DNA of 56,265 nt from a virus (Duplodnaviria; Caudoviricetes), in IMG/VR virus record IMGVR_UViG_3300036857_000084, positions 1 through 56,265 of that record, one strand, 5' to 3'. Below, piece after piece: positions 1-56,265 of this stretch. The first letter of the stretch is position 1; the number at the start of each line of letters is the position of its first letter. The notes below the pieces were generated by a model that made no database searches, was not told the origin of the DNA, and saw nothing but the letters and a program-made list of their open reading frames with translations. The position numbers and the translations under genes were made by a program.

Positions 1-26
1 GATCTACAGGTTGTGGTTCTCGACCA
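1..26. repeat. Terminal direct repeat (assembly overlap), identical to 56240-56265
   Basis: GATCTACAGGTTGTGGTTCTCGACCA at both ends; an ORF reads through the junction. Confidence 0.95.
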
Positions 27-360
27 GACCGCACGCTCGGTCAAGATCACAGTCAACTTCACGCTGGCGGGCGACGGCGCAACCGGCAAGCCCTGGAAGG
101 CCGACTGGGGCGATGGTCGCATGAACACCTACGCAGCCGCGACCAAGACCGTCACCCAGACCTACGCCAAGGATGGATCGTACAGGATCGAGGTTCAGGA
201 CCTCAACGGCGACACGCGGACGCACCGTGAGGTCACGGTCGGCAAGGAGCCGTACAAGACCTATGACCCCGAGAAGATCCTGCCAACGATGAACGAGCGC
301 TACCAGCGCGAGGCCGCCAAGGCCGGCAGGATGGGCTACGCCAAGCGGTACATCGGGTGA
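1..360 (+). CDS. PKD/Ig-like domain virion protein; true start is ATG 56237 across the circular junction (MDLQVVVLDQ...)
   Basis: DWGDG...TQTYAKDGSYRIEV is a PKD-fold signature; its ATG overlaps the portal stop (TGATG). Confidence 0.7.
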   Translation, partial: DLQVVVLDQTARSVKITVNFTLAGDGATGKPWKADWGDGRMNTYAAATKTVTQTYAKDGSYRIEVQDLNGDTRTHREVTVGKEPYKTYDPEKILPTMNERYQREAAKAGRMGYAKRYIG

Positions 361-364
361 CCTG

Positions 365-526
365 ATGCCAGCGCGGTCACAAAAGCAGCGGGCCTGGGCA
401 TTCGGCGTCAAGGGCGCAGCCTGGGCTCGCAGACACCATTTCGACAACAAGGGCAAGCTGCCCAAGTACGTCAAGGGGAGCAAGTCCAAGAAGCGCCGCA
501 AGGGAGGGCGCAGAAGGCGCAGGTGA
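365..526 (+). CDS. Small, very basic protein (53 aa, MPARSQKQRAW...KKRRKGGRRRRR)
   Basis: Hand-translated ORF filling the gap; Lys/Arg tail. Confidence 0.7.
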   Translation: MPARSQKQRAWAFGVKGAAWARRHHFDNKGKLPKYVKGSKSKKRRKGGRRRRR

Positions 527-527
527 G

Positions 528-686
528 ATGGGACTCGTACTAGTCATAGTCGGGCTTGTGCTCCTGTTGCTGGGTTACTTCCTGATTGGATTGATCCTGA
601 TCATCATTGGGATCTGTCTATTCTGGGCGCCCGGGCCGGTGTACGGCTACGGCTACTGGCGTGACCGACGGAGGCCACCGCCATGA
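528..686 (+). CDS. Small membrane protein (52 aa)
   Basis: MGLVLVIVGLVLLLLGYFLIGLILIIIGICLFW hydrophobic hairpin; stop overlaps next ATG (ATGA). Confidence 0.7.
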   Translation: MGLVLVIVGLVLLLLGYFLIGLILIIIGICLFWAPGPVYGYGYWRDRRRPPP

Positions 687-2299
687 GTCGTGCACTTGAT
701 CTCTCTCGTACAATCAAGGCGGCAGCGGCAGCAACCCTCTCGATGGCAGAGTTGGTTGATGTCGAGGATGTCGAGATTGTCCAGACCGGCATCGAGTATC
801 CGTTGGCCAGCGGTCCCAGGACCTTCACCGTCAACGATCTGTCAGATATCGTGTCTTCGCAGGATGACCCCGCAGTCAAGACCCCGCGGCTGAAGTTGGG
901 TCACGAGGCGGATATCGGCATCCTCGAGGATGGTCAGCCTGCCATCGGCACTCTCCAGAATCTCAAGCTTGATCAAGACGGTCATCTTGTTCGCGGGAAC
1001 TACACGCAGATCCCAGCATGGCTGGCTCGGGTTCTGCCAAGCGCATATCCGGCCCGTTCAATCGAGGCCGCAACTGAAGTGGAGACTCCAACCGGCCACC
1101 ACTGGCGCGTGGTCTTGACGGATCTGGCGCTCCTGGGCGTCGTATGGCCGGGCGTAAGCACGCTCGACGACATCAAGGCGCTGTACTCCGTCGATGGACC
1201 GGACAACATGCAGGTTCTGTCAACAAGAGGGGAGGTAGAGGCAGTGTTCGGCGCAAGCCTCGCTGCGTCTGGTCGGATTGCCGGCCAGGTGGACGTGGAT
1301 GAGATTCTGCGCTCGTACCGCGAGCAGAAGTCACCCGATCAGTTCTGGTGGTGGGTCCGCTCGATGTACATGGATCCCAACGAACTGATCGTGGAGGACG
1401 AAGACAGCGGTGAGCTGTATCGAGTCCCCTACACCGTCAGTGGCGAGAAGGTGGATTTCCAAGATCCCATTCCCGTCAAGATCAAGTACGTAGACAAGCC
1501 CAAGCCCAAGGAGAAGGAAGCAGCCGCACTGGCCGCGACCGCCGCCTGGGAGAGCCTCCATCCGACGGCTCGTCGCAGGGCGCTCTACGCAACACGAGAG
1601 GAGTTCAACCGAGTGGGTGCGAACGGCACCGAGTTCGACCCCATCGCGCTTCGCAATGCGCTGGGGCTGGAGGACGACGCCACCGATGAGGAGGTGCAGG
1701 CAGCCCTTGGCGCAGCCGGGTTTGTCGCACCACCTGGCCAGGAAGTGCCCTCGGCACCTGCCGCCGCTCCGCGCGCACCGGCAGCCGAGCAGCCTGGCAC
1801 ATCGGCGTCGGGTACTGCGGCAACACCGCCCGTAGCTCCCGACAACACGGCGCCGTCTGGGCCAAACGACCCTGCGGTCGCGCAGCCCACGACGACGCCT
1901 GCGGCGGCCTCACCGACACCCGCCGAGCCCGTTCAGGCCAGCGATGGCACTGTGCGGCTCGACGCGGAGACATACCGTACCCTCATGACGGGCGCCCAGC
2001 ATGGCTCGCAGGCGTTCGCCCGACAGAACAGGGAAGACCGCGACCGCGTCATCATCGATGCCGTGGCCGACGGCAAGATCCCACCGAGTCGGGCTGAGCA
2101 CTGGGAGCAGGCCTGGGAGCGCGATCCCGATGGTACGCGGACGCTACTGACGGCGTCCGTCGAGCAAGGCGGACTGGCGGCAGGGCTGCTGCCGGTTGGC
2201 GACCCCATCGGCGCAGAGCACCCGACGGAAGACCTCACGGTCGATGCGTATCCGGCCGAGTGGCTGCCTGAGGTTCAGCAGCGAGGAGGGCAGGGCTGA
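683..2299 (+). CDS. Capsid maturation protease/scaffold (Mu gpI-like)
   Basis: LKLGH...PAIG...YPARSIE...LTDLALLG..PGV protease-like N-terminus; Pro/Ala linker; AVADGKIPP scaffold C-terminus; lies before capsid genes. Confidence 0.8.
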   Translation: MSRALDLSRTIKAAAAATLSMAELVDVEDVEIVQTGIEYPLASGPRTFTVNDLSDIVSSQDDPAVKTPRLKLGHEADIGILEDGQPAIGTLQNLKLDQDGHLVRGNYTQIPAWLARVLPSAYPARSIEAATEVETPTGHHWRVVLTDLALLGVVWPGVSTLDDIKALYSVDGPDNMQVLSTRGEVEAVFGASLAASGRIAGQVDVDEILRSYREQKSPDQFWWWVRSMYMDPNELIVEDEDSGELYRVPYTVSGEKVDFQDPIPVKIKYVDKPKPKEKEAAALAATAAWESLHPTARRRALYATREEFNRVGANGTEFDPIALRNALGLEDDATDEEVQAALGAAGFVAPPGQEVPSAPAAAPRAPAAEQPGTSASGTAATPPVAPDNTAPSGPNDPAVAQPTTTPAAASPTPAEPVQASDGTVRLDAETYRTLMTGAQHGSQAFARQNREDRDRVIIDAVADGKIPPSRAEHWEQAWERDPDGTRTLLTASVEQGGLAAGLLPVGDPIGAEHPTEDLTVDAYPAEWLPEVQQRGGQG

Positions 2300-2730
2300 T
2301 GACCAACACCACCAACCTTGCCGTTCCGTACTACGAGCCTGGCAGTCGCATCACCGGGCGTGCCACGACCGCCAAGGTCATCGGCAAGACGTTCGTGGAG
2401 ATTGCCGCCACCAAGGACCCTGGCTCACGCGGCCTCGATCCTGATCCCGGCGGCACGGGCGGCAACGTCCGCATCCAGCCGGCAGGTGCTGGCTCCACGA
2501 AGGTGTTCGGCGTGGCCGAACACGATGCCGAAGTCGGGTACACCACGACCGTCTTCACCGACGGGTTCGTGGTCCCGATCACGGCGGCAGTCGCCATCAC
2601 GGCGGGTGACCGAATCACACCAGCGGCGGGCGGTCAGGCCGGCAAGGTCGCGACCACCGAGCCCAACTGTGGGCTCGCTCTGGCCGATGCCGCAGTCGGC
2701 CAGGACGCCATCGTCCTGCTGCGGCTCTAG
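2299..2730 (+). CDS. Capsid decoration/cement protein (DUF2190-like)
   Basis: FGVAEHDA...VPITAAVAITAGD...GLALADA pattern; sits between scaffold and major capsid. Confidence 0.75.
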   Translation: MTNTTNLAVPYYEPGSRITGRATTAKVIGKTFVEIAATKDPGSRGLDPDPGGTGGNVRIQPAGAGSTKVFGVAEHDAEVGYTTTVFTDGFVVPITAAVAITAGDRITPAAGGQAGKVATTEPNCGLALADAAVGQDAIVLLRL

Positions 2731-2745
2731 GAAGGAGGTGAGGGA

Positions 2746-3819
2746 ATGTACACAGGAGTGACAGAACGACAGCTGGAAGCCTTCTGCCGGTACGAGGGTC
2801 TGATCCGCGGTTCCAACCGCCAGATGCAGGCCTGGGCCGCTGCGGCAATCGCGGCCAACCGGGGCGGTGCGCTCGAACGGCGCCGTCAGGCCCAGCTCCA
2901 CAACGGTGGACGTCGCCGCATGTCGGCCGCCACGACGTATCCGATGCCGACGACCCACCCACTGGGTCCGCCGTCGGTCGCCGGCACGAGCATCACCGTG
3001 CCGACGATGCTCAACCAGCCGACGCGCATCACGCGGATGATCATGGATCTGACGCAGGAGCGGTTCATCGCGGATCGCATTTTCGCGTCTGGCGGCGGGG
3101 TCACCGGTGGCGCCGTCGTCTACGACGTCGTTCAGGAGAACGAGCTGTACACGAACAGGGATGTCGAGCAGGTGGCACCTGCCGGCGAGTTCCCGCTCGT
3201 GACGACAGAGCAGCTCGTGCCGAACGTCGCTGAGGTGGAGAAGTGGGGCGGCAAGACGTTCATCACGGACGAAGCCCGTGACCGGAACGACACCGCCAAC
3301 TTCACCCGCCTGATGCGGCAGCTGGCGAACACCATCGTCCGCAAGCTCAACCAGCGGGCGATGAACACCCTCAACGCTGCCATCGCAGACGGCAGCCGCG
3401 ACGTCATCGGCAACGACTGGGCGTCGTACGACCCCGAGACAGATCCGCCGCAGGAGTCACCCGCGTATGACTTCGGTCGCGCGAACATGCAGGCGGACAA
3501 CGAGGAGATGGGGATCGAGTACAACCTGTGGCTCATCAACCCGCAGGAGTCGCTCGCCCTCACCGCCATCTACGGGCCTGCCCTCGGCGCGCCCGGGATG
3601 CCCTCGTTCTACAGCACGCCACGAGTGGCCGCAGGTGAGGCGTTCGCAGTGGCTGAGCGTCAGGTTGGCCAGATGCGGACGGAGAAGCCGCTCGGCACCG
3701 AGACCTGGCGCGAGCAGAAGACAGAGCGGACGTGGGCGCAGTCCTCAGTCCGCCCGCTCTGGTTCGTGGACAACAAGTTCGCGATCCTGCACTTCAAGGG
3801 CCTCGACGGCACTCCGTAG
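2746..3819 (+). CDS. Major capsid protein
   Basis: Strong RBS AAGGAGGTG; GGAVVY, EQVAPAGEFP, VEKWGGK, RQLANTIVRK motifs typical of actinophage capsids. Confidence 0.88.
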   Translation: MYTGVTERQLEAFCRYEGLIRGSNRQMQAWAAAAIAANRGGALERRRQAQLHNGGRRRMSAATTYPMPTTHPLGPPSVAGTSITVPTMLNQPTRITRMIMDLTQERFIADRIFASGGGVTGGAVVYDVVQENELYTNRDVEQVAPAGEFPLVTTEQLVPNVAEVEKWGGKTFITDEARDRNDTANFTRLMRQLANTIVRKLNQRAMNTLNAAIADGSRDVIGNDWASYDPETDPPQESPAYDFGRANMQADNEEMGIEYNLWLINPQESLALTAIYGPALGAPGMPSFYSTPRVAAGEAFAVAERQVGQMRTEKPLGTETWREQKTERTWAQSSVRPLWFVDNKFAILHFKGLDGTP

Positions 3820-3821
3820 CC

Positions 3822-4277
3822 ATGGCCCTGGTCACGATCAAGCACGCTCAGTTCCTGTACTACACGGAACGTGAGTACACCGACCCGCTCTCTGGCGAGA
3901 AGAAGACACGGCTCAGTCGACACATCGCCCTCCGGAACCAGTCGGTCGACATCCCGCGCGATGAGGATCTAGAGCGCGGGGAAGCAGTCGGTGCTTTCAT
4001 GACCGCAGCTGACGAGACAACGGCGGATGAGGTGGCTGAGGACGAAGCCACCTCAGAGCCGCCGCTCGACAGCAGCGAACTCGACTTCAGCAACCAGGAT
4101 GAGCTGGTGGCCTACCTCAAGGAGAACAAGCCGACGGTGGTCGCAACGGTCGCTCTGGCTGAGAATGATCCTGAGCAGGCCGAGGCGCTCATGGAAGCTG
4201 AAGAGATCGCATCCGGCGGGCAGCCTCGCGCCGGGGTCATGAGCGGACTGCAGAAGATCCTGGACTCGGAGGAATAG
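3822..4277 (+). CDS. Hypothetical head-associated protein
   Basis: ATG just after capsid stop; acidic, with C-terminal helical motif (E...PRAGVMSGL). Confidence 0.65.
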   Translation: MALVTIKHAQFLYYTEREYTDPLSGEKKTRLSRHIALRNQSVDIPRDEDLERGEAVGAFMTAADETTADEVAEDEATSEPPLDSSELDFSNQDELVAYLKENKPTVVATVALAENDPEQAEALMEAEEIASGGQPRAGVMSGLQKILDSEE

Positions 4278-4792
4278 TGTCCACGCCCCCTGATATCACC
4301 CGCCCGCATCCTGACGAGTGTTACCCCACCGTCGATGAGGTGGGTGCGTTCTTGCGGGCACGGACACAAGACGACGATGACCAGGAAATCGGGACTTTCA
4401 CTCCCGATACACGTCCAACAGACGACGAGGTTCAGAAGCTGATCAACAGGGCTGCCGGCGTGGTGTATGGGACTGTCGGCAGCCCAAACGACTGGACATG
4501 TTCTTCATCTGCTGACATTCAGGATCAAGCGAAGTCGTGGATCATCCTGCTTGTCTGCATGCTGATCGAGTTGTCGTACTTCCCTGAGCAAGTGCGCTCG
4601 GATCGGTCAGCGTTCCAGGGCTACAAGGACTTGTGGGATGACGAGACGGTTGGCTTCAATGTCTTCCGTGAAGCGGCAATCGCGTGTGGCGGGACTGGGA
4701 CTGATCCCGAGGGTGGCGCCTCCGCCGCATTCCCCAGCTTCGCCTTCCCAGTTGACATCGGCGGCATGGTGGGCTGGCAGACCAGCTGGTAA
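4277..4792 (+). CDS. Head-to-tail adaptor
   Basis: PTVDEVGAFLRART...GTFTPDTRPT...IELSYFPEQ resembles actinophage adaptors; synteny. Confidence 0.75.
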   Translation: MSTPPDITRPHPDECYPTVDEVGAFLRARTQDDDDQEIGTFTPDTRPTDDEVQKLINRAAGVVYGTVGSPNDWTCSSSADIQDQAKSWIILLVCMLIELSYFPEQVRSDRSAFQGYKDLWDDETVGFNVFREAAIACGGTGTDPEGGASAAFPSFAFPVDIGGMVGWQTSW

Positions 4793-5241
4793 TGGCCGGC
4801 ACTCGCTTCCAAGTCAAGACTTATGGCGCTCGCCTCGTGGAGCGTCGGCTCAACAACATGGCCAATCTTGCGGAGGACATGCGACCTGCGTGGCCAGCCG
4901 TCACTGCGGTGGCGGCGCGCGGTATCAGGAACAGCTTCTCCAAGCAGGGTCCGGGCTGGGCTCCGCTACGGGACAAGACGATTCGCAGCCGCATCGCTGA
5001 GGGCTATCCGCCCGGTCCCATCCTCACCAAGTCGGGCAGGTATCGCAAGGCCGCCACTCAGCCCCGGCCTGTTGGGACATCCTCGACGTTGACGCTAATG
5101 ATCGACGTCACATACGGCGAGTACCACATGACTGGCACTGCGCGGATGCCTGCGCGCCCGATCAAGATCAGCAAGTTCTACCAGAAGGAAATGGCTGCTG
5201 TCATCAGGATCAAGTTGATGGAGGCGTACACAGGTGGCTAA
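4792..5241 (+). CDS. Virion morphogenesis/neck protein (Mu gpG-like)
   Basis: WAPL..KT, IL..SG, YGEYHMTGT.RMPARP motifs. Confidence 0.75.
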   Translation: MAGTRFQVKTYGARLVERRLNNMANLAEDMRPAWPAVTAVAARGIRNSFSKQGPGWAPLRDKTIRSRIAEGYPPGPILTKSGRYRKAATQPRPVGTSSTLTLMIDVTYGEYHMTGTARMPARPIKISKFYQKEMAAVIRIKLMEAYTGG

Positions 5242-5947
5242 TCAGTTCGCCCCCAATCTCGCAGACACCGCGCCTGAGCTGGTATTCGGGCAGCTGCTCG
5301 GACAGCACTCAGTTGATGAAGCAGTCATCGGGATGATGAAGAAGTGGTTGAACACTTATCTGCATGAAGTTGCGCGGCAGGCTGGAGAGAGCTTCAACAG
5401 GCTGACTCCCATTCGGTCAGTTAGAGTGGCGACCGATATGGAGAATATGCCCGAGGACCAACATCCTGCTCTGATTCTCTTCAGCCCTGGTCTCCTTGAT
5501 CCTCCGACCAAGAGCGCGGTTGACGGTCGGACTGGCAAGGCGTACACCGGGAAGTGGGAGTATCAGATTGGCATCCAGGTGGTCGCCAAGGGCAGCAAGC
5601 AGACAGCTGTTCCGCGCGCAATCAGACTGGCGTCGCTGTACGCGACAGCGATCCGTGGCGTCATGATTCAGCAGCGCGACACCCCGCCCGATGGCAAGGG
5701 CATCCTCGGCATGATTGACTGGATTGATGAGCGTCCGGACGGACTGGAATCGGACTCTGATAGAACTACATGCTTGTATGTGTCCACCTACAATGTCGAG
5801 GTGAATGATGTAACCACGTGGGGTACGGGACCAATCGAGCCCGGCTGGCCGCCGGATGAGAGTGAGGACCCGGATTCAGATACTTGGCCTCAGGTTCAGC
5901 TAACTGATGTCGAGATCATCAAGGAACCAATTGAAGGAGGGAGTTGA
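5234..5947 (+). CDS. Putative tail terminator
   Basis: Position immediately before the sheath; size. Confidence 0.55.
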   Translation: MANQFAPNLADTAPELVFGQLLGQHSVDEAVIGMMKKWLNTYLHEVARQAGESFNRLTPIRSVRVATDMENMPEDQHPALILFSPGLLDPPTKSAVDGRTGKAYTGKWEYQIGIQVVAKGSKQTAVPRAIRLASLYATAIRGVMIQQRDTPPDGKGILGMIDWIDERPDGLESDSDRTTCLYVSTYNVEVNDVTTWGTGPIEPGWPPDESEDPDSDTWPQVQLTDVEIIKEPIEGGS

Positions 5948-5950
5948 GTA

Positions 5951-7399
5951 ATGCCGCGACCTGGCGTCGATGTCAACATCGTCGAGGAGTTCATTCCGGG
6001 TCAGGCCGTCCTCGCAACCGATCAGTCGTTCATGATCGGCATCACGGAACGTGGACCTGTCGGTGAGACGCTGGCCCTACACTCTGGCAAGCAGTACGAG
6101 TCGGTGTACGGAAGTCGGGTCATCGATGCTGTTCTCTCGGACAGTGCCCACTCGTTCTTCAACGAGGGCGGAGCAACGCTCTATGTCTCCAGGTACGCCG
6201 CTGACGGAGCGCTGTCAGCGGAGGGCGATCTGGGGACGGGGTTGGTCGCAACGGCCAAGGGTCCGGGTGCATGGGGCAACAACCTGACGGTGACGCTGGA
6301 GGCTCCCGGCAGCACGCTGCGGGATGCCGCCAAGCCGCTCGGTCCTGATGACCGCGTCGTCGTCGTGGAGGAGAGTGGCGTGGTGAAGGAGCGGTCGATA
6401 GTGGTCTCCACTACCGATGCTGCTATCGCCTACGTCAACGCTCACAGCAGCCTCATCACACTCGGCCCCGGCGCAGACAACGTGATGCCCGCTGTCGACA
6501 CGACGGTCGATCTGGCCGGAGGCGACGACGACAACACGTGGGACGGCGCCACTGTGCGTGAGCTGCTCGACGTGTTCACGTACGCACTCGGACCGGGCCA
6601 GGTGTCAGCCCCTGGTCACTACGACACGGACACGCACCTCGCCATCGGCGAGCACTGCGACTCGCATCACCGCTGCGGCATCGTCGATCTGCCGAACACC
6701 AACGACCCAACGGTGCTTGCTGCGGCAGTCGGCGCGCTGTACGGACAGCCTGGCTGCAACTACCTGCTCCCGTGCGGGTCGTGGCTGAACTACCCGTACA
6801 GCACTGCGCCTGCGACCATCGTGCTGCCGTACTCCGGCATGCAGTCGGGCCTGATCGCACTCGCCGACAAGAAGGGCGATCCGTCCATCGCTGCGGCCGG
6901 TGCCGATGGCATCAGTCGCTACGCGCTCGGGCTCACGCAGGAGTACACGGACGCCGACCGGCAGGATCTGAACGAACTCGGCGTCTGCCTCGGCAAGAAC
7001 GTGTACGGGCAGATCCGCACCTACGGCTACCGCACCGCCGGTGGGCCGGACGAGGACAACTGGCTGTTCTTCCAGGAGAGCCGCGTCGTCATGGCAATCG
7101 CGCACGAATGTGACGCCGCCATGGAGGAGTACGTGTTCAAGACCATCGACGGTCGGCAGCACTTGCTCCTGAAGGTCAACGCGGCCCTGACCGGAATCTG
7201 CCAGCGCTACTGGCAGGCGAACGCTCTGTTCGGCGAGACAGCGGCGGATGCCTTCCGTGTTGACACCGGCTCGGCGGTGAACACCATCGAGACGATCAAG
7301 GCCGGTGAGGTGCACGCACAGGTGCTCCTCAAGACCAGCCGGTTGGCTGAGTGGATCGAAGTCAACCTGTTCAAGAAGTCCCTCGAATCAGTCCTCTAG
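5951..7399 (+). CDS. Tail sheath protein
   Basis: MPRPGVDV, GITERGPV, FFNEGG..LYVSR, A.GPGAWGN, LNELGV, RTYGYRT, AEWIEV motifs. Confidence 0.92.
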   Translation: MPRPGVDVNIVEEFIPGQAVLATDQSFMIGITERGPVGETLALHSGKQYESVYGSRVIDAVLSDSAHSFFNEGGATLYVSRYAADGALSAEGDLGTGLVATAKGPGAWGNNLTVTLEAPGSTLRDAAKPLGPDDRVVVVEESGVVKERSIVVSTTDAAIAYVNAHSSLITLGPGADNVMPAVDTTVDLAGGDDDNTWDGATVRELLDVFTYALGPGQVSAPGHYDTDTHLAIGEHCDSHHRCGIVDLPNTNDPTVLAAAVGALYGQPGCNYLLPCGSWLNYPYSTAPATIVLPYSGMQSGLIALADKKGDPSIAAAGADGISRYALGLTQEYTDADRQDLNELGVCLGKNVYGQIRTYGYRTAGGPDEDNWLFFQESRVVMAIAHECDAAMEEYVFKTIDGRQHLLLKVNAALTGICQRYWQANALFGETAADAFRVDTGSAVNTIETIKAGEVHAQVLLKTSRLAEWIEVNLFKKSLESVL

Positions 7400-7412
7400 G
7401 GAGGTGATGTAA

Positions 7413-7832
7413 GTGGCCAACCCGACTCGCCAAGACACCTGGCTAGTGACTCTCTCGCTGGAGGGTCGTGACCTGGGTATCTGGGACAAGAAGTCCGGTG
7501 GTGAGATCGACTCGGACGAGAACAAGTACCCGCCAGGTGGCATGCTGGCCGAGATCAGCCTCGGTGGTCGCAAGACCTATGGTGAGCTCACCATGAGCCG
7601 CTACTACGACACGCAACGGGATCATCCCATCTTCGGATGGTTCCATTCGCAGGTCGGTGCGGGGCGCGGAGCGATCGGCATGACACCGCTGGACTTCCAC
7701 GGCAACCCGCAGGGCGCTCCCATCGTTGCGGGCGGGACGCTCAAGACGTACACGCCGCCTGAAGTCGACAACGAGAGCGGCGATGCTGCACTCGTCGAAC
7801 TGGCGTTCACCATCGACACCTATTCGCCGTGA
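7413..7832 (+). CDS. Tail tube protein
   Basis: Follows the sheath; WDKKSGGE...ELTMSRYYD...ELAFTI; 139 aa. Confidence 0.8.
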   Translation: MANPTRQDTWLVTLSLEGRDLGIWDKKSGGEIDSDENKYPPGGMLAEISLGGRKTYGELTMSRYYDTQRDHPIFGWFHSQVGAGRGAIGMTPLDFHGNPQGAPIVAGGTLKTYTPPEVDNESGDAALVELAFTIDTYSP

Positions 7833-8359
7833 TGGTCGAGATTGCTGTCGGTCACGGCGATGTCAACGAGCCGACTGTGGGCAGCACGGAGGCTGCCCCT
7901 GGCTCAATCATCCGTCAACTCCGTGTCGCTGCACAGGCACAGCAGCAGGAAATGATCAAGGACTTTCCTGTTGGCGGCGAATTCAAGAGTGTGCTCCAGA
8001 TTCGCTACAAGCCGCTGCGCCCGGAGGTAATGGACGATTTCGTCGCCAAGCAACTGCGGTCCGATATCGGGGCCATCGAGCTCAACATGGACTTGATGGC
8101 CCGAGCCTGCGTCGCAGTTGTTGGCTGCGATCCATCTACTGGTGAGAAGGAGATTCTGTCTGACGAACGCGGAGCAATCCTCCTGGAGCATCGGCTCGCC
8201 GTGCTCTTGGACTTTCCAATTCCACCGGGCGCGACGCTGACGTCGCACGAAGTCATCAACATGCTGTTTGGGTTCAACGGCATGGCGATTGGCGCACATG
8301 GCGACATGGTGTCCGAGTGGATGCGTAACCCAGGTGGAGAAAACCTGGGGGAAGGCTAG
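7829..8359 (+). CDS. Tail assembly chaperone (G)
   Basis: Between tube and tape measure; ends in slippery G GGG GAA (8347-8353). Confidence 0.75.
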   Translation: MMVEIAVGHGDVNEPTVGSTEAAPGSIIRQLRVAAQAQQQEMIKDFPVGGEFKSVLQIRYKPLRPEVMDDFVAKQLRSDIGAIELNMDLMARACVAVVGCDPSTGEKEILSDERGAILLEHRLAVLLDFPIPPGATLTSHEVINMLFGFNGMAIGAHGDMVSEWMRNPGGENLGEG

Positions 8360-8568
8360 CCGCTCCATGGATCACGACCCTCGCAGTAGCTGGTCTGATC
8401 GGCATTCAGCCGACGGACATTTTGCGAGCCGATCCAATCGAGCGGGACATCTTGCTGGCCATAGTTGCGGAAGGACAGAAGCTCAGCGAAATGCGGGATC
8501 GCAACTTGGCTATCATGATCATCAGCGAACTAGCGCGAGCCATGGAGAAGGGTCGCAAGAAGCGCTGA
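8350..8568 (+). CDS. Tail assembly chaperone -1 frameshift extension (GT): GRLAAPWITTLAVAGLIG...MEKGRKKR
   Basis: The -1 frame is open from the slippery site to TGA 8566-8568, 3 nt before the tape measure ATG. Confidence 0.75.
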   Translation, partial: GRLAAPWITTLAVAGLIGIQPTDILRADPIERDILLAIVAEGQKLSEMRDRNLAIMIISELARAMEKGRKKR

Positions 8569-8571
8569 AGC

Positions 8572-10329
8572 ATGGCTGATACTGTTCTCACGATTCTGCG
8601 GTTGATGGGGCAGCGGTCCTATGTGTCCGGTGTTCGTGCTGCCTCTACGTCGCTCAAGGGTCTCGATGTCGCGAGCGAGGAAGCAGGTCTAAAGGCTCGC
8701 ATCCTCGGAGGTTCAATCGCCGGACTGGCGACGCCTTTCAACATCGCGACCGCAGCGGCCAAGCCATTGGTCGGTGGTCTCGTAGTTCTGGGAGCAGTAG
8801 CAGCCACGACTGGGCTGAAGTTTGATGCTGCGATGGAGCAGTCGCAGATCGGTATGGAAACGCTCCTCAAGAGTGGGGAGCAGGCCCGGAAGGTCGTCAG
8901 CAAGGTTACAGAGATTGCCTTGAAGTCACCGCTGCTAGATGTCGCCGAATCGATGATCTCGGTGCAGCAGCTGCTGGGCGCGGGCTTCAAGACGAAGGAA
9001 TCAACAATCGCGCTCCAGACGTTCTCTGATACATTGTCCGCTATGGGTCGCGGTCCTGAGCAGCTCTCGCGGCTGACGTATGCGTTCGCGCAGATGTCAT
9101 CCAAGGGGCAGATCAGCGCTGAGGAACTCAGAGGTCAGTTGGGCGAAGTGTTCCCAGCCTCGCGGTTGCTTGCTCGGGGTCTAGGCATCTCGATGAAGCA
9201 ACTCAACAAGGACATGAAGAAGGGAGCCATCAAGTCTGCGACTGCACTGCCCATCCTATTGCATGAAATGCAGAAGGAGTATGGCGGGGCAACGAAGAAG
9301 CAGGCCAAGACGTTCGCAGGCATGTTGAGCAACTTCAAGGAGAATGCTCGCTATACGCTCGGGATCATGTTCAAGCCCCTCTTCAATACGTTGAAGAAGG
9401 ACGTGTTCCCGGAGATGAACAACACGCTCAAGGACATCAACCGGATCTGGTCCTTGGACATGTACTCAACTGGTGAGAAATTCACCAAGACCTGGGAGGT
9501 TGTCTCGACAAGATTCGGACCCTTGGTCGATAAGATCAAGGACAAGATTTCAAGCATGGATCTGGGTGGCAAGTTGATGAATGCTATCGACTGGGCGCTA
9601 CCAAAGATCCTCGACAAAATGGGTGCATTTGCGCCCAAGGCCGCTAAGGCATTCGTCACGGCGTGGTGGCATGCAGGCATCTGGGCCAAGCTCTTCACCC
9701 TCGGACTGATAAGCTCAAAGCTTGGCCTTTTCAACATTCTTGGATCAAAGGCCGCAGCACGATTCGGTTCAGCCTGGGAAACTGCCGCAGCCGGTCGGCT
9801 CGGCGGGGCTGGCACAAAGACGAGCAAGATCGGCAAGGCCGCTACTCTCTTTGGTTCATTCCTTGGTAAGACCATAGGCGTTGCTGCTGCTGCTTATATG
9901 GCGATTGAAATTGCCAAGAGTGTTCCGGCTCTGAACCAGTACTCGGGCAAGAAGGGTTGGGGTGAACTCTGGAAGGATCTGAAGCATCGCGCTAAGCAGG
10001 CGACTGATTGGGTTGGTAGCGGAAGCAAGAACAATAGGAGTCCACTTTTGGGACCAGCCCCAAAAGGCAAGGCTGGACCATTTGGTGGGGCTAAGCCGCC
10101 CGGCAAGATGGCAGCTGGTGGTTGGGCCTCTGGTTGGAACTGGGTCGGCGAGCGGGGTCCAGAGTTGGTTCAACTTCCACGTGGCTCGTACGTCTACCCA
10201 AGCGGACAGATTCCTGCTCCGTCGCTCGGTGGAATGTCGTTCCACGTTACTGCGCCGATCTACCTCAAGGGTCGTGAGATTGCGCGGGCAGTCGCGACCG
10301 ATCAGAGCGACATCATGGCGAGGCGATAG
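8572..10329 (+). CDS. Tape measure protein
   Basis: AFAQMSSKGQISAEELRGQLGE tape-measure motif; MAAGG...WVGERGPELV near C-terminus. Confidence 0.92.
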   Translation: MADTVLTILRLMGQRSYVSGVRAASTSLKGLDVASEEAGLKARILGGSIAGLATPFNIATAAAKPLVGGLVVLGAVAATTGLKFDAAMEQSQIGMETLLKSGEQARKVVSKVTEIALKSPLLDVAESMISVQQLLGAGFKTKESTIALQTFSDTLSAMGRGPEQLSRLTYAFAQMSSKGQISAEELRGQLGEVFPASRLLARGLGISMKQLNKDMKKGAIKSATALPILLHEMQKEYGGATKKQAKTFAGMLSNFKENARYTLGIMFKPLFNTLKKDVFPEMNNTLKDINRIWSLDMYSTGEKFTKTWEVVSTRFGPLVDKIKDKISSMDLGGKLMNAIDWALPKILDKMGAFAPKAAKAFVTAWWHAGIWAKLFTLGLISSKLGLFNILGSKAAARFGSAWETAAAGRLGGAGTKTSKIGKAATLFGSFLGKTIGVAAAAYMAIEIAKSVPALNQYSGKKGWGELWKDLKHRAKQATDWVGSGSKNNRSPLLGPAPKGKAGPFGGAKPPGKMAAGGWASGWNWVGERGPELVQLPRGSYVYPSGQIPAPSLGGMSFHVTAPIYLKGREIARAVATDQSDIMARR

Positions 10330-11054
10330 TGCCTACTCGGCGAATGAATCCAACTCCATCCGGCGACGTTCAGCCCGGATATGTCCGGCTCTGGTGCGAT
10401 GAGCCTTTCTTGGATGCAACGGTGCGGCTGGCTGAGGATCTTCCGCATCTGACGACTGACGAGGGGCCATGGGATATTGTGCCCCGAGCGCAGCAGGTCA
10501 GTATGACGATCCCGAAGGGCATGGGGCCATGGCGTTACTCGTTGCCTATCCTTCTGGAGCATCCGGAAGGTTCCATGCGAAGAGTCATATACGCTGGACA
10601 AGAGGATCTCATCACTGCGATCAACCGTGTGTGGCGTGGCTATCAGGCTAAGCCGCCGGGCATTCTTCTGATCGAGGGCATCCCCGGGATCATTGATGAG
10701 ACTGAGTGGGTCATTGACACGATTGAGGAGGGCGACTACATCCGACGCAATTGGGACATGCATCGGATTCGGCAGCAGCTGACGCTCAACTTGATTGAGT
10801 TCATTCCGCCCGACTATGCGCCAATGGCCAAGCGTGCGACAGACAAGGGGCGCGGCAAGGTTGTGACCGTCAAGGTCAAGAAGGGTGATACGCCTGCGTC
10901 AATTGCACGGCGACGTGGCGTTTCTTGGACGGTGCTCCGAACGCTCAATCCCGGAGTCGTCACAAAGGCGGCTCAGAACCTGAAGGATGGTAGCAAGATC
11001 AGAGTGCCGGCTAAGCAGAATGTCAGCCAGCGCAAGTCATCGAGGTCACGATGA
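10329..11054 (+). CDS. LysM-domain tail tube initiator/baseplate protein
   Basis: C-terminal VKKGDTPASIARR.GVSW..L..LNP...L..G.KIRVP LysM. Confidence 0.8.
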   Translation: MPTRRMNPTPSGDVQPGYVRLWCDEPFLDATVRLAEDLPHLTTDEGPWDIVPRAQQVSMTIPKGMGPWRYSLPILLEHPEGSMRRVIYAGQEDLITAINRVWRGYQAKPPGILLIEGIPGIIDETEWVIDTIEEGDYIRRNWDMHRIRQQLTLNLIEFIPPDYAPMAKRATDKGRGKVVTVKVKKGDTPASIARRRGVSWTVLRTLNPGVVTKAAQNLKDGSKIRVPAKQNVSQRKSSRSR

Positions 11055-13210
11055 CTGCAGTCGTCACGCGCATCGCTACTGCTACCAAGTCCAAGCAATC
11101 TTGGAGCACAAAGGGCTGGGAGGCAAGCGTTTGGCGCAACGCTAATGACTGGCGCAAGTGGGAGCGCGTCGGGATGGCCCCGACGTACACGCTCGATGAT
11201 TTGGCACTTGAGTGGGTTGACAAGCGCGTTGACAATCTTGAGCTCAAGGGTGCGATCACATCGGTCAGCATGACGCGCTCGATTGAGCAGGCTACAAACT
11301 TCGTTGTTGTTGTGCGCGATCCCGAGGGGCGCATCTTCAATCGCGCAAAGGGCCGTGTCACTCCGCAGAAGACTAAGGCGGCAGCTGACATTGACATCGG
11401 CTGGCAGAAGATGCTCCCGCCGAACATGGTCGGGCGTGCTGTCGATATCTACGTTGATGACGTGCCATACCGGCTCTCCAAGGTCGGATACAACTACGGA
11501 ACCAGCGAAGTGAGTCTGACGTTCGAGGATCGGGTCATCAATTGGCTACGACGCAAGGGTGGTCGGACTGGTCACCCCGGGATTGAGCGCAAGGCTAGCC
11601 GCAAGTCAAGTACGCGGGCTGAGTTCATTCTCGCGTTGCTGCGCGAGATCAGGATTGAGACTGTTCCGTTTATCTGTCCTGAGCTTCACAAGAAGCAGCC
11701 GATCTCAAAGACCAAGACGGTTGACAACAAGGTCGTCATTCATGCCGATACGGGACGCTCAGGATTCTCAGGCACCAACCTGACCGTCAAGGATGAGCCG
11801 GCAAAGGTCGATCAGATCAGGAACGCGGATCACGTTCTGACGCGAGCGAGTCAGGCGGATGGGGCTGACAAGCGCAGCGTAACTGCCTGTATGGCTGCAG
11901 TCATTGTCGAGTCGCAGATCCGCAATCTGCGCAAAGGCGACAAGGATTCCCTCGGCATCCTACAAGTGCGAGTCTCGACATCAGGTTCTCGTGACAAGTC
12001 GCTAGACATTGACTGGTGCGTCGATCAGTTCATGACCAAGGGTTTCTGGGGCAAGGGCGGTGCCGTTGATGTCGCCAAGAAGCATCCCAATGAGACCATT
12101 GGTTGGATTGCGCAACAGGTCCAGGGCTCGGGTGTTCCTGATGCCTATGACAAGTGGTTGAACGAAGCCGAGGCATTTGTCTCAGCCTGGCAAGGTGGCG
12201 ACCTTCCTGACTCGACGGGCGGCACGTACAACAAGTCTTATCAGTATACAAGGGACAAGGAGGAAGACAGCTGGACGTGCATCCAGAGACTGGCTGATGA
12301 AGTGAATTGGCGTTGCTTCATGGTCGGGCGCGCCATGTACTTCATGAGTGAAGATGACTTGTTCCGGCAGCGTGTCCGGTACGTGATCTCTGAAGGTGAT
12401 CCTGCTTTCATCGACTTGGATTACGACATTGATTGGGGCAAGCCGATCAATGAAGCGACGCTGACCGTTTCGCTCGGGCAATGGGATGCTCCGCCCGGGT
12501 CAATCATCCAACTCGATAAGTTCGGCATCCCTGATGGTCGTTGGCTCGTGACCGACATCGACCGGGACTGGTACTCGCCGGTCGCACAGGTGACGATCAA
12601 GCAGCCGAGTGCAGCCAAGCCCGAGCCCGCATCTGAGCAGAACACGCGCAATGCTCAGGACACGAGCGATCCGTGGCTTGACGTTGATGCTGACTCGAAG
12701 GCCGGCAGGCTGTACACAGAGTGTCAACGAATCTCTGATAATGCAGCACCGTACCTGTATGGAGGTAGTCACGGTCCACCGCTCAGCCAGGTCGCCTCCA
12801 ACGACCGCATGGATTGCTCATCAAGTTGCTCGCTTGCTTTGTATCGGGCCGGCATGTTCAAGGGCACGACGGCAATCACATCCGGCACATTTGCGACATC
12901 TTGGGGCAAGCCGGGCAAAGGCAAGTATTTCACCGTCTGGGCGAATAGCGAGCACGTTTGGATCGAGTTCCACGGAGTTGGTCAAGCGTCGCGCTTCGAT
13001 ACATCAGGGCACGGAGAGGGAACAAGCGGGGATGGGCCGCATCTGCGGATGACGAAGCGGACCGATCAATCACGCTTCACGGCAAGGCACTGGGGCTCTG
13101 GAGTTGGCGCTTCTGACGGTGCGATCAATTTGCGCGAGCATCCGTCGTGGGTCGATAAGGATAGGCAGCTACCGCCTGGCGCTCGGCGCGGGCCGTTGCC
13201 TGGAGCATAA
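11051..13210 (+). CDS. Baseplate hub with inserted lysozyme-like domain and C-terminal NlpC/P60-like peptidase
   Basis: EDSWTCIQRLADEVNWRCF hub motif; VESQIRNL..GDKDSLGILQ...AQQVQGS..PDAY; PYLYGGSHG...DCSS...WANSEHV. Confidence 0.8.
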   Translation: MTAVVTRIATATKSKQSWSTKGWEASVWRNANDWRKWERVGMAPTYTLDDLALEWVDKRVDNLELKGAITSVSMTRSIEQATNFVVVVRDPEGRIFNRAKGRVTPQKTKAAADIDIGWQKMLPPNMVGRAVDIYVDDVPYRLSKVGYNYGTSEVSLTFEDRVINWLRRKGGRTGHPGIERKASRKSSTRAEFILALLREIRIETVPFICPELHKKQPISKTKTVDNKVVIHADTGRSGFSGTNLTVKDEPAKVDQIRNADHVLTRASQADGADKRSVTACMAAVIVESQIRNLRKGDKDSLGILQVRVSTSGSRDKSLDIDWCVDQFMTKGFWGKGGAVDVAKKHPNETIGWIAQQVQGSGVPDAYDKWLNEAEAFVSAWQGGDLPDSTGGTYNKSYQYTRDKEEDSWTCIQRLADEVNWRCFMVGRAMYFMSEDDLFRQRVRYVISEGDPAFIDLDYDIDWGKPINEATLTVSLGQWDAPPGSIIQLDKFGIPDGRWLVTDIDRDWYSPVAQVTIKQPSAAKPEPASEQNTRNAQDTSDPWLDVDADSKAGRLYTECQRISDNAAPYLYGGSHGPPLSQVASNDRMDCSSSCSLALYRAGMFKGTTAITSGTFATSWGKPGKGKYFTVWANSEHVWIEFHGVGQASRFDTSGHGEGTSGDGPHLRMTKRTDQSRFTARHWGSGVGASDGAINLREHPSWVDKDRQLPPGARRGPLPGA

Positions 13211-13212
13211 CG

Positions 13213-13545
13213 ATGCCTGATCTCGACCAACTCAACAAGCCGCGCACTCCGGGGATGGCCGCCGAGCGTGAGGTGCTTGAGGGCACACTCATTCAGAGCA
13301 ATGGTGACTTTTATGCCAAGGTCGATGATAGTCAGGCGTTGTGGGGTCCGTTGATTGGCGGCACCGAGGCAATGGTTGGGGCTGATGTGTGTATCGGCGT
13401 TGCGCAGACTGGCCAGCCGTTCGTGCTCTTTCCCTCGGCAGGCGGGACCGCCGCTGATTGTTGCACCAATGTTGATGGCGGCAAGCCTGATTCCGTCTAC
13501 GGCGGCATGTGTAACGTTGACGGCAACGGCGTGGTGAGGGCCTGA
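13213..13545 (+). CDS. Putative baseplate spike/assembly protein
   Basis: Follows the hub; short OB-like WGPL...GADV.IG segment. Confidence 0.5.
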   Translation: MPDLDQLNKPRTPGMAAEREVLEGTLIQSNGDFYAKVDDSQALWGPLIGGTEAMVGADVCIGVAQTGQPFVLFPSAGGTAADCCTNVDGGKPDSVYGGMCNVDGNGVVRA

Positions 13546-14180
13546 TGGCACAGATCATTCAGATGCGTCGTGGAACCGCCGCCGAGTGGACTTCAGCCAA
13601 CCCGATTCTTGCCGAGGGTGAGATCGGTGTTGAGAAGGATACTTTCAAGTGGAAGGTTGGCGACGGGGTTCAGCATTGGACGCCATTGCCGTACGTGACT
13701 GGCGCACCAGGTCCAGCTGGTACACCGGGCGCTCCTGGTCCGACAACAACTTGGAAGGGTGCTTACTCAGGCGTCACAGCGTACGCCAAGTACGATGTGG
13801 TCTCGTTCAGCGGCTCAAGCTATATGGCGAATGCCGCAGTGTCTGCCGGGACTGCTCCGCCAGCAGCACCTTGGGTCTTGATGGCGCAGCAAGGGGCGCA
13901 AGGCCCACAGGGCAATCCCGGTCCGGCTGGTATTCAGGGTGCGCAGGGCATCAAGGGCGACAAGGGCGACAAGGGCGATACTGGCGCTACTGGCGCTACT
14001 GGCGCCACCGGTCCTCCGGGCGTGCCACTCCGGACTGTAGTGAGTTTGCCCGACCCAGGCGTGGCTGGAGATATGGTTTTGTTCGATGGTACAGTTTGGT
14101 TCAACGACGGAGTGACTTGGCAGCAGGTCGGGACTGGTTCTGGCGGCTCCAACGCTTTTGCCTTCTTCATGGGGAGATAG
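13545..14180 (+). CDS. Collagen-like tail fibre with Mtd/hyaluronidase-type N-terminal domain
   Basis: IQMRRGTAAEWTSANPILAEGEIGVE.DT...K.GDG...W..LPY; G-X-Y repeats; WKGAY...Y...DVV module. Confidence 0.82.
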   Translation: MAQIIQMRRGTAAEWTSANPILAEGEIGVEKDTFKWKVGDGVQHWTPLPYVTGAPGPAGTPGAPGPTTTWKGAYSGVTAYAKYDVVSFSGSSYMANAAVSAGTAPPAAPWVLMAQQGAQGPQGNPGPAGIQGAQGIKGDKGDKGDTGATGATGATGPPGVPLRTVVSLPDPGVAGDMVLFDGTVWFNDGVTWQQVGTGSGGSNAFAFFMGR

Positions 14181-14182
14181 CA

Positions 14183-14524
14183 ATGTCAGAGAGTTACAGA
14201 GTTCTCAACCAGGTCACGGCGGCAGCAGCCAGTGGTTCTGGCTCGGTTGGAACAATGATCTACAAGGTGCCGAATGGCATGATGGCGATTGTCAAGTCGA
14301 TCATGTTCCTTCCCGTGACGGCGCTCCCTTGCTACATAACCAGCATCGCAGTTGAAGCAGTCAACCCGCAGAGCAGCTTTGGTCCGATCACTCTGGGTGC
14401 GGGCGAGTGGGCTGAATGGGAGGGCTCACTTGCTCTAGATTCGCTTGCCACATTGCGGGCATATCTGGCCAAGGGCGACACTTGCTATGTGACGCTCACC
14501 GGCATGGAGATGGATGTCCCGTGA
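14183..14524 (+). CDS. Minor tail protein
   Basis: IYKVP.G..AIVKSI...V.LTGME pattern; RBS GGAG; synteny. Confidence 0.6.
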   Translation: MSESYRVLNQVTAAAASGSGSVGTMIYKVPNGMMAIVKSIMFLPVTALPCYITSIAVEAVNPQSSFGPITLGAGEWAEWEGSLALDSLATLRAYLAKGDTCYVTLTGMEMDVP

Positions 14525-15522
14525 CGCTCAATATCTACACCAAGGACGGTCTGCGTAAGGGCTCCGATTACGTCCAGCAAATTGCCAATCTCGACATTTG
14601 GCACAATGTCGGAGATGCAGCAACTGGACTCGGGACAGCATTCGCTGCTAATAGTAGCAACTTTTCAGCAAGCGAGATGCCGGTTGGCTTCCGCAAAAGT
14701 CAGGATGGTCGGGTTCAGCTCAAGGGTCTTGCTACGATAGCAGCCGGTTGGACTAATACACTTTTTACTCTGCCGTTGGGTTACCGTCCGACAAAGGGCG
14801 TCCGCTTTGTTGTGCCAAGTTCAAATGGGCCGATCTTCTGGCAGGTTCTTGATACTGGCGCAGTAGGCTTCTCGGCAGTGACCGGCTATGCTTCGCTTCC
14901 TGCAGGGGCGTGGATTGATCTCAATGAGGTTGAGTTTGATCTCGAATCAGTTACGCAGTGGGCCGTTCCTGTTGGGATCTACACGCCGCCGCCTCTGGTC
15001 ACATCCCTCCCGACAACAGGACTGTACGACGGGCTAGAAGTGTACTACCTCGCGGATGCGGTGAATGGAGTCATCTGGCATTTGCGCTATCGCACCGGCG
15101 GCGGAACATACAAGTGGGAAGTCCTCGGTGGGAGCCCACTAGTGGCTGAGGTTATGTCAGGTATCTCACAACCAACATTTCAAACAGATACGTGGGGGTC
15201 TGTGACTGGAGACCCGACAATCGTCGCTGCGCTTGCCGGGGAATACAACTTGGATTGGACTGTTGGATCGTTTAGCGTGGGTGCTGGAGCGACGATGCTG
15301 ACTGGCGTTCAAGTAAACGGTGTTGATCCAGTGGTCGGGAATAATGCCTCATATCACTATATGTCTCTAGCCAATGCATCGGTCAATCTCAAGAATCAGC
15401 GCAAGGCACAAGTGAATGCCGGATCAACCATCAGACCGCGCTATCGGCATAATGGCGGCAGCCCATTGACGGTGTCGGTCAACTCCTTGAGTCTCAAAGC
15501 GATGCCTGTGAGGGTCGGATGA
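14521..15522 (+). CDS. Tail fibre/receptor-binding protein 1
   Basis: GRVQLKG...LFTLPLGYRP fibre motif; C-terminal half paralogous to the next gene. Confidence 0.7.
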   Translation: MTLNIYTKDGLRKGSDYVQQIANLDIWHNVGDAATGLGTAFAANSSNFSASEMPVGFRKSQDGRVQLKGLATIAAGWTNTLFTLPLGYRPTKGVRFVVPSSNGPIFWQVLDTGAVGFSAVTGYASLPAGAWIDLNEVEFDLESVTQWAVPVGIYTPPPLVTSLPTTGLYDGLEVYYLADAVNGVIWHLRYRTGGGTYKWEVLGGSPLVAEVMSGISQPTFQTDTWGSVTGDPTIVAALAGEYNLDWTVGSFSVGAGATMLTGVQVNGVDPVVGNNASYHYMSLANASVNLKNQRKAQVNAGSTIRPRYRHNGGSPLTVSVNSLSLKAMPVRVG

Positions 15523-16586
15523 GCCCGCTAACGATCTATGACTCGCAGGGCCGCGCCAAGCGCGTAAGTGTGACGAGTGGTCGTGCAGCGCCAATTGTCA
15601 AAGCACAGAGACTGACTGACTCTGTGGGGATGGCTGTTGGATACAACGGGCCACTTGGCTTCGACGAGCAGGTCGATACTGACAACTTTTTCAACAACCC
15701 GCGCTTTCAGCCGACGGTCGCTGGCTGGTATGAGCTCACAGTTGAGATTGTTCTCTCCGGTCTGGGATCTGGCGGTCAAGCAGAACTGTATCTCACACAG
15801 AACGATACTGCTGCGGCGAACACTCCGCCAGTTAGCGCTAGCATTCGTGCGTCGGACTACAAAGCAGCGCGCGCAGATGGATGGACTACTCTTTGGGTGA
15901 CTGCAGCGCTGTACTTCAACGGCACGACCGACTATGCTGAGATCAAGCTCTGGGTAGCGGTTGCCTGCGCACTTCGCGGTGGCGTCTATCGGTCGCAGTT
16001 CGAGGCATCTGGTATTACACAGCAGGGTCCGCCTGGTCCAGTTGGTTCGCCACCACGTGTAACATCGCTAACGGCAGGCGTCGGTGGGATGCCTACGATC
16101 ATCTCGGACGGTCTGGAAGTCTACTTTGTGGCTGATGTTGCCAACGGCGTTATGTGGCATTTGAAGTACAACGCGGGATCAACTAGTCCATACAAATGGG
16201 AGCTTGTCGGTGGTCCGCCGCTCGTGGCCACAGTTGTTGGTTCGGATACAGGTGCTGCCGATGGAACATTTCGTGATTATACAACTATCGGTCCGCAGAT
16301 CGTAACGCCACTCGCTGGTGACTGGGACATTGAGTCAATGGCAAATATATTCAGCGGCGTCGGCCAGAACGATCACTGCGTTGTCGTAAATGGGGTTCAG
16401 GAGAATGGACTCTATGCTCAAGAGTATACACCTGCAGGTTCTTGGGCCGTGACAGGAACTATTGTGTGGCGACGACTTGCTGCGGCATCCGGCACAACAT
16501 TCAAGATGCAGTACCGTGGGTCAGGTGGCGGGACAGGTACGGCGCGTTGGCGCGCACTTCGTATGCGACCGGTGAGGGTGGGCTAA
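15519..16586 (+). CDS. Tail fibre/receptor-binding protein 2
   Basis: RFQPTVAGWY...YFNGTTDYAE C1q-like module; shared DGLEVY..AD..NGV.WHL.Y...YKWE..GG domain. Confidence 0.7.
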   Translation: MSPLTIYDSQGRAKRVSVTSGRAAPIVKAQRLTDSVGMAVGYNGPLGFDEQVDTDNFFNNPRFQPTVAGWYELTVEIVLSGLGSGGQAELYLTQNDTAAANTPPVSASIRASDYKAARADGWTTLWVTAALYFNGTTDYAEIKLWVAVACALRGGVYRSQFEASGITQQGPPGPVGSPPRVTSLTAGVGGMPTIISDGLEVYFVADVANGVMWHLKYNAGSTSPYKWELVGGPPLVATVVGSDTGAADGTFRDYTTIGPQIVTPLAGDWDIESMANIFSGVGQNDHCVVVNGVQENGLYAQEYTPAGSWAVTGTIVWRRLAAASGTTFKMQYRGSGGGTGTARWRALRMRPVRVG

Positions 16587-16822
16587 TGGAACCTTTGGAT
16601 CAACTTGTTGCTTGGGGCTACCAGGTCGATCAGAGCCAGGAGGTTGATGGCGTTCCGATCTGGCACATTGCGGGCTACGGCATGAACACGTATGTGCGCG
16701 ATGATGATGCTGAGACGTTGGAGTCCTTGGCTAACGAGGAAGCGCACAACGATCGCAAGGAGCAATTCGAGAATCCGCAAGGACCTGAACTACCTCCGAT
16801 GATGGAGCCCAAGGATGGATAG
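16586..16822 (+). CDS. Hypothetical protein (possible fibre chaperone)
   Basis: TAATG coupling to the upstream gene. Confidence 0.55.
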   Translation: MEPLDQLVAWGYQVDQSQEVDGVPIWHIAGYGMNTYVRDDDAETLESLANEEAHNDRKEQFENPQGPELPPMMEPKDG

Positions 16823-17150
16823 CATTCCGCATCTCGCTTGGCCGATTCGTCACGTCAATGGCAAGTACGTGACTGTTCAACAGGACACCGATACGGAGGT
16901 TGCTGCATGTGTCGGAGTGATCGTCAGTTTCCGGCGTGGGTTCAGAATCGAGAAGCTGGACTTCGGCATCCTCGATCCCACGTTCGATACGCAGCCAATT
17001 GATACAACTGATCTTCAGCAAGCCTGTACGTACTTCGAGCCGCGCGCCAATGTGGATTTGGAGCAGTGGGAGGAGCCACTCGATCCAGGCCATGTCAACG
17101 TGCGATTGAGAGTCACGGTTCCGACAAGCGACGAACTGCCCGAGGAATGA
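16815..17150 (+). CDS. Baseplate wedge protein (gp25/W-like)
   Basis: PHLAWP...QDT..EV..CV...G.R....FGI.DP.F...FEPRA. Confidence 0.8.
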   Translation: MDSIPHLAWPIRHVNGKYVTVQQDTDTEVAACVGVIVSFRRGFRIEKLDFGILDPTFDTQPIDTTDLQQACTYFEPRANVDLEQWEEPLDPGHVNVRLRVTVPTSDELPEE

Positions 17151-17151
17151 A

Positions 17152-18378
17152 ATGTCAGATCAGACCGGATATGTCCGACTCGACCTGATCGGCGACTTCG
17201 ACTCGCTGGCGAATACGGGCACGGACTACATGACCGACGTGATCCCGGGTTGGGAAGCAAACCCGGGCAATCCCGACACGGTGATGATTGAGGCGTCCGC
17301 CCAGATGGGGGCTGAGGTCATCGATCAGGCATCTGAAGTGCCGCCTGAGGCGATGACGTATATCGGCACGACAATCTACAACATTCCTGCGCAGCAAGGC
17401 ACGCCTGCCGTCTGCCAGGCAACGTGTACCTTTGCCGTTGACACTCCGGCGGTCACCCTGCTAGCCAATACGCAGGTTGCGGTGCCGCATCCGTCGGGCG
17501 AGTCATTCATCTTCTTGACTGACCGAGATCTGATTGCACCGATGGGCGGTGGCGATCTGCCGCTACAGCTAGTTGCAATTGACTCGGGCATTGATGCCAA
17601 TGGCGCATTCGGCGTCTGCGACATCGTCGAGCAGGTTGACGGCGTTGAACAGATCTATGCCGAGACAGCAGTCGAGGGCACCGACCCTGAGACGGCAATC
17701 GAATATCTGAACCGGCTCTCGGACAGGCTCGGCCTCCTCAACACCCACCCAATCCTGCCAGAAGATCACGCGAAGCGAGCACGTCAAATCCAGGGTGTCA
17801 CTCGCGCAACTGCGATTGACCTCTACATGCCACCGACCAGCGCGAATCCCATTGGTGACACTGACGTACCCGAGTATGTGCCGGCTGGAGCCTCGAACAA
17901 GGCGCGCTGCACAACCGTGGCGATTCTCGGTCCTGACTTCGCAGCACCATCAGATGAGCTCAAGACGCTTGTCTACGAGGACCTGGACGCCAACCGTGAG
18001 GTGAACTTCCTCAACTATGTGATTGGACCGACTATCACGCAAATTGAACTTCAGGCCGTCGTTGTGCCTTATCCGGGGTTCAGCCATCAGGATGCGATTG
18101 ACGGCGCAACGGGAATGGTCATGACATGGCTCTCGGTCGAGAACTGGGGCGCGCCGCCCGGCGGCGACCAGCCGATCGAATGGGCGAACGACAACACCGT
18201 CTGGTTGTATGAGGCCGTGGATTGGCTCAACCGTGGTGCCGGCGTCTATCGCGTCAAGTCCGTGCAGATGCGGATTCCGCCCAATGCCTACGCGGCCGCA
18301 GACATCGTGCTACCGGGCATCGCGCCGATTCCGACAATCGACGAAGCCCACATCCACATCACGGCAGAAGATTCATGA
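17152..18378 (+). CDS. Baseplate J-like protein
   Basis: GTDPET..EY..RL...GV.RA motifs; synteny. Confidence 0.88.
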   Translation: MSDQTGYVRLDLIGDFDSLANTGTDYMTDVIPGWEANPGNPDTVMIEASAQMGAEVIDQASEVPPEAMTYIGTTIYNIPAQQGTPAVCQATCTFAVDTPAVTLLANTQVAVPHPSGESFIFLTDRDLIAPMGGGDLPLQLVAIDSGIDANGAFGVCDIVEQVDGVEQIYAETAVEGTDPETAIEYLNRLSDRLGLLNTHPILPEDHAKRARQIQGVTRATAIDLYMPPTSANPIGDTDVPEYVPAGASNKARCTTVAILGPDFAAPSDELKTLVYEDLDANREVNFLNYVIGPTITQIELQAVVVPYPGFSHQDAIDGATGMVMTWLSVENWGAPPGGDQPIEWANDNTVWLYEAVDWLNRGAGVYRVKSVQMRIPPNAYAAADIVLPGIAPIPTIDEAHIHITAEDS

Positions 18379-18995
18379 CGGAACCTCCCGTTCATACTCC
18401 GATGGGCTTGCGCCTTCGCGAGCGCACTCAGCCCCTCGCGCCACACGACGCTGACTACGATTACGCACATGCCTATCTGAGTGAGGGCATGATGCGGCCG
18501 TGGGAGCAGGTGGCTGAGCTTGTTGATCCGCCTGACCCGTATCCGCCATGGGCGCCGCTGTTCAACGTCTACATCTGTCCGGACTGGGCGTTGCCGTGGC
18601 TTGCGCAGATCGTCGGCGTGCGGCTGCCTGCAAGTCTTACACCAGATGATGCAGTTGCTGCCATCGTCGGCCTCGCCGGTCAGGCTCGTGGTGGACCGGC
18701 CGCGATCAAGACGGTTGTTGGACTGTTCTTGACTGGCAGCAAGAGCATGTACTTCCGCGAGCGCGATGGTGGAGATGCATATGCTCTTGAAATTGTCACG
18801 CTGGAAGGTGAGACTCCAGATCCGGCAGCCGTTCAGCGCGCCATCCTCAGCCAGAAGCCGGGCGGCATTGTGCTCAGCTACCGCACAGTCATCGCTTGGG
18901 ACCACGAAGCGCTGGCCTCGTACGCTTACCTCCACAGCGAGCTACCAACGATCTACCCAACTCATCGTGACCTACAGAGGGGGCCAGTAACATGA
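18375..18995 (+). CDS. Baseplate/tail protein I (P2 gpI-like)
   Basis: CP..ALPWLAQ.VGV...RG...AI...KPGG motif. Confidence 0.82.
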   Translation: MTEPPVHTPMGLRLRERTQPLAPHDADYDYAHAYLSEGMMRPWEQVAELVDPPDPYPPWAPLFNVYICPDWALPWLAQIVGVRLPASLTPDDAVAAIVGLAGQARGGPAAIKTVVGLFLTGSKSMYFRERDGGDAYALEIVTLEGETPDPAAVQRAILSQKPGGIVLSYRTVIAWDHEALASYAYLHSELPTIYPTHRDLQRGPVT

Positions 18996-19750
18996 CATAC
19001 GTCAGTGGTCGCACTCCGATCTTGGCTCTGCCGTATGCGACGCCTGACGACGACGTCAATGTCGCGATGGAAGAGCAGCAGATGATGGAGGCGGTCGAGA
19101 ATCTGCTTATGACGCGCCTCTTCATCGTCGGAGAGATGCGGACGTTCGCCTTCACGACTCCGCCGCATCCCTTCTGGATGAGGTGTGACGGCACAATCAA
19201 GGAGCAATCGGCATACCCGGAGTTGTGGGCAGCCATCGGTCCGACCTGGAACACCGGCGGTGAGTCGCCAACGCAGTTTCGCATTCCTGCGACGCCTGGT
19301 AGAGCACTCGTCGGGGCTGGCGCAGGACCGAGCTTGACCGAGCGGTTGGTTGCGACACGCTGGGGCGTCGAGGCCGTGGTCCTCACAATGGCGCAGTTGC
19401 AGCACAGCCATGCAGTTTCCGACCATCTTCACTCGGTCGGCAGTCTCTACACCGGCAATCACAACCACGGCGCCATCACGGGCGTGGGAGCGGGCGCTGA
19501 GACGGCAGTGCAATCGCTTGCTGGCGGTCCCCTCTACATCACACGCGGGCTGAGTGCCGGCGGTTACCATCAGCATGGGATCAACACGGACGGCAACATT
19601 GGCGTCTACGGCAACACAGGTGCCGCTGACAGAACGCTCTGGGCAAATGGCGCACGCGCGGACCAGAGCGGAGTTGGCGGTCCGGTTGGGCACGACAACA
19701 CGCAGCCGTCAATCGCAGTTCCCGTCTTCATCTACGCAGGGAGGGCATAA
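18992..19750 (+). CDS. Tail collar-domain fibre protein
   Basis: GE...FA......W..CDG......YPELWAAIG.T......FRIP..GR..VGAG; ends HDNTQPSIAV.VFI. Confidence 0.85.
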   Translation: MTYVSGRTPILALPYATPDDDVNVAMEEQQMMEAVENLLMTRLFIVGEMRTFAFTTPPHPFWMRCDGTIKEQSAYPELWAAIGPTWNTGGESPTQFRIPATPGRALVGAGAGPSLTERLVATRWGVEAVVLTMAQLQHSHAVSDHLHSVGSLYTGNHNHGAITGVGAGAETAVQSLAGGPLYITRGLSAGGYHQHGINTDGNIGVYGNTGAADRTLWANGARADQSGVGGPVGHDNTQPSIAVPVFIYAGRA

Positions 19751-20013
19751 TGTCAGTCCAAGTCTCAGTCACAGTCAGCTTTATCGCTCCGTCAGGAACC
19801 GAGGCGCGGAATCTCATCAAGGAGATGAACGTTCCCGCCGGTAGCTCGATCCAGGCAATCGTCCACGAGGAGCTGGCTGATCTCAGCGGCATCGTTCAAG
19901 AGGACGGGTCGATCATGTCGCATGTCGACATTGCGACGCAAGCGACTGAGGCCATGGTGGCTACCGCTCCGCCTGAGCCTGAGGAGGCGGCTGAGGAGCA
20001 GCCGGTCGAGTGA
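19750..20013 (+). CDS. Hypothetical protein
   Basis: Coupled ORF at the end of the tail operon. Confidence 0.55.
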   Translation: MSVQVSVTVSFIAPSGTEARNLIKEMNVPAGSSIQAIVHEELADLSGIVQEDGSIMSHVDIATQATEAMVATAPPEPEEAAEEQPVE

Positions 20014-20014
20014 A

Positions 20015-20095
20015 GTGTGGTTGCTCGCGATTCTTTGCGTGGCAATCTTCCTCTGTGTTCTCACGGTTCTGTTGGTTCTATGCTCCAAGCGCTAG
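20015..20095 (+). CDS. Tiny single-TM peptide (MWLLAILCVAIFLCVLTVLLVLCSKR)
   Basis: Hand-translated hydrophobic ORF. Confidence 0.4.
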   Translation: MWLLAILCVAIFLCVLTVLLVLCSKR

Positions 20096-20103
20096 CCTGA
20101 CGT

Positions 20104-20136
20104 CTTTAGGTTAGCTTTATGAGGCTAAGGTAGACT
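20104..20136 (+). promoter_or_regulatory. Promoter P1: CTTTAGG-N4-CTTTATG...TAGACT
   Basis: Same motif and spacing recur at 26322, 41634 and 48601, always intergenic at the head of a gene block. Confidence 0.75.
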
Positions 20137-20193
20137 CCGGCTAGGCGGGCGGCAGGGTGAGCCCGCCGAGACTGAGCCAAGGACTGGAGTCTG

Positions 20194-20364
20194 ATGTCTG
20201 GATGGGATGAGTTCGACCGGGAGGATCTGGTCGACAACATGGACTATTGGAACGAGGTGCGCTGGGGAGGTGACGCCCGTTCCGACGAGGAGATCAGGGA
20301 AGCGGCGGCCAGAGAACTGGACGACGATTTCATTCCCTATGACGATGAGGAGGTATGTGACTGA
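20194..20364 (+). CDS. Small, very acidic protein (56 aa)
   Basis: RBS GACTGGAG; MSGWDEFDREDLVDNMDYW...DDEEVCD; stop overlaps next ATG. Confidence 0.7.
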   Translation: MSGWDEFDREDLVDNMDYWNEVRWGGDARSDEEIREAAARELDDDFIPYDDEEVCD

Positions 20365-20552
20365 TGGAACAAATCTCAGCGCGTGAGAAGCGGCTCAACG
20401 CTCAGGCGATGGCACGCCTGTACAGCGCCTACACGCCCACGCAGCTGAGGCGGCTGATGTACATCTACCGCGAGACTGGCAATCTCTCTGAGGTTGTCGG
20501 GGCTGAGAACAAGCGTGCGATCAAGCGCGCTGTGAACTACAAACTGTTGTAA
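20364..20552 (+). CDS. Hypothetical protein
   Basis: GGAGG RBS; coupled to the upstream gene. Confidence 0.6.
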   Translation: MEQISAREKRLNAQAMARLYSAYTPTQLRRLMYIYRETGNLSEVVGAENKRAIKRAVNYKLL

Positions 20553-20561
20553 GGACTGACA

Positions 20562-20774
20562 ATGAAGCACATGAGTGATTTCGAGCGGCAGCTCAGCGCG
20601 GAGCTTCTGGAGCACAGGAAGCAGTTGGAAGTGGAGCACATGGAGCGCGTCGGGAGGATCAATGCGGCGCTCCGTGAGCTGAACATTCCGGAGGGCAAGA
20701 TCACACCGCGTCCCCGCATGGAGATGCGTGTGTCGGCGGGGAACGGTGTAGTTGAGGAGCGGCTCGCGGCCTAG
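20562..20774 (+). CDS. Hypothetical coiled-coil protein
   Basis: AAGGA RBS. Confidence 0.6.
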   Translation: MKHMSDFERQLSAELLEHRKQLEVEHMERVGRINAALRELNIPEGKITPRPRMEMRVSAGNGVVEERLAA

Positions 20775-20788
20775 CTTCCGCGCCCCTC

Positions 20789-20882
20789 ATATATCCACCC
20801 GTAGTCATGCCGTACTCATCTTCTCCGGGCCTCCGAGCGCGACCCCCGGCTAACGGACCTGAATAGGCGACCTTCACCGGGA
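20789..20882 (+). repeat. 94-bp dispersed element, copy A
   Basis: 66/94 ungapped identity (hand count) to the reverse complement of 40308-40401. Confidence 0.8.
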
Positions 20883-20886
20883 AATC

Positions 20887-21138
20887 GTGGCTAGGAAAAA
20901 GAGCAGGCGCGCAGTGTTACTACTGCATCGACAGCGGCAGGCCCCGTGGATGTACTATTCGCGGTGGGCTCCGCACCTGGATGAAGATGGCCTTTACGCG
21001 GTCCGCTCAAACACGTATGGCGACGTGATGCGACGCTACCCCAGGAAGCGCTATGACCGTGCGCAAGCCTTTGCCGATCTTCTCAATCGCGAGGAAGTGA
21101 ACGCAGCCATTCAGGTTGCGGCGAGGCGGAGGATATGA
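20887..21138 (+). CDS. Hypothetical protein
   Basis: ORF coupled to the next gene (ATGA). Confidence 0.5.
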   Translation: MARKKSRRAVLLLHRQRQAPWMYYSRWAPHLDEDGLYAVRSNTYGDVMRRYPRKRYDRAQAFADLLNREEVNAAIQVAARRRI

Positions 21139-21341
21139 AGAAACGACCACAAGGAGAGTTTCACAAGCAGCTACCGATGTTCAAGATGGAGTACACCGGC
21201 GCCGGTTGGATGCGCATAGAATGTACCCGATGTGGGGGCGTCGCCTGGGTTAGACGCGGACCTTGGCTACACTCAATGCGCAACCGCCACCTTGTAGCTC
21301 GCGCCTGTACGTACTGCATGAAAGTCAGTCGAGTTCTCTAG
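21135..21341 (+). CDS. Zinc-ribbon protein
   Basis: CTRC...CTYC; GGAGG RBS. Confidence 0.6.
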   Translation: MKKRPQGEFHKQLPMFKMEYTGAGWMRIECTRCGGVAWVRRGPWLHSMRNRHLVARACTYCMKVSRVL

Positions 21342-21435
21342 CAGGGAGAAAGGAGCAGCACACCTGGCTAACCAGTGGGGCTATACCGAAGTCACGTAGG
21401 TGGCCCTGGCTAGACAAGGAAACAACTGAAAGGCA

Positions 21436-21876
21436 GTGATGAAGGTTATCTCTGTTGTTTCAATTCTGATGCTCGCAGCCCCGGCAGTCGCGTCCGCCCA
21501 GGTTGCCGAGCATAACGTGATGAAGCAGAAGCGTCACGTGAACTACCGCCATGAGGGATGTAACACGCACAAGTGCGACAGGCGGATGGACAAGAAGTCC
21601 CACATGAAGACCCTTCACAAATGGTGGAGAGCTACTGCCCCGTTCCGAGGCTGGCTGCGATCTACCCGGATGTGTGAGTCAGGAGGCAACTACCGCACCA
21701 ACACGGGCAATGGGTTCTACGGCGCCTACCAATTTGTGCTTAGCACTTGGTGGTCCGCCGGAGGGCACGGATACCCGCATCTCGCCGAGCCGCTGGAGCA
21801 GGACTACCGCGCGGTGGTTTGGCGGAAGATGATCGGCAATCCGCACTCGCCAGGAGGTTGGCCCGTTTGCGGGTAA
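21436..21876 (+). CDS. rpf: Secreted Rpf-family (resuscitation-promoting factor-like) lytic transglycosylase
   Basis: Signal peptide (…PAVASA); CESGGN...NTGNGFYGAYQF...TW...GG...P..A...EQ...A...WPVC is the Rpf catalytic domain. Confidence 0.88.
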   Translation: MMKVISVVSILMLAAPAVASAQVAEHNVMKQKRHVNYRHEGCNTHKCDRRMDKKSHMKTLHKWWRATAPFRGWLRSTRMCESGGNYRTNTGNGFYGAYQFVLSTWWSAGGHGYPHLAEPLEQDYRAVVWRKMIGNPHSPGGWPVCG

Positions 21877-21900
21877 CTTGACCACATAGATCACCAACGT

Positions 21901-21945
21901 GGGCTGGCTGGCCGCGACCCCTCCCCCCATCCGGTCAGTCAGCCC
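21901..21945 (+). terminator. GC-rich hairpin after rpf
   Basis: 14-bp stem (2 G-U) 21901-21914/21932-21945 with a C-rich loop; no U tract. Confidence 0.5.
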
Positions 21946-21961
21946 GCCTTGAAGGAGGAGT

Positions 21962-22342
21962 ATGGCAACACACGATAACAGACTCGAATACACGCGCGAT
22001 CAGCTATTGGAACTCGCGCTGACGGACAACCCGCTCAAGCGGCTGATGCTGGCGACCGTGGACTGGGCGCCGTTCCAGCATCTCGAACTCGCGGGGCAGT
22101 TGAAGATGTCCGGCGATGAGATGGTCGCAGCGTCGAATGAGTGGCGCGAAGCGCATGATCCGGCGAAGATGCCGTCCATGCATCTGGAACTCGACGCGGC
22201 CGCCAGAAAGGCAGCCGAGACAGCTACCAAGGCCCTGATCGACGCGGCCGAGGCGGCGTTTCAGCTATACAGAGTCACCCAACTATGCGAGTGCCGACGG
22301 TGCCAGGCAAGGCGTCAGCGTCGCAACGCAAAGTCAAACTGA
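21962..22342 (+). CDS. Hypothetical protein
   Basis: AGGAGG RBS; C-terminal CxCxxC. Confidence 0.65.
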   Translation: MATHDNRLEYTRDQLLELALTDNPLKRLMLATVDWAPFQHLELAGQLKMSGDEMVAASNEWREAHDPAKMPSMHLELDAAARKAAETATKALIDAAEAAFQLYRVTQLCECRRCQARRQRRNAKSN

Positions 22343-24168
22343 AGTTCAGGACTCCTGAGACAAGGCAAACCTGGGCCGTGATTGGACCATATTGCGAAAT
22401 CAGCGCAGACGGGCGCAAGATTGACGTCTGGTTCCCGTACGCGCCAGACACAAAGGATGCCGTCAAGGCACTCCCTGGACGGTTCGTACCCAAGGAGGAT
22501 GGAGGACCATACTGGACTGTTCCGCTTGACCTAGATGTCGCTCGGCGGTTGCGTGAGATCTTTGGTGACGATCTTGACATGGGTCCGAGCATCGAGCGCT
22601 GGGGATGGGAGCAGCGCAAGATCGAACGCAATCTCGCGAAGATCGCCATAGCCGACGATGCGGGGTTGAAGGTGCTCCCCGAGGTACTGCCGGACTTGGC
22701 TGAGTTCTTGCGACCGTACCAACGGGCAGATGTTGCTTTCATGGCACATGGCAACATCATCAACGCCAATGAGCCGGGCCTCGGCAAGACGGTTGAGACC
22801 ATTGCGGCCGTGTTCGAGGCTGAGCTAGACGATGGACCACAACTCGTGGTGGCGCCCAAGACCAGCCTCGGCACTGTCTGGCAGTTTGAGCTTGACGAGT
22901 GGGTGGGCGATCCCGTCTACATTCTCTCTGGCGATACCACACGTGGGGAACTGGACACCATTTTGGGTAAGGTTCTCGCACACCAGAAGCGCCGTGAGCC
23001 ATTCTGGTTTGTGACGACCGCAGCACAGTTGCGCAAGGGCCTACCTGCGTTGCTCGCGAAGATGAAATGGAAGACGATCATCATCGACGAGTACCACACT
23101 ACCGGCCTCGTTACTGTGTCTGGTGATCTGAGCAAAGGCACGCAATTCGGCAAGCTCGTGCGCGGCCTCAAGCGTGAGCGTCTGTTCCTGGTCTCGGGTA
23201 CGCCAATGGGCGGAAAGCCGATCAAACTCTGGGGCGCACTCCATCATATCGATCAGATCAAGTTCTCGTCCAAATGGCGATGGGCGGAACTCTGGCTCAA
23301 CATCGAGGCAGGTTGGGACGGGCACAAGAAGATTGGTGGCATTCAGCGCGGCCGTGAGGATGAGTTCTACAAGGCGCACGCGCAGTACATTGTCAGACGG
23401 CTCAAGGCAGAAGTTGTGCCCGAGCTACCGCCGATCCAACGCATCAATGTCTGGTGCGATATGACGAAAGCGCAGCAGCGCCAGTACGCGAAGATGGAGC
23501 GCGACGCGGAAGTCAGGATTGACGAGTATCGGCTCAGCGCCGTCGGCGTGCTCGCGGAGTACACGCGCCTCAAGCAGTTCGCGAACGCAGAGTGCTCCAT
23601 TGCGACGCGGCTGAAAGCAGACGGCGAGGAAGAAGTCAGACTCATTCCGATGAACTCTGGCAAGCTTGACTTCTTGGTCGAGAGACTGGATGAGGTTGGC
23701 ATTCGCAAGAAGGATGACGAAGGCGAAGCTGTCGCAGTCGTCGCGAGCCAGTCTCGGCAGATGGTGGATTGGGTCTGCTTCATGCTCAACAAGATGGGCA
23801 TCAAGGCCGAGAAGATCACTGGCAAGATTAGTGAGCGCAAGCGCAATGACTTGGTTCGCCGGTTCCAGAGCGGCACAAATGCCCCGCGCGTGCTCTGCGT
23901 CACGACGACCGCTGGCGGAGTTGCGATCACACTCGACCGGGCTGACACCATCCACATCCTCGATGAGACTTGGAACCCTGACGATCAGGAGCAGCTAGAG
24001 GATCGCGTTCACCGCATCAGCCGCATCCACCAAGTGACGGCGTACTACTACAGGTCGATTGGGACCGTTGAGGAGGACATCTATAAGGTAGCGCAAGACA
24101 AGCACATCACGACCAAGAACATCCTCGATGTGCGACGGCAGATCTTCAAGGAAAGGGGAGCAGATTAG
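22285..24168 (+). CDS. SNF2-family helicase/ATPase (start uncertain)
   Basis: LRPYQ, NEPGLGKT, IIDEYH, SGTP, GGVAITL, WNP...Q.EDR.HR motifs. Confidence 0.92.
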   Translation: MRVPTVPGKASASQRKVKLKFRTPETRQTWAVIGPYCEISADGRKIDVWFPYAPDTKDAVKALPGRFVPKEDGGPYWTVPLDLDVARRLREIFGDDLDMGPSIERWGWEQRKIERNLAKIAIADDAGLKVLPEVLPDLAEFLRPYQRADVAFMAHGNIINANEPGLGKTVETIAAVFEAELDDGPQLVVAPKTSLGTVWQFELDEWVGDPVYILSGDTTRGELDTILGKVLAHQKRREPFWFVTTAAQLRKGLPALLAKMKWKTIIIDEYHTTGLVTVSGDLSKGTQFGKLVRGLKRERLFLVSGTPMGGKPIKLWGALHHIDQIKFSSKWRWAELWLNIEAGWDGHKKIGGIQRGREDEFYKAHAQYIVRRLKAEVVPELPPIQRINVWCDMTKAQQRQYAKMERDAEVRIDEYRLSAVGVLAEYTRLKQFANAECSIATRLKADGEEEVRLIPMNSGKLDFLVERLDEVGIRKKDDEGEAVAVVASQSRQMVDWVCFMLNKMGIKAEKITGKISERKRNDLVRRFQSGTNAPRVLCVTTTAGGVAITLDRADTIHILDETWNPDDQEQLEDRVHRISRIHQVTAYYYRSIGTVEEDIYKVAQDKHITTKNILDVRRQIFKERGAD

Positions 24169-24362
24169 TGCCTAGGGGTAGACGACCAGATCAACCACCG
24201 CCGCCGCCAACAGGACTGCCGCCGAACTTCGTACAACAGCGTGACCGTGAGATCACACGCCTGTGCCATGCGTTGACATATCTCGTGGAGCGGGCGGCGG
24301 AAGCGCTCGACATAGTGATCGAGCAATTCGAGGAAGAGCAACAGGAGAGGAAAGGTTCATGA
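24168..24362 (+). CDS. Hypothetical protein
   Basis: Coupled ORF. Confidence 0.5.
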   Translation: MPRGRRPDQPPPPPTGLPPNFVQQRDREITRLCHALTYLVERAAEALDIVIEQFEEEQQERKGS

Positions 24363-25129
24363 AGGGATATGTCGCGGCGATTGCCGCAGCAGTCAGTTTG
24401 GTCGTCGCAGGAGCCGCGAGCGCCGACCAGGACAAGGGGTGGATCTGCCACGGGCAGAAGGATGGCTCCTTCGCGCTGATCGATGTCTCGACCGACTCGG
24501 TGCACTGGAAGAAGGACAAGCCCGACGGCAAGGATCACGAGCCAAGTACCGACAATGACGGACACAAGCACTGCGGCAAGCCTGAGGAGCCGCCGACGCC
24601 GGTGTTCACCGGCAAGCTAGACTTCGAGCTAGTTCAGCCCGGCTGTGCCGCGGGTGAAGTCGGAGTGCCCGGGTTCACGGTGACCGAGCAGACGTTCGAG
24701 GATGGCGAGATGACCGACGAACAGGTCATTTTTGAGTATCCCACCACATGTATTCCCATCGTGCCGGGACCGCCTGGCCCGACCGGGGCGGCTGGAGCAC
24801 CCGGGGCGCCTGGCGCCACTGGTGCTACCGGACCTGCCGGCAAGCCTGGGACCACGGGCCAGAGCGTCCATCGCTGCAAGTCCAGGCGCTCAGTGACGAT
24901 CACGCTGCCTAAGTCGTTCACGGGCGCCAGAACCGTCAGGGTGACGGTCGGCAGCAAGGTCAAGATCCTCAAGGTCAAGTCGGGCCGCAAGGTCACGATC
25001 AGCCTCAAGGGCATTCGCGAGGGCAGTGCCGCAATCCGAATCAAGAAGGGCAGACTTCACTTCACCAGGCAGTACGCTGTCTGCAACGAAGGCAACTTGA
25101 CCGGCGTCAACGTGCCGGTCGCCGAATGA
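24359..25129 (+). CDS. Secreted protein with collagen segment and basic beta-rich C-terminal domain
   Basis: Signal peptide ending AASA; KGWICH...H...H module; G-X-Y repeat; Lys/Arg-rich C-terminus. Confidence 0.75.
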   Translation: MKGYVAAIAAAVSLVVAGAASADQDKGWICHGQKDGSFALIDVSTDSVHWKKDKPDGKDHEPSTDNDGHKHCGKPEEPPTPVFTGKLDFELVQPGCAAGEVGVPGFTVTEQTFEDGEMTDEQVIFEYPTTCIPIVPGPPGPTGAAGAPGAPGATGATGPAGKPGTTGQSVHRCKSRRSVTITLPKSFTGARTVRVTVGSKVKILKVKSGRKVTISLKGIREGSAAIRIKKGRLHFTRQYAVCNEGNLTGVNVPVAE

Positions 25130-25176
25130 AGTACCCCAACACAACCGGCGCCACAAGGCGCCAAGAAAGGAGCGAC

Positions 25177-25689
25177 ATGCGTCGCTTGCTGTGCCTGGCC
25201 GGACTCTCGGCCGTGCTACTCATCCCGGCCGGGGCCTCCGCCCAGGCGCCCACCCTCGACACCGCCGGGGCGCAGACCGCCACCGGCAACTTCGTCCAGA
25301 GGCATGCCAGGGACATCATCGATGCCCGTGGGCGTGCCTCGCTCGATGCGCCCGCAAGTGACCTCAACTGCGTGCAGCAGACCGCTGCGCGATTCCCGAG
25401 GTTCTACTGCGAGTTCTCGGCGGACATCAGCGACCGCGTGTTCCTCGGGTTCACGCGCGTCCACATCCGCAGCGTCCATGGCGGCCCGCAGCCTCCGCAC
25501 CACACGAAGATCGTGCGGCGGTTCCTGGTCCGTCACTTCCACTGTGTCGGCGTCGTCCAGGTCCGTGCCGCATTCTTCCGGCCGAGCGTGAGCCTGGTCG
25601 CTAAGGACTGCGTCCAGGGACGTAGCACGTTCGACACCGGCCCGTCGGATGACGCGGCCCCGGCCCCTGCCCCGACGGCATCGGCCTGA
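25177..25689 (+). CDS. Secreted protein with 4 Cys in the mature part
   Basis: AAGGAG RBS; MRRLLCLAGLSAVLLIPAGASA signal peptide. Confidence 0.72.
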   Translation: MRRLLCLAGLSAVLLIPAGASAQAPTLDTAGAQTATGNFVQRHARDIIDARGRASLDAPASDLNCVQQTAARFPRFYCEFSADISDRVFLGFTRVHIRSVHGGPQPPHHTKIVRRFLVRHFHCVGVVQVRAAFFRPSVSLVAKDCVQGRSTFDTGPSDDAAPAPAPTASA

Positions 25690-25696
25690 TTCATCT

Positions 25697-25744
25697 GGGG
25701 GCTCCGGCGTGGTTTCTAAAGTGGGGGCCGACGCCGGAGCCTCC
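25697..25744 (+). terminator. GC-rich hairpin
   Basis: GGGGGCTCCGGCGT / ACGCCGGAGCCTCC 14-bp stem. Confidence 0.55.
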
Positions 25745-25761
25745 ACCCTAGTGGAGGGGAT

Positions 25762-26139
25762 ATGAGACAAGCTATAGCACTCGCCGTCTGTCTCTTGCTG
25801 GGATGCTCAGCATTCGCTATCGCCAATCGTGTCGAACCCGCAGCTCAGCCTGCGGCAAAGACAAAGGTCAAGACCGTGCGCGGGAAGACCGGCAAGCGCG
25901 GTCCGCGCGGTCTGCGTGGCCCACAGGGACTGCCGGGTGACCCCGGTCCGCCAGGTGATCCTGGACCGCCTGGCAATGATGGGGCTCCCGGTAATGACGG
26001 GGCTCCCGGCCAGGACGGACAAGATGGTGCTCCCGGTGCTCCCGGCCCTGCCTGCCCGGATGGGGCGACGGCAACGCAGGAAACAGTCATGCTCGATGGT
26101 GGCGGTACGGCCAAGGCCGTGCTCTGTGTGGTGCCGTAA
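25762..26139 (+). CDS. Secreted or anchored collagen-like protein
   Basis: N-terminal hydrophobic helix, long G-X-Y run, CPDG...C tail. Confidence 0.78.
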
Positions 26140-26318
26140 TGCAACGGTGGGAAATCAGCGTCAAGGAGGTTGTTGAACGGAAGTACATCGTCTATGCGAC
26201 TTCCCCTGGCGAAGCAGTCGAGACACTCCAGGAGGGCATCTTCACCAAGGTGGAGGACAACGACGGGACGATTCAGGAAGTCCTCAGCGTCGTCGAAGCA
26301 CCAGAAGTTCCCGGGTGA
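26139..26318 (+). CDS. Hypothetical protein (59 aa, [20 protein letters not shown]...)
   Basis: TAATG coupling; fills the gap up to the promoter. Confidence 0.6.
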   Translation: MQRWEISVKEVVERKYIVYATSPGEAVETLQEGIFTKVEDNDGTIQEVLSVVEAPEVPG

Positions 26319-26321
26319 GGC

Positions 26322-26354
26322 CTTTAGGTTCGCTTTATGAAGCGAAGGTAGACT
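26322..26354 (+). promoter_or_regulatory. Promoter P2: CTTTAGG-N4-CTTTATG...TAGACT
   Basis: Spacing identical to P1; precedes the replication operon. Confidence 0.75.
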
Positions 26355-26475
26355 AGAGGCTCGCGCTAGGCCGAGCGCGTCATCGCGGTTCCGTTGACTG
26401 GATACGGTGTATCTCCAGTCCGCCGCCCAGTCAGCGGAGCCGCCACCTTTCTACTCAGGTCTGGAGCAAGTAGAA

Positions 26476-27486
26476 GTGACCACTCTCGTACGAACATCTG
26501 AGCGCTCAGCGTTCAAAAGGTGCCGATGGGCATGGGACCTTTCTTTCGAACACCGCTTGCGTCAGCGGCGCGACGCCCCTGTTCTTAGGTTCGGGAGCCT
26601 GGTGCACGAGGCACTCGCGATGTACTATGTGAAGGGCCGGAAGCGCGGCATGCATCCAGCCAAGGCGTTCATGAAGGTCTACGACGCGGACGTCAAGGTA
26701 TCTGGAGAGTTCGCCGTGTTTGCGGAGACTGGGGAGTTTCTTGAGGGCGAGGAATGGGTTGACGCCCGTCAGCTTGGCATCGACATGCTAGAGATGTATG
26801 TCGAGCGTTATCGTGGGGATCGAGACTGGGAAGTCCTCGCGACAGAGCAGCCGTTCCAGGTGCCCGTCTATAACCCGCGCAACGGGCGCTACATGTTCAC
26901 GTATACAGGCATTCTCGACGTGATCATGAAGCAGCGCTCGACTAGCCGCATATACATCTGGGACCACAAGACTTGCCGGGCAATCGCAGATGTGCTCTTT
27001 GGGATGCCGCTCAACGATCAGTTTGGTTCCTACTGGACGTTTGGGAGCGAGTGGCTGAGGACTGAGGGCATTCTGCGACAGAGCCAGTTCAAGGATCTCA
27101 GCGGCCTGCTCGTCAACATGCTGCGACGCGCGAAGCGTGACGACCGTCCGCAGAACGCCGACGGTCACTATCTCAACAAGGACGGGACGGTCAGCAAGCG
27201 TCAACCGGCAGAGATGTTCCATCGCGAGCCGACGTACAGGTCGGAGCGCGACAAGGAAGAAGTGCGTCGTCGCGCACTGAATGACTTTCGCGAAATGGAA
27301 ATGGTCCGGCGCGGGGAGCTACCAGCAGACAAGAGTCCATCCTTGTGGCACTGTAAGGGGTGTCCTTGGCTCGACGTTTGTGAGCTTCACGAAACAGGCA
27401 ATGATTGGAAGCCGATGTTGGCAACAACCACGGAGGAGTGGGACCCTTACGCCCAGCACGAGATTGAGTACGACGAGAAACGGTGA
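26476..27486 (+). CDS. PD-(D/E)XK (Cas4/RecB-like) exonuclease
   Basis: RTSER..FKRC, FG..VHEAL, TE..F, GILD...WDHKT, C..CP...VC. Confidence 0.87.
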   Translation: MTTLVRTSERSAFKRCRWAWDLSFEHRLRQRRDAPVLRFGSLVHEALAMYYVKGRKRGMHPAKAFMKVYDADVKVSGEFAVFAETGEFLEGEEWVDARQLGIDMLEMYVERYRGDRDWEVLATEQPFQVPVYNPRNGRYMFTYTGILDVIMKQRSTSRIYIWDHKTCRAIADVLFGMPLNDQFGSYWTFGSEWLRTEGILRQSQFKDLSGLLVNMLRRAKRDDRPQNADGHYLNKDGTVSKRQPAEMFHREPTYRSERDKEEVRRRALNDFREMEMVRRGELPADKSPSLWHCKGCPWLDVCELHETGNDWKPMLATTTEEWDPYAQHEIEYDEKR

Positions 27487-27713
27487 TGGCGACAAACACA
27501 ATTGCGATGGTAGCGGCCTTGCTGGGATTGCTACTCGGCATGAGCGGATTCCTACTTGGGAAGCGGGCGCTCCGCAAGGCGAAGCAGTCAGATGAACTGG
27601 CGCGCAGGCAGTCCTTGCGTCCGTTCTTGAACGGGCACTCCTCCATTGGGAGTTGGAAGCGCGCCGCCGACGAGAGTCAGCAAGCGAGTGAGAGGAGGCG
27701 GCTGAATGGCTAA
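27483..27713 (+). CDS. Small membrane protein
   Basis: N-terminal TM helix; overlaps its neighbours. Confidence 0.55.
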   Translation: MMATNTIAMVAALLGLLLGMSGFLLGKRALRKAKQSDELARRQSLRPFLNGHSSIGSWKRAADESQQASERRRLNG

Positions 27714-28509
27714 GCCGAAAGAGATTCAACCCGTAATGACGCCGGTCAACAAGATCTGCTTCATGTTGTATGGTCCGCCGGGTAACGGCAAGACCAGACT
27801 GGTCGGGTCGAGTGGTCCCAAGACCCTGATCGTCAAACCGCCAACCGATCACACCGAGAGCATTCGTGTCGTCGGCGCGGAGAAGTGGGAGGTATATGAC
27901 TGGTCGGAGATGTACAACGTCCGCGAGTTCGCCAAGCACGAGGGCGCGAAGCATTACAACTGGATCTGGCTTGACTCGATCAGTCTGTTTCAGGACACCG
28001 GCCTCGACGACATCTGGGACGGCACCATTGCGCGCTATCCGCATCGGGCTGAGTATACGCTTGATAAACTGGAGTACGGCATCAATATGTGGCGGCTCCA
28101 GCAGTGGGTGCGGGACATGGTCAGTTTTCCTGGTTTCAATCTCGGCATTACGGCGCACCCTGCCGAGCTTCTCAATCCTGTGACGAACGAGACCAAGCTC
28201 CAGCCCTGGGTCCAAGGCAAGAACATGTCGACGAAGATCCAGGGCTACATGAACATCGTCGGCTACCTGGAGGTAGTCACGGACGACAAGGGCAAGAATC
28301 GACGTGTGCTTCGTACGCACGGGACTGAGCGCTACGAGGCCAAAGACCAGTTCGATGCGTTCGGCGAGGATGGCCGACTAGTCGATCCAACTATGCCCAA
28401 GATTGAGGAGGCCATCGAAGCGGCACGAGCAAGCAGACGTAACGGTACACGACCAAAGCGCGGCTCAGCCCGACGACGGCGAGTTCAGCGCGCAACAGCA
28501 AGGAGGTAG
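27706..28509 (+). CDS. AAA_24/Sak4-like ssDNA-annealing ATPase
   Basis: YGPPGNGKT Walker A, WLDSIS, TAH, IVGYL, AKD; lies between exonuclease and SSB. Confidence 0.85.
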   Translation: MAKPKEIQPVMTPVNKICFMLYGPPGNGKTRLVGSSGPKTLIVKPPTDHTESIRVVGAEKWEVYDWSEMYNVREFAKHEGAKHYNWIWLDSISLFQDTGLDDIWDGTIARYPHRAEYTLDKLEYGINMWRLQQWVRDMVSFPGFNLGITAHPAELLNPVTNETKLQPWVQGKNMSTKIQGYMNIVGYLEVVTDDKGKNRRVLRTHGTERYEAKDQFDAFGEDGRLVDPTMPKIEEAIEAARASRRNGTRPKRGSARRRRVQRATARR

Positions 28510-28515
28510 CCGGGC

Positions 28516-29652
28516 ATGGCCCGAGTGAAGTACGACGTTCGTGGTGTTGAGGCCGGTCAGCGCAAGGTCCCGTCGCCCAACGTCTATCAGGCGAAGATCA
28601 CCAGCGCGGACATCACCAAGCCCGAGGGCAAGGATGAGCGCATCGAGCTAGTGGTCGAAGTCATCAACGACTCTGACTTCAATGGCGCGAAGCTGTACGA
28701 GTACGTGAACCTGGAGTCGGACTCAGCCGCATGGAAGCTGCGGGAGCTTCTGGAGGCGGCTGGTGTCGTAGGTGAGCGCAAGTCATCGGAGTCGGGGACA
28801 CTCGACACCGACAAGGACCTGGTCGGCAAGATCATCGGCATCAAGACGTTCATCCGTCCGGCCGATGACGCGCGAGGGTTCGACGAGCAGGCCCGTATCC
28901 GTCGCATGTTCCCGGCAGATGGTGCCGCCGGGAGCGGCGAATCATTCGACGAGGAGGACACCGACGTGGCCGCAACCACTGAGGACGAGTACGACGACAT
29001 GCCGCTGGCGAAGCTCAAGGCGGAGTTGTCGGAGCGTGACCTGCCGACGCGCGGGTCCAAGAAGGCCCTGATCGAGCGGCTGCGCGAGAGCGATGCCGAG
29101 GAGCAGGAGGACGAGGAGCCTGAGGACGAGGACGGCGAGGAGTACACGTGGGAGGACGTGGCCGAACTCGACAAGGCTGAGCTGAAGCAGCTCATCACGG
29201 ACGAGGAACTCGGCATCAAGGTGCTCCGTTCCACGGACGTGGACGAACTCCGTCTGGAGGTGGCGGAGGCGCTGGAAATCGAGGACATCCCCGAGGATGA
29301 GTCTGAGGAGGATGAGGAGCCCGAGGACGAGGGTGACTACTCCTGGGACGACATCAACGGCCTCGACCGCAAGGGCCTGCGCGAGCTCATCAAGGAGGAA
29401 GAACTCGGCATCCGCGTGACGCCCAAGTCGGATCTGGACGCCATCAAAGCGAAGGTCGCAGAGGCCCTGGAAGTCGAGGTGCCGGCCGAGGACGAGGCTG
29501 GCGATGACGACGACCAGGACGACTACGAGGAGTGGTCGCTCGATGACCTGAAGGAAGAGCTGGGTCAGCGCAGCCTCTCCGTCAAGGGCACCAAGCGTGC
29601 GCTCGTCGCGCGTCTGCGCAAGGACGACGCCGAGGAGGACAAGCCCTTCTAG
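28516..29652 (+). CDS. SSB-like (DUF669-type) protein with SAP/helical repeats and acidic linkers
   Basis: YQAKI...AAWKLRELL...DLVGK OB-like region; LKAELSERDLPTRGSKKALIERL and LKEELGQRSLSVKGTKRALVARL SAP motifs; ends ...DKPF. Confidence 0.75.
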   Translation: MARVKYDVRGVEAGQRKVPSPNVYQAKITSADITKPEGKDERIELVVEVINDSDFNGAKLYEYVNLESDSAAWKLRELLEAAGVVGERKSSESGTLDTDKDLVGKIIGIKTFIRPADDARGFDEQARIRRMFPADGAAGSGESFDEEDTDVAATTEDEYDDMPLAKLKAELSERDLPTRGSKKALIERLRESDAEEQEDEEPEDEDGEEYTWEDVAELDKAELKQLITDEELGIKVLRSTDVDELRLEVAEALEIEDIPEDESEEDEEPEDEGDYSWDDINGLDRKGLRELIKEEELGIRVTPKSDLDAIKAKVAEALEVEVPAEDEAGDDDDQDDYEEWSLDDLKEELGQRSLSVKGTKRALVARLRKDDAEEDKPF

Positions 29653-29664
29653 GGCCTCAACAAA

Positions 29665-29885
29665 CTTGGAGAGGACGGCGTAGGCTAAGGACAGTTAGGC
29701 GATAAGCCATGTTGGTGCCGGAACGTCAGCCAGACGTGGAACGCAGTCCGGTAAATGGCCCGAGCGGCAGCCATAGGCATGGTGAAATGAGTGAGCGGAG
29801 CGTAACGCCGGGCCGCTTGTGGGGTGGGCTTGGCCGGTACTACGCCGGTCCCAGCACCCGGGAATCCTTGGTCAGTCTCTCCAAG
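29665..29885 (+). ncRNA. Putative structured non-coding RNA (~220 nt), family unknown
   Basis: At least 8 nested helices closed by CTTGGAGAG/CTCTCCAAG; several G-U pairs; occupies a 255-bp intergenic gap. Confidence 0.6.
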
Positions 29886-29907
29886 ACTACTTGCGGGGGC
29901 AAGCACT

Positions 29908-32619
29908 ATGGCCGCTAGCGCCAGGCAACTGTTGGAACCCTACCTGGCGGGCGCCGAGCGTCCGAATGGAGATGTAGACATGGTCTGCCCGCTCCATGAC
30001 GATGCTCGGCGTTCGGCCGTGGTGAACTTCAAGACGCGCGAATGGAACTGCTTCGCCAGCTGCGGTGGCGGAACACTCGACCTACTCCTCAAGCAGCGCA
30101 GCGAATGGCTGCCGCCCGACCGCGAGCCGGGATCATCTAGTCAGAATGGCGACAAGCGACCATTTCCTGATTCGGCCCGAATGGATGGGTGGCAGTCTGC
30201 GTTGCTAGGCAACAGCGATCTTCTGGAGTGGCTCGAAGTCCGCCGTGGGCTGAATACAGATACGATTCAACGACATGGGATTGGTTGGAACGGTCAACGT
30301 TTCACAATCCCTGTCTACGATGAAACAGGCAAGCTCGTCAACATCAGGCAGTACTCGCACACACTTGACCCCAAGATGAAGAATTGGCCGGGATGGGGCA
30401 GCCCTCCGCGCCTGTATCCAATCGGGGTGTTCCTCGACGATCCAAAGGAGGTGATGATCTGCGAAGGTGAACTTGATGCGCTGATTTGCAACCAGCAAGG
30501 ACTCCCAGCGGTAACTGGCACGTCGGGAGCTAAGAGCACGGGGCGATGGCGCGAGAATTGGTCCGACTGGTTCAAGGGCTTGACTGTCTATGTGTGCTTC
30601 GACCGCGACGCGGATGGGCGACGCGCGACACGCAGGATCGTAGACAAATTGACCAACGTCGCAGGCAAGCTTCTGGTCATTGATCTGCCGTATCCGATGG
30701 GATCGCGGAAGGATCTGACCGACTACTTCATCGACGGCGGCACGGTCTCAAAGCTCAAGAAACTGGCGAAGCCGATCAGTGAAGTCAAGGATGAACTTCT
30801 CTACACCCCGGCGGACTATGAGGAACTCCGGTCGGGCAACATGGAAGGGAAGTCAGTCGAGGTGGTTGGGACTCTTGCCTCAATCTTCTCAACGCAAATC
30901 CTGCTCCCTCAACGGTTGGAAGCGCGGTGTAATTATGACTGGGACCCCAAGCGGTGTGCCGTATGCCCAGTGGGTCAGAGAGGTGGAGATCTCAAGCTCC
31001 CGATTGGGGATTCCCATGAGCTCCATCTTGAACTCCTTGGCGCAAGCGGATCTGTTGAAAAGCGGAATCAGCTGTTCAAGCGCGCTACAGGCGCTCCGCA
31101 CAACTGCCCCAAGGTCGTTGTCACCCCGACCTATCACTCGGCCTGGGACTGTGAGATCAGAAACGGAAGCAACCTTGCCGAAGAAGCATACCCGGTGGTT
31201 CTCAGGCATGAGGGTAAGCCTCCGGGTCTCAATCAGGCGTACAGATTTCGCGGCAGGCTTCGGGTTTCGCCACGTGGTCAACGGGCCATCTTCATGGCGA
31301 CCGAGTGTGAGCCTGCGGTTCAAGACCTTGACTCCTTCAGCCCGACGGCTGATGACGTCCAGAGGGCACAAGCGTGGGCGGCGCGTTTTCACGGATCACC
31401 AGATGAACGTCTTGAGCAGATTTCGGAACAACTCGAATACCATGTGACGGAAATCTATGGACAACGACTCCTACACATGGCAACAGATCTGGTCTATCAT
31501 TCAGTGCTACATTTCCGGTTTGGGGGAAGTGTCGTCACTCGTGGCTGGATGGAGCTACTCGCCGTCGGAGAAACACGTAGTGGTAAATCTACGACTGCCG
31601 CCAAACTGCTCGATCTGTACGAACGAGGTCACTACCAGTCCTCTGAGAACGCATCCGTCGCAGGACTCCTGTTCGGAGTGGACAAGCGCCTCGGCTCAGG
31701 TCGCGAAACCTGGGGAGGATCAGTTGGTGTTCTTCCACTCAATAACCGTGGACTCGTCGCGCTCGATGAGGCACAAGGACTACGTACAGAACAGATTGCG
31801 CAGATGTCTGATATGCGCTCGCGCGGTGTGGTCCAGATCAGCAAGATCCGTGCGGCTGAGGTTCAAGCGCAAGTTCGGTTGATGTGGCTTGCTAATGGCC
31901 GTAAGTCGCGTTATGCCAATGGGATTGACGCGCTCCGCGATCAGATGGGACAGGCCGAGGATCTGGCTAGAGTAGACATTCCGCTCTACATCAAGGGCAA
32001 TGTCGGGAGAGAGCTAGACAAGGCACAAAAGACATATGGAGGACTGGATGAAGAATCGAAGGCAGTCCTGCAGTGGCTCGTCCTCTGGGCGTGGTCACGC
32101 AGGGCAGATGACGTCAGATGGACCCGCCCGGCGCGGACAGCAGTGTGGAAGCACAGTAAGGCTCTTAGTGATCAGTTCACAACTACAATCCCCATCTTCC
32201 AGCCGAACGAAGCGGGGGTCAGGCTTGCTCGGATGGCTGTGGCTCTTGCTGCTCGCCTGTTTTCTACGAAAGACGGGCATCGTCTGATCATCAAGTCAGA
32301 GCACATCGAGGCTGCCCGCAGACTGTACGAGCGGTTCCTGGGAGCGCGCGAGCTAGGGCTGATCGAGATCAAGAAGCAGGAGATCCTGGTTGAGAACGCA
32401 GAGGAGGATCACGGACCTGAACTAAAGGAATTTCTCCAAACCGTCCCCCTCAACGTACGCCAGCAATTGGCGATGGGAGAGTTGCCTCTTTTTGGTTTCG
32501 GTGCCGTAGATGCAGGGGGTATCTACATCACGAAACTTAGCGGCATGCATGCAGTGACGGTCGATAACGCCAAGTACAATGTGGCCCCGTGGGCCATGGA
32601 GATTGCGCGGAGCATATGA
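29908..32619 (+). CDS. Primase (Zn finger + TOPRIM) fused to MCM-like helicase
   Basis: CPLHDD...C...C; ICEGELDAL, FDRDADG; second Cys cluster; GETRSGKST, ALDE. Confidence 0.87.
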   Translation: MAASARQLLEPYLAGAERPNGDVDMVCPLHDDARRSAVVNFKTREWNCFASCGGGTLDLLLKQRSEWLPPDREPGSSSQNGDKRPFPDSARMDGWQSALLGNSDLLEWLEVRRGLNTDTIQRHGIGWNGQRFTIPVYDETGKLVNIRQYSHTLDPKMKNWPGWGSPPRLYPIGVFLDDPKEVMICEGELDALICNQQGLPAVTGTSGAKSTGRWRENWSDWFKGLTVYVCFDRDADGRRATRRIVDKLTNVAGKLLVIDLPYPMGSRKDLTDYFIDGGTVSKLKKLAKPISEVKDELLYTPADYEELRSGNMEGKSVEVVGTLASIFSTQILLPQRLEARCNYDWDPKRCAVCPVGQRGGDLKLPIGDSHELHLELLGASGSVEKRNQLFKRATGAPHNCPKVVVTPTYHSAWDCEIRNGSNLAEEAYPVVLRHEGKPPGLNQAYRFRGRLRVSPRGQRAIFMATECEPAVQDLDSFSPTADDVQRAQAWAARFHGSPDERLEQISEQLEYHVTEIYGQRLLHMATDLVYHSVLHFRFGGSVVTRGWMELLAVGETRSGKSTTAAKLLDLYERGHYQSSENASVAGLLFGVDKRLGSGRETWGGSVGVLPLNNRGLVALDEAQGLRTEQIAQMSDMRSRGVVQISKIRAAEVQAQVRLMWLANGRKSRYANGIDALRDQMGQAEDLARVDIPLYIKGNVGRELDKAQKTYGGLDEESKAVLQWLVLWAWSRRADDVRWTRPARTAVWKHSKALSDQFTTTIPIFQPNEAGVRLARMAVALAARLFSTKDGHRLIIKSEHIEAARRLYERFLGARELGLIEIKKQEILVENAEEDHGPELKEFLQTVPLNVRQQLAMGELPLFGFGAVDAGGIYITKLSGMHAVTVDNAKYNVAPWAMEIARSI

Positions 32620-33389
32620 AGAACAGGCGAGTAGTGATCTTGGGATGTGGTCCGGCGGGACTGATGGCGGCGTACGCGGCCGAGACCAACTCCTGTGAAG
32701 TGCATATCTTCTCCAGGAAGGAGAAGTCGATCATCCACGGAGCGCAATATCTCCACAAGCCGATCCCAGGGCTCAGCCCGAGGTACGCACCCGTGGAGTA
32801 CAGGAAGTACGGCAGCGCCGACGGCTACGCACGCAAGGTCTATGGCGATCCGATGCATGCGACAAGCTGGTCGAAGTTCGAGGTTGGGATTCACGACGCC
32901 TGGAACATGCAGGATGCCTATGACGAGTTGTGGGCGATGTTCGAGGATCGCATCATCGACTGCGACGTGACGCCTCTGGTCTTGCGCTACTTCGAGCGCT
33001 CAGGAATCGACCTGCTGATATCCTCAATCCCGGCTCCCATACTCTGCGAAGACGGTCACAACTTCGAGTCGGCGCCAATGTGGGTAATGGCGGATACGGG
33101 CGGAGCACTAGCGGACGAGGGCACGCCCAACATCGTTGTCTACAACGGTGATCCTGAGTATCCATGGTACAGGTCCTCGTGCCTCTGGCGGCATGAGTTC
33201 CTGGAGTTCGGGGCTGAAGGCAGGCGCGACTTCCCAGAGAACATGCTCCGCGTCGGACACAAGCCAGTATCCCACAACTGCGACTGCCACCCTGAGTGGA
33301 TGCGAGTCGGTCGATTCGGCAAGTGGAAGCCGGGTGTTCTTGCACACAGCGCGTACCAGGAGGTTGAAATTGCGTTGCACAGCATGTAG
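32616..33389 (+). CDS. FAD-dependent oxidoreductase (UDP-galactopyranose mutase-like fold)
   Basis: VVILGCGPAGL Rossmann motif, HGAQYLH, ISSIP, GRFGKW. Confidence 0.78.
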   Translation: MKNRRVVILGCGPAGLMAAYAAETNSCEVHIFSRKEKSIIHGAQYLHKPIPGLSPRYAPVEYRKYGSADGYARKVYGDPMHATSWSKFEVGIHDAWNMQDAYDELWAMFEDRIIDCDVTPLVLRYFERSGIDLLISSIPAPILCEDGHNFESAPMWVMADTGGALADEGTPNIVVYNGDPEYPWYRSSCLWRHEFLEFGAEGRRDFPENMLRVGHKPVSHNCDCHPEWMRVGRFGKWKPGVLAHSAYQEVEIALHSM

Positions 33390-34068
33390 CGAGCCGATCC
33401 AGCCCATCGTGTCGATAGACATTGACGGGACGCTCGGCGACTATCACCGGCACTTCCTGAACTTCGCCTCGGCGTACATGGGCCTACGAAAGCAGGACTG
33501 GATTCAGCCCGAGGAGTACAACGGCGTGCGCGGGTTCAAGGACTGGTTCCTCGACCGGACGGAGCAGCCTGCTGACGTCTGGTACGACATCAAGCTCGCC
33601 TACCGGCAAGGAGCACAGAAGCGGAGCATGCCGGTTCGACCGTGGGCGGCCGGACTGACCAGGCAGGTGAAAGCACTCGGGGCTGAGCTGTGGCTTTGTA
33701 CTACTCGGCCATATCTCCGGCTCGACGGCATTGATCCAGACACGCGCTTCTGGTTGGCGCACCACGGGATCGTCTACGATCATCTTCTCTACGACGAGCA
33801 CAAGTACATGGAGCTAGCGCGGCGCATTGATCCAGAGCGCGTCTGCGCCATTCTCGATGATCTGCCAGAGGATCTGATCGAGGCCGGAAACATCTTCGGA
33901 AGGATGGTGTGCATACTGATCCGAGCGAGTCACAATGTCAAGGCAATCGACATGGACTTGCCCTTCGAGGACGTTCACGAGGGCATCTCCGCATACAACA
34001 AGATCAAGGAGCGTGTGGATGGCTGGTTCGCAGCACACGAGGAGCATGGCACTCCCGTCAGATCCTGA
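33370..34068 (+). CDS. HAD-superfamily nucleotidase/phosphatase
   Basis: DIDGT motif I, TTRP motif II, K, LDD motif IV; AGGAGG RBS before TTG. Confidence 0.82.
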   Translation: MRCTACSEPIQPIVSIDIDGTLGDYHRHFLNFASAYMGLRKQDWIQPEEYNGVRGFKDWFLDRTEQPADVWYDIKLAYRQGAQKRSMPVRPWAAGLTRQVKALGAELWLCTTRPYLRLDGIDPDTRFWLAHHGIVYDHLLYDEHKYMELARRIDPERVCAILDDLPEDLIEAGNIFGRMVCILIRASHNVKAIDMDLPFEDVHEGISAYNKIKERVDGWFAAHEEHGTPVRS

Positions 34069-34351
34069 TGATCCATTCTCCGCAGTGTTGGACCAGGTGA
34101 TGGAGAAGTACCAGGATCGCTCTGCCGAGTATCCCAAGGACGATCCCTGGGGCAACGGCGGCTACCGGGCACAGCTCGTGGAGATGCGCAAGAAGCTGGA
34201 TCGGCTCTGGGTCTACTTCAGCGCCGACCCGGACGCAGGTCACCCTCTGAAGCCAGAGGACGATGGGATCGACTTGATTGCGTACTGCGTGTTCTTCTTG
34301 ATCCTGTTCCGTCGAGGCGACCGCGATGGGAGCTGGCCTTGGCCGACGTGA
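34046..34351 (+). CDS. Nucleotide-modification-associated (Nmad1/DUF1599-like) helical protein
   Basis: Y...W...G....V.M..K.DRL...ED...DL..Y pattern. Confidence 0.62.
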   Translation: MALPSDPDDPFSAVLDQVMEKYQDRSAEYPKDDPWGNGGYRAQLVEMRKKLDRLWVYFSADPDAGHPLKPEDDGIDLIAYCVFFLILFRRGDRDGSWPWPT

Positions 34352-34584
34352 TCCGCTTCGAGGATGAGACTCCTGACGGCGTTCCCTGCCGGCATTGTGG
34401 TAAGCCGATCTTCTGGGATGAGATCTGCTGGATTCACGACACCGGCTTCGCTGACTGCGGACTGGTAGTTAGCGGAGGCAAGGAGTATTCGGTCAACGAT
34501 CTGAGTTTGCTGACCGATCCGGATCTGGCCGTTCAAGGACCGCATGCGGGCAAGCGAGCAGAACCAGTGGGGGATTGGAAGTAA
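34339..34584 (+). CDS. Small Zn-binding protein
   Basis: CRHC...W.H.....C. Confidence 0.55.
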   Translation: MADVIRFEDETPDGVPCRHCGKPIFWDEICWIHDTGFADCGLVVSGGKEYSVNDLSLLTDPDLAVQGPHAGKRAEPVGDWK

Positions 34585-37500
34585 TGGCCGGTAGCGATCA
34601 TGGAATTCAGAAGGGCTTGGAGGCGCAGCTTGACGTCCATGGTCGCGTCAAGCTAGAGCCCGGCGGACATCACCACAAGCAGCCGAAGGGTGTCCGTCGG
34701 GCCGCGAACGGCAATCGTCAGCCGCAACGCTGGGTAAGCGTGCATCACCACTCGACGTTCAGCTACGGCGATGGGTTCGCATTGCCCGAGGCGCACGTGC
34801 GCCGCGCGACTGAACTCAACATGGGCGCAATCACGCTCACGGAGCACGGCAATATGTCCAGCCACGTCAAGCTGGAGGCCGCCGCTCAGAAGGCGGGGAT
34901 CAAGCCGATCTTTGGCGTTGAGACGTACTGTGGAGAAATCGATGAGGAGCACCGTGAGCAAAAGAAGAACCACCTCACGCTTCTGGCTGAGGATGAAGGA
35001 GGCTACAAGAACCTACTCACTCTGGTCTCAGAGTCCTACTCCAAGGGCTTCTACTACGAGCCAACAGTCGATGGACAGATGCTCTATGACCGTCGTGAAG
35101 GTCTGGTGGTGCTATCGGGTTGTCAAGGGAGCCTGCTATGTACCAGCCTCGTGGGCGGGAAGCTCATTGACCCCGAGTATGCCTCCTACGGACGCGGGCT
35201 GAAGGTCGCAGAGCGGTTCGGTCAAGCATTCCCCGGCTCGTATTATCTGGAGGTGCAAGCGTTCCCAGAACTCGACGTGACCTGTCGGTTGAATCCGATG
35301 ATTGAGCGTATTGCGCGGAAGTTGAGCCTGCCTCTTGTCGCAACTCTCGATATCCACTACACGGCGCCAACGGACGCGGAGATTCAGAAGATACTCCATA
35401 ACGTTCGCCCTGGCGAAAAGCGCACGCTCGAAGACATGGAGCGTGACTGGGGCTACGAGGCGCCACTATGTCTCCCACTCTCTGATCGTGTTATCTATCG
35501 GCGACTCCGGCAGACCGGGCTCTCTCACAGAGCTTCGGTACAGGCGATCCTCAATGCCGAGGAACTAGCGCAGCGGTGTACGGTTGAGCTACCCAAGCTC
35601 CCTGACATCGAGTTCCCACTGCCGCCGGGATATGACTCAGCCCGCGAGTTGATGCGTGAATGGGTCAACGATGGTTGGACGTATCGCGGGATCCACCGAC
35701 TGCCTCCAAGCGAGCGGCGCAAGTACCAGGCACAGCTCGACAAAGAGATGGCCATCATCGAGCAGAAGAACTATGAAAACTACTTCCTCGTTGTTGCTGA
35801 CGGCGTGGTGTGGTGCAAGGAAAATGGGGTCTTCGTTGGACCCGCTCGCGGTTCAGCTGCAGCATCACTGGTCGCCTTCCTTCTCAGAATTACTGAGGTC
35901 AATCCGCTCGTCCACACGAACCTGGTCTTTGAGCGGTTCATTGACGAGAGCCGTCCGGACCTGCCAGATATCGACATCGATTTGGACGCTGAGACGCGCT
36001 GGCGTCTACGTGAGTACCTCGCTGGAAAGTACGGCGAGTGCTACAACGTTGGAACATTTGTCTACTACAAGTCCAGGAACGCACTCGACGATGTGGCGCG
36101 CGTGTTTAGAGTTCCAAAGTGGGAAGTCGATGTGATCAAGGGTCAATTGATCGAGCGGTCGTCTGGCGACTTGCGGTCGAGTGCGACAATCGAGGACACA
36201 GTTGACCAGTTCCCGGAATCCAAGAAAGTCATCGAGCAATACCCTGACCTTCGTCGAGCGCAGGATCTTGAGGGAAACATCAAGGGCTTTGGAGTACATG
36301 CCGCAGGTCTTGTTGTCGGTAACGTCCGCAATGTCGCGCCTGTCATCAAGCGCAAGATCAACGGACGTGAAGTTGAAGTCGTTGCTATTGATAAGTGGGA
36401 CGCGGAGCGACAAGGACTCCTGAAGATGGACTACCTCGGCCTCAAGGCGATGACCATGATCAACAACGCCCGACTGGAGCTTGGGCTGACCATGGATGAC
36501 CTTTACAACTTGCCGCTTGACGATGAGCCGATGATTGACGTCTTTCGCCGGGGTGACGTCATTGGGATCTTCCAGTTCGAGGGACAAGCCGTGCGCCTTC
36601 TGAACTCGCAGATCAAACCGGACAACTTCGATGAGATCTGCGATGTTACCTCGCTGGCCCGACCGGGACCGCTCCACAACGGCGCCGCTGAGGCATATAT
36701 GAACATCAAGGCCGGCACTGGTCAGCCCGAGCTATGGCATCCGGCCGTGGATCGAATCGTTCAAGACACGAAGTATCAGATCATCTACCAAGAGCAAATC
36801 CTACGCATCGTGAGGGAGATAGGCAACTTTGACTGGACCGCTGCCGCCTACATCCGCAAGATCATTTCCAAGAAACTCGGCGACCAAGAGTTCAACCGAC
36901 AGAAGTCACGATTCATGGAGGGCGCTGCAACCATTCATGAGCGTCATCCGGACATGCCGCCGTTGCCAATCAGTGTTGCGGAGCGTGTCTGGGGATCGTG
37001 CATCACGTCGGGATCGTACGCCTTCAACTTCGCGCACGCGTGCGGGTACGGCAAGATCAGCTGCATCACAGCGTGGCTGAAGGCTCATCATGAAGCGGTA
37101 TTCTTTGCTTGCAATCTCGCCGCACACGATGACGATTGGCGGCGCAACACCCTCATCCGTGATGCTATTCGACACGGAATCGAGGTTAGACCACCCAGCG
37201 TCCGCCGGTCGGGCAGGACGTGGAGGATGGTTCGCCGTAACAACGGTGGACGACCTGCTGTGCGGATGGGTTTTGAACAACTCCCTGGTATTGGGGAAAA
37301 GATGGCTACACGGATCTTGGAAGTCCGTGGCGAGAGGGGCAAGGAGCACGGCTGGGTGAATTGGGGTGATATGATCACAGTCCCTGGGATCGGTCCCGCC
37401 AAGCTTCAAAACATCACCGACTTTGTCGAGCGAGATGATCCATTCGGAGTGTTCGACGCCGACCGGCGCATTGAGGAGGCCAAAGAGGCACTCTGGAAGT

Positions 37501-37910
37501 TCCACATCCCACGCCCGACACATCGCAGCATTGATGTGCCCTACGAGAAGGGCAAGCAGGTGGCCGTGACTTGGATGGGAGTTGTACGGCAGCGCAACCT
37601 GCGAGACTTGTTTGAGGTCAATGCCCGCATGGGCAAAGAGATTGACCCTGAGAAGATCAAGGATCCAGAGCTGAGCGAGTTCATGTTGCTTGTCTGCGAG
37701 GACGAGGAAGACATGATGCGCCTCCGCATTGACCGTTACAAGTATCCGCACTTCAAGGATGCGCTCTGGAATCTCGAACTGGACGAGGACGTGATCTGGG
37801 CGCAGGGCTTCAAGCCGAGCTATCGTTCGGCCAGAGAGATCGTCGTGACTCGACTCGTGGTGATCGAAGTTGGCGACCGTCGCGACGAGGCTGAAGATGA
37901 AGAGTCGTGA
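34584..37910 (+). CDS. dnaE: DNA polymerase III alpha subunit (family C)
   Basis: PHP motifs HHHSTFS.GDG, TEHG, HLTLLA; GPARGSAA, FERF, PDIDID, HAAG, KMDYLGL, RPGP, YQEQ, YAFN.AH. Confidence 0.96.
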   Translation: MAGSDHGIQKGLEAQLDVHGRVKLEPGGHHHKQPKGVRRAANGNRQPQRWVSVHHHSTFSYGDGFALPEAHVRRATELNMGAITLTEHGNMSSHVKLEAAAQKAGIKPIFGVETYCGEIDEEHREQKKNHLTLLAEDEGGYKNLLTLVSESYSKGFYYEPTVDGQMLYDRREGLVVLSGCQGSLLCTSLVGGKLIDPEYASYGRGLKVAERFGQAFPGSYYLEVQAFPELDVTCRLNPMIERIARKLSLPLVATLDIHYTAPTDAEIQKILHNVRPGEKRTLEDMERDWGYEAPLCLPLSDRVIYRRLRQTGLSHRASVQAILNAEELAQRCTVELPKLPDIEFPLPPGYDSARELMREWVNDGWTYRGIHRLPPSERRKYQAQLDKEMAIIEQKNYENYFLVVADGVVWCKENGVFVGPARGSAAASLVAFLLRITEVNPLVHTNLVFERFIDESRPDLPDIDIDLDAETRWRLREYLAGKYGECYNVGTFVYYKSRNALDDVARVFRVPKWEVDVIKGQLIERSSGDLRSSATIEDTVDQFPESKKVIEQYPDLRRAQDLEGNIKGFGVHAAGLVVGNVRNVAPVIKRKINGREVEVVAIDKWDAERQGLLKMDYLGLKAMTMINNARLELGLTMDDLYNLPLDDEPMIDVFRRGDVIGIFQFEGQAVRLLNSQIKPDNFDEICDVTSLARPGPLHNGAAEAYMNIKAGTGQPELWHPAVDRIVQDTKYQIIYQEQILRIVREIGNFDWTAAAYIRKIISKKLGDQEFNRQKSRFMEGAATIHERHPDMPPLPISVAERVWGSCITSGSYAFNFAHACGYGKISCITAWLKAHHEAVFFACNLAAHDDDWRRNTLIRDAIRHGIEVRPPSVRRSGRTWRMVRRNNGGRPAVRMGFEQLPGIGEKMATRILEVRGERGKEHGWVNWGDMITVPGIGPAKLQNITDFVERDDPFGVFDADRRIEEAKEALWKFHIPRPTHRSIDVPYEKGKQVAVTWMGVVRQRNLRDLFEVNARMGKEIDPEKIKDPELSEFMLLVCEDEEDMMRLRIDRYKYPHFKDALWNLELDEDVIWAQGFKPSYRSAREIVVTRLVVIEVGDRRDEAEDEES

Positions 37911-38382
37911 TGTTCGACTTCAGGACTCGGTCATCTGCGGTCGCAAGAATTGTACCAATTGCGGTCGCTGGCGTCACGCCTATGAATTCAACTACGAGCG
38001 GCGGGGCACTACCTACTACATGCGCTCTGAGTGTCGGCCCTGTGCGCGACGACGGCGCAGAGAGTGGTATCAGAAGCTCAGCCCCGTCCGCAAACAGAAG
38101 TTGCACGCAATCGAGCGACAGTCACGGCTGCGCCGGAACGGTAGCGACAAGGTCGATGCGTGGCCAGTTCGCCGCTGGCTCATCATCAAGATCAACGATG
38201 GCTGGGCCATCAGAGAACTGGCAGAGGAATTGGGTTTGACTCCGGATGAAGTCGTCGATCTGGCGAGAGGCTACAGAGAGGAAAGCTGGGCTTGTGACAT
38301 TGTGCCTATCAGAACGGTTGAGAAGCGGTTGATGTTGCGATTTGTTGAGATCGCTTCGATGCGGCGCGAGTCACTCAAATGA
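37897..38382 (+). CDS. Zn-finger + HTH protein
   Basis: CTNC...CRPC; WAIRELAEELGLTPDEV. Confidence 0.6.
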   Translation: MKSRDVRLQDSVICGRKNCTNCGRWRHAYEFNYERRGTTYYMRSECRPCARRRRREWYQKLSPVRKQKLHAIERQSRLRRNGSDKVDAWPVRRWLIIKINDGWAIRELAEELGLTPDEVVDLARGYREESWACDIVPIRTVEKRLMLRFVEIASMRRESLK

Positions 38383-38648
38383 GTCAAGACCCTGACGACC
38401 ATACTTACCTGGCCCCCGAGGGCCGAGCGTGGGACAGATGCGTCCACTGCGGACTGGCACAATCGGCGCATCTAGATATAGGCATCCCGTACGAGCCAGA
38501 TGCTCGACGGGCAAACGATCAGGAGGTTCCAGATGGCGGACGAATCATCAGGGAAGGAAGTGCAGCGGTACGCAGACGAGGCGATGTTCGAGGCGGCGCC
38601 GATGAAGAGCAAGATGCCGAGGGCGTTCCTCCTGTGGATGACGCCTGA
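38379..38648 (+). CDS. Hypothetical protein (overlaps thyX start)
   Basis: H.Y...CVHCG....H motif; ATGA coupling. Confidence 0.45.
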   Translation: MSQDPDDHTYLAPEGRAWDRCVHCGLAQSAHLDIGIPYEPDARRANDQEVPDGGRIIREGSAAVRRRGDVRGGADEEQDAEGVPPVDDA

Positions 38649-39408
38649 CCCGCTTGGGGCCATAGCTGCCGGCTGTCGGATGTACGAGGGCAAGCCGACA
38701 TACAATCTCTACGACATCACTGACGACGAGCGTAGGCACTACTGGGAGCAGGTCCAGCAGACGCATCTGCAAGCTCCGTTGGAGCTTGTGAAGTTCCACT
38801 TCTTCATCGAGGGCGTGGACCGGGCGCTGACCCATCAGATGGTTCGACAGCGCACAGCGGTCTACATGCAGGAGTCGATGCGCTTCGCGGTCAAGAACAA
38901 TCTCGCAGAAGAGACCAGCAAGCCGCCCGGTCTGCTCAACAACGTCAAGTTCACCAAGGTCTGGGAGGACACGCTCAACTACGTCGAAGCCACGTACAAC
39001 TGGCTCGTTGCGAACGGGATGCCGGCAGAGGACGCACGCGGTCTGCTACCGCACGCCACTCTGACGCGGCTGAACTACTGCACGGATCTGCGCAACCTGA
39101 TGGAGCACGCGGGCAACCGACTCTGTACGCAGGCGCAGTTCCACTGGCGGTTCCTGTTCGCTTCGATCGTAATGGCGATCCGCGAGTACGGCATCGACAA
39201 CTTCGACTCCAACGGTGAGTCGCTGGCCTGGCAGTTCGATCTGATCGCAGGGTCGGAGTTGTTCCGTCCGGTCTGCTACCGGCTCAAGCGCTGTCCGTTC
39301 TTGGCCGAGTTCGACCGCAAGTGCAAGATCCGTGAGCGCGTTGGCCGTGGCGCCTTTGACGACATTGACGCGGCTGAGTGGATGCTCGATCCGGGGGCAG
39401 CCCGGTAG
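38533..39408 (+). CDS. thyX: Flavin-dependent thymidylate synthase ThyX-like
   Basis: PLE.V.F.F.IEGV.RA.THQ.VRQR....QES.RF; G.PAEDAR.LLP; RLC..AQ; AGGAGG RBS. Confidence 0.88.
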   Translation: MADESSGKEVQRYADEAMFEAAPMKSKMPRAFLLWMTPDPLGAIAAGCRMYEGKPTYNLYDITDDERRHYWEQVQQTHLQAPLELVKFHFFIEGVDRALTHQMVRQRTAVYMQESMRFAVKNNLAEETSKPPGLLNNVKFTKVWEDTLNYVEATYNWLVANGMPAEDARGLLPHATLTRLNYCTDLRNLMEHAGNRLCTQAQFHWRFLFASIVMAIREYGIDNFDSNGESLAWQFDLIAGSELFRPVCYRLKRCPFLAEFDRKCKIRERVGRGAFDDIDAAEWMLDPGAAR

Positions 39409-39455
39409 CAGAGAACTGGCTGTGTTTTTGAATCTGCAAATGCGTGGAGGTAGTT

Positions 39456-39884
39456 GTGACTGACGAAGACGAAGTGACGATCTCAAGCATCGTCGCGCTC
39501 CAACAGATCGTTCACGAGAACTCAGCCCGCCACGGGTTCTGGGAGCCGTGGGACGACGCACAGTGGTTGGAAGAGTTCGCGGTTCACCTCAAGAACTCAG
39601 CCGTGGGGATGGCGACTGATAACTACAACCGTATCCTCAAGATCGCTAAGGAGCACCGCGTCATGCTCCTAGCTACCAAGCTGATGCTTATGGTCAGCGA
39701 AGTGTCCGAGGCGCTCGAAGCTCTGCGCGACGAGGATCCACTCAACTTCAACGAGGAGTTGATCGACAACCTGATCCGTACGCTCGACACTCTGGCGAAG
39801 GTTCAAGCTCCAACAACAGCGATTCTTGCCGACAAGATCGCGAAGAACAGCGAGCGGGGCTACAAGCACGGCAGGTCATTCTGA
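39456..39884 (+). CDS. MazG-like nucleotide pyrophosphohydrolase
   Basis: HGFW; KLMLMVSEVSEALEALR...EEL.D..IR.LD; K..KN..RGYKHG. Confidence 0.85.
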   Translation: MTDEDEVTISSIVALQQIVHENSARHGFWEPWDDAQWLEEFAVHLKNSAVGMATDNYNRILKIAKEHRVMLLATKLMLMVSEVSEALEALRDEDPLNFNEELIDNLIRTLDTLAKVQAPTTAILADKIAKNSERGYKHGRSF

Positions 39885-40066
39885 TGCAGTGGGTGATTAT
39901 CTGTATTGATTGGAGTGCGCCCAATGTGGTAGAGAAGGACATGACCAAGGAGCAAGCAGAGCAAGGGGCCGAGATGTATGATGAGATGGCACTCAGGTGC
40001 ATCGCGGTCCGTGAAGATGACCCAAGGGTTCGGTATGACTCGAAAGCGGGACGACGAGCCACTTGA
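39884..40066 (+). CDS. Hypothetical protein
   Basis: TGATG coupling. Confidence 0.5.
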   Translation: MQWVIICIDWSAPNVVEKDMTKEQAEQGAEMYDEMALRCIAVREDDPRVRYDSKAGRRAT

Positions 40067-40316
40067 GACGCTACGCGAAAGCATCCTCAAGTTGCTTGCG
40101 CACGAAGACTTGACCGCGAGGGCACTGGCGCGGTTGCTGCATCAGCCCGAGGCGGTTATGAAATCGACGCTCGCGGCCATGACTTTCAAGAACAACGAGA
40201 TCTGTTGCAAGAAGGTGATGGGTCTCGTTGTGTATTATATTGGGGAACCACCAAAGGCTTTCTGGGAGGTCAAGGACCAAACGGGACATAACCTGCCTCG
40301 TCCCCGCTCCGGGTGA
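40035..40316 (+). CDS. Winged-helix DNA-binding protein
   Basis: ILKLL....LTARALARLL......MKSTL..M...followed by beta wing. Confidence 0.6.
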   Translation: MTRKRDDEPLETLRESILKLLAHEDLTARALARLLHQPEAVMKSTLAAMTFKNNEICCKKVMGLVVYYIGEPPKAFWEVKDQTGHNLPRPRSG

Positions 40317-40401
40317 CCGTGCCCTATTCTCGTCGGTTAGGTGCGGTCGGTCCTCGGAAGCCGGGAGAAGATGGTTCTGGCATGTTAGCGGATGGATTTA
40401 T
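40308..40401 (-). repeat. 94-bp dispersed element, copy B (inverted)
   Basis: Reverse complement aligns ungapped to 20789-20882. Confidence 0.8.
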
Positions 40402-40440
40402 AGGAGGGTCGGCGCGCGCGGTCGCGTCGGGACTGTGAAG

Positions 40441-40704
40441 ATGTTAGACGATGAAACTTACCATATGATCTCAGAGCTGCCAGACGATGTGTTGTCGCGG
40501 CTCGGTCGGAATCAACCAGACAAGATCCGCACACGTTGGCAGAACAAACTGCTTGATGCAGGAGTGCTGTATCAGCGTGAGCGAGGCGACCGCTTGATAG
40601 TTACGCGCGAGGCAGAATTTGCCGTGGCGGAGATATTCCACAAGCGGTTTGTGAAGGGAGGCAGGATCGCACGCGGGCGACCAGGAGGTTGGAAGAGTGG
40701 CTAG
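40441..40704 (+). CDS. Hypothetical protein
   Basis: ORF after the element; overlaps the next gene. Confidence 0.5.
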   Translation: MLDDETYHMISELPDDVLSRLGRNQPDKIRTRWQNKLLDAGVLYQRERGDRLIVTREAEFAVAEIFHKRFVKGGRIARGRPGGWKSG

Positions 40705-40924
40705 GAAGAAGCTCAGAAGGAACATGCTCTTCAATATGCGGCAGAGCATCTACAAGCCGTCAGTAGACAAGATCGTGTCAGCGTTCGATGACCTCCCCGA
40801 GGATCACGCGATCTTGGACTACACGTTCATTGATGGTGACTGGATTTTCCGAGTTCGCATCAATGATGACAAGGCTGACTCCGGCTCGATCCATCTGTAT
40901 TGGGCGGCCAAGCAAGGAAGGTGA
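40697..40924 (+). CDS. Hypothetical protein
   Basis: AGGAGG RBS. Confidence 0.55.
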   Translation: MARKKLRRNMLFNMRQSIYKPSVDKIVSAFDDLPEDHAILDYTFIDGDWIFRVRINDDKADSGSIHLYWAAKQGR

Positions 40925-40928
40925 TGGC

Positions 40929-41468
40929 GTGGTTGGGATCATTGGCGTTGATGCCGGAGTAACGACAGGACTGGCCTCTGGCATCTTCAGCCCCGAGCTA
41001 CGGGATCGCACAGGGATCTGGAATGCGCTCTCCAAGGGTCGTGGTTACGACTGGACTCAGATCATCGCGCCGAGCGGCGATACAACAGACTCGGGACTGA
41101 TCGTGACGACTGCGATCCTCGACCGCATCGCGGACTGGAACATCAAGGGCCTCGGCACTCGCGATGTGATAGTCGTAGTTGAGGACTTTCGAGTGCGCTC
41201 GAATCTCATGGGTGGTTCGGGTCGCGACAAGCTCGCGCCTGTGTTCATATCCGGGATGCTTGCCGGCGCGCTCGCGGGTGCTGGCTGGGGCCGAACGATG
41301 ACGTACATAGATGCATCTGTCACCATGTCGTTCGCAACCGACGACCGGCTCAAGCGCTGGGCTTACTACATGGGACCTAAGCGCAAGCGCGCTGGTTGGA
41401 TCCCCGGCAGACCGCATGCCACTGATGCGTGGCGACTCGTCGCAACAGGACTTCAGAGTGTCCCCTAG
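40929..41468 (+). CDS. RuvC-like Holliday junction resolvase
   Basis: IGVDAG.TTG, VVEDF, HATDA acidic triad. Confidence 0.8.
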   Translation: MVGIIGVDAGVTTGLASGIFSPELRDRTGIWNALSKGRGYDWTQIIAPSGDTTDSGLIVTTAILDRIADWNIKGLGTRDVIVVVEDFRVRSNLMGGSGRDKLAPVFISGMLAGALAGAGWGRTMTYIDASVTMSFATDDRLKRWAYYMGPKRKRAGWIPGRPHATDAWRLVATGLQSVP

Positions 41469-41619
41469 CTACCAAGAGCGGATCATCAAACCGGCGTGGG
41501 GCCTCTATCGAGGCAACACCTTGATCGCAACCGTCCGGGCTGATAACAAGCGGCGCGCATTCTGGATCTTCCAGCAGGCGGGCTTCAGGTGCGGCATCGG
41601 TCAGATTCGCTCGCTCTGA
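41458..41619 (+). CDS. Hypothetical protein
   Basis: Short overlapping ORF ending before P3. Confidence 0.45.
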   Translation: MSPSYQERIIKPAWGLYRGNTLIATVRADNKRRAFWIFQQAGFRCGIGQIRSL

Positions 41620-41633
41620 ATTCACAGTGGACT

Positions 41634-41666
41634 CTTTAGGTTGCCTTTATGATTGTCTAGTATACT
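41634..41666 (+). promoter_or_regulatory. Promoter P3: CTTTAGG-N4-CTTTATG...TATACT
   Basis: Spacing identical to P1/P2; precedes the small-gene block. Confidence 0.78.
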
Positions 41667-41713
41667 CGGGCTACGCCCCGAGCGGGGACCAACACGAAAG
41701 ACTGGAGAACGAA

Positions 41714-42025
41714 GTGAGCTTTGGATATGACCCAGAAGTGCCTGTGGGTTACCAGGATGCCGACCTGGAGATGGCCGAGATGATGGCCGACTCCGCGCGG
41801 CTCGCGCAGCTGCGCCGGCAGGGGATTTGCTCCCACAGCTGGATGCTGGGCACGGGCAACAACGTGAACTACTCCGGCGATGAGATCGCGGAGATGCGTA
41901 CGCGCGGGTACTTCCCGGACAGGCCGACCGATCCGCGCATCGGCTGCCAGAACGACATCCCCCTCGACCAGCGCCTCTGCCTCGACTGCGGGGAGCTTAT
42001 TGACGATCCGCTGGTGCGTAGGTGA
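41714..42025 (+). CDS. Hypothetical Zn-binding protein
   Basis: GACTGGAG RBS; CSH...CLDCG. Confidence 0.62.
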   Translation: MSFGYDPEVPVGYQDADLEMAEMMADSARLAQLRRQGICSHSWMLGTGNNVNYSGDEIAEMRTRGYFPDRPTDPRIGCQNDIPLDQRLCLDCGELIDDPLVRR

Positions 42026-42285
42026 GGAGCCACGCCCAGGAGATACTGAGGATTCTCGCAATGGACGAAACCAAGATCATCACGACGGAGGACGGGGTCA
42101 CTCTCAGGGAGGGTGACCGCGCCTACAACTACTACGACATGAAGCCCGGCATGATCGAGGCGATTCACGAGGACGGCTGGTTCCGTTTCATCCAGGCTGG
42201 CGGCAACGCCTTCCTGAACGGCCAGCGTGTCTGCTCGATGGAGTTCGCGATCCGCCGAGGCTTCAAGGGAGCTGAGGATGCGTAG
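42022..42285 (+). CDS. Hypothetical protein (SH3-like; start may be 42061)
   Basis: LREGDRAYNYYD..PG.I beta-rich; coupled. Confidence 0.6.
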   Translation: MRSHAQEILRILAMDETKIITTEDGVTLREGDRAYNYYDMKPGMIEAIHEDGWFRFIQAGGNAFLNGQRVCSMEFAIRRGFKGAEDA

Positions 42286-42574
42286 CAACATCCAGTATGA
42301 CTGGACGCGGCTGCTCCTGAATCCGGATGCGCCCGACGCGGAGGACTGGACCATCTCGAAGGTGGGCTGGCCAGCTGAGTCGGGCGTCCGGTTCAGGACC
42401 GGCGGCGTGAACGGCCGCGACGCAAAGATGACGGCGGTGGGCAACCTCGCCGACATCTCCGAATGGGGCGTCGATGTGGCGCTCTACAACGACAAGGGCG
42501 AACTAATCGCCACCGCCCGATATGGGCTAGTACGACTGGAGAGTGACAACGATGCCTTTGAACACGCAGGTTGA
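42278..42574 (+). CDS. Hypothetical protein
   Basis: High GC3; coupled. Confidence 0.6.
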   Translation: MRSNIQYDWTRLLLNPDAPDAEDWTISKVGWPAESGVRFRTGGVNGRDAKMTAVGNLADISEWGVDVALYNDKGELIATARYGLVRLESDNDAFEHAG

Positions 42575-42890
42575 ACGCGACGGCGAAACGCTGTCGATTC
42601 CGTGGGGCCACTTCCACGTTGCGGCTATGGCCGTAGCGACGATGTACGAGCACCCTGAGATCTGGAAGGACGCTCGCCCCATCGAGGGCGTGATCGAGGA
42701 CTACCCGCTCGCGCCCATGCCGTTGACGCCGAGCGACGTGTTCCTCCTCGTGGACTACGGCGTCCTCGGCGCCATCTTCCCTGAGGGGTCCTACACCCTG
42801 AGGGACTCCCACGCGTTCATCGACACGACGGACGGCGAAATCTTCAGGCTCGAGCCTGGTGACGTTCTCCGGGTCTGGAGGGGGATGTGA
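42552..42890 (+). CDS. Hypothetical protein
   Basis: GACTGGAG RBS; high GC3. Confidence 0.6.
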   Translation: MPLNTQVERDGETLSIPWGHFHVAAMAVATMYEHPEIWKDARPIEGVIEDYPLAPMPLTPSDVFLLVDYGVLGAIFPEGSYTLRDSHAFIDTTDGEIFRLEPGDVLRVWRGM

Positions 42891-43042
42891 ACCTCCGCCG
42901 CCTCGCGTACACGATCTTGGAGCGGATCGACTACTGGCTCGATTGGCTGGACGACCGCTACCCGAACGTGCGCCCGTTTACCCACCTGATCTGGCCTCCC
43001 GGCAAGGTCTCGCATGGCGACTACCGGAGGCTCAAGTCATGA
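42887..43042 (+). CDS. Hypothetical protein (51 aa, MNLRRLAYTILERIDYWLDW...)
   Basis: GTGA/ATGA overlaps at both ends. Confidence 0.55.
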   Translation: MNLRRLAYTILERIDYWLDWLDDRYPNVRPFTHLIWPPGKVSHGDYRRLKS

Positions 43043-43212
43043 AGTTCTCTTTCGTCATCAACGTCGAGACCAAGAACGACGGGCTCACTCGCGACACAAC
43101 CGAGGATGAGCTTGCGACCATGCTCTTCGAGATGATCCACAAGAAGCTGCCTCGTGCGCCGTGGATCATTTCGATTGAGTTGTATGATCGGAAGCAGGTG
43201 GAAGGCGAATGA
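43039..43212 (+). CDS. Hypothetical protein
   Basis: GGAGG RBS; ATGA overlaps. Confidence 0.55.
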   Translation: MKFSFVINVETKNDGLTRDTTEDELATMLFEMIHKKLPRAPWIISIELYDRKQVEGE

Positions 43213-43652
43213 TCGTTCGAGCTTTCACTGGCCCTTCGACTCTGACTGAGGAGCAGATCGATGTGATCTGGGATCACGCGCTCGCGCTGCCTCAGCCGGA
43301 TGTGGCGCGGACGGGTCTGGCCTATGGCGTCGATTCGGTCGTGGCTGAGTGCATGTATCGGGAGTACCACGAGACCAAGCACTCGCTATTCAAGCCCGCC
43401 GCGCCGTACAACGACAAGCTGCTCGCCTGGCTGACGTCAGGCGCGCTCCCGAACAGGAAGGTCGAAGTCATTGACTGTCCCGAGCGGGAAGACAGGTCGT
43501 CGGCATACCGACGACGCAACGAGATGATGGTCCACAACGCAACGGAACTGGTTGCGTACGTGCGCGAGCCGGAGTTCTACAGATCCGGCGAATGGATGAC
43601 CATCAACATTGCCCGGCGCGAAGGCGTGCCGGTAACTATCTACACGATCTGA
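43209..43652 (+). CDS. SLOG-superfamily (DprA/YspA-like) protein
   Basis: AFTG, TGLAYGVD, RRRNEMMV....LVA, SG..MTI..ARR.G.PV. Confidence 0.78.
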   Translation: MIVRAFTGPSTLTEEQIDVIWDHALALPQPDVARTGLAYGVDSVVAECMYREYHETKHSLFKPAAPYNDKLLAWLTSGALPNRKVEVIDCPEREDRSSAYRRRNEMMVHNATELVAYVREPEFYRSGEWMTINIARREGVPVTIYTI

Positions 43653-43661
43653 GGAGATCAA

Positions 43662-43985
43662 ATGGCAAGGAAGTTGAAGAGTACCTTCAATCCCTACTGG
43701 TTGGTTAGCGGGGGTGAGAAGGACGGCATCCAGGTGGCGAGCTATTTCCACGATGACCGCTATCTGGAGATTCAGGTCCTGAACTGTGACGCCAGGTTCA
43801 ACCCCTGGACCATCACGGTGACCGATCTGATCGACGGTCGGTCCATCACGTTGCGCGGCGACGGGCAGAAGAAGCTGACTGCGCTCGCCTTGGAGCAGGT
43901 CAAGGAGCCCATCTTCTGCCGGCACAACCGGCTGGACGCGACCTGCCCCATCTGCTCCAGGAAGGTGAATCAGGAGGCAGCGTGA
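43662..43985 (+). CDS. Hypothetical protein
   Basis: GAGGAG RBS; CRH.....CPIC tail. Confidence 0.6.
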   Translation: MARKLKSTFNPYWLVSGGEKDGIQVASYFHDDRYLEIQVLNCDARFNPWTITVTDLIDGRSITLRGDGQKKLTALALEQVKEPIFCRHNRLDATCPICSRKVNQEAA

Positions 43986-44173
43986 GCTGGCAGGACTACA
44001 AGCTGTTCTACGACAAGCGGCGACAGCCGCCGAATGGCAGCCTCTCTGCGTGGGTAAGAGGCCCGCGTGGAGGGGCGCAGTTCGTGGGTTACTTCACCCC
44101 GGACGAACTCGACCAGCTTGCGTTGGAAGCTGCTAGGGCAGCCGAGCGGGAGCGCATCGAACAGGAGGGATGA
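43982..44173 (+). CDS. Hypothetical protein
   Basis: AGGAGG RBS; RGPRGG motif. Confidence 0.6.
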   Translation: MSWQDYKLFYDKRRQPPNGSLSAWVRGPRGGAQFVGYFTPDELDQLALEAARAAERERIEQEG

Positions 44174-44694
44174 TGAAGAAGGGCGACCGGTTCACTAGCG
44201 CTGCGGGAGAGATCACCGTACTGCGAGTGGGTCGGTCGCGGGACTGGGCAGATATCCGCGTCGAGCAGGAATCGCTGATCTCGCCCGTAGTGTGGACAAA
44301 GAGACAACCCCTTGTGAACGGACAGTTCACATTCCAAGCAAGAAAGGTATCGATGAGTAGGATCATTTTGTCAAAGTGGGACAACGGGGACCAGCGAGTA
44401 GTGGTCGGATGGGACCACCCCGCTGGCGGCGCGTACTGGCAGGAGTTCAACAAGGAGCCGGACCCTGACCCGGAGACTGGCGAGCGGGACTGGCCCGAGG
44501 ACTGGGAGGAGATGATTCGGTTCGGCGGCTACGTCGAGGGCATCTCTCTGGACGCCTTCCGCAACTCTGTGCCCGAGGACATGCGACCAATGATCACAGA
44601 CGAGGTCATGGCATTGCTCGCGGAGCACGCCAAGGACCCTGACTCGGGCTACCGGCGCCAAGCCATCGATCTGAGCGGAGGACTGGATGACTGA
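44170..44694 (+). CDS. Hypothetical protein (possible internal start at 44353)
   Basis: VVVGWD.P....Y.Q motif; internal AAAGG RBS. Confidence 0.58.
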   Translation: MMKKGDRFTSAAGEITVLRVGRSRDWADIRVEQESLISPVVWTKRQPLVNGQFTFQARKVSMSRIILSKWDNGDQRVVVGWDHPAGGAYWQEFNKEPDPDPETGERDWPEDWEEMIRFGGYVEGISLDAFRNSVPEDMRPMITDEVMALLAEHAKDPDSGYRRQAIDLSGGLDD

Positions 44695-44902
44695 TCACGT
44701 CCTCGATGGGATGGCAGACGAACTGCGTAACGTTCTGCGTCAGCGCGGGCTCGACCCCAAGAACCCGCCGGTGGGGCAAGGCATCCCGACGCCGCCAGCA
44801 GAGGCAGCGTTCCAGGAGTACACCCGCCGTGGCGGGAACCAGTTCCAAAACGCCGACCGCATGGTCAGCGCTCTGATCACGAAGGTCCAGAACGGTCGTT
44901 GA
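44687..44902 (+). CDS. Hypothetical protein
   Basis: GGAGG RBS. Confidence 0.55.
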   Translation: MTDHVLDGMADELRNVLRQRGLDPKNPPVGQGIPTPPAEAAFQEYTRRGGNQFQNADRMVSALITKVQNGR

Positions 44903-45207
44903 TCCTCTATTACGACAAAGACGGGAAGGGCATCGATCACCACGAGTGGTCGATGCACTTCCATGATCTGTCGTATAAGCATGTCCGAGTTACTGCTATT
45001 GACGATGATGTTGAAATCTCGACCGTCTGGGTCGGAATCGACCAGGGCTTTGGCATGGGTGGACCACCGCTGATCTTCGAGACCATGATCTTTGGAGGTG
45101 ACCTCGACGGCTACCAATGGCGCTGGCCGACGCTCGAAGCGGCAGAGGCCGGACATGATCAGGCAATCGCTCTTGTTCAAGAACATATGGAGGTTGATAA
45201 TGGCTGA
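44899..45207 (+). CDS. Conserved phage hypothetical protein
   Basis: ISTVW.G.D......PPLIFETMIFGG..D.YQ.R..T...A.AGH, a motif I recognise from phage proteins. Confidence 0.68.
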   Translation: MILYYDKDGKGIDHHEWSMHFHDLSYKHVRVTAIDDDVEISTVWVGIDQGFGMGGPPLIFETMIFGGDLDGYQWRWPTLEAAEAGHDQAIALVQEHMEVDNG

Positions 45208-45373
45208 CCTATGCCCCGATTGTGGGCATGCCCTACCAAACTCGGTGCCTGTGAATTACTGCAACAACTGCGGGCACCCAATCAATGATCAGCCCGTCGA
45301 GCGCCGGGACCGGACCGACGAGGCCATTGAGGCACGTGAGGCGCTACGTCGCCGCATGGAGGGAAACCAATGA
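45200..45373 (+). CDS. Zn-ribbon protein
   Basis: CPDC...CNNC; GGAGG RBS. Confidence 0.6.
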   Translation: MADLCPDCGHALPNSVPVNYCNNCGHPINDQPVERRDRTDEAIEAREALRRRMEGNQ

Positions 45374-45497
45374 ATGTCTGCAGGGACGGTTGGATCTCAG
45401 CCGCGTCGGGGCACGGCACGTGCTCGCACCACGGCGGTGTCGCTCACAAGCTGCCGAACATCCTCGTGCTGCTCGTACTTGTCAAGGTGCTTGCGCG

Positions 45498-45752
45498 ATG
45501 AACGTCCACTATTTGGAAGAGTGCGTTCAGGAGATGGAGGCATTCCTCGACGCCTGCTACGCCGGAGAGCCCACGAGTGGAACGCTCATTGTCGATGGTA
45601 CGGCTTTCAGCCCCTCGCTACGTGCGCTCCCGGGTGCGGCTGAGGTCTGGGAGTTTGGCAATGACGAGGACTGGGAGCTGTTTGCGAACCGCGCCGACGA
45701 CAAGACGGAACAAGTGGGCTTCGCCTGGGAGGAGGGGATGCTGCGTGCTTGA
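45498..45752 (+). CDS. Acidic hypothetical protein
   Basis: ORF overlapping the next start. Confidence 0.5.
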   Translation: MNVHYLEECVQEMEAFLDACYAGEPTSGTLIVDGTAFSPSLRALPGAAEVWEFGNDEDWELFANRADDKTEQVGFAWEEGMLRA

Positions 45753-46644
45753 GATCCACTGTAACCGGCGCTTGTTTCTGGATGTGATGCGATTGTCTCC
45801 TGAGATGCGGGCCGAACTTGAGCGCGATGCGGCCGCGTTCGGATTTGTCGGGGGACTGGATGGCCTTCCAAGGCCCCTTGCGGGTGAAGCGCTTCGGATG
45901 AATGACGAGCTACTCCAGCTTCTGACGAATGCGCAGATTCAAGCTGCGACGCCAACGAACGATGACTGGACGCGGAAGGTCGCAGCGTACGCATGGCACA
46001 TGCTGCGTGAGCGGATTGATGTCTGGGAAGGCTTCCCACAGATATATGCCGAGTATGACCCCAGCTGGCAGATGAAGATGGAGCATGAAGATTTTGGCGG
46101 CGTGGGCGTGCTCGTCTATGACACTTGGATCAGCCCGTATGAGTTAGAGCGGTACTTCGCCAATGCCTGGCTGCGAGCGGCCGTGTGGGCGAAGTCCGGC
46201 CGCATCGGTCAGCCTCCGAATGTGTCCGGGGACTGGTCTGACAACAAGGGTCATGGGATTGCGAACTTCCGCCAGAATGTGGCCGAAGTTGAGCGTTGGT
46301 ACCAAGTCCAAAAGAGTGAAATCCGCTGGGGCAGCGCGGCAAGTGCGTTCCCGGGAGTGCGAGCCGAGCACTTTGCCTCCGGACCTTGCATCGGGCTGAG
46401 TGCCGCTAGTGATGCGCTGTTCGACTGGCCTGAGTTGCTAATCCGTGTCAACGAGCTGAATACGTTGATGGTTACTGCCAATGTAATGCGCGGATTGAGT
46501 GCTGGGTTCGATGCAAGAATTCGGCGCAAGCTCAGCGGCCGCCTCCTGCGAAAAATGCTCTCGTTTCGCGATGTCTACATGAAACCACACTACGGATTGA
46601 TTGCAGCAATGACCGGATTTCCGCCTGATTTTCTGGGGAGTTGA
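45745..46644 (+). CDS. Hypothetical protein (~299 aa)
   Basis: GGAGG RBS; long ORF with no recognised motif. Confidence 0.62.
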   Translation: MLEIHCNRRLFLDVMRLSPEMRAELERDAAAFGFVGGLDGLPRPLAGEALRMNDELLQLLTNAQIQAATPTNDDWTRKVAAYAWHMLRERIDVWEGFPQIYAEYDPSWQMKMEHEDFGGVGVLVYDTWISPYELERYFANAWLRAAVWAKSGRIGQPPNVSGDWSDNKGHGIANFRQNVAEVERWYQVQKSEIRWGSAASAFPGVRAEHFASGPCIGLSAASDALFDWPELLIRVNELNTLMVTANVMRGLSAGFDARIRRKLSGRLLRKMLSFRDVYMKPHYGLIAAMTGFPPDFLGS

Positions 46645-47380
46645 GGGGGTTGATGGTATGTTTTCCTCTCCCCCGCGCGCGGCCGTTACGCGCACGGACG
46701 GAGAGGAGAGAGGAAGTACAGAGGAGAGAAATTGAGAGAGAGTGATCATACTAGGTACTACTCTTTCACTCGCTTTTTTTCGAGCTACTCGGGGTGCTTT
46801 CCCGTCCGTCCGTACGCGCGAGACAAGAGGATGGTGGTGGGAAATCGGGCCGGAATCCACACCGCAAACACGTCACGATTCGGCCGAAATTGTGGAGAAC
46901 TGGCCATGATTTCTGGTGTGACGAGGCATGAGGGAGACTGGATGGCTTTTTCATTTTGTGACGAGGTGACACTAACTGTGTTCCGGTGTGACATCGCACC
47001 GGTCGAAGGTGGTATGACACACCCACATCCGGTGTGATGGTCCACCCTCATCCGGATGATTGATGCTCTGGCAGTGGGTGCAACACTACACTGGATGTCG
47101 GTAAATGTCGCGCGCGTCTAGCAATCTAGTAGATCATATGACCGCATTCCAGAGTGTGCCTACCGTTCGGCGTGGAATTCACGCCGTTGGCCCGTTCGTC
47201 GACAATTTCCTACCGCTGAACGTGAGTTTCCTACCGCTCGGCGCTGATATGCTACCGTTCGGCCGTTTTGGGGTACAAATGTACCCTCCTGCTCCACCCG
47301 GTTTGCGCCGATAATAAGGGCGTAGGGCAGGGACAAGCCCCGCCCGCTGAAGCCCCTAAGGGGCAGACTGGAGAATTACC
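46645..47380. other. Long non-coding control region (candidate origin or genome-end region)
   Basis: No credible ORF; lower GC, GA-rich tract, palindromes, phased repeats. Confidence 0.6.
47160..47263 (+). repeat. Iteron-like CTACCG(C/T)TCGGC repeats with 21-bp period
   Basis: Copies at 47160, 47189 (degenerate), 47210, 47231, 47252. Confidence 0.7.
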
Positions 47381-47938
47381 ATGGCTCGTAAGACCACCCC
47401 CGCCGCGCCCGCCGAGACCACGACGCGCACGCGCCGGACCCCCGCCCAGAAGATCACCGACGGCGAGCGCGCCTACCAGATGCGCGAGGCCGGTGAGAAG
47501 TGGGTGCCCATCGGCCAGGCCCTCGGCTACGGCGACAACGGCGGCATCCCCGCCCGCGAGGCGATGTACGCCTACATGGCGGACGCGGGGCTGCTGAAGC
47601 GGATCGATCCGACCGACCACGAGGCCATCGTCAAGGCCAAGCGCGGTGACGTCGGGTGGGCCGCGCTCAGCGCCCAGACCGGCCTCAAGGTCAGCGACCT
47701 CAAGGCCATCGTCCGGAACGCCGACGCCAGCCTCGTCGACAAGACCGACGCGGTCAAGTCCGCGCGCACCTACGGTCGCGATGACCGGGGCGCGGAGGGC
47801 CACGGCGCGGAGCGCGCAGAGGCCGGGCGCTACACGGTCGTCCGCCGCCCGGCGATCGCCCAGGAGGCCGACGCCAAGCGCGGCCTCATCCGCAAGCCCG
47901 CCCGCAAGCGCGCCCCGCGCGCCAAGCGCGCGGCGTAG
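47381..47938 (+). CDS. Basic tandem-HTH-like DNA-binding protein
   Basis: GACTGGAG RBS; extreme GC3; MREAGEKWVPIGQALG and VGWAALSAQTGLKVSDL helices; basic tails. Confidence 0.68.
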   Translation: MARKTTPAAPAETTTRTRRTPAQKITDGERAYQMREAGEKWVPIGQALGYGDNGGIPAREAMYAYMADAGLLKRIDPTDHEAIVKAKRGDVGWAALSAQTGLKVSDLKAIVRNADASLVDKTDAVKSARTYGRDDRGAEGHGAERAEAGRYTVVRRPAIAQEADAKRGLIRKPARKRAPRAKRAA

Positions 47939-47948
47939 TCAGGGCCAC

Positions 47949-47974
47949 GCCCCTCCCGCCACGGCGGGAGGGGC
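47949..47974 (+). terminator. Hairpin terminator or processing site
   Basis: GCCCCTCCCGCC / GGCGGGAGGGGC perfect inverted repeat. Confidence 0.6.
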
Positions 47975-48006
47975 CATTCCTCCCATCCCGACCTGAAAGG
48001 TAGACA

Positions 48007-48366
48007 ATGCTGAAGTTGACTCTGACCCTCATGGCCCTCGCCTCCGGCGCGTGGGGCCTCGCCTTCACGGAGGTGGCCGCCGCTAGCCCGACGGTCTGCT
48101 GGAGTGAGGCGCACCCCGGGTGGACCGAACGGCTGTGCGGTACTCCCGCCCAGCGCGCGGTCGCTCCCAGCGTCACCCCATGCGGGGCTGAGGACGGCCG
48201 CACGTGGACGTGGAGCCGATGCGGCGACGGACGCCGTGGCGTCGTGACCATGTGGGGTACGCCCAAGGTCGTCACGTGCGGCGGCCTCCGGTGGCTAGTC
48301 CGCCACGGCGACCTAGACCCCCACACGCCGTGGCTCCGGGGTGACCGCTCATGCGGACGCTCCTGA
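48007..48366 (+). CDS. Secreted Cys-rich protein
   Basis: N-terminal signal peptide; 6 Cys; AAAGGT RBS. Confidence 0.62.
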   Translation: MLKLTLTLMALASGAWGLAFTEVAAASPTVCWSEAHPGWTERLCGTPAQRAVAPSVTPCGAEDGRTWTWSRCGDGRRGVVTMWGTPKVVTCGGLRWLVRHGDLDPHTPWLRGDRSCGRS

Positions 48367-48446
48367 ACGTAGTGCGTTGGGTGGTCGTGGGCGTCCTCGC
48401 CTACTGGCTCATCCAGCTGGCCGTGATGAACCTGTTCGCAGTGTAA
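48351..48446 (+). CDS. Small TM peptide (MRTLLNVVRWVVVGVLAYWLIQLAVMNLFAV)
   Basis: Hand-translated hydrophobic ORF. Confidence 0.45.
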   Translation: MRTLLNVVRWVVVGVLAYWLIQLAVMNLFAV

Positions 48447-48578
48447 CATCACTTTGGAAAGCGGGCATTTATGCCCGTTTTTCATGGGCTTTTGGTTTCA
48501 TCATCCTCCGCCATCCGCCACCATCCCCAATCCACCGCTTTCCGGAGCGAACGCACGTTCGAGAGAGCCTTCCCAAAT

Positions 48579-48633
48579 CTTTATGAGAAATTTAGTGCAT
48601 CTTTAGGTTTGCGAGTAAGATACAAAGTACTGT
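48579..48633 (+). promoter_or_regulatory. Promoter P4: CTTTATG/ATTTAGT/CTTTAGG (11-bp phase)...TACTGT
   Basis: CTTTAGG to -10 offset is 27 nt, as in P1-P3. Confidence 0.68.
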
Positions 48634-48659
48634 ACCCAACGCGGGAAGGAGGCATATAC

Positions 48660-49346
48660 ATGAGTCCCGCACCGAGGCGCGGTCGCGCCAAGCCCAAGGA
48701 AGACGCACCGGCGGCCGCAACAACCAGCAAGCGCCGTGGGCGCGCCAGCAAGGCCGCCGACGCGGACACATCAACCAACGGCGAGGGTGACGCCGAGGAC
48801 GCCACCCCAACGCCTGGCCGCGCCAAGTTCACGCCGGAGCAGCGCCTGGAGATGGGCGAGAGAATCGCCGAGATGCGCGACGAAGGCACCCCTTGGCTGG
48901 AGATCGCTGAGGAGCTCGGGCTGAGCGGCGGCGTGCCGGCCCGGCAGATGATGAACGAGTACCTCGCAAGCACGGACCCCGAGTTCAGCCTCGACCCGGA
49001 TGCCGACGACTTCGCCGACACCATCGTCGAACTGCGCGACGAGGGCACGGGCTGGGGCGAGCTTCAGGCCCGGAGCGGGCTGAGCAAGTCCGAGCTGATC
49101 GAGGTGTACACCGAGGCCGGTGGCGAGATGGCTGAGGGCCGCGTCTACCACAACGCCAAGTCCGGCCAGGTCACCCACAAGACCGGCTCCAACCGCGGAG
49201 AGAGCAACGGCGACGCGGAGGATGGCGACGAGGAGCAGGAGGCTCCGGCACCCCGGCGTGGCCGCGGGCGTCGCAGTGCGGCTCAGGAGGAGGCCCCCGC
49301 CACCCCCGCTCGCGGTCGGGGCAGGCGCGCACGCGCCCAGTCGTAG
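48660..49346 (+). CDS. Tandem-HTH-like protein with acidic core and RGR-rich tails (paralog of 47381)
   Basis: AAGGAGG RBS; MRDEGTPWLEIAEELG and LRDEGTGWGELQARSGLSKSEL. Confidence 0.7.
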   Translation: MSPAPRRGRAKPKEDAPAAATTSKRRGRASKAADADTSTNGEGDAEDATPTPGRAKFTPEQRLEMGERIAEMRDEGTPWLEIAEELGLSGGVPARQMMNEYLASTDPEFSLDPDADDFADTIVELRDEGTGWGELQARSGLSKSELIEVYTEAGGEMAEGRVYHNAKSGQVTHKTGSNRGESNGDAEDGDEEQEAPAPRRGRGRRSAAQEEAPATPARGRGRRARAQS

Positions 49347-49358
49347 CAACGGCAACGT

Positions 49359-49384
49359 GCTAGGGGGCTGCAAAGCCCCCTAGC
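49359..49384 (+). terminator. GNRA-capped hairpin
   Basis: 11-bp perfect stem, GCAA loop. Confidence 0.55.
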
Positions 49385-49453
49385 TCCAAACCTGGGACTG
49401 ATCACCCCCAGGAGCCCTGCTCCCTCCCACTCACCCCGGGACGGCCAGGGCGG

Positions 49454-49483
49454 CAGAGGCCCCCTCACGGGGGCCTTTGTTTT
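49454..49483 (+). terminator. Rho-independent terminator
   Basis: AGGCCCCC-TCAC-GGGGGCCT followed by TTGTTTT. Confidence 0.78.
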
Positions 49484-49598
49484 GCCCAAAGCGCGCAAAA
49501 TCCCGGCCCATCCAGACATCCAAAAACATGTCGCGCGACCGAGCTATGCGCCTACGTACGCGCGCGGGAATAGAGGCATCACACCGGAAAGAAGTTAC

Positions 49599-49627
49599 TT
49601 GACTTACCACACCGCTTCCGGTAGGCT
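49599..49627 (+). promoter_or_regulatory. SigA-type promoter TTGACT-17-TAGGCT, probably leaderless
   Basis: Near-consensus -35/-10; ATG is 7 nt after the -10; no SD. Confidence 0.7.
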
Positions 49628-49633
49628 ACGCCC

Positions 49634-50062
49634 ATGCCGAAGGGCGATCTGGAGCGCTTGCAACGGGACCCTCAAGCGGACCCCATCACGCAGCTGCTCT
49701 ACGCAACCCTTCACACCCGTGCTGCGCTCGACCGACTCGATCACGCGATCGACCAGGGCTTCCAAATCCCCGATCACCCGGATGACCCGGACCAGCTGTT
49801 CTACTCCCCATCCGGCAAGGCTCTGTTCGAGTACCAGGCTCAGCTCCGCGAGCAGCTTCACCGTATCGCCAAATCCTACGTCGCGCTGGGCATCGAGGAA
49901 AGGCAGATCAAGCAGATTGAGGATTGGAGCAACGTGCTGCTGCCACTGTTCACGGCGCTCATGGAAGACCCCAATCTGCGGCTCACCCGGCGGCAGCGCA
50001 GGGAACTCCCTGCCGCCGCCGAGCGAGCACTCGCGGTCCTGGAGGCACCCAAGGCAGCATAG
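49634..50062 (+). CDS. terS: Terminase small subunit (putative)
   Basis: Precedes TerL; K..VALGIEERQI motif like actinophage TerS. Confidence 0.68.
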   Translation: MPKGDLERLQRDPQADPITQLLYATLHTRAALDRLDHAIDQGFQIPDHPDDPDQLFYSPSGKALFEYQAQLREQLHRIAKSYVALGIEERQIKQIEDWSNVLLPLFTALMEDPNLRLTRRQRRELPAAAERALAVLEAPKAA

Positions 50063-50078
50063 CAGCACGCAGCGCACA

Positions 50079-51680
50079 ATGACCCTCTCTCGTAACAGCA
50101 TCGCTCCCCGCGCGCCATCAGGCCTCGGCGCGAGCATTCGCCGCAGCATGGAAGAGCGGCGCGCGAGCCATCGGTGGGTCCGCAATCCTGTCGGGTGGAC
50201 GATCAACCGTGCTCGTGCCCACCCGTACTCCAAGCAGCGCGAGATCATGAACGCGGTCGTGCGTCACCGTCGTGTGTCTGTCCGCTCCGCACACGATACC
50301 GGGAAATCATGGTCCGCGGCTGACCTGACGGCGTGGTGGTTGGACGTCCACCCCATTGGCTCGGCCTTCGTGGTTACGACGGCCCCCACCGCGCCGCAGG
50401 TCGAGGTCATCCTCTGGAGGGAGATCCAGCGCGTCAAGAACAGGGCCAACCTCCCCGGCCGCATCACGTCCGGCAACATTCCCAAGTGGAAGACAACCTC
50501 CGACGAGATCATCGCCTACGGGCGCAAGCCCGCCGACCTGAAGTCCCAGGACGAGGCGTCCCAGGCCTTCCAGGGCATCCACGCTCGTTACATCCTCGTG
50601 ATCTTGGACGAGGCTTGCGGCATCCCTGAGTGGCTCTGGAACGCCGTCGAGACCATCGCCACCAACCGCTATGCGCGGGTGCTCGCCATCGGCAACCCCG
50701 ATGTGCCCGACACACCCTTCGCCAAGACGCACCAGCCACACTCCGACTGGCACAAGATCAAGATCAGCGCCTTCGACACGCCCGCCTACACGGGCGAGGA
50801 TGTGCCGGAGAGCCTGCTTCTTGACCTGGTCTCCCCGGATTGGGTCGAGGCGCGCGCCAAGGACTGGGGCGTGGAATCCCCTCTGTACTGCAGCAAGGTC
50901 GGGGCTGAATTCCCAGAGGTTAGTGAAGAAACGCTCATCCACCCGCGCCTCATCATGGAGGCGCAACTCAGGGACCTCAGCGGCACCGCCCTCCAGATCC
51001 CTGGCTCGTTTGGTCTGGACGTGGCGCGGTTCGGGCGCAACGAGACTGCTTGCTACCGCAATCGTGGCGGCTACCTACGGCACGAGTTCAGCTACGCCAA
51101 GCAGGACACGATGGTGACGGCCGGTCGAGCCATTCGCGTGCTCAATCAGGTGAAAGCCAGCCTCGCCGGTGTTTATATGGTGATCGACACCATCGGCGTC
51201 GGTGGTGGTGTCTTCGATCGAATGCGCGAGCAGAACTTCCCGGTCATCCCCTTCGTCGCATCGGAAAGCCCATCCACACCTACGGCCAAAAAGCGGTTCG
51301 TCAATCGTCGTGCCGAACAGTGGTGGGCCTTCCGCAAGCAGTTCGAGGCTGGGATCATCGACTTGCCGCCGGATGGCGAAGACAATAAGCTCATCGCCCA
51401 ACTCGGCAGTATCAAATACTTCATCCGCAGCGATGGCCGCATCCTTGTCGAGAGCAAGGAGGACATGGAGGCGCGCGGGCTTCCATCTCCAGACCGTGCC
51501 GACGCCGCAATGATGGCATGTGTGCGGCCGCTACCGCAGGCGGGCGAGTTCACGATTCCGGACGCATCGGCCGACTGGACCCTGACACAGCTGGGAGCCA
51601 ACGCGGGCTTCCTGACCGTCGGCAGCGATGAGATCCTCAAGAGCCTGACGGGCGACTTGCTAGCCGGGAGCAAGTGGTGA
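50079..51680 (+). CDS. terL: Terminase large subunit
   Basis: SAHDTGKS Walker A, TAPT..Q, FQGIH..ILDEA.G, IGNP, GLDVARFG, SPDRADA. Confidence 0.95.
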   Translation: MTLSRNSIAPRAPSGLGASIRRSMEERRASHRWVRNPVGWTINRARAHPYSKQREIMNAVVRHRRVSVRSAHDTGKSWSAADLTAWWLDVHPIGSAFVVTTAPTAPQVEVILWREIQRVKNRANLPGRITSGNIPKWKTTSDEIIAYGRKPADLKSQDEASQAFQGIHARYILVILDEACGIPEWLWNAVETIATNRYARVLAIGNPDVPDTPFAKTHQPHSDWHKIKISAFDTPAYTGEDVPESLLLDLVSPDWVEARAKDWGVESPLYCSKVGAEFPEVSEETLIHPRLIMEAQLRDLSGTALQIPGSFGLDVARFGRNETACYRNRGGYLRHEFSYAKQDTMVTAGRAIRVLNQVKASLAGVYMVIDTIGVGGGVFDRMREQNFPVIPFVASESPSTPTAKKRFVNRRAEQWWAFRKQFEAGIIDLPPDGEDNKLIAQLGSIKYFIRSDGRILVESKEDMEARGLPSPDRADAAMMACVRPLPQAGEFTIPDASADWTLTQLGANAGFLTVGSDEILKSLTGDLLAGSKW

Positions 51681-51683
51681 CTA

Positions 51684-51938
51684 GTGGACTGGGAAGCGAT
51701 TGGCGCATTCCTGTCCGGCGCTGGGGCTGTACTGGGCGCTGGAGTTGGTATCCGCGCGCTAGTCAAACGACTCGACAAGCAATGCGATCTGCGGCTGGAT
51801 GCCTACAAGGAAGGGTTGGCGCACGGTGAGGCTACCGGTCCTCATCATCGCGATGTCCCTGATCCTGGCGGGCGGCGCGGGGTTCCTGACGGCTCAGGCA
51901 CTCAGCCAGAACGAGCCGACCAAGACCGTGACGATTGA
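51684..51938 (+). CDS. Membrane protein (lysis cassette)
   Basis: N-terminal TM helix; lies upstream of the endolysin. Confidence 0.55.
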   Translation: MDWEAIGAFLSGAGAVLGAGVGIRALVKRLDKQCDLRLDAYKEGLAHGEATGPHHRDVPDPGGRRGVPDGSGTQPERADQDRDD

Positions 51939-52134
51939 TGTCGGCAAGGGTCAGCAAGGACTGCCGGGCCCACGCGGTCCTGCTGGTCCTCCTGGGGAGC
52001 GCGGCCCTGCCGGTCCCAAGGGCGACAAGGGTGACACTGGCGGCACGACTTGCCCCGCAGGCTACGCACTCATCGATCTGGTCATCAATCATCCAGGTGG
52101 GCAGACAACCATTCTGACCTGCGAGAAGCAATGA
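51826..52134 (+). CDS. Membrane-anchored collagen-like protein (lysis cassette)
   Basis: TM/signal helix, G-X-Y run, CPAGY...C tail. Confidence 0.72.
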   Translation: MRLPVLIIAMSLILAGGAGFLTAQALSQNEPTKTVTIDVGKGQQGLPGPRGPAGPPGERGPAGPKGDKGDTGGTTCPAGYALIDLVINHPGGQTTILTCEKQ

Positions 52135-52259
52135 ACGACACTCACTCAATCTGTCCCAAGACCGGCATCTACCATCGGTGGATCGTCGTACATGGGCACC
52201 TACAGTGCGTGGACTGCCGTACCGTCTTGCCCTGTTGTGAGGGGGCTCCAAATGGCTGA
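52131..52259 (+). CDS. Small Cys/His-rich protein
   Basis: CP....H...CVDC....CCEG; ATGA overlap. Confidence 0.5.
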   Translation: MNDTHSICPKTGIYHRWIVVHGHLQCVDCRTVLPCCEGAPNG

Positions 52260-53310
52260 TCACTACGACAAGCTGACAGAGTCCGAGAAGGCATACTGGG
52301 ACATCTACACGCGCCTGCGGGATCTCAGCGACTGGGCTGGATTCGATGACCGCCAGGACGAGGCTCGTCAGGCCGCCCGCGACTGGCTCGTCAATCAGCG
52401 CAAGTTCATCTGGCGGTGCGCTGAGGGCAAGGTGCCTGGCTACAAGCCCGGCTGGGATATCAACCAGCGCAGCCAACGCTACGAGCAGCTCAAGGACGAT
52501 AAGCTCAACAATGGCACGTGTCGCCGCCTCTGTCAGCTTCCCACATCGGGCGGTATGACGGACAGCGAGAAGGTGTTCATCTCCGAGCGCGAGATGTGGT
52601 GGCGAGTCAACTCGGTCGATGATCAGACCAAGAAGTGGCGTCAGCGCAACGCCGACTGGCTCACGAGTCGGCGCAAGCAGGTCTGGCATCTGATGTACGA
52701 TCCGACGCCCGACGACTTCAGCAGCAACCGCAAGGCGCGCTACAACAACCTCTGCATCGCCACCAAGACGGGCACGCCATATGATGAGTGGGCCAAGAAG
52801 TACAACACGACCACCGGCGAGCCCAAGAGCGGTGGCGGCAAGTCAAGTCGCTCCAAGTGCAAGGACTGGCTCGATTCCTACCTTGGCGTCTCGGAATCCC
52901 CGCCCAACTCCAACAAGGGCCAGCCGCAGCCCAGCAAGTGGCAACAGCGCGTGTACGGAGATGATGGCGTTCCGTGGTGCGCGTGCTTCGCTGTGTGCTC
53001 AGCTTGGGATCAGGGTATCTCTGGCTCAGGCACAGCCGGTGTTGCCAATAACACTCAGCTAGCCAAGCAGGGCAAGGGCATCTACAAGGGCTACACGACG
53101 GACCCTAGCAAGATCCATGCCGGCGATCATGCCTTCATCGGTGACGATCATACCGGTGTGGTCTACGACCGCGACAAGGGCATCACAGTCGAGGGCAATA
53201 CATCACCAGGATCGGAGGGCAGCCAGTACAACGGAGGATGCGTAGCAAAGCGCCAGCGCGGCTGGGGCTATTGGACTGGGTTCGGTCTCGTCAGGTTCCC
53301 CGATGACTGA
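52252..53310 (+). CDS. Endolysin with C-terminal CHAP domain
   Basis: YLGVSE.PP.SN, PWCACF, DHTGVV, TVEGNTS. Confidence 0.85.
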   Translation: MADHYDKLTESEKAYWDIYTRLRDLSDWAGFDDRQDEARQAARDWLVNQRKFIWRCAEGKVPGYKPGWDINQRSQRYEQLKDDKLNNGTCRRLCQLPTSGGMTDSEKVFISEREMWWRVNSVDDQTKKWRQRNADWLTSRRKQVWHLMYDPTPDDFSSNRKARYNNLCIATKTGTPYDEWAKKYNTTTGEPKSGGGKSSRSKCKDWLDSYLGVSESPPNSNKGQPQPSKWQQRVYGDDGVPWCACFAVCSAWDQGISGSGTAGVANNTQLAKQGKGIYKGYTTDPSKIHAGDHAFIGDDHTGVVYDRDKGITVEGNTSPGSEGSQYNGGCVAKRQRGWGYWTGFGLVRFPDD

Positions 53311-53552
53311 TGACTCTGCCTTCGCCTCCGCAGCGCGACAAAGTGATCCTCGCCGCTGTGATCGGCGGTGGGGTATGCTTGTTTGCAGTCATCGTCGGGA
53401 TTGCCATGCTCGGGTGGCATTCAAATTCAGTCACAGAGGTTGCTACTACTGGACTGACTTCAATCGGCGCCACTCTCGCTGGCGGTTTCGCCGGGTGGAT
53501 CGCAAGAGGGCGCTATGAGGAGGACAGAGATGGCAGATCCAACGGCAACTGA
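53310..53552 (+). CDS. Holin-like protein (2 TM)
   Basis: Two hydrophobic helices and a charged C-terminus; follows the endolysin. Confidence 0.62.
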   Translation: MTLPSPPQRDKVILAAVIGGGVCLFAVIVGIAMLGWHSNSVTEVATTGLTSIGATLAGGFAGWIARGRYEEDRDGRSNGN

Positions 53553-53712
53553 CCCGCGCGACCCTGGCTCAGACGAGCAGATGGGACCCGAGCGGCTGGA
53601 CGAAATCCAGCACAAGCTCGACCTGGAAGAAGCAGATATGGTCGAGGAAGAACGTCGCACGGCAGCGGCACCAACCACCCCAACACCAGACGATACGGAG
53701 ACACGAGAATGA
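53530..53712 (+). CDS. Acidic hypothetical protein
   Basis: GAGGAGG RBS; ATGA coupling. Confidence 0.5.
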   Translation: MADPTATDPRDPGSDEQMGPERLDEIQHKLDLEEADMVEEERRTAAAPTTPTPDDTETRE

Positions 53713-53933
53713 CCGAGGAAGAGCGTCACGACGAGGCCGAGCCCGATCAGCAGAGCGACGCTGACGAGCAGGACGAGGGTGGCCACGGCGCAGACCAGCC
53801 GCCCGAGGACGCAGGCGATCCGACCAAGTTCGGCGAGCCGGGGCACCCCGCACCCGTAGGGCCGCCGCAGCCGGAGGCCGAGCAGGAGGACGACGACAGC
53901 GATGACGAGGAGGACAGCGACGACGAGTCCTAG
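53709..53933 (+). CDS. Very acidic disordered protein
   Basis: D/E/P-rich ORF. Confidence 0.55.
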   Translation: MTEEERHDEAEPDQQSDADEQDEGGHGADQPPEDAGDPTKFGEPGHPAPVGPPQPEAEQEDDDSDDEEDSDDES

Positions 53934-54017
53934 GAGGCAGGCGCAGCCACCAGCTCTGGGCGCTGGTTAGGTTGTGATCTCCCCCATAGTTGGGACCGAA
54001 AGTTGAAAGGGCAGACC

Positions 54018-56237
54018 ATGGGAGCAGGCATCGGAACAGACTCGTTTGATCAGGCGCCGACGTCAGAAATCGGTCGCGGCGTCAGCTCGGTCTTCGAGTT
54101 CACCGGCCTGCTCCCGTGGGGTCAGTGGCAGGATGACGTCGAGAAGGCGCCAGACCTACAATGGCCAAAGTCGGTCCAGATCTACGACCAGATGCGGAAC
54201 GACAGTCAGTGCCAAGGTCTGTACCTTGGCGCGACGGCAGCGATTCAGCGCTACATCTGGTACATTGACCCGAATGACTGTCCGACACAGTGGGTCAACT
54301 TGCTCGCCGCCGACCTGAACCTCCCGGTCGGGCTGGACGCTGCGAAGCAGGCTCATGAGACGGGACAGAAGCGTGGCGCGCTGCGGACGGACAACCGCTT
54401 CAGCTGGTACAACCATCTGCGCGATGCGCTCAAGGCCATGTACTATGGCTACTACTACTTCGAGCAGTCAGGTGAGATAGTGTTCGACGGCCCCAACGGT
54501 CGTCAGCGCTGGCAACTTCGCAAGCTCGCACCTCGGCACCCCCGGACGATCACCGAGATATGGGTAAGCGACGATGGCGGGCTTCTGTTCGTGAAGCAAG
54601 GCTACGGACTGGGTGCTCGGGAGGCGAGGATGCTCGGGATGCCAGTGGGGGCTCCTGAGATCCCGATTGATCGGATGGTCTGCTACGTGTGGGACCAGGA
54701 GCCGGGCAACTGGGTGGGTCACTCCATCTTCCGGCCGATGTACCGCAACTATCTGATCAAGGACCGGCTCCTGCGGGTGGACGCGATCAAGCACGAGCGC
54801 AACGGCGTCGGCATGCCGATTGTCGAAGCGCCTGAGGGTGCATCAGGCCCTCAGATCCAGGAGCTTGATCGTATGGCGCAGGAGTACAAGGTTGGGGAGC
54901 GCGGTGGGGGTGCCTTGCCGTACGGAGCAAAGCTGACGCTCCAAGGCACACAAGGGGCGCTCCCCGACACAATCGCCAGCATGCGCTTCCAGAATGAGGA
55001 GATGGCGCGTAGCCTCCTCATGATGTTCTTCCAACTGGGGCAAACTGACACTGGCAGTCGCGCCCTCGGTGAGAGTTTCATCGACTGGTTCTCGCTACAG
55101 CAAGAGATGATCGCTGATTGGATCGTGTCGGTTGACAATCCACATCTGATTGGCGATTGGTGGCGCTGGAATGTGGACGATCAGACCGACCACTTCCCGC
55201 TACTTGCGTACCACAAGGACGAGGCCGCCCAGGTACGCATGAATGACTTTCGCGGGGTGAACATGCCGCCCGAACTTCAGCCTCAACAGCAGGCGTCCCG
55301 CGCTCGCCTGCCGAGGCGTGCGTCGTCCAGTCCCGACGCACGAGCGGGCATGCCATCCCTGCCCGTAGGCGGAGCGGTGGGTAGCAACAACGGGAATGAG
55401 GCCCTCGAACCTCCTGGTCTCGTGGCCCTGGCTCCCGCCGCTCCGGCATTTCCATGGGTCGAACTGCAGCCTGCCTGGCCATACAGGCGGCAGCTGTACG
55501 ATCACGAAATCCAGGCTGCGCTGAGCCCGCAGCAACTCGATGAAATGTTCACGACGGCGATTGACGAAGTCGTGCATTACTGGATGACGGCGGTCAGACC
55601 GGCTCAGCTGGCCGAGATCAACTCCAACCTGTCACAAGTGCGGACCACGGATCTGGAACGACTGGTGCGGGTTAGCGCCTCACCCCTGGGCGCTGAGGAG
55701 TTGTTTGCCCGTCTGAAGGTGGCGGCACAGGAGGCGGTGGCAGAAGCCACTCGCGAAGTGGTATCGCAAGGACAGCCGCCTCCCGCCGTCAACTGGGATG
55801 AGATAGAACTTGACCTGCGCTCAAGGGCAACCGCGATGGCAGATGTGATGGCATCGGAGCTCAGCGATGCTGCCGGGAGGACCGCGCTGAGGAGAACGTC
55901 GGACGTGATTTCGTCGCAGACGCTCGCCGATGAAGTGACGACGGAGCTTGCGGGAGTTTCCGACTCAGCCATTTCAGACCGCTTGGCCGGGACGGTTCAG
56001 GCTGCTGTGAACACGGGGCGTCTAGCAGTTTACGACGCAACAAATCAGCAGCCTGAACTGTTCGCCAGTGAGATCCTGGATCGCAATACCTGCCGCAATT
56101 GCATCCAGGTTGACGGCATGCGGCTGACCCGCGAGGATGCCGCCAGGCTCTATGCCTCGGGCGGCTACGTCAACTGTCTTGGTCGGGACCGCTGTCGCGG
56201 CACGGTTGTGGCCACCTACGCAACAGGAGAGTTCTGA
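54018..56237 (+). CDS. Portal protein (DUF935/Mu gp29-like) fused to MuF-like minor head domain
   Basis: KLAPR.P.TI, NW.G.S..R..Y..Y..KD.L......HERNG.GMP, GSRALG; C-terminal SEILD.NTC..C...DG...C.G..RCRG. Confidence 0.88.
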   Translation: MGAGIGTDSFDQAPTSEIGRGVSSVFEFTGLLPWGQWQDDVEKAPDLQWPKSVQIYDQMRNDSQCQGLYLGATAAIQRYIWYIDPNDCPTQWVNLLAADLNLPVGLDAAKQAHETGQKRGALRTDNRFSWYNHLRDALKAMYYGYYYFEQSGEIVFDGPNGRQRWQLRKLAPRHPRTITEIWVSDDGGLLFVKQGYGLGAREARMLGMPVGAPEIPIDRMVCYVWDQEPGNWVGHSIFRPMYRNYLIKDRLLRVDAIKHERNGVGMPIVEAPEGASGPQIQELDRMAQEYKVGERGGGALPYGAKLTLQGTQGALPDTIASMRFQNEEMARSLLMMFFQLGQTDTGSRALGESFIDWFSLQQEMIADWIVSVDNPHLIGDWWRWNVDDQTDHFPLLAYHKDEAAQVRMNDFRGVNMPPELQPQQQASRARLPRRASSSPDARAGMPSLPVGGAVGSNNGNEALEPPGLVALAPAAPAFPWVELQPAWPYRRQLYDHEIQAALSPQQLDEMFTTAIDEVVHYWMTAVRPAQLAEINSNLSQVRTTDLERLVRVSASPLGAEELFARLKVAAQEAVAEATREVVSQGQPPPAVNWDEIELDLRSRATAMADVMASELSDAAGRTALRRTSDVISSQTLADEVTTELAGVSDSAISDRLAGTVQAAVNTGRLAVYDATNQQPELFASEILDRNTCRNCIQVDGMRLTREDAARLYASGGYVNCLGRDRCRGTVVATYATGEF

Positions 56238-56239
56238 TG

Positions 56240-56265
56240 GATCTACAGGTTGTGGTTCTCGACCA
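56240..56265. repeat. Terminal direct repeat, identical to 1-26
   Basis: Exact 26-nt match to the window start. Confidence 0.95.

Follow-up and report, generated by a model that had tools for sequence, protein, structure and literature searches.

The T4 gene 32 pseudoknot leader, the T4 gene 43 operator hairpin and the RegA sites are short RNA elements (~20-70 nt) whose protein partners are known. The element that we describe here lies in a 56,265-nt phage sequence (IMG/VR record IMGVR_UViG_3300036857_000084), the whole of which we call the window. It resembles the T4 operators in that a structured RNA would stand directly ahead of a replication gene with a weak or hairpin-held ribosome site, and it also adjoins a gene for a DNA-binding protein; it differs from them in its length, 221-255 nt, and in having no sequence or Rfam match. 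HK022 put and lambda nut lie near promoters and consist of two short stem-loops. By analogy with these, the window's element may be a conserved folded RNA within a long co-directional operon that acts on its own transcript, although it has no terminator-like site downstream. With phi29 pRNA, the c4 antisense RNA and GOLLD/ROOL it would share the character of a phage-encoded multi-helix RNA above the mRNA level, but no hit in the window attains the gathering score of any Rfam 15 family. G4/phiX-type sites and plasmid ssi are single-strand initiation signals that work as DNA, and they too have conserved one-strand hairpins near replication genes, in which compensatory change is likewise to be expected, whereas the G-U pairs, the stronger + strand fold and the RNA-library fragment of the window's element lean to RNA. 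Beyond the model systems, to our knowledge, the control of replication genes in phages is almost uncharted.

The nearest cultured phages are those of Krampusvirus (Microbacterium cluster EF, e.g., Hiddenleaf, Kate and Sparcetus), whose primase is ~30% identical to that of the window and in which a SAP-like hypothetical protein, a gap and a primase/helicase follow one another in the same way. Krampusvirus genomes are also similar in size (~56 kb), in having all genes forward and in their replication module, as described in the available passages of PMC7302621, which do not discuss the gap. That gap is ~490 nt long and has three CCACAAT repeats facing three ATTGTGGGG, conserved between divergent members. 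It is built on inverted arrays of a 7-9-nt repeat, whereas the gap of the window has no such array. In the literature searched, which included those passages of PMC7302621, we found no description of either the element or the Krampusvirus gap.

Locus and distribution of the element

All genes of the window are on the + strand, and its source is a lytic soil phage, probably of an actinobacterial host. An earlier note on this DNA had placed a 255-bp gap between genes for an SSB and a primase-helicase. The gap is present at that position (Table 1), within a replication module with a helicase, an exonuclease, a Sak4-like annealing protein, a polynucleotide kinase and a DNA polymerase. The SSB was not confirmed, as the product of the upstream gene matched SAP domains and an unnamed PHROG only. 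The GC content of the gap is 0.61 versus 0.60 for the genome; GC skew was uninformative and had no turn at the gap.

Table 1. Coordinates of the gap, its flanking genes and its candidate features in the window (R1-R8 and the pseudoknot are helices drawn in the earlier note; L002 is the related phage used for comparison).
Feature	Position	Strand	Remarks
Upstream gene, protein with two SAP domains	28516..29652	+	domain matches
Non-coding gap, 255 nt	29653..29907	+	from SAP-gene stop (29650-29652) to primase-helicase ATG (29908); L002 comparison
Closing helix P1, 5' strand	29665..29674	+	pairs with 29876-29885; in MFE folds of window and L002
Closing helix P1, 3' strand	29876..29885	+	inverted repeat I11
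Exact 113-nt insert	29700..29812	+	soil metatranscriptome contig, run X4; depth 25.2; 0 mismatching letters
Covarying hairpin	29716..29753	+	three compensatory pair changes versus L002
Most conserved core	29750..29870	+	4 substitutions in 121 nt: 29783, 29809, 29812, 29818
Hairpin R8	29793..29818	+	29793-29798 with 29813-29818; G-U to G-C in L002
Hairpin, 7 pairs, 5-nt loop	29832..29850	+	invariant in both phages
Hairpin CTTGC-GGGG-GCAAG	29890..29903	+	four bases before ATG; invariant in L002
Toprim + MCM-type primase-helicase gene, 903 aa	29908..32619	+	gene behind leader
Helix R1	29665-29673/29877-29885		
Helix R2	29677-29683/29840-29846		
Helix R3	29683-29689/29829-29835		
Helix R4	29706-29713/29776-29783		
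Helix R5	29717-29722/29747-29752		
Helix R6	29723-29727/29733-29737		
Helix R7	29755-29759/29770-29774		
Pseudoknot CACCC/GGGTG	29855-29859/29822-29826		

How usual is a gap of this size at this junction? Among 121 non-redundant related loci the primase gene follows its upstream gene by 30 nt or less in 99, at 31-100 nt in 14, often with one hairpin, and at more than 100 nt in 8; where other lineages have a large gap here, it contains open frames. Because so many of these loci (99/121) have a gap of at most 30 nt, we regard the gap of the window as a lineage-specific insertion, a normally tight junction being bridged here by a helix-closed insert. An nhmmer search of 161 loci found by primase searches, the Krampusvirus loci not being among them, recovered the element only in L002 and detected no sequence likeness of the gap in the others. 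The element is absent from a relative with 49% primase identity, and the closer primase relatives P0002-P0006 (56-62% identity) were not found in IMG/VR or GTDB genomes. Word scans of IMG/VR with the element returned the L002 contig and, beyond it, only seed-length chance matches; the three matches of a 19-mer scan of GTDB (two Planotetraspora loci and one Streptomyces) extend over 20-33 nt and were taken as chance. The element is known from two genomes and a small number of metagenome contigs. We also considered a MITE-like element, since terminal inverted repeats of 9-10 bp are present, and rejected it because multiple copies were not found in the window, G001, IMG/VR or GTDB: the window has no second copy and G001 only a 24-nt chance match.

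Conservation and coding potential

The conservation of the element was assessed from two full sequences, those of the window and of L002, its single readable relative. These differ at 28 of the 255 positions of the gap (26 substitutions and 2 indels), whereas pS at the synonymous sites of neighbouring genes is 0.40 for the Sak4-like gene, 0.28 for the SAP gene and 0.50 for the primase. Conservation of the gap is thus ~3-4 times stronger than that of its neighbours' synonymous sites, a value that could be inflated by recent recombination because identity varies between blocks of this phage pair (several are at 95-100%, and for other gaps, which were delimited roughly, identity lies between 0.61 and 0.98). 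Over the 7.2-kb locus the two phages share 84.6% DNA identity, and over the aligned coding DNA of the genome 80.2%.

Judged from the substitutions between the two phages, no reading frame of the gap evolves like protein: omega across its six frames is 0.30-2.5, versus 0.06-0.30 for three real genes. ORF 29709-29918 has an omega of 0.48 and a pS of 0.17. Its synonymous sites are constrained as well, because the neighbouring genes have a pS of 0.28-0.50, and its substitutions fall 4, 10 and 8 times on codon positions 1, 2 and 3. Among 5.8 billion proteins it had no relatives beyond itself and its L002 copy; no ORF of the gap had a Pfam match, and no Shine-Dalgarno sequence lies ahead of 29709. 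Nor is an N-terminal extension of the primase protein-like, as it meets a stop codon in L002. The gap was thus rightly treated in the earlier note as non-protein, and from its comparison with L002 it is a conserved non-coding element. We consider that this element is probably a structured RNA.

Folding and covariation

In the window, every pair of the ten helices named previously, i.e., eight nested helices, the pseudoknot and the hairpin before the primase ATG, is a standard one or G-U. Folding energy, by comparison, is not beyond chance. Against dinucleotide shuffles, for which an MFE z of about -3 or lower would mark a thermodynamically unusual RNA, the z-score was -0.81 for 29653-29910 on the + strand (38/200 shuffles fold equally well), -1.59 for 29665-29885 (11/200), -0.95 for the L002 copy (36/200) and -0.22 for the minus strand of the gap (74/200), all inside the shuffled distribution. 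Similarly, the perfect 9-bp inverted repeat I11, the closing helix, is one of 16 inverted repeats in 601 nt.

Evidence for maintained pairing comes instead from the comparison with L002. Three pairs of one hairpin (29716-53) have changed on both sides, 29720/29749 from G-C to A-U, 29722/29747 from A-U to G-C and 29731/29738 from C-G to U-A, and the window and L002 sequences each fold to this hairpin independently. The probability of three or more compensatory pairs was 0.002 under a placement null in which clustering was kept, and 0.0025 and 0.04 under placement nulls over the whole gap. A two-sequence shuffle control, which is without power because only two full sequences exist, reached the observed values in 66/500 and 250/500 shuffles. 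Covariation between homologs is present, but it is confined to this hairpin, the other helices being invariant or changed on one side only. In the RNAalifold consensus no pair is broken and all one-sided changes are G-U to G-C or U-A to U-G; its energy is -89.6 on the + strand versus -71.4 on the - strand, and to adopt it costs the window ~19 kcal/mol relative to its own MFE fold. That MFE fold, when placed on L002, has no compensatory and 11 broken pairs. P1 is retained in L002 with one U-A to U-G change, and its tenth pair has gone from G-U to G-C.

The eight-helix drawing fared unevenly in the same comparison. R5 has two compensatory changes, R1, R3 and R8 keep their pairing through one-sided changes, and R7, the pseudoknot and the pre-ATG hairpin do not vary. 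However, R2 and R4 lose one pair each and R6 two of its five, and RNAalifold favours other long-range partners, so that the full drawing is to be taken as a candidate fold only.

Known RNA classes and expression signals

The earlier note could match the element to no tRNA, tmRNA, RNase P or known riboswitch, and searches with Rfam 15 (whose families include riboswitches, ribozymes, RNase P, 6S, SRP and phage RNAs) and with ARAGORN agreed. With E up to 10, Rfam gave no match on 258 nt, one on 601 nt (Ms_AS-4, 15.5 bits versus 50) and two chance-level matches on the L002 copy; the best sub-threshold matches, with E of 7.7-8.8, were to unrelated families, and no ribozyme family was matched at E up to 10. 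There was no Rfam match to a known riboswitch aptamer, and no terminator of an expression platform was found. ARAGORN at its normal threshold called no tRNA or tmRNA gene in the window. At the 80% threshold it called a 'tRNA-His' at 29780-29859, which we rejected, as the acceptor stems differ between the window and L002 and 69 such matches in 56 kb amount to noise.

Between 29300 and 30300 we found no sigma-70-like promoter and no intrinsic-terminator-like site, by a consensus that may not be that of the host, and no phage-promoter repeats were found among direct repeats. A promoter ahead of 29700 was rejected: that scan found none, and the sole TANNNT-like word is destroyed in L002. Most other genes of the window have GGAGG-type ribosome sites. 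The primase gene has none, and the G-run in the loop of the hairpin at 29890-29903 is the sole Shine-Dalgarno-like sequence ahead of it; both the hairpin and the want of a clear Shine-Dalgarno sequence had been pointed out before, and correctly. Pairing of the core (29756-29776) with the primase start (29906-29923), suggested by inverted repeats I4 and I12, was likewise rejected: one pair breaks in L002, and the duplex energy was not above that of shuffled start regions (P = 0.63) and was mid-range relative to other gene starts and genome tiles.

Metatranscriptome and metagenome contigs

A fragment of the element is present in one RNA library, X4 (Table 1). The insert has adapter-like loose ends on both sides, and the flanking 900 nt have no exact cover; three other pieces of X4 over the 1001 bases examined are 35-38 nt long, each with 5 differing letters. 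This RNA evidence is one contig from one run, which may derive from a single fragment multiplied by PCR, and neither RNA ends nor strand can be proved from contigs. Two more soil DNA runs yielded contigs with at least 80% likeness to 29750-29859, 29822-29879 and 29819-30057. The stretches 29750-30073 and 29544-29879 are covered by contigs of X5 and X6. In the X5 and X6 contigs the SAP gene end is common and is followed by unrelated letters, from which we infer that the junction between the SAP gene and the gap is a mosaic boundary. The 3' part of the element is also kept in more distant X6 contigs (records 21 and 23). Uncovered parts in the X4, X5 and X6 contigs are not evidence of absence.

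Discussion

What kind of element has been maintained ahead of the primase-helicase gene? The earlier note had favoured a new, unannotated non-coding RNA, ribozyme or cis-regulator on the + strand, with a structured origin or primer element as the alternative. Conservation, non-coding character, one covarying hairpin, the X4 contig and the lack of an Rfam or tRNA match agree with this, but the folding energy, which lies within that of shuffles, does not. The explanation that we prefer, and to which we would give about an even chance, is that the leader of the primase-helicase gene contains a structured RNA domain of the + strand, which is cis-regulatory and/or gives rise to a stable processed RNA. 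Under this explanation the element would be selectively maintained, lineage-specific and transcribed with the all-forward replication operon. Its predicted closing helix (29665-74/29876-85) would bring the upstream stop codon near the primase start around a folded core, with the arm at 29716-53 maintained by compensatory change and the core at 29750-29870 maintained by sequence. At the primase start, a weak G-run ribosome site would lie inside the small hairpin. We suggest that the domain may set the translation of the primase-helicase and/or the processing and stability of its mRNA, presumably in cis and through a putative ligand or protein partner, and that a nuclease-resistant piece, at least 29700-29812, may accumulate. 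The global fold and the strand on which it acts are predictions.

A bolder proposal, which we offer as tentative, is that the element represents a class of structured phage RNA not described before, ~220 nt long with a 10-bp closing helix and inserted between two replication genes that normally stand close together. It would then do more than form a passive leader. As a switch that senses a ligand or a protein, it might time the synthesis of the primase-helicase; it might process itself to release a stable 113-nt product acting in trans; or its RNA might prime or license replication from an origin at the junction where Krampusvirus relatives carry iterons. The junction ahead of the Toprim-MCM primase-helicase is now seen in four forms: tight spacing, a single hairpin, an iteron array and the 255-nt element. 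If the element were a real RNA regulator or stable RNA, it would provide a compact, tractable example of how a phage times or doses its replicative helicase and would add a family absent from Rfam, albeit one whose reach is limited by its narrow distribution.

Could the element instead work as DNA? In that case it would be an origin, or a loading or priming site of the Toprim-MCM primase-helicase, with hairpins that would form once the + strand is unwound, and a transcript crossing the site might serve to prime or activate initiation. Its position directly upstream of the replicative primase-helicase and inside the replication module favours such a site, the Krampusvirus junction has an unannotated gap with conserved facing repeats, and compensatory changes would equally preserve a single-strand DNA hairpin. 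In addition, TTGTGGGG and TTGCGGGG occur at 29817 and 29891. However, the first of these copies of the Krampusvirus word is altered in L002, the window holds no excess of the word (36 matches versus 40.7 expected) and there is no iteron array of any family in the gap. The gap is also not AT-rich and is without a skew turn, and in 99 of the 121 related loci there is no room for an origin at the junction. RNA accounts more readily for the many G-U pairs and for the changes from G-U to G-C, even if DNA also tolerates G-T, and the exact X4 fragment came from an RNA library. We consider a DNA replication element unlikely on balance.

The same fragment could be taken to mark a trans-acting sRNA of ~113 nt or slightly more (29700-29812), released by processing of the operon's mRNA and acting on host or phage targets, e.g., as an anti-defence, decoy or regulatory RNA. 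The discreteness of the insert, its depth and adapter-like ends, the want of exact cover over the flanking mRNA and the fact that it spans the covarying hairpin together with half the conserved core all speak for such a product. Yet 29700 and 29812, where it ends, fall within helices of both candidate folds, the stretch between them folds no better than shuffles (z = -0.01) and the conserved core continues past the insert to 29870. Moreover, there is no promoter- or terminator-like site for it, the one TANNNT-like word before 29700 being lost in L002; no target was found, duplex energies being at background, and it was seen as one contig of one run. An independent sRNA of this kind seems to us quite unlikely.

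The gap might also have no function of its own. It would then be a spacer that was inserted or recombined not long ago, or what is left of a small gene, with the helices of any sequence of 60% GC and the conservation of a recently shared block. The MFE z-scores within shuffles, the mosaic identity with its near-identical blocks, the mosaic boundary in the X5 and X6 contigs and the presence of the element in only two genomes of the collections searched would all fit. Its flanks, however, do not belong to a young block: L002 is only 70-78% identical over the last 350 nt of the SAP gene, and the first 300 codons of the primase have a pS of 0.48. The three compensatory pairs (P = 0.002-0.04), the 3' part kept in more distant X6 contigs and the enrichment of the RNA fragment over its flanks in X4 are also contrary to this explanation, which we rate as very unlikely. 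Lastly, a small protein gene, either ORF 29709-29918 (69 aa, +) or the antisense ORF 29685-29906 (73 aa), is highly improbable: the former has no stop in L002 either, the two products agreeing at 57 of 69 residues, and open frames occupy the large gaps of other lineages here, but its constrained synonymous sites, codon-position pattern and want of a ribosome site, Pfam match or relative beyond L002 are not those of a gene, and long antisense open frames are expected at 60% GC.

At the place of the small pre-ATG hairpin, a more distant relative, seen in the loose end of an X6 contig behind 29879, has other letters and GAGGA before the ATG.

A non-coding gap in the replication module

As judged from comparison with its relatives, the gap between the SAP-domain protein gene and the primase-helicase gene very probably holds a functional, non-coding element, and this element is probably an RNA. 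The gap, which the earlier note described as unannotated, is real; it sits within the replication module, and behind the primase-helicase gene follow, in order, genes for an unknown protein, a polynucleotide kinase, a DNA polymerase and a ThyX-like protein. The label "SSB" for the upstream gene is not supported: Pfam, PHROGs and PDB sequence searches gave only SAP domains (residues 158-191 and 336-374, with the acidic direct repeats D3 and D15 between them) and an unnamed phage family, and the protein encoded by 28516-29652 showed no match to an OB-fold or to an SSB.

Features of the module, folding energies of the gap, pairs compensated in the related locus L002, and equivalent gaps in Krampusvirus phages
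Feature	Position	Strand	Observation
Helicase	22285-24168	+	
Exonuclease	26407-27486	+	
Sak4-like annealing protein	27706-28509	+	
378-aa protein, two SAP domains	28516-29652	+	Pfam, PHROGs, PDB sequence searches
Non-coding gap, 255 nt	29653-29907		between stop ending 29652 and ATG 29908
Toprim + MCM-type primase-helicase, 903 aa	29908-32619	+	
Folded segment	29653-29910	+	z = -0.81; 38/200 shuffles fold as well
Folded segment	29653-29910	-	z = -0.22; 74/200 shuffles fold as well
Folded segment	L002 copy		z = -0.95; 36/200 shuffles fold as well
Folded segment	29665-29885		z = -1.59; 11/200 shuffles fold as well
Folded segment	29700-29812		z = -0.01; 91/200 shuffles fold as well
Compensatory pair	29720/29749		G-C to A-U in L002
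Compensatory pair	29722/29747		A-U to G-C in L002
Compensatory pair	29731/29738		C-G to U-A in L002
Krampusvirus gap, Hiddenleaf	L169:2487-2973		
Krampusvirus gap, Kate	L172:987-1473		
Krampusvirus gap, Sparcetus	L170:969-1464		

The record is a complete virus of 56,265 bases with a 26-base terminal repeat, a GC content of 60% and all long open reading frames on the + strand. At 26 bases only, that repeat (1-26/56240-56265) may not mark true ends: it could be an overlap left by assembly of a genome that is circularly permuted, as those of cluster EF phages are. The collinear genome record of L002, G001, has another start point. Collagen-like Gly-X-Y coding repeats (families D1 and D2) occur at 13899-13995, 25924-25982 and 51955-52042 in three separate genes, which probably encode tail or fibre proteins. 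The closest cultured phages belong to the genus Krampusvirus (primase about 30% identical), described in PMC7302621 as about 56 kb long with genes all forward, and because these infect Microbacterium the host is likely an actinobacterium.

In its position the element most resembles a gap in these same phages, in which about 490 unannotated nucleotides separate a SAP-like hypothetical gene from the primase/helicase gene. There, three CCACAAT repeats face three ATTGTGGGG repeats with a variable centre between them, an arrangement kept in divergent members that looks like an origin or operator; a search of Rfam with this gap gave only chance microRNA-hairpin matches. Might the window's gap, then, be a DNA origin or helicase-loading element? 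Its position and the Krampusvirus gap at the same junction speak for this, but we regard it as unlikely, since the window's gap, unlike that of Krampusvirus, has no iterons and also no AT-rich part, and since an RNA is the better fit both for the pattern of G-U pairs and for the RNA-library fragment described below.

A fragment in an RNA library

Words of 29500-30100 occur in 18 sequencing runs, two of them RNA libraries, and the runs X3, X4, X5 and X6 were mapped onto 1001 bases of the region. The soil metatranscriptome X4 holds a 154-nt contig (depth 25.2) that includes 29700-29812 with zero differences. On its two sides stand 20 and 21 letters, which match nothing in the mapped region and which we take to be Illumina adapter ends. 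The only other X4 pieces on these bases are three of 35-38 nt which, with 5 differences each, come from other organisms. Because the exact insert is bounded by adapter-like letters and its flanks lack exact cover, it appears to be a short molecule with defined ends and an abundance far above that of the flanking mRNA, as seen in one contig of one run that perhaps represents a single fragment copied many times. If the adapter reading is right, the first mate reads the - strand, which in most stranded libraries denotes + strand RNA, although contigs cannot prove the start, end or strand of an RNA. In each of the two candidate folds, the ends 29700 and 29812 interrupt helices. This insert is what speaks for a trans-acting small RNA, for which no promoter, terminator or target was found, and which we consider a shade less likely again than an origin.

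Secondary structure

The eight nested helices of the earlier drawing (R1 to R8 in their listed order) are all present in the window, each built solely of standard or G-U pairs, and a further hairpin, CTTGC-GGGG-GCAAG, ends four bases ahead of the primase ATG. Most other genes have GGAGG-type sites and the primase has only the G-run of this hairpin, in agreement with the remark that it lacks a clear Shine-Dalgarno sequence. The folding energies lie within the shuffled distribution (see table); alone, they are what a sequence of 60% GC gives. Within 601 nt there are 16 inverted repeats, and the perfect 9-bp one at the element's ends is among them. Two 16-nt words, 29717-29732 and 29758-29773 (direct repeat D4), lie 41 nt apart with 81% likeness, perhaps because a hairpin module was duplicated within the element.

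L002 is the only relative readable over the element. Against it, the window's own MFE fold has 0 compensatory, 4 one-sided but kept, and 11 broken pairs, whereas the L002 MFE fold and the RNAalifold consensus fit each other and both sequences: three pairs are compensatory, 7-8 stay paired through one-sided changes and 0-2 are broken. All three compensatory pairs fall in the arm 29716-29753, which holds 10 of the 26 substitutions and folds alone to the same hairpin in both sequences. When substitutions were placed at random within the arm, at least 3 compensatory pairs arose in 0.2% of 3000 trials; over the whole gap (400 trials) the figure was 0.25% for the better of the two MFE folds and 4% for RNAalifold. 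A control that swaps 3' letters between the two rows (observed values reached by 66/500 shuffles for the consensus and 250/500 for the eight-helix drawing) cannot discriminate with two sequences.

The drawing was thus upheld in part: R5 is strongly supported and R1, R3 and R8 are consistent with L002, whereas R2 and R4 lose one pair each and R6 two of five; the pairs of R7, of a CACCC/GGGTG pseudoknot and of the hairpin before the ATG exist in the window and are invariant in L002. The closing helix (29665-29674/29876-29885) appears in every fold, with one G-U changed to G-C and one U-A to U-G in L002. As for the argument that G-U pairs point to + strand RNA, every one-sided change is of the G-U type and would give a mismatch in the opposite strand. 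The consensus energy is -89.6 for the + strand and -71.4 for the - strand, although its richness in G helps the + strand in any case. Because the consensus costs the window 19 kcal/mol relative to its own MFE, its long-range part is no more than a candidate fold.

Conservation and coding potential

Between the window and L002 the gap differs by 26 substitutions and 2 single-base indels (11%), with 4 substitutions in the 121 nt of the core, 29750-29870. Synonymous sites of the neighbours differ far more (0.40 in the Sak4-like gene, 0.28 in the SAP gene and 0.50 in the primase gene, with omega 0.065, 0.30 and 0.074), so the gap appears three to four times tighter than adjoining silent sites, in a pair of genomes whose identity is patchy (0.61 to 0.98 in other roughly called gaps). 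Over the final 350 nt of the SAP gene, identity is only 70-78%. Elsewhere, a block at 34069-34338 and 33862-34111 is 97-100% identical to G001 amid surroundings of about 82%, either through recent exchange or through strong constraint on a region in which rough gene calling left one stretch non-coding. Absence of any function would suit such mosaic identity and the shuffle-range z-scores, but it is at odds with the divergent flanks and the compensatory changes, and we hold it to be improbable.

A small protein is hardly credible: the six frames have omega values of 0.30-2.5, and the ORF at 29709-29918, open in both phages, is not protein-like, with 12 of 69 residues changed, omega 0.48, a pS of only 0.17 (silent sites are constrained too), 4, 10 and 8 substitutions at first, second and third codon positions, no Shine-Dalgarno sequence ahead of it, no Pfam match and, among 5.8 billion proteins, no relative besides the L002 copy. 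Nor is an N-terminal extension of the primase a conserved protein, the frame from GTG 29824 being closed by a stop in L002.

Possible role

The earlier proposal of a functional non-coding RNA therefore stands as to conservation and lack of coding, with RNA probable. The kept non-coding insert, its covarying hairpin, conserved core and closing helix, the weak ribosome site within a hairpin, the presence in an RNA library and the tightness of the junction in most relatives lead us to a reading in which we place about even confidence: the insert would fold, within the operon transcript, into an RNA domain whose closing helix holds the upstream stop and the primase start close together; this domain would set the amount of primase-helicase made, or the cutting and keeping of the mRNA, and a nuclease-resistant part of it would accumulate. 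In its mode of action such a domain would come closest to the translational operators and leader structures of replication genes in phages, such as T4 genes 32 and 43.

Family membership and distribution

As had been suspected, the element matches no known RNA: no Rfam family reached its gathering score in the window, Rfam 15 at E up to 10 gave nothing meaningful for the gap or its L002 copy, and no tRNA or tmRNA was found in the window. A relaxed ARAGORN match is noise, the same setting giving 69 matches in the window, and a multi-copy inverted-repeat element was rejected after sequence searches of the window, G001 and outside collections gave no further copies. We found no account of the element in the literature searched, including the Microbacterium phage paper PMC7302621. 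By these searches it belongs to no family described in Rfam 15 and appears to be a new, narrowly distributed structured non-coding element of a phage operon, of a kind that is itself known.

With the primase-helicase as query, 160 loci were retrieved from IMG/VR and metagenomes, and L163 in addition; among these nhmmer found the element only in L002, whose primase is 91% identical to the window's and whose genome is complete (56,318 bases) and collinear. Across the 121 non-redundant loci with a measurable junction, the primase gene lies at most 30 nt behind the upstream gene in 99 and 31-100 nt behind in 14, several of these with a single strong hairpin; the spacing exceeds 100 nt in eight, seven of them not L002, and in the six of these inspected (five distinct sequences, L109 and L110 appearing to be one) an open reading frame fills the gap. 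In L163, with a primase 49% identical and the same C-terminus on its upstream gene, the gap is 62 nt long and contains one hairpin, and the element is absent. From these spacings and L163, the element looks to be an insertion confined to a small clade. In L163 (2927-2988), L015, L021, L031 and L124, the 60-80-nt gap ahead of the primase gene has one strong GC-rich hairpin, in some with a T-run, which suggests a terminator or attenuator at this junction.

Contigs of the soil DNA runs X5 and X6 indicate that the clade is slightly wider. In one X6 contig, 29822-29879 follows the SAP gene end, the stretch 29596-29821 being replaced by 206 other letters; further contigs cover 29750-29859, 29830-30073 and 29819-30057 at a likeness of at least 80%, and others match the SAP gene over its last 40 bases before continuing into unrelated letters (one matches 29614-29655, 42 nt, with zero differences). 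Sequence comparison thus marks the SAP gene end as a mosaic boundary, after which different modules follow in different phages. A 19-mer of the conserved core also occurs in three actinobacterial genomes, two of Planotetraspora (L173:4586-4604 and L174:4111-4129) and one of Streptomyces (L175:1942-1960), probably by chance, about 4 matches being expected by rough estimate; in Planotetraspora the likeness runs to 30-33 nt (91-93%), just upstream of a gene that presumably encodes an adenosine deaminase.
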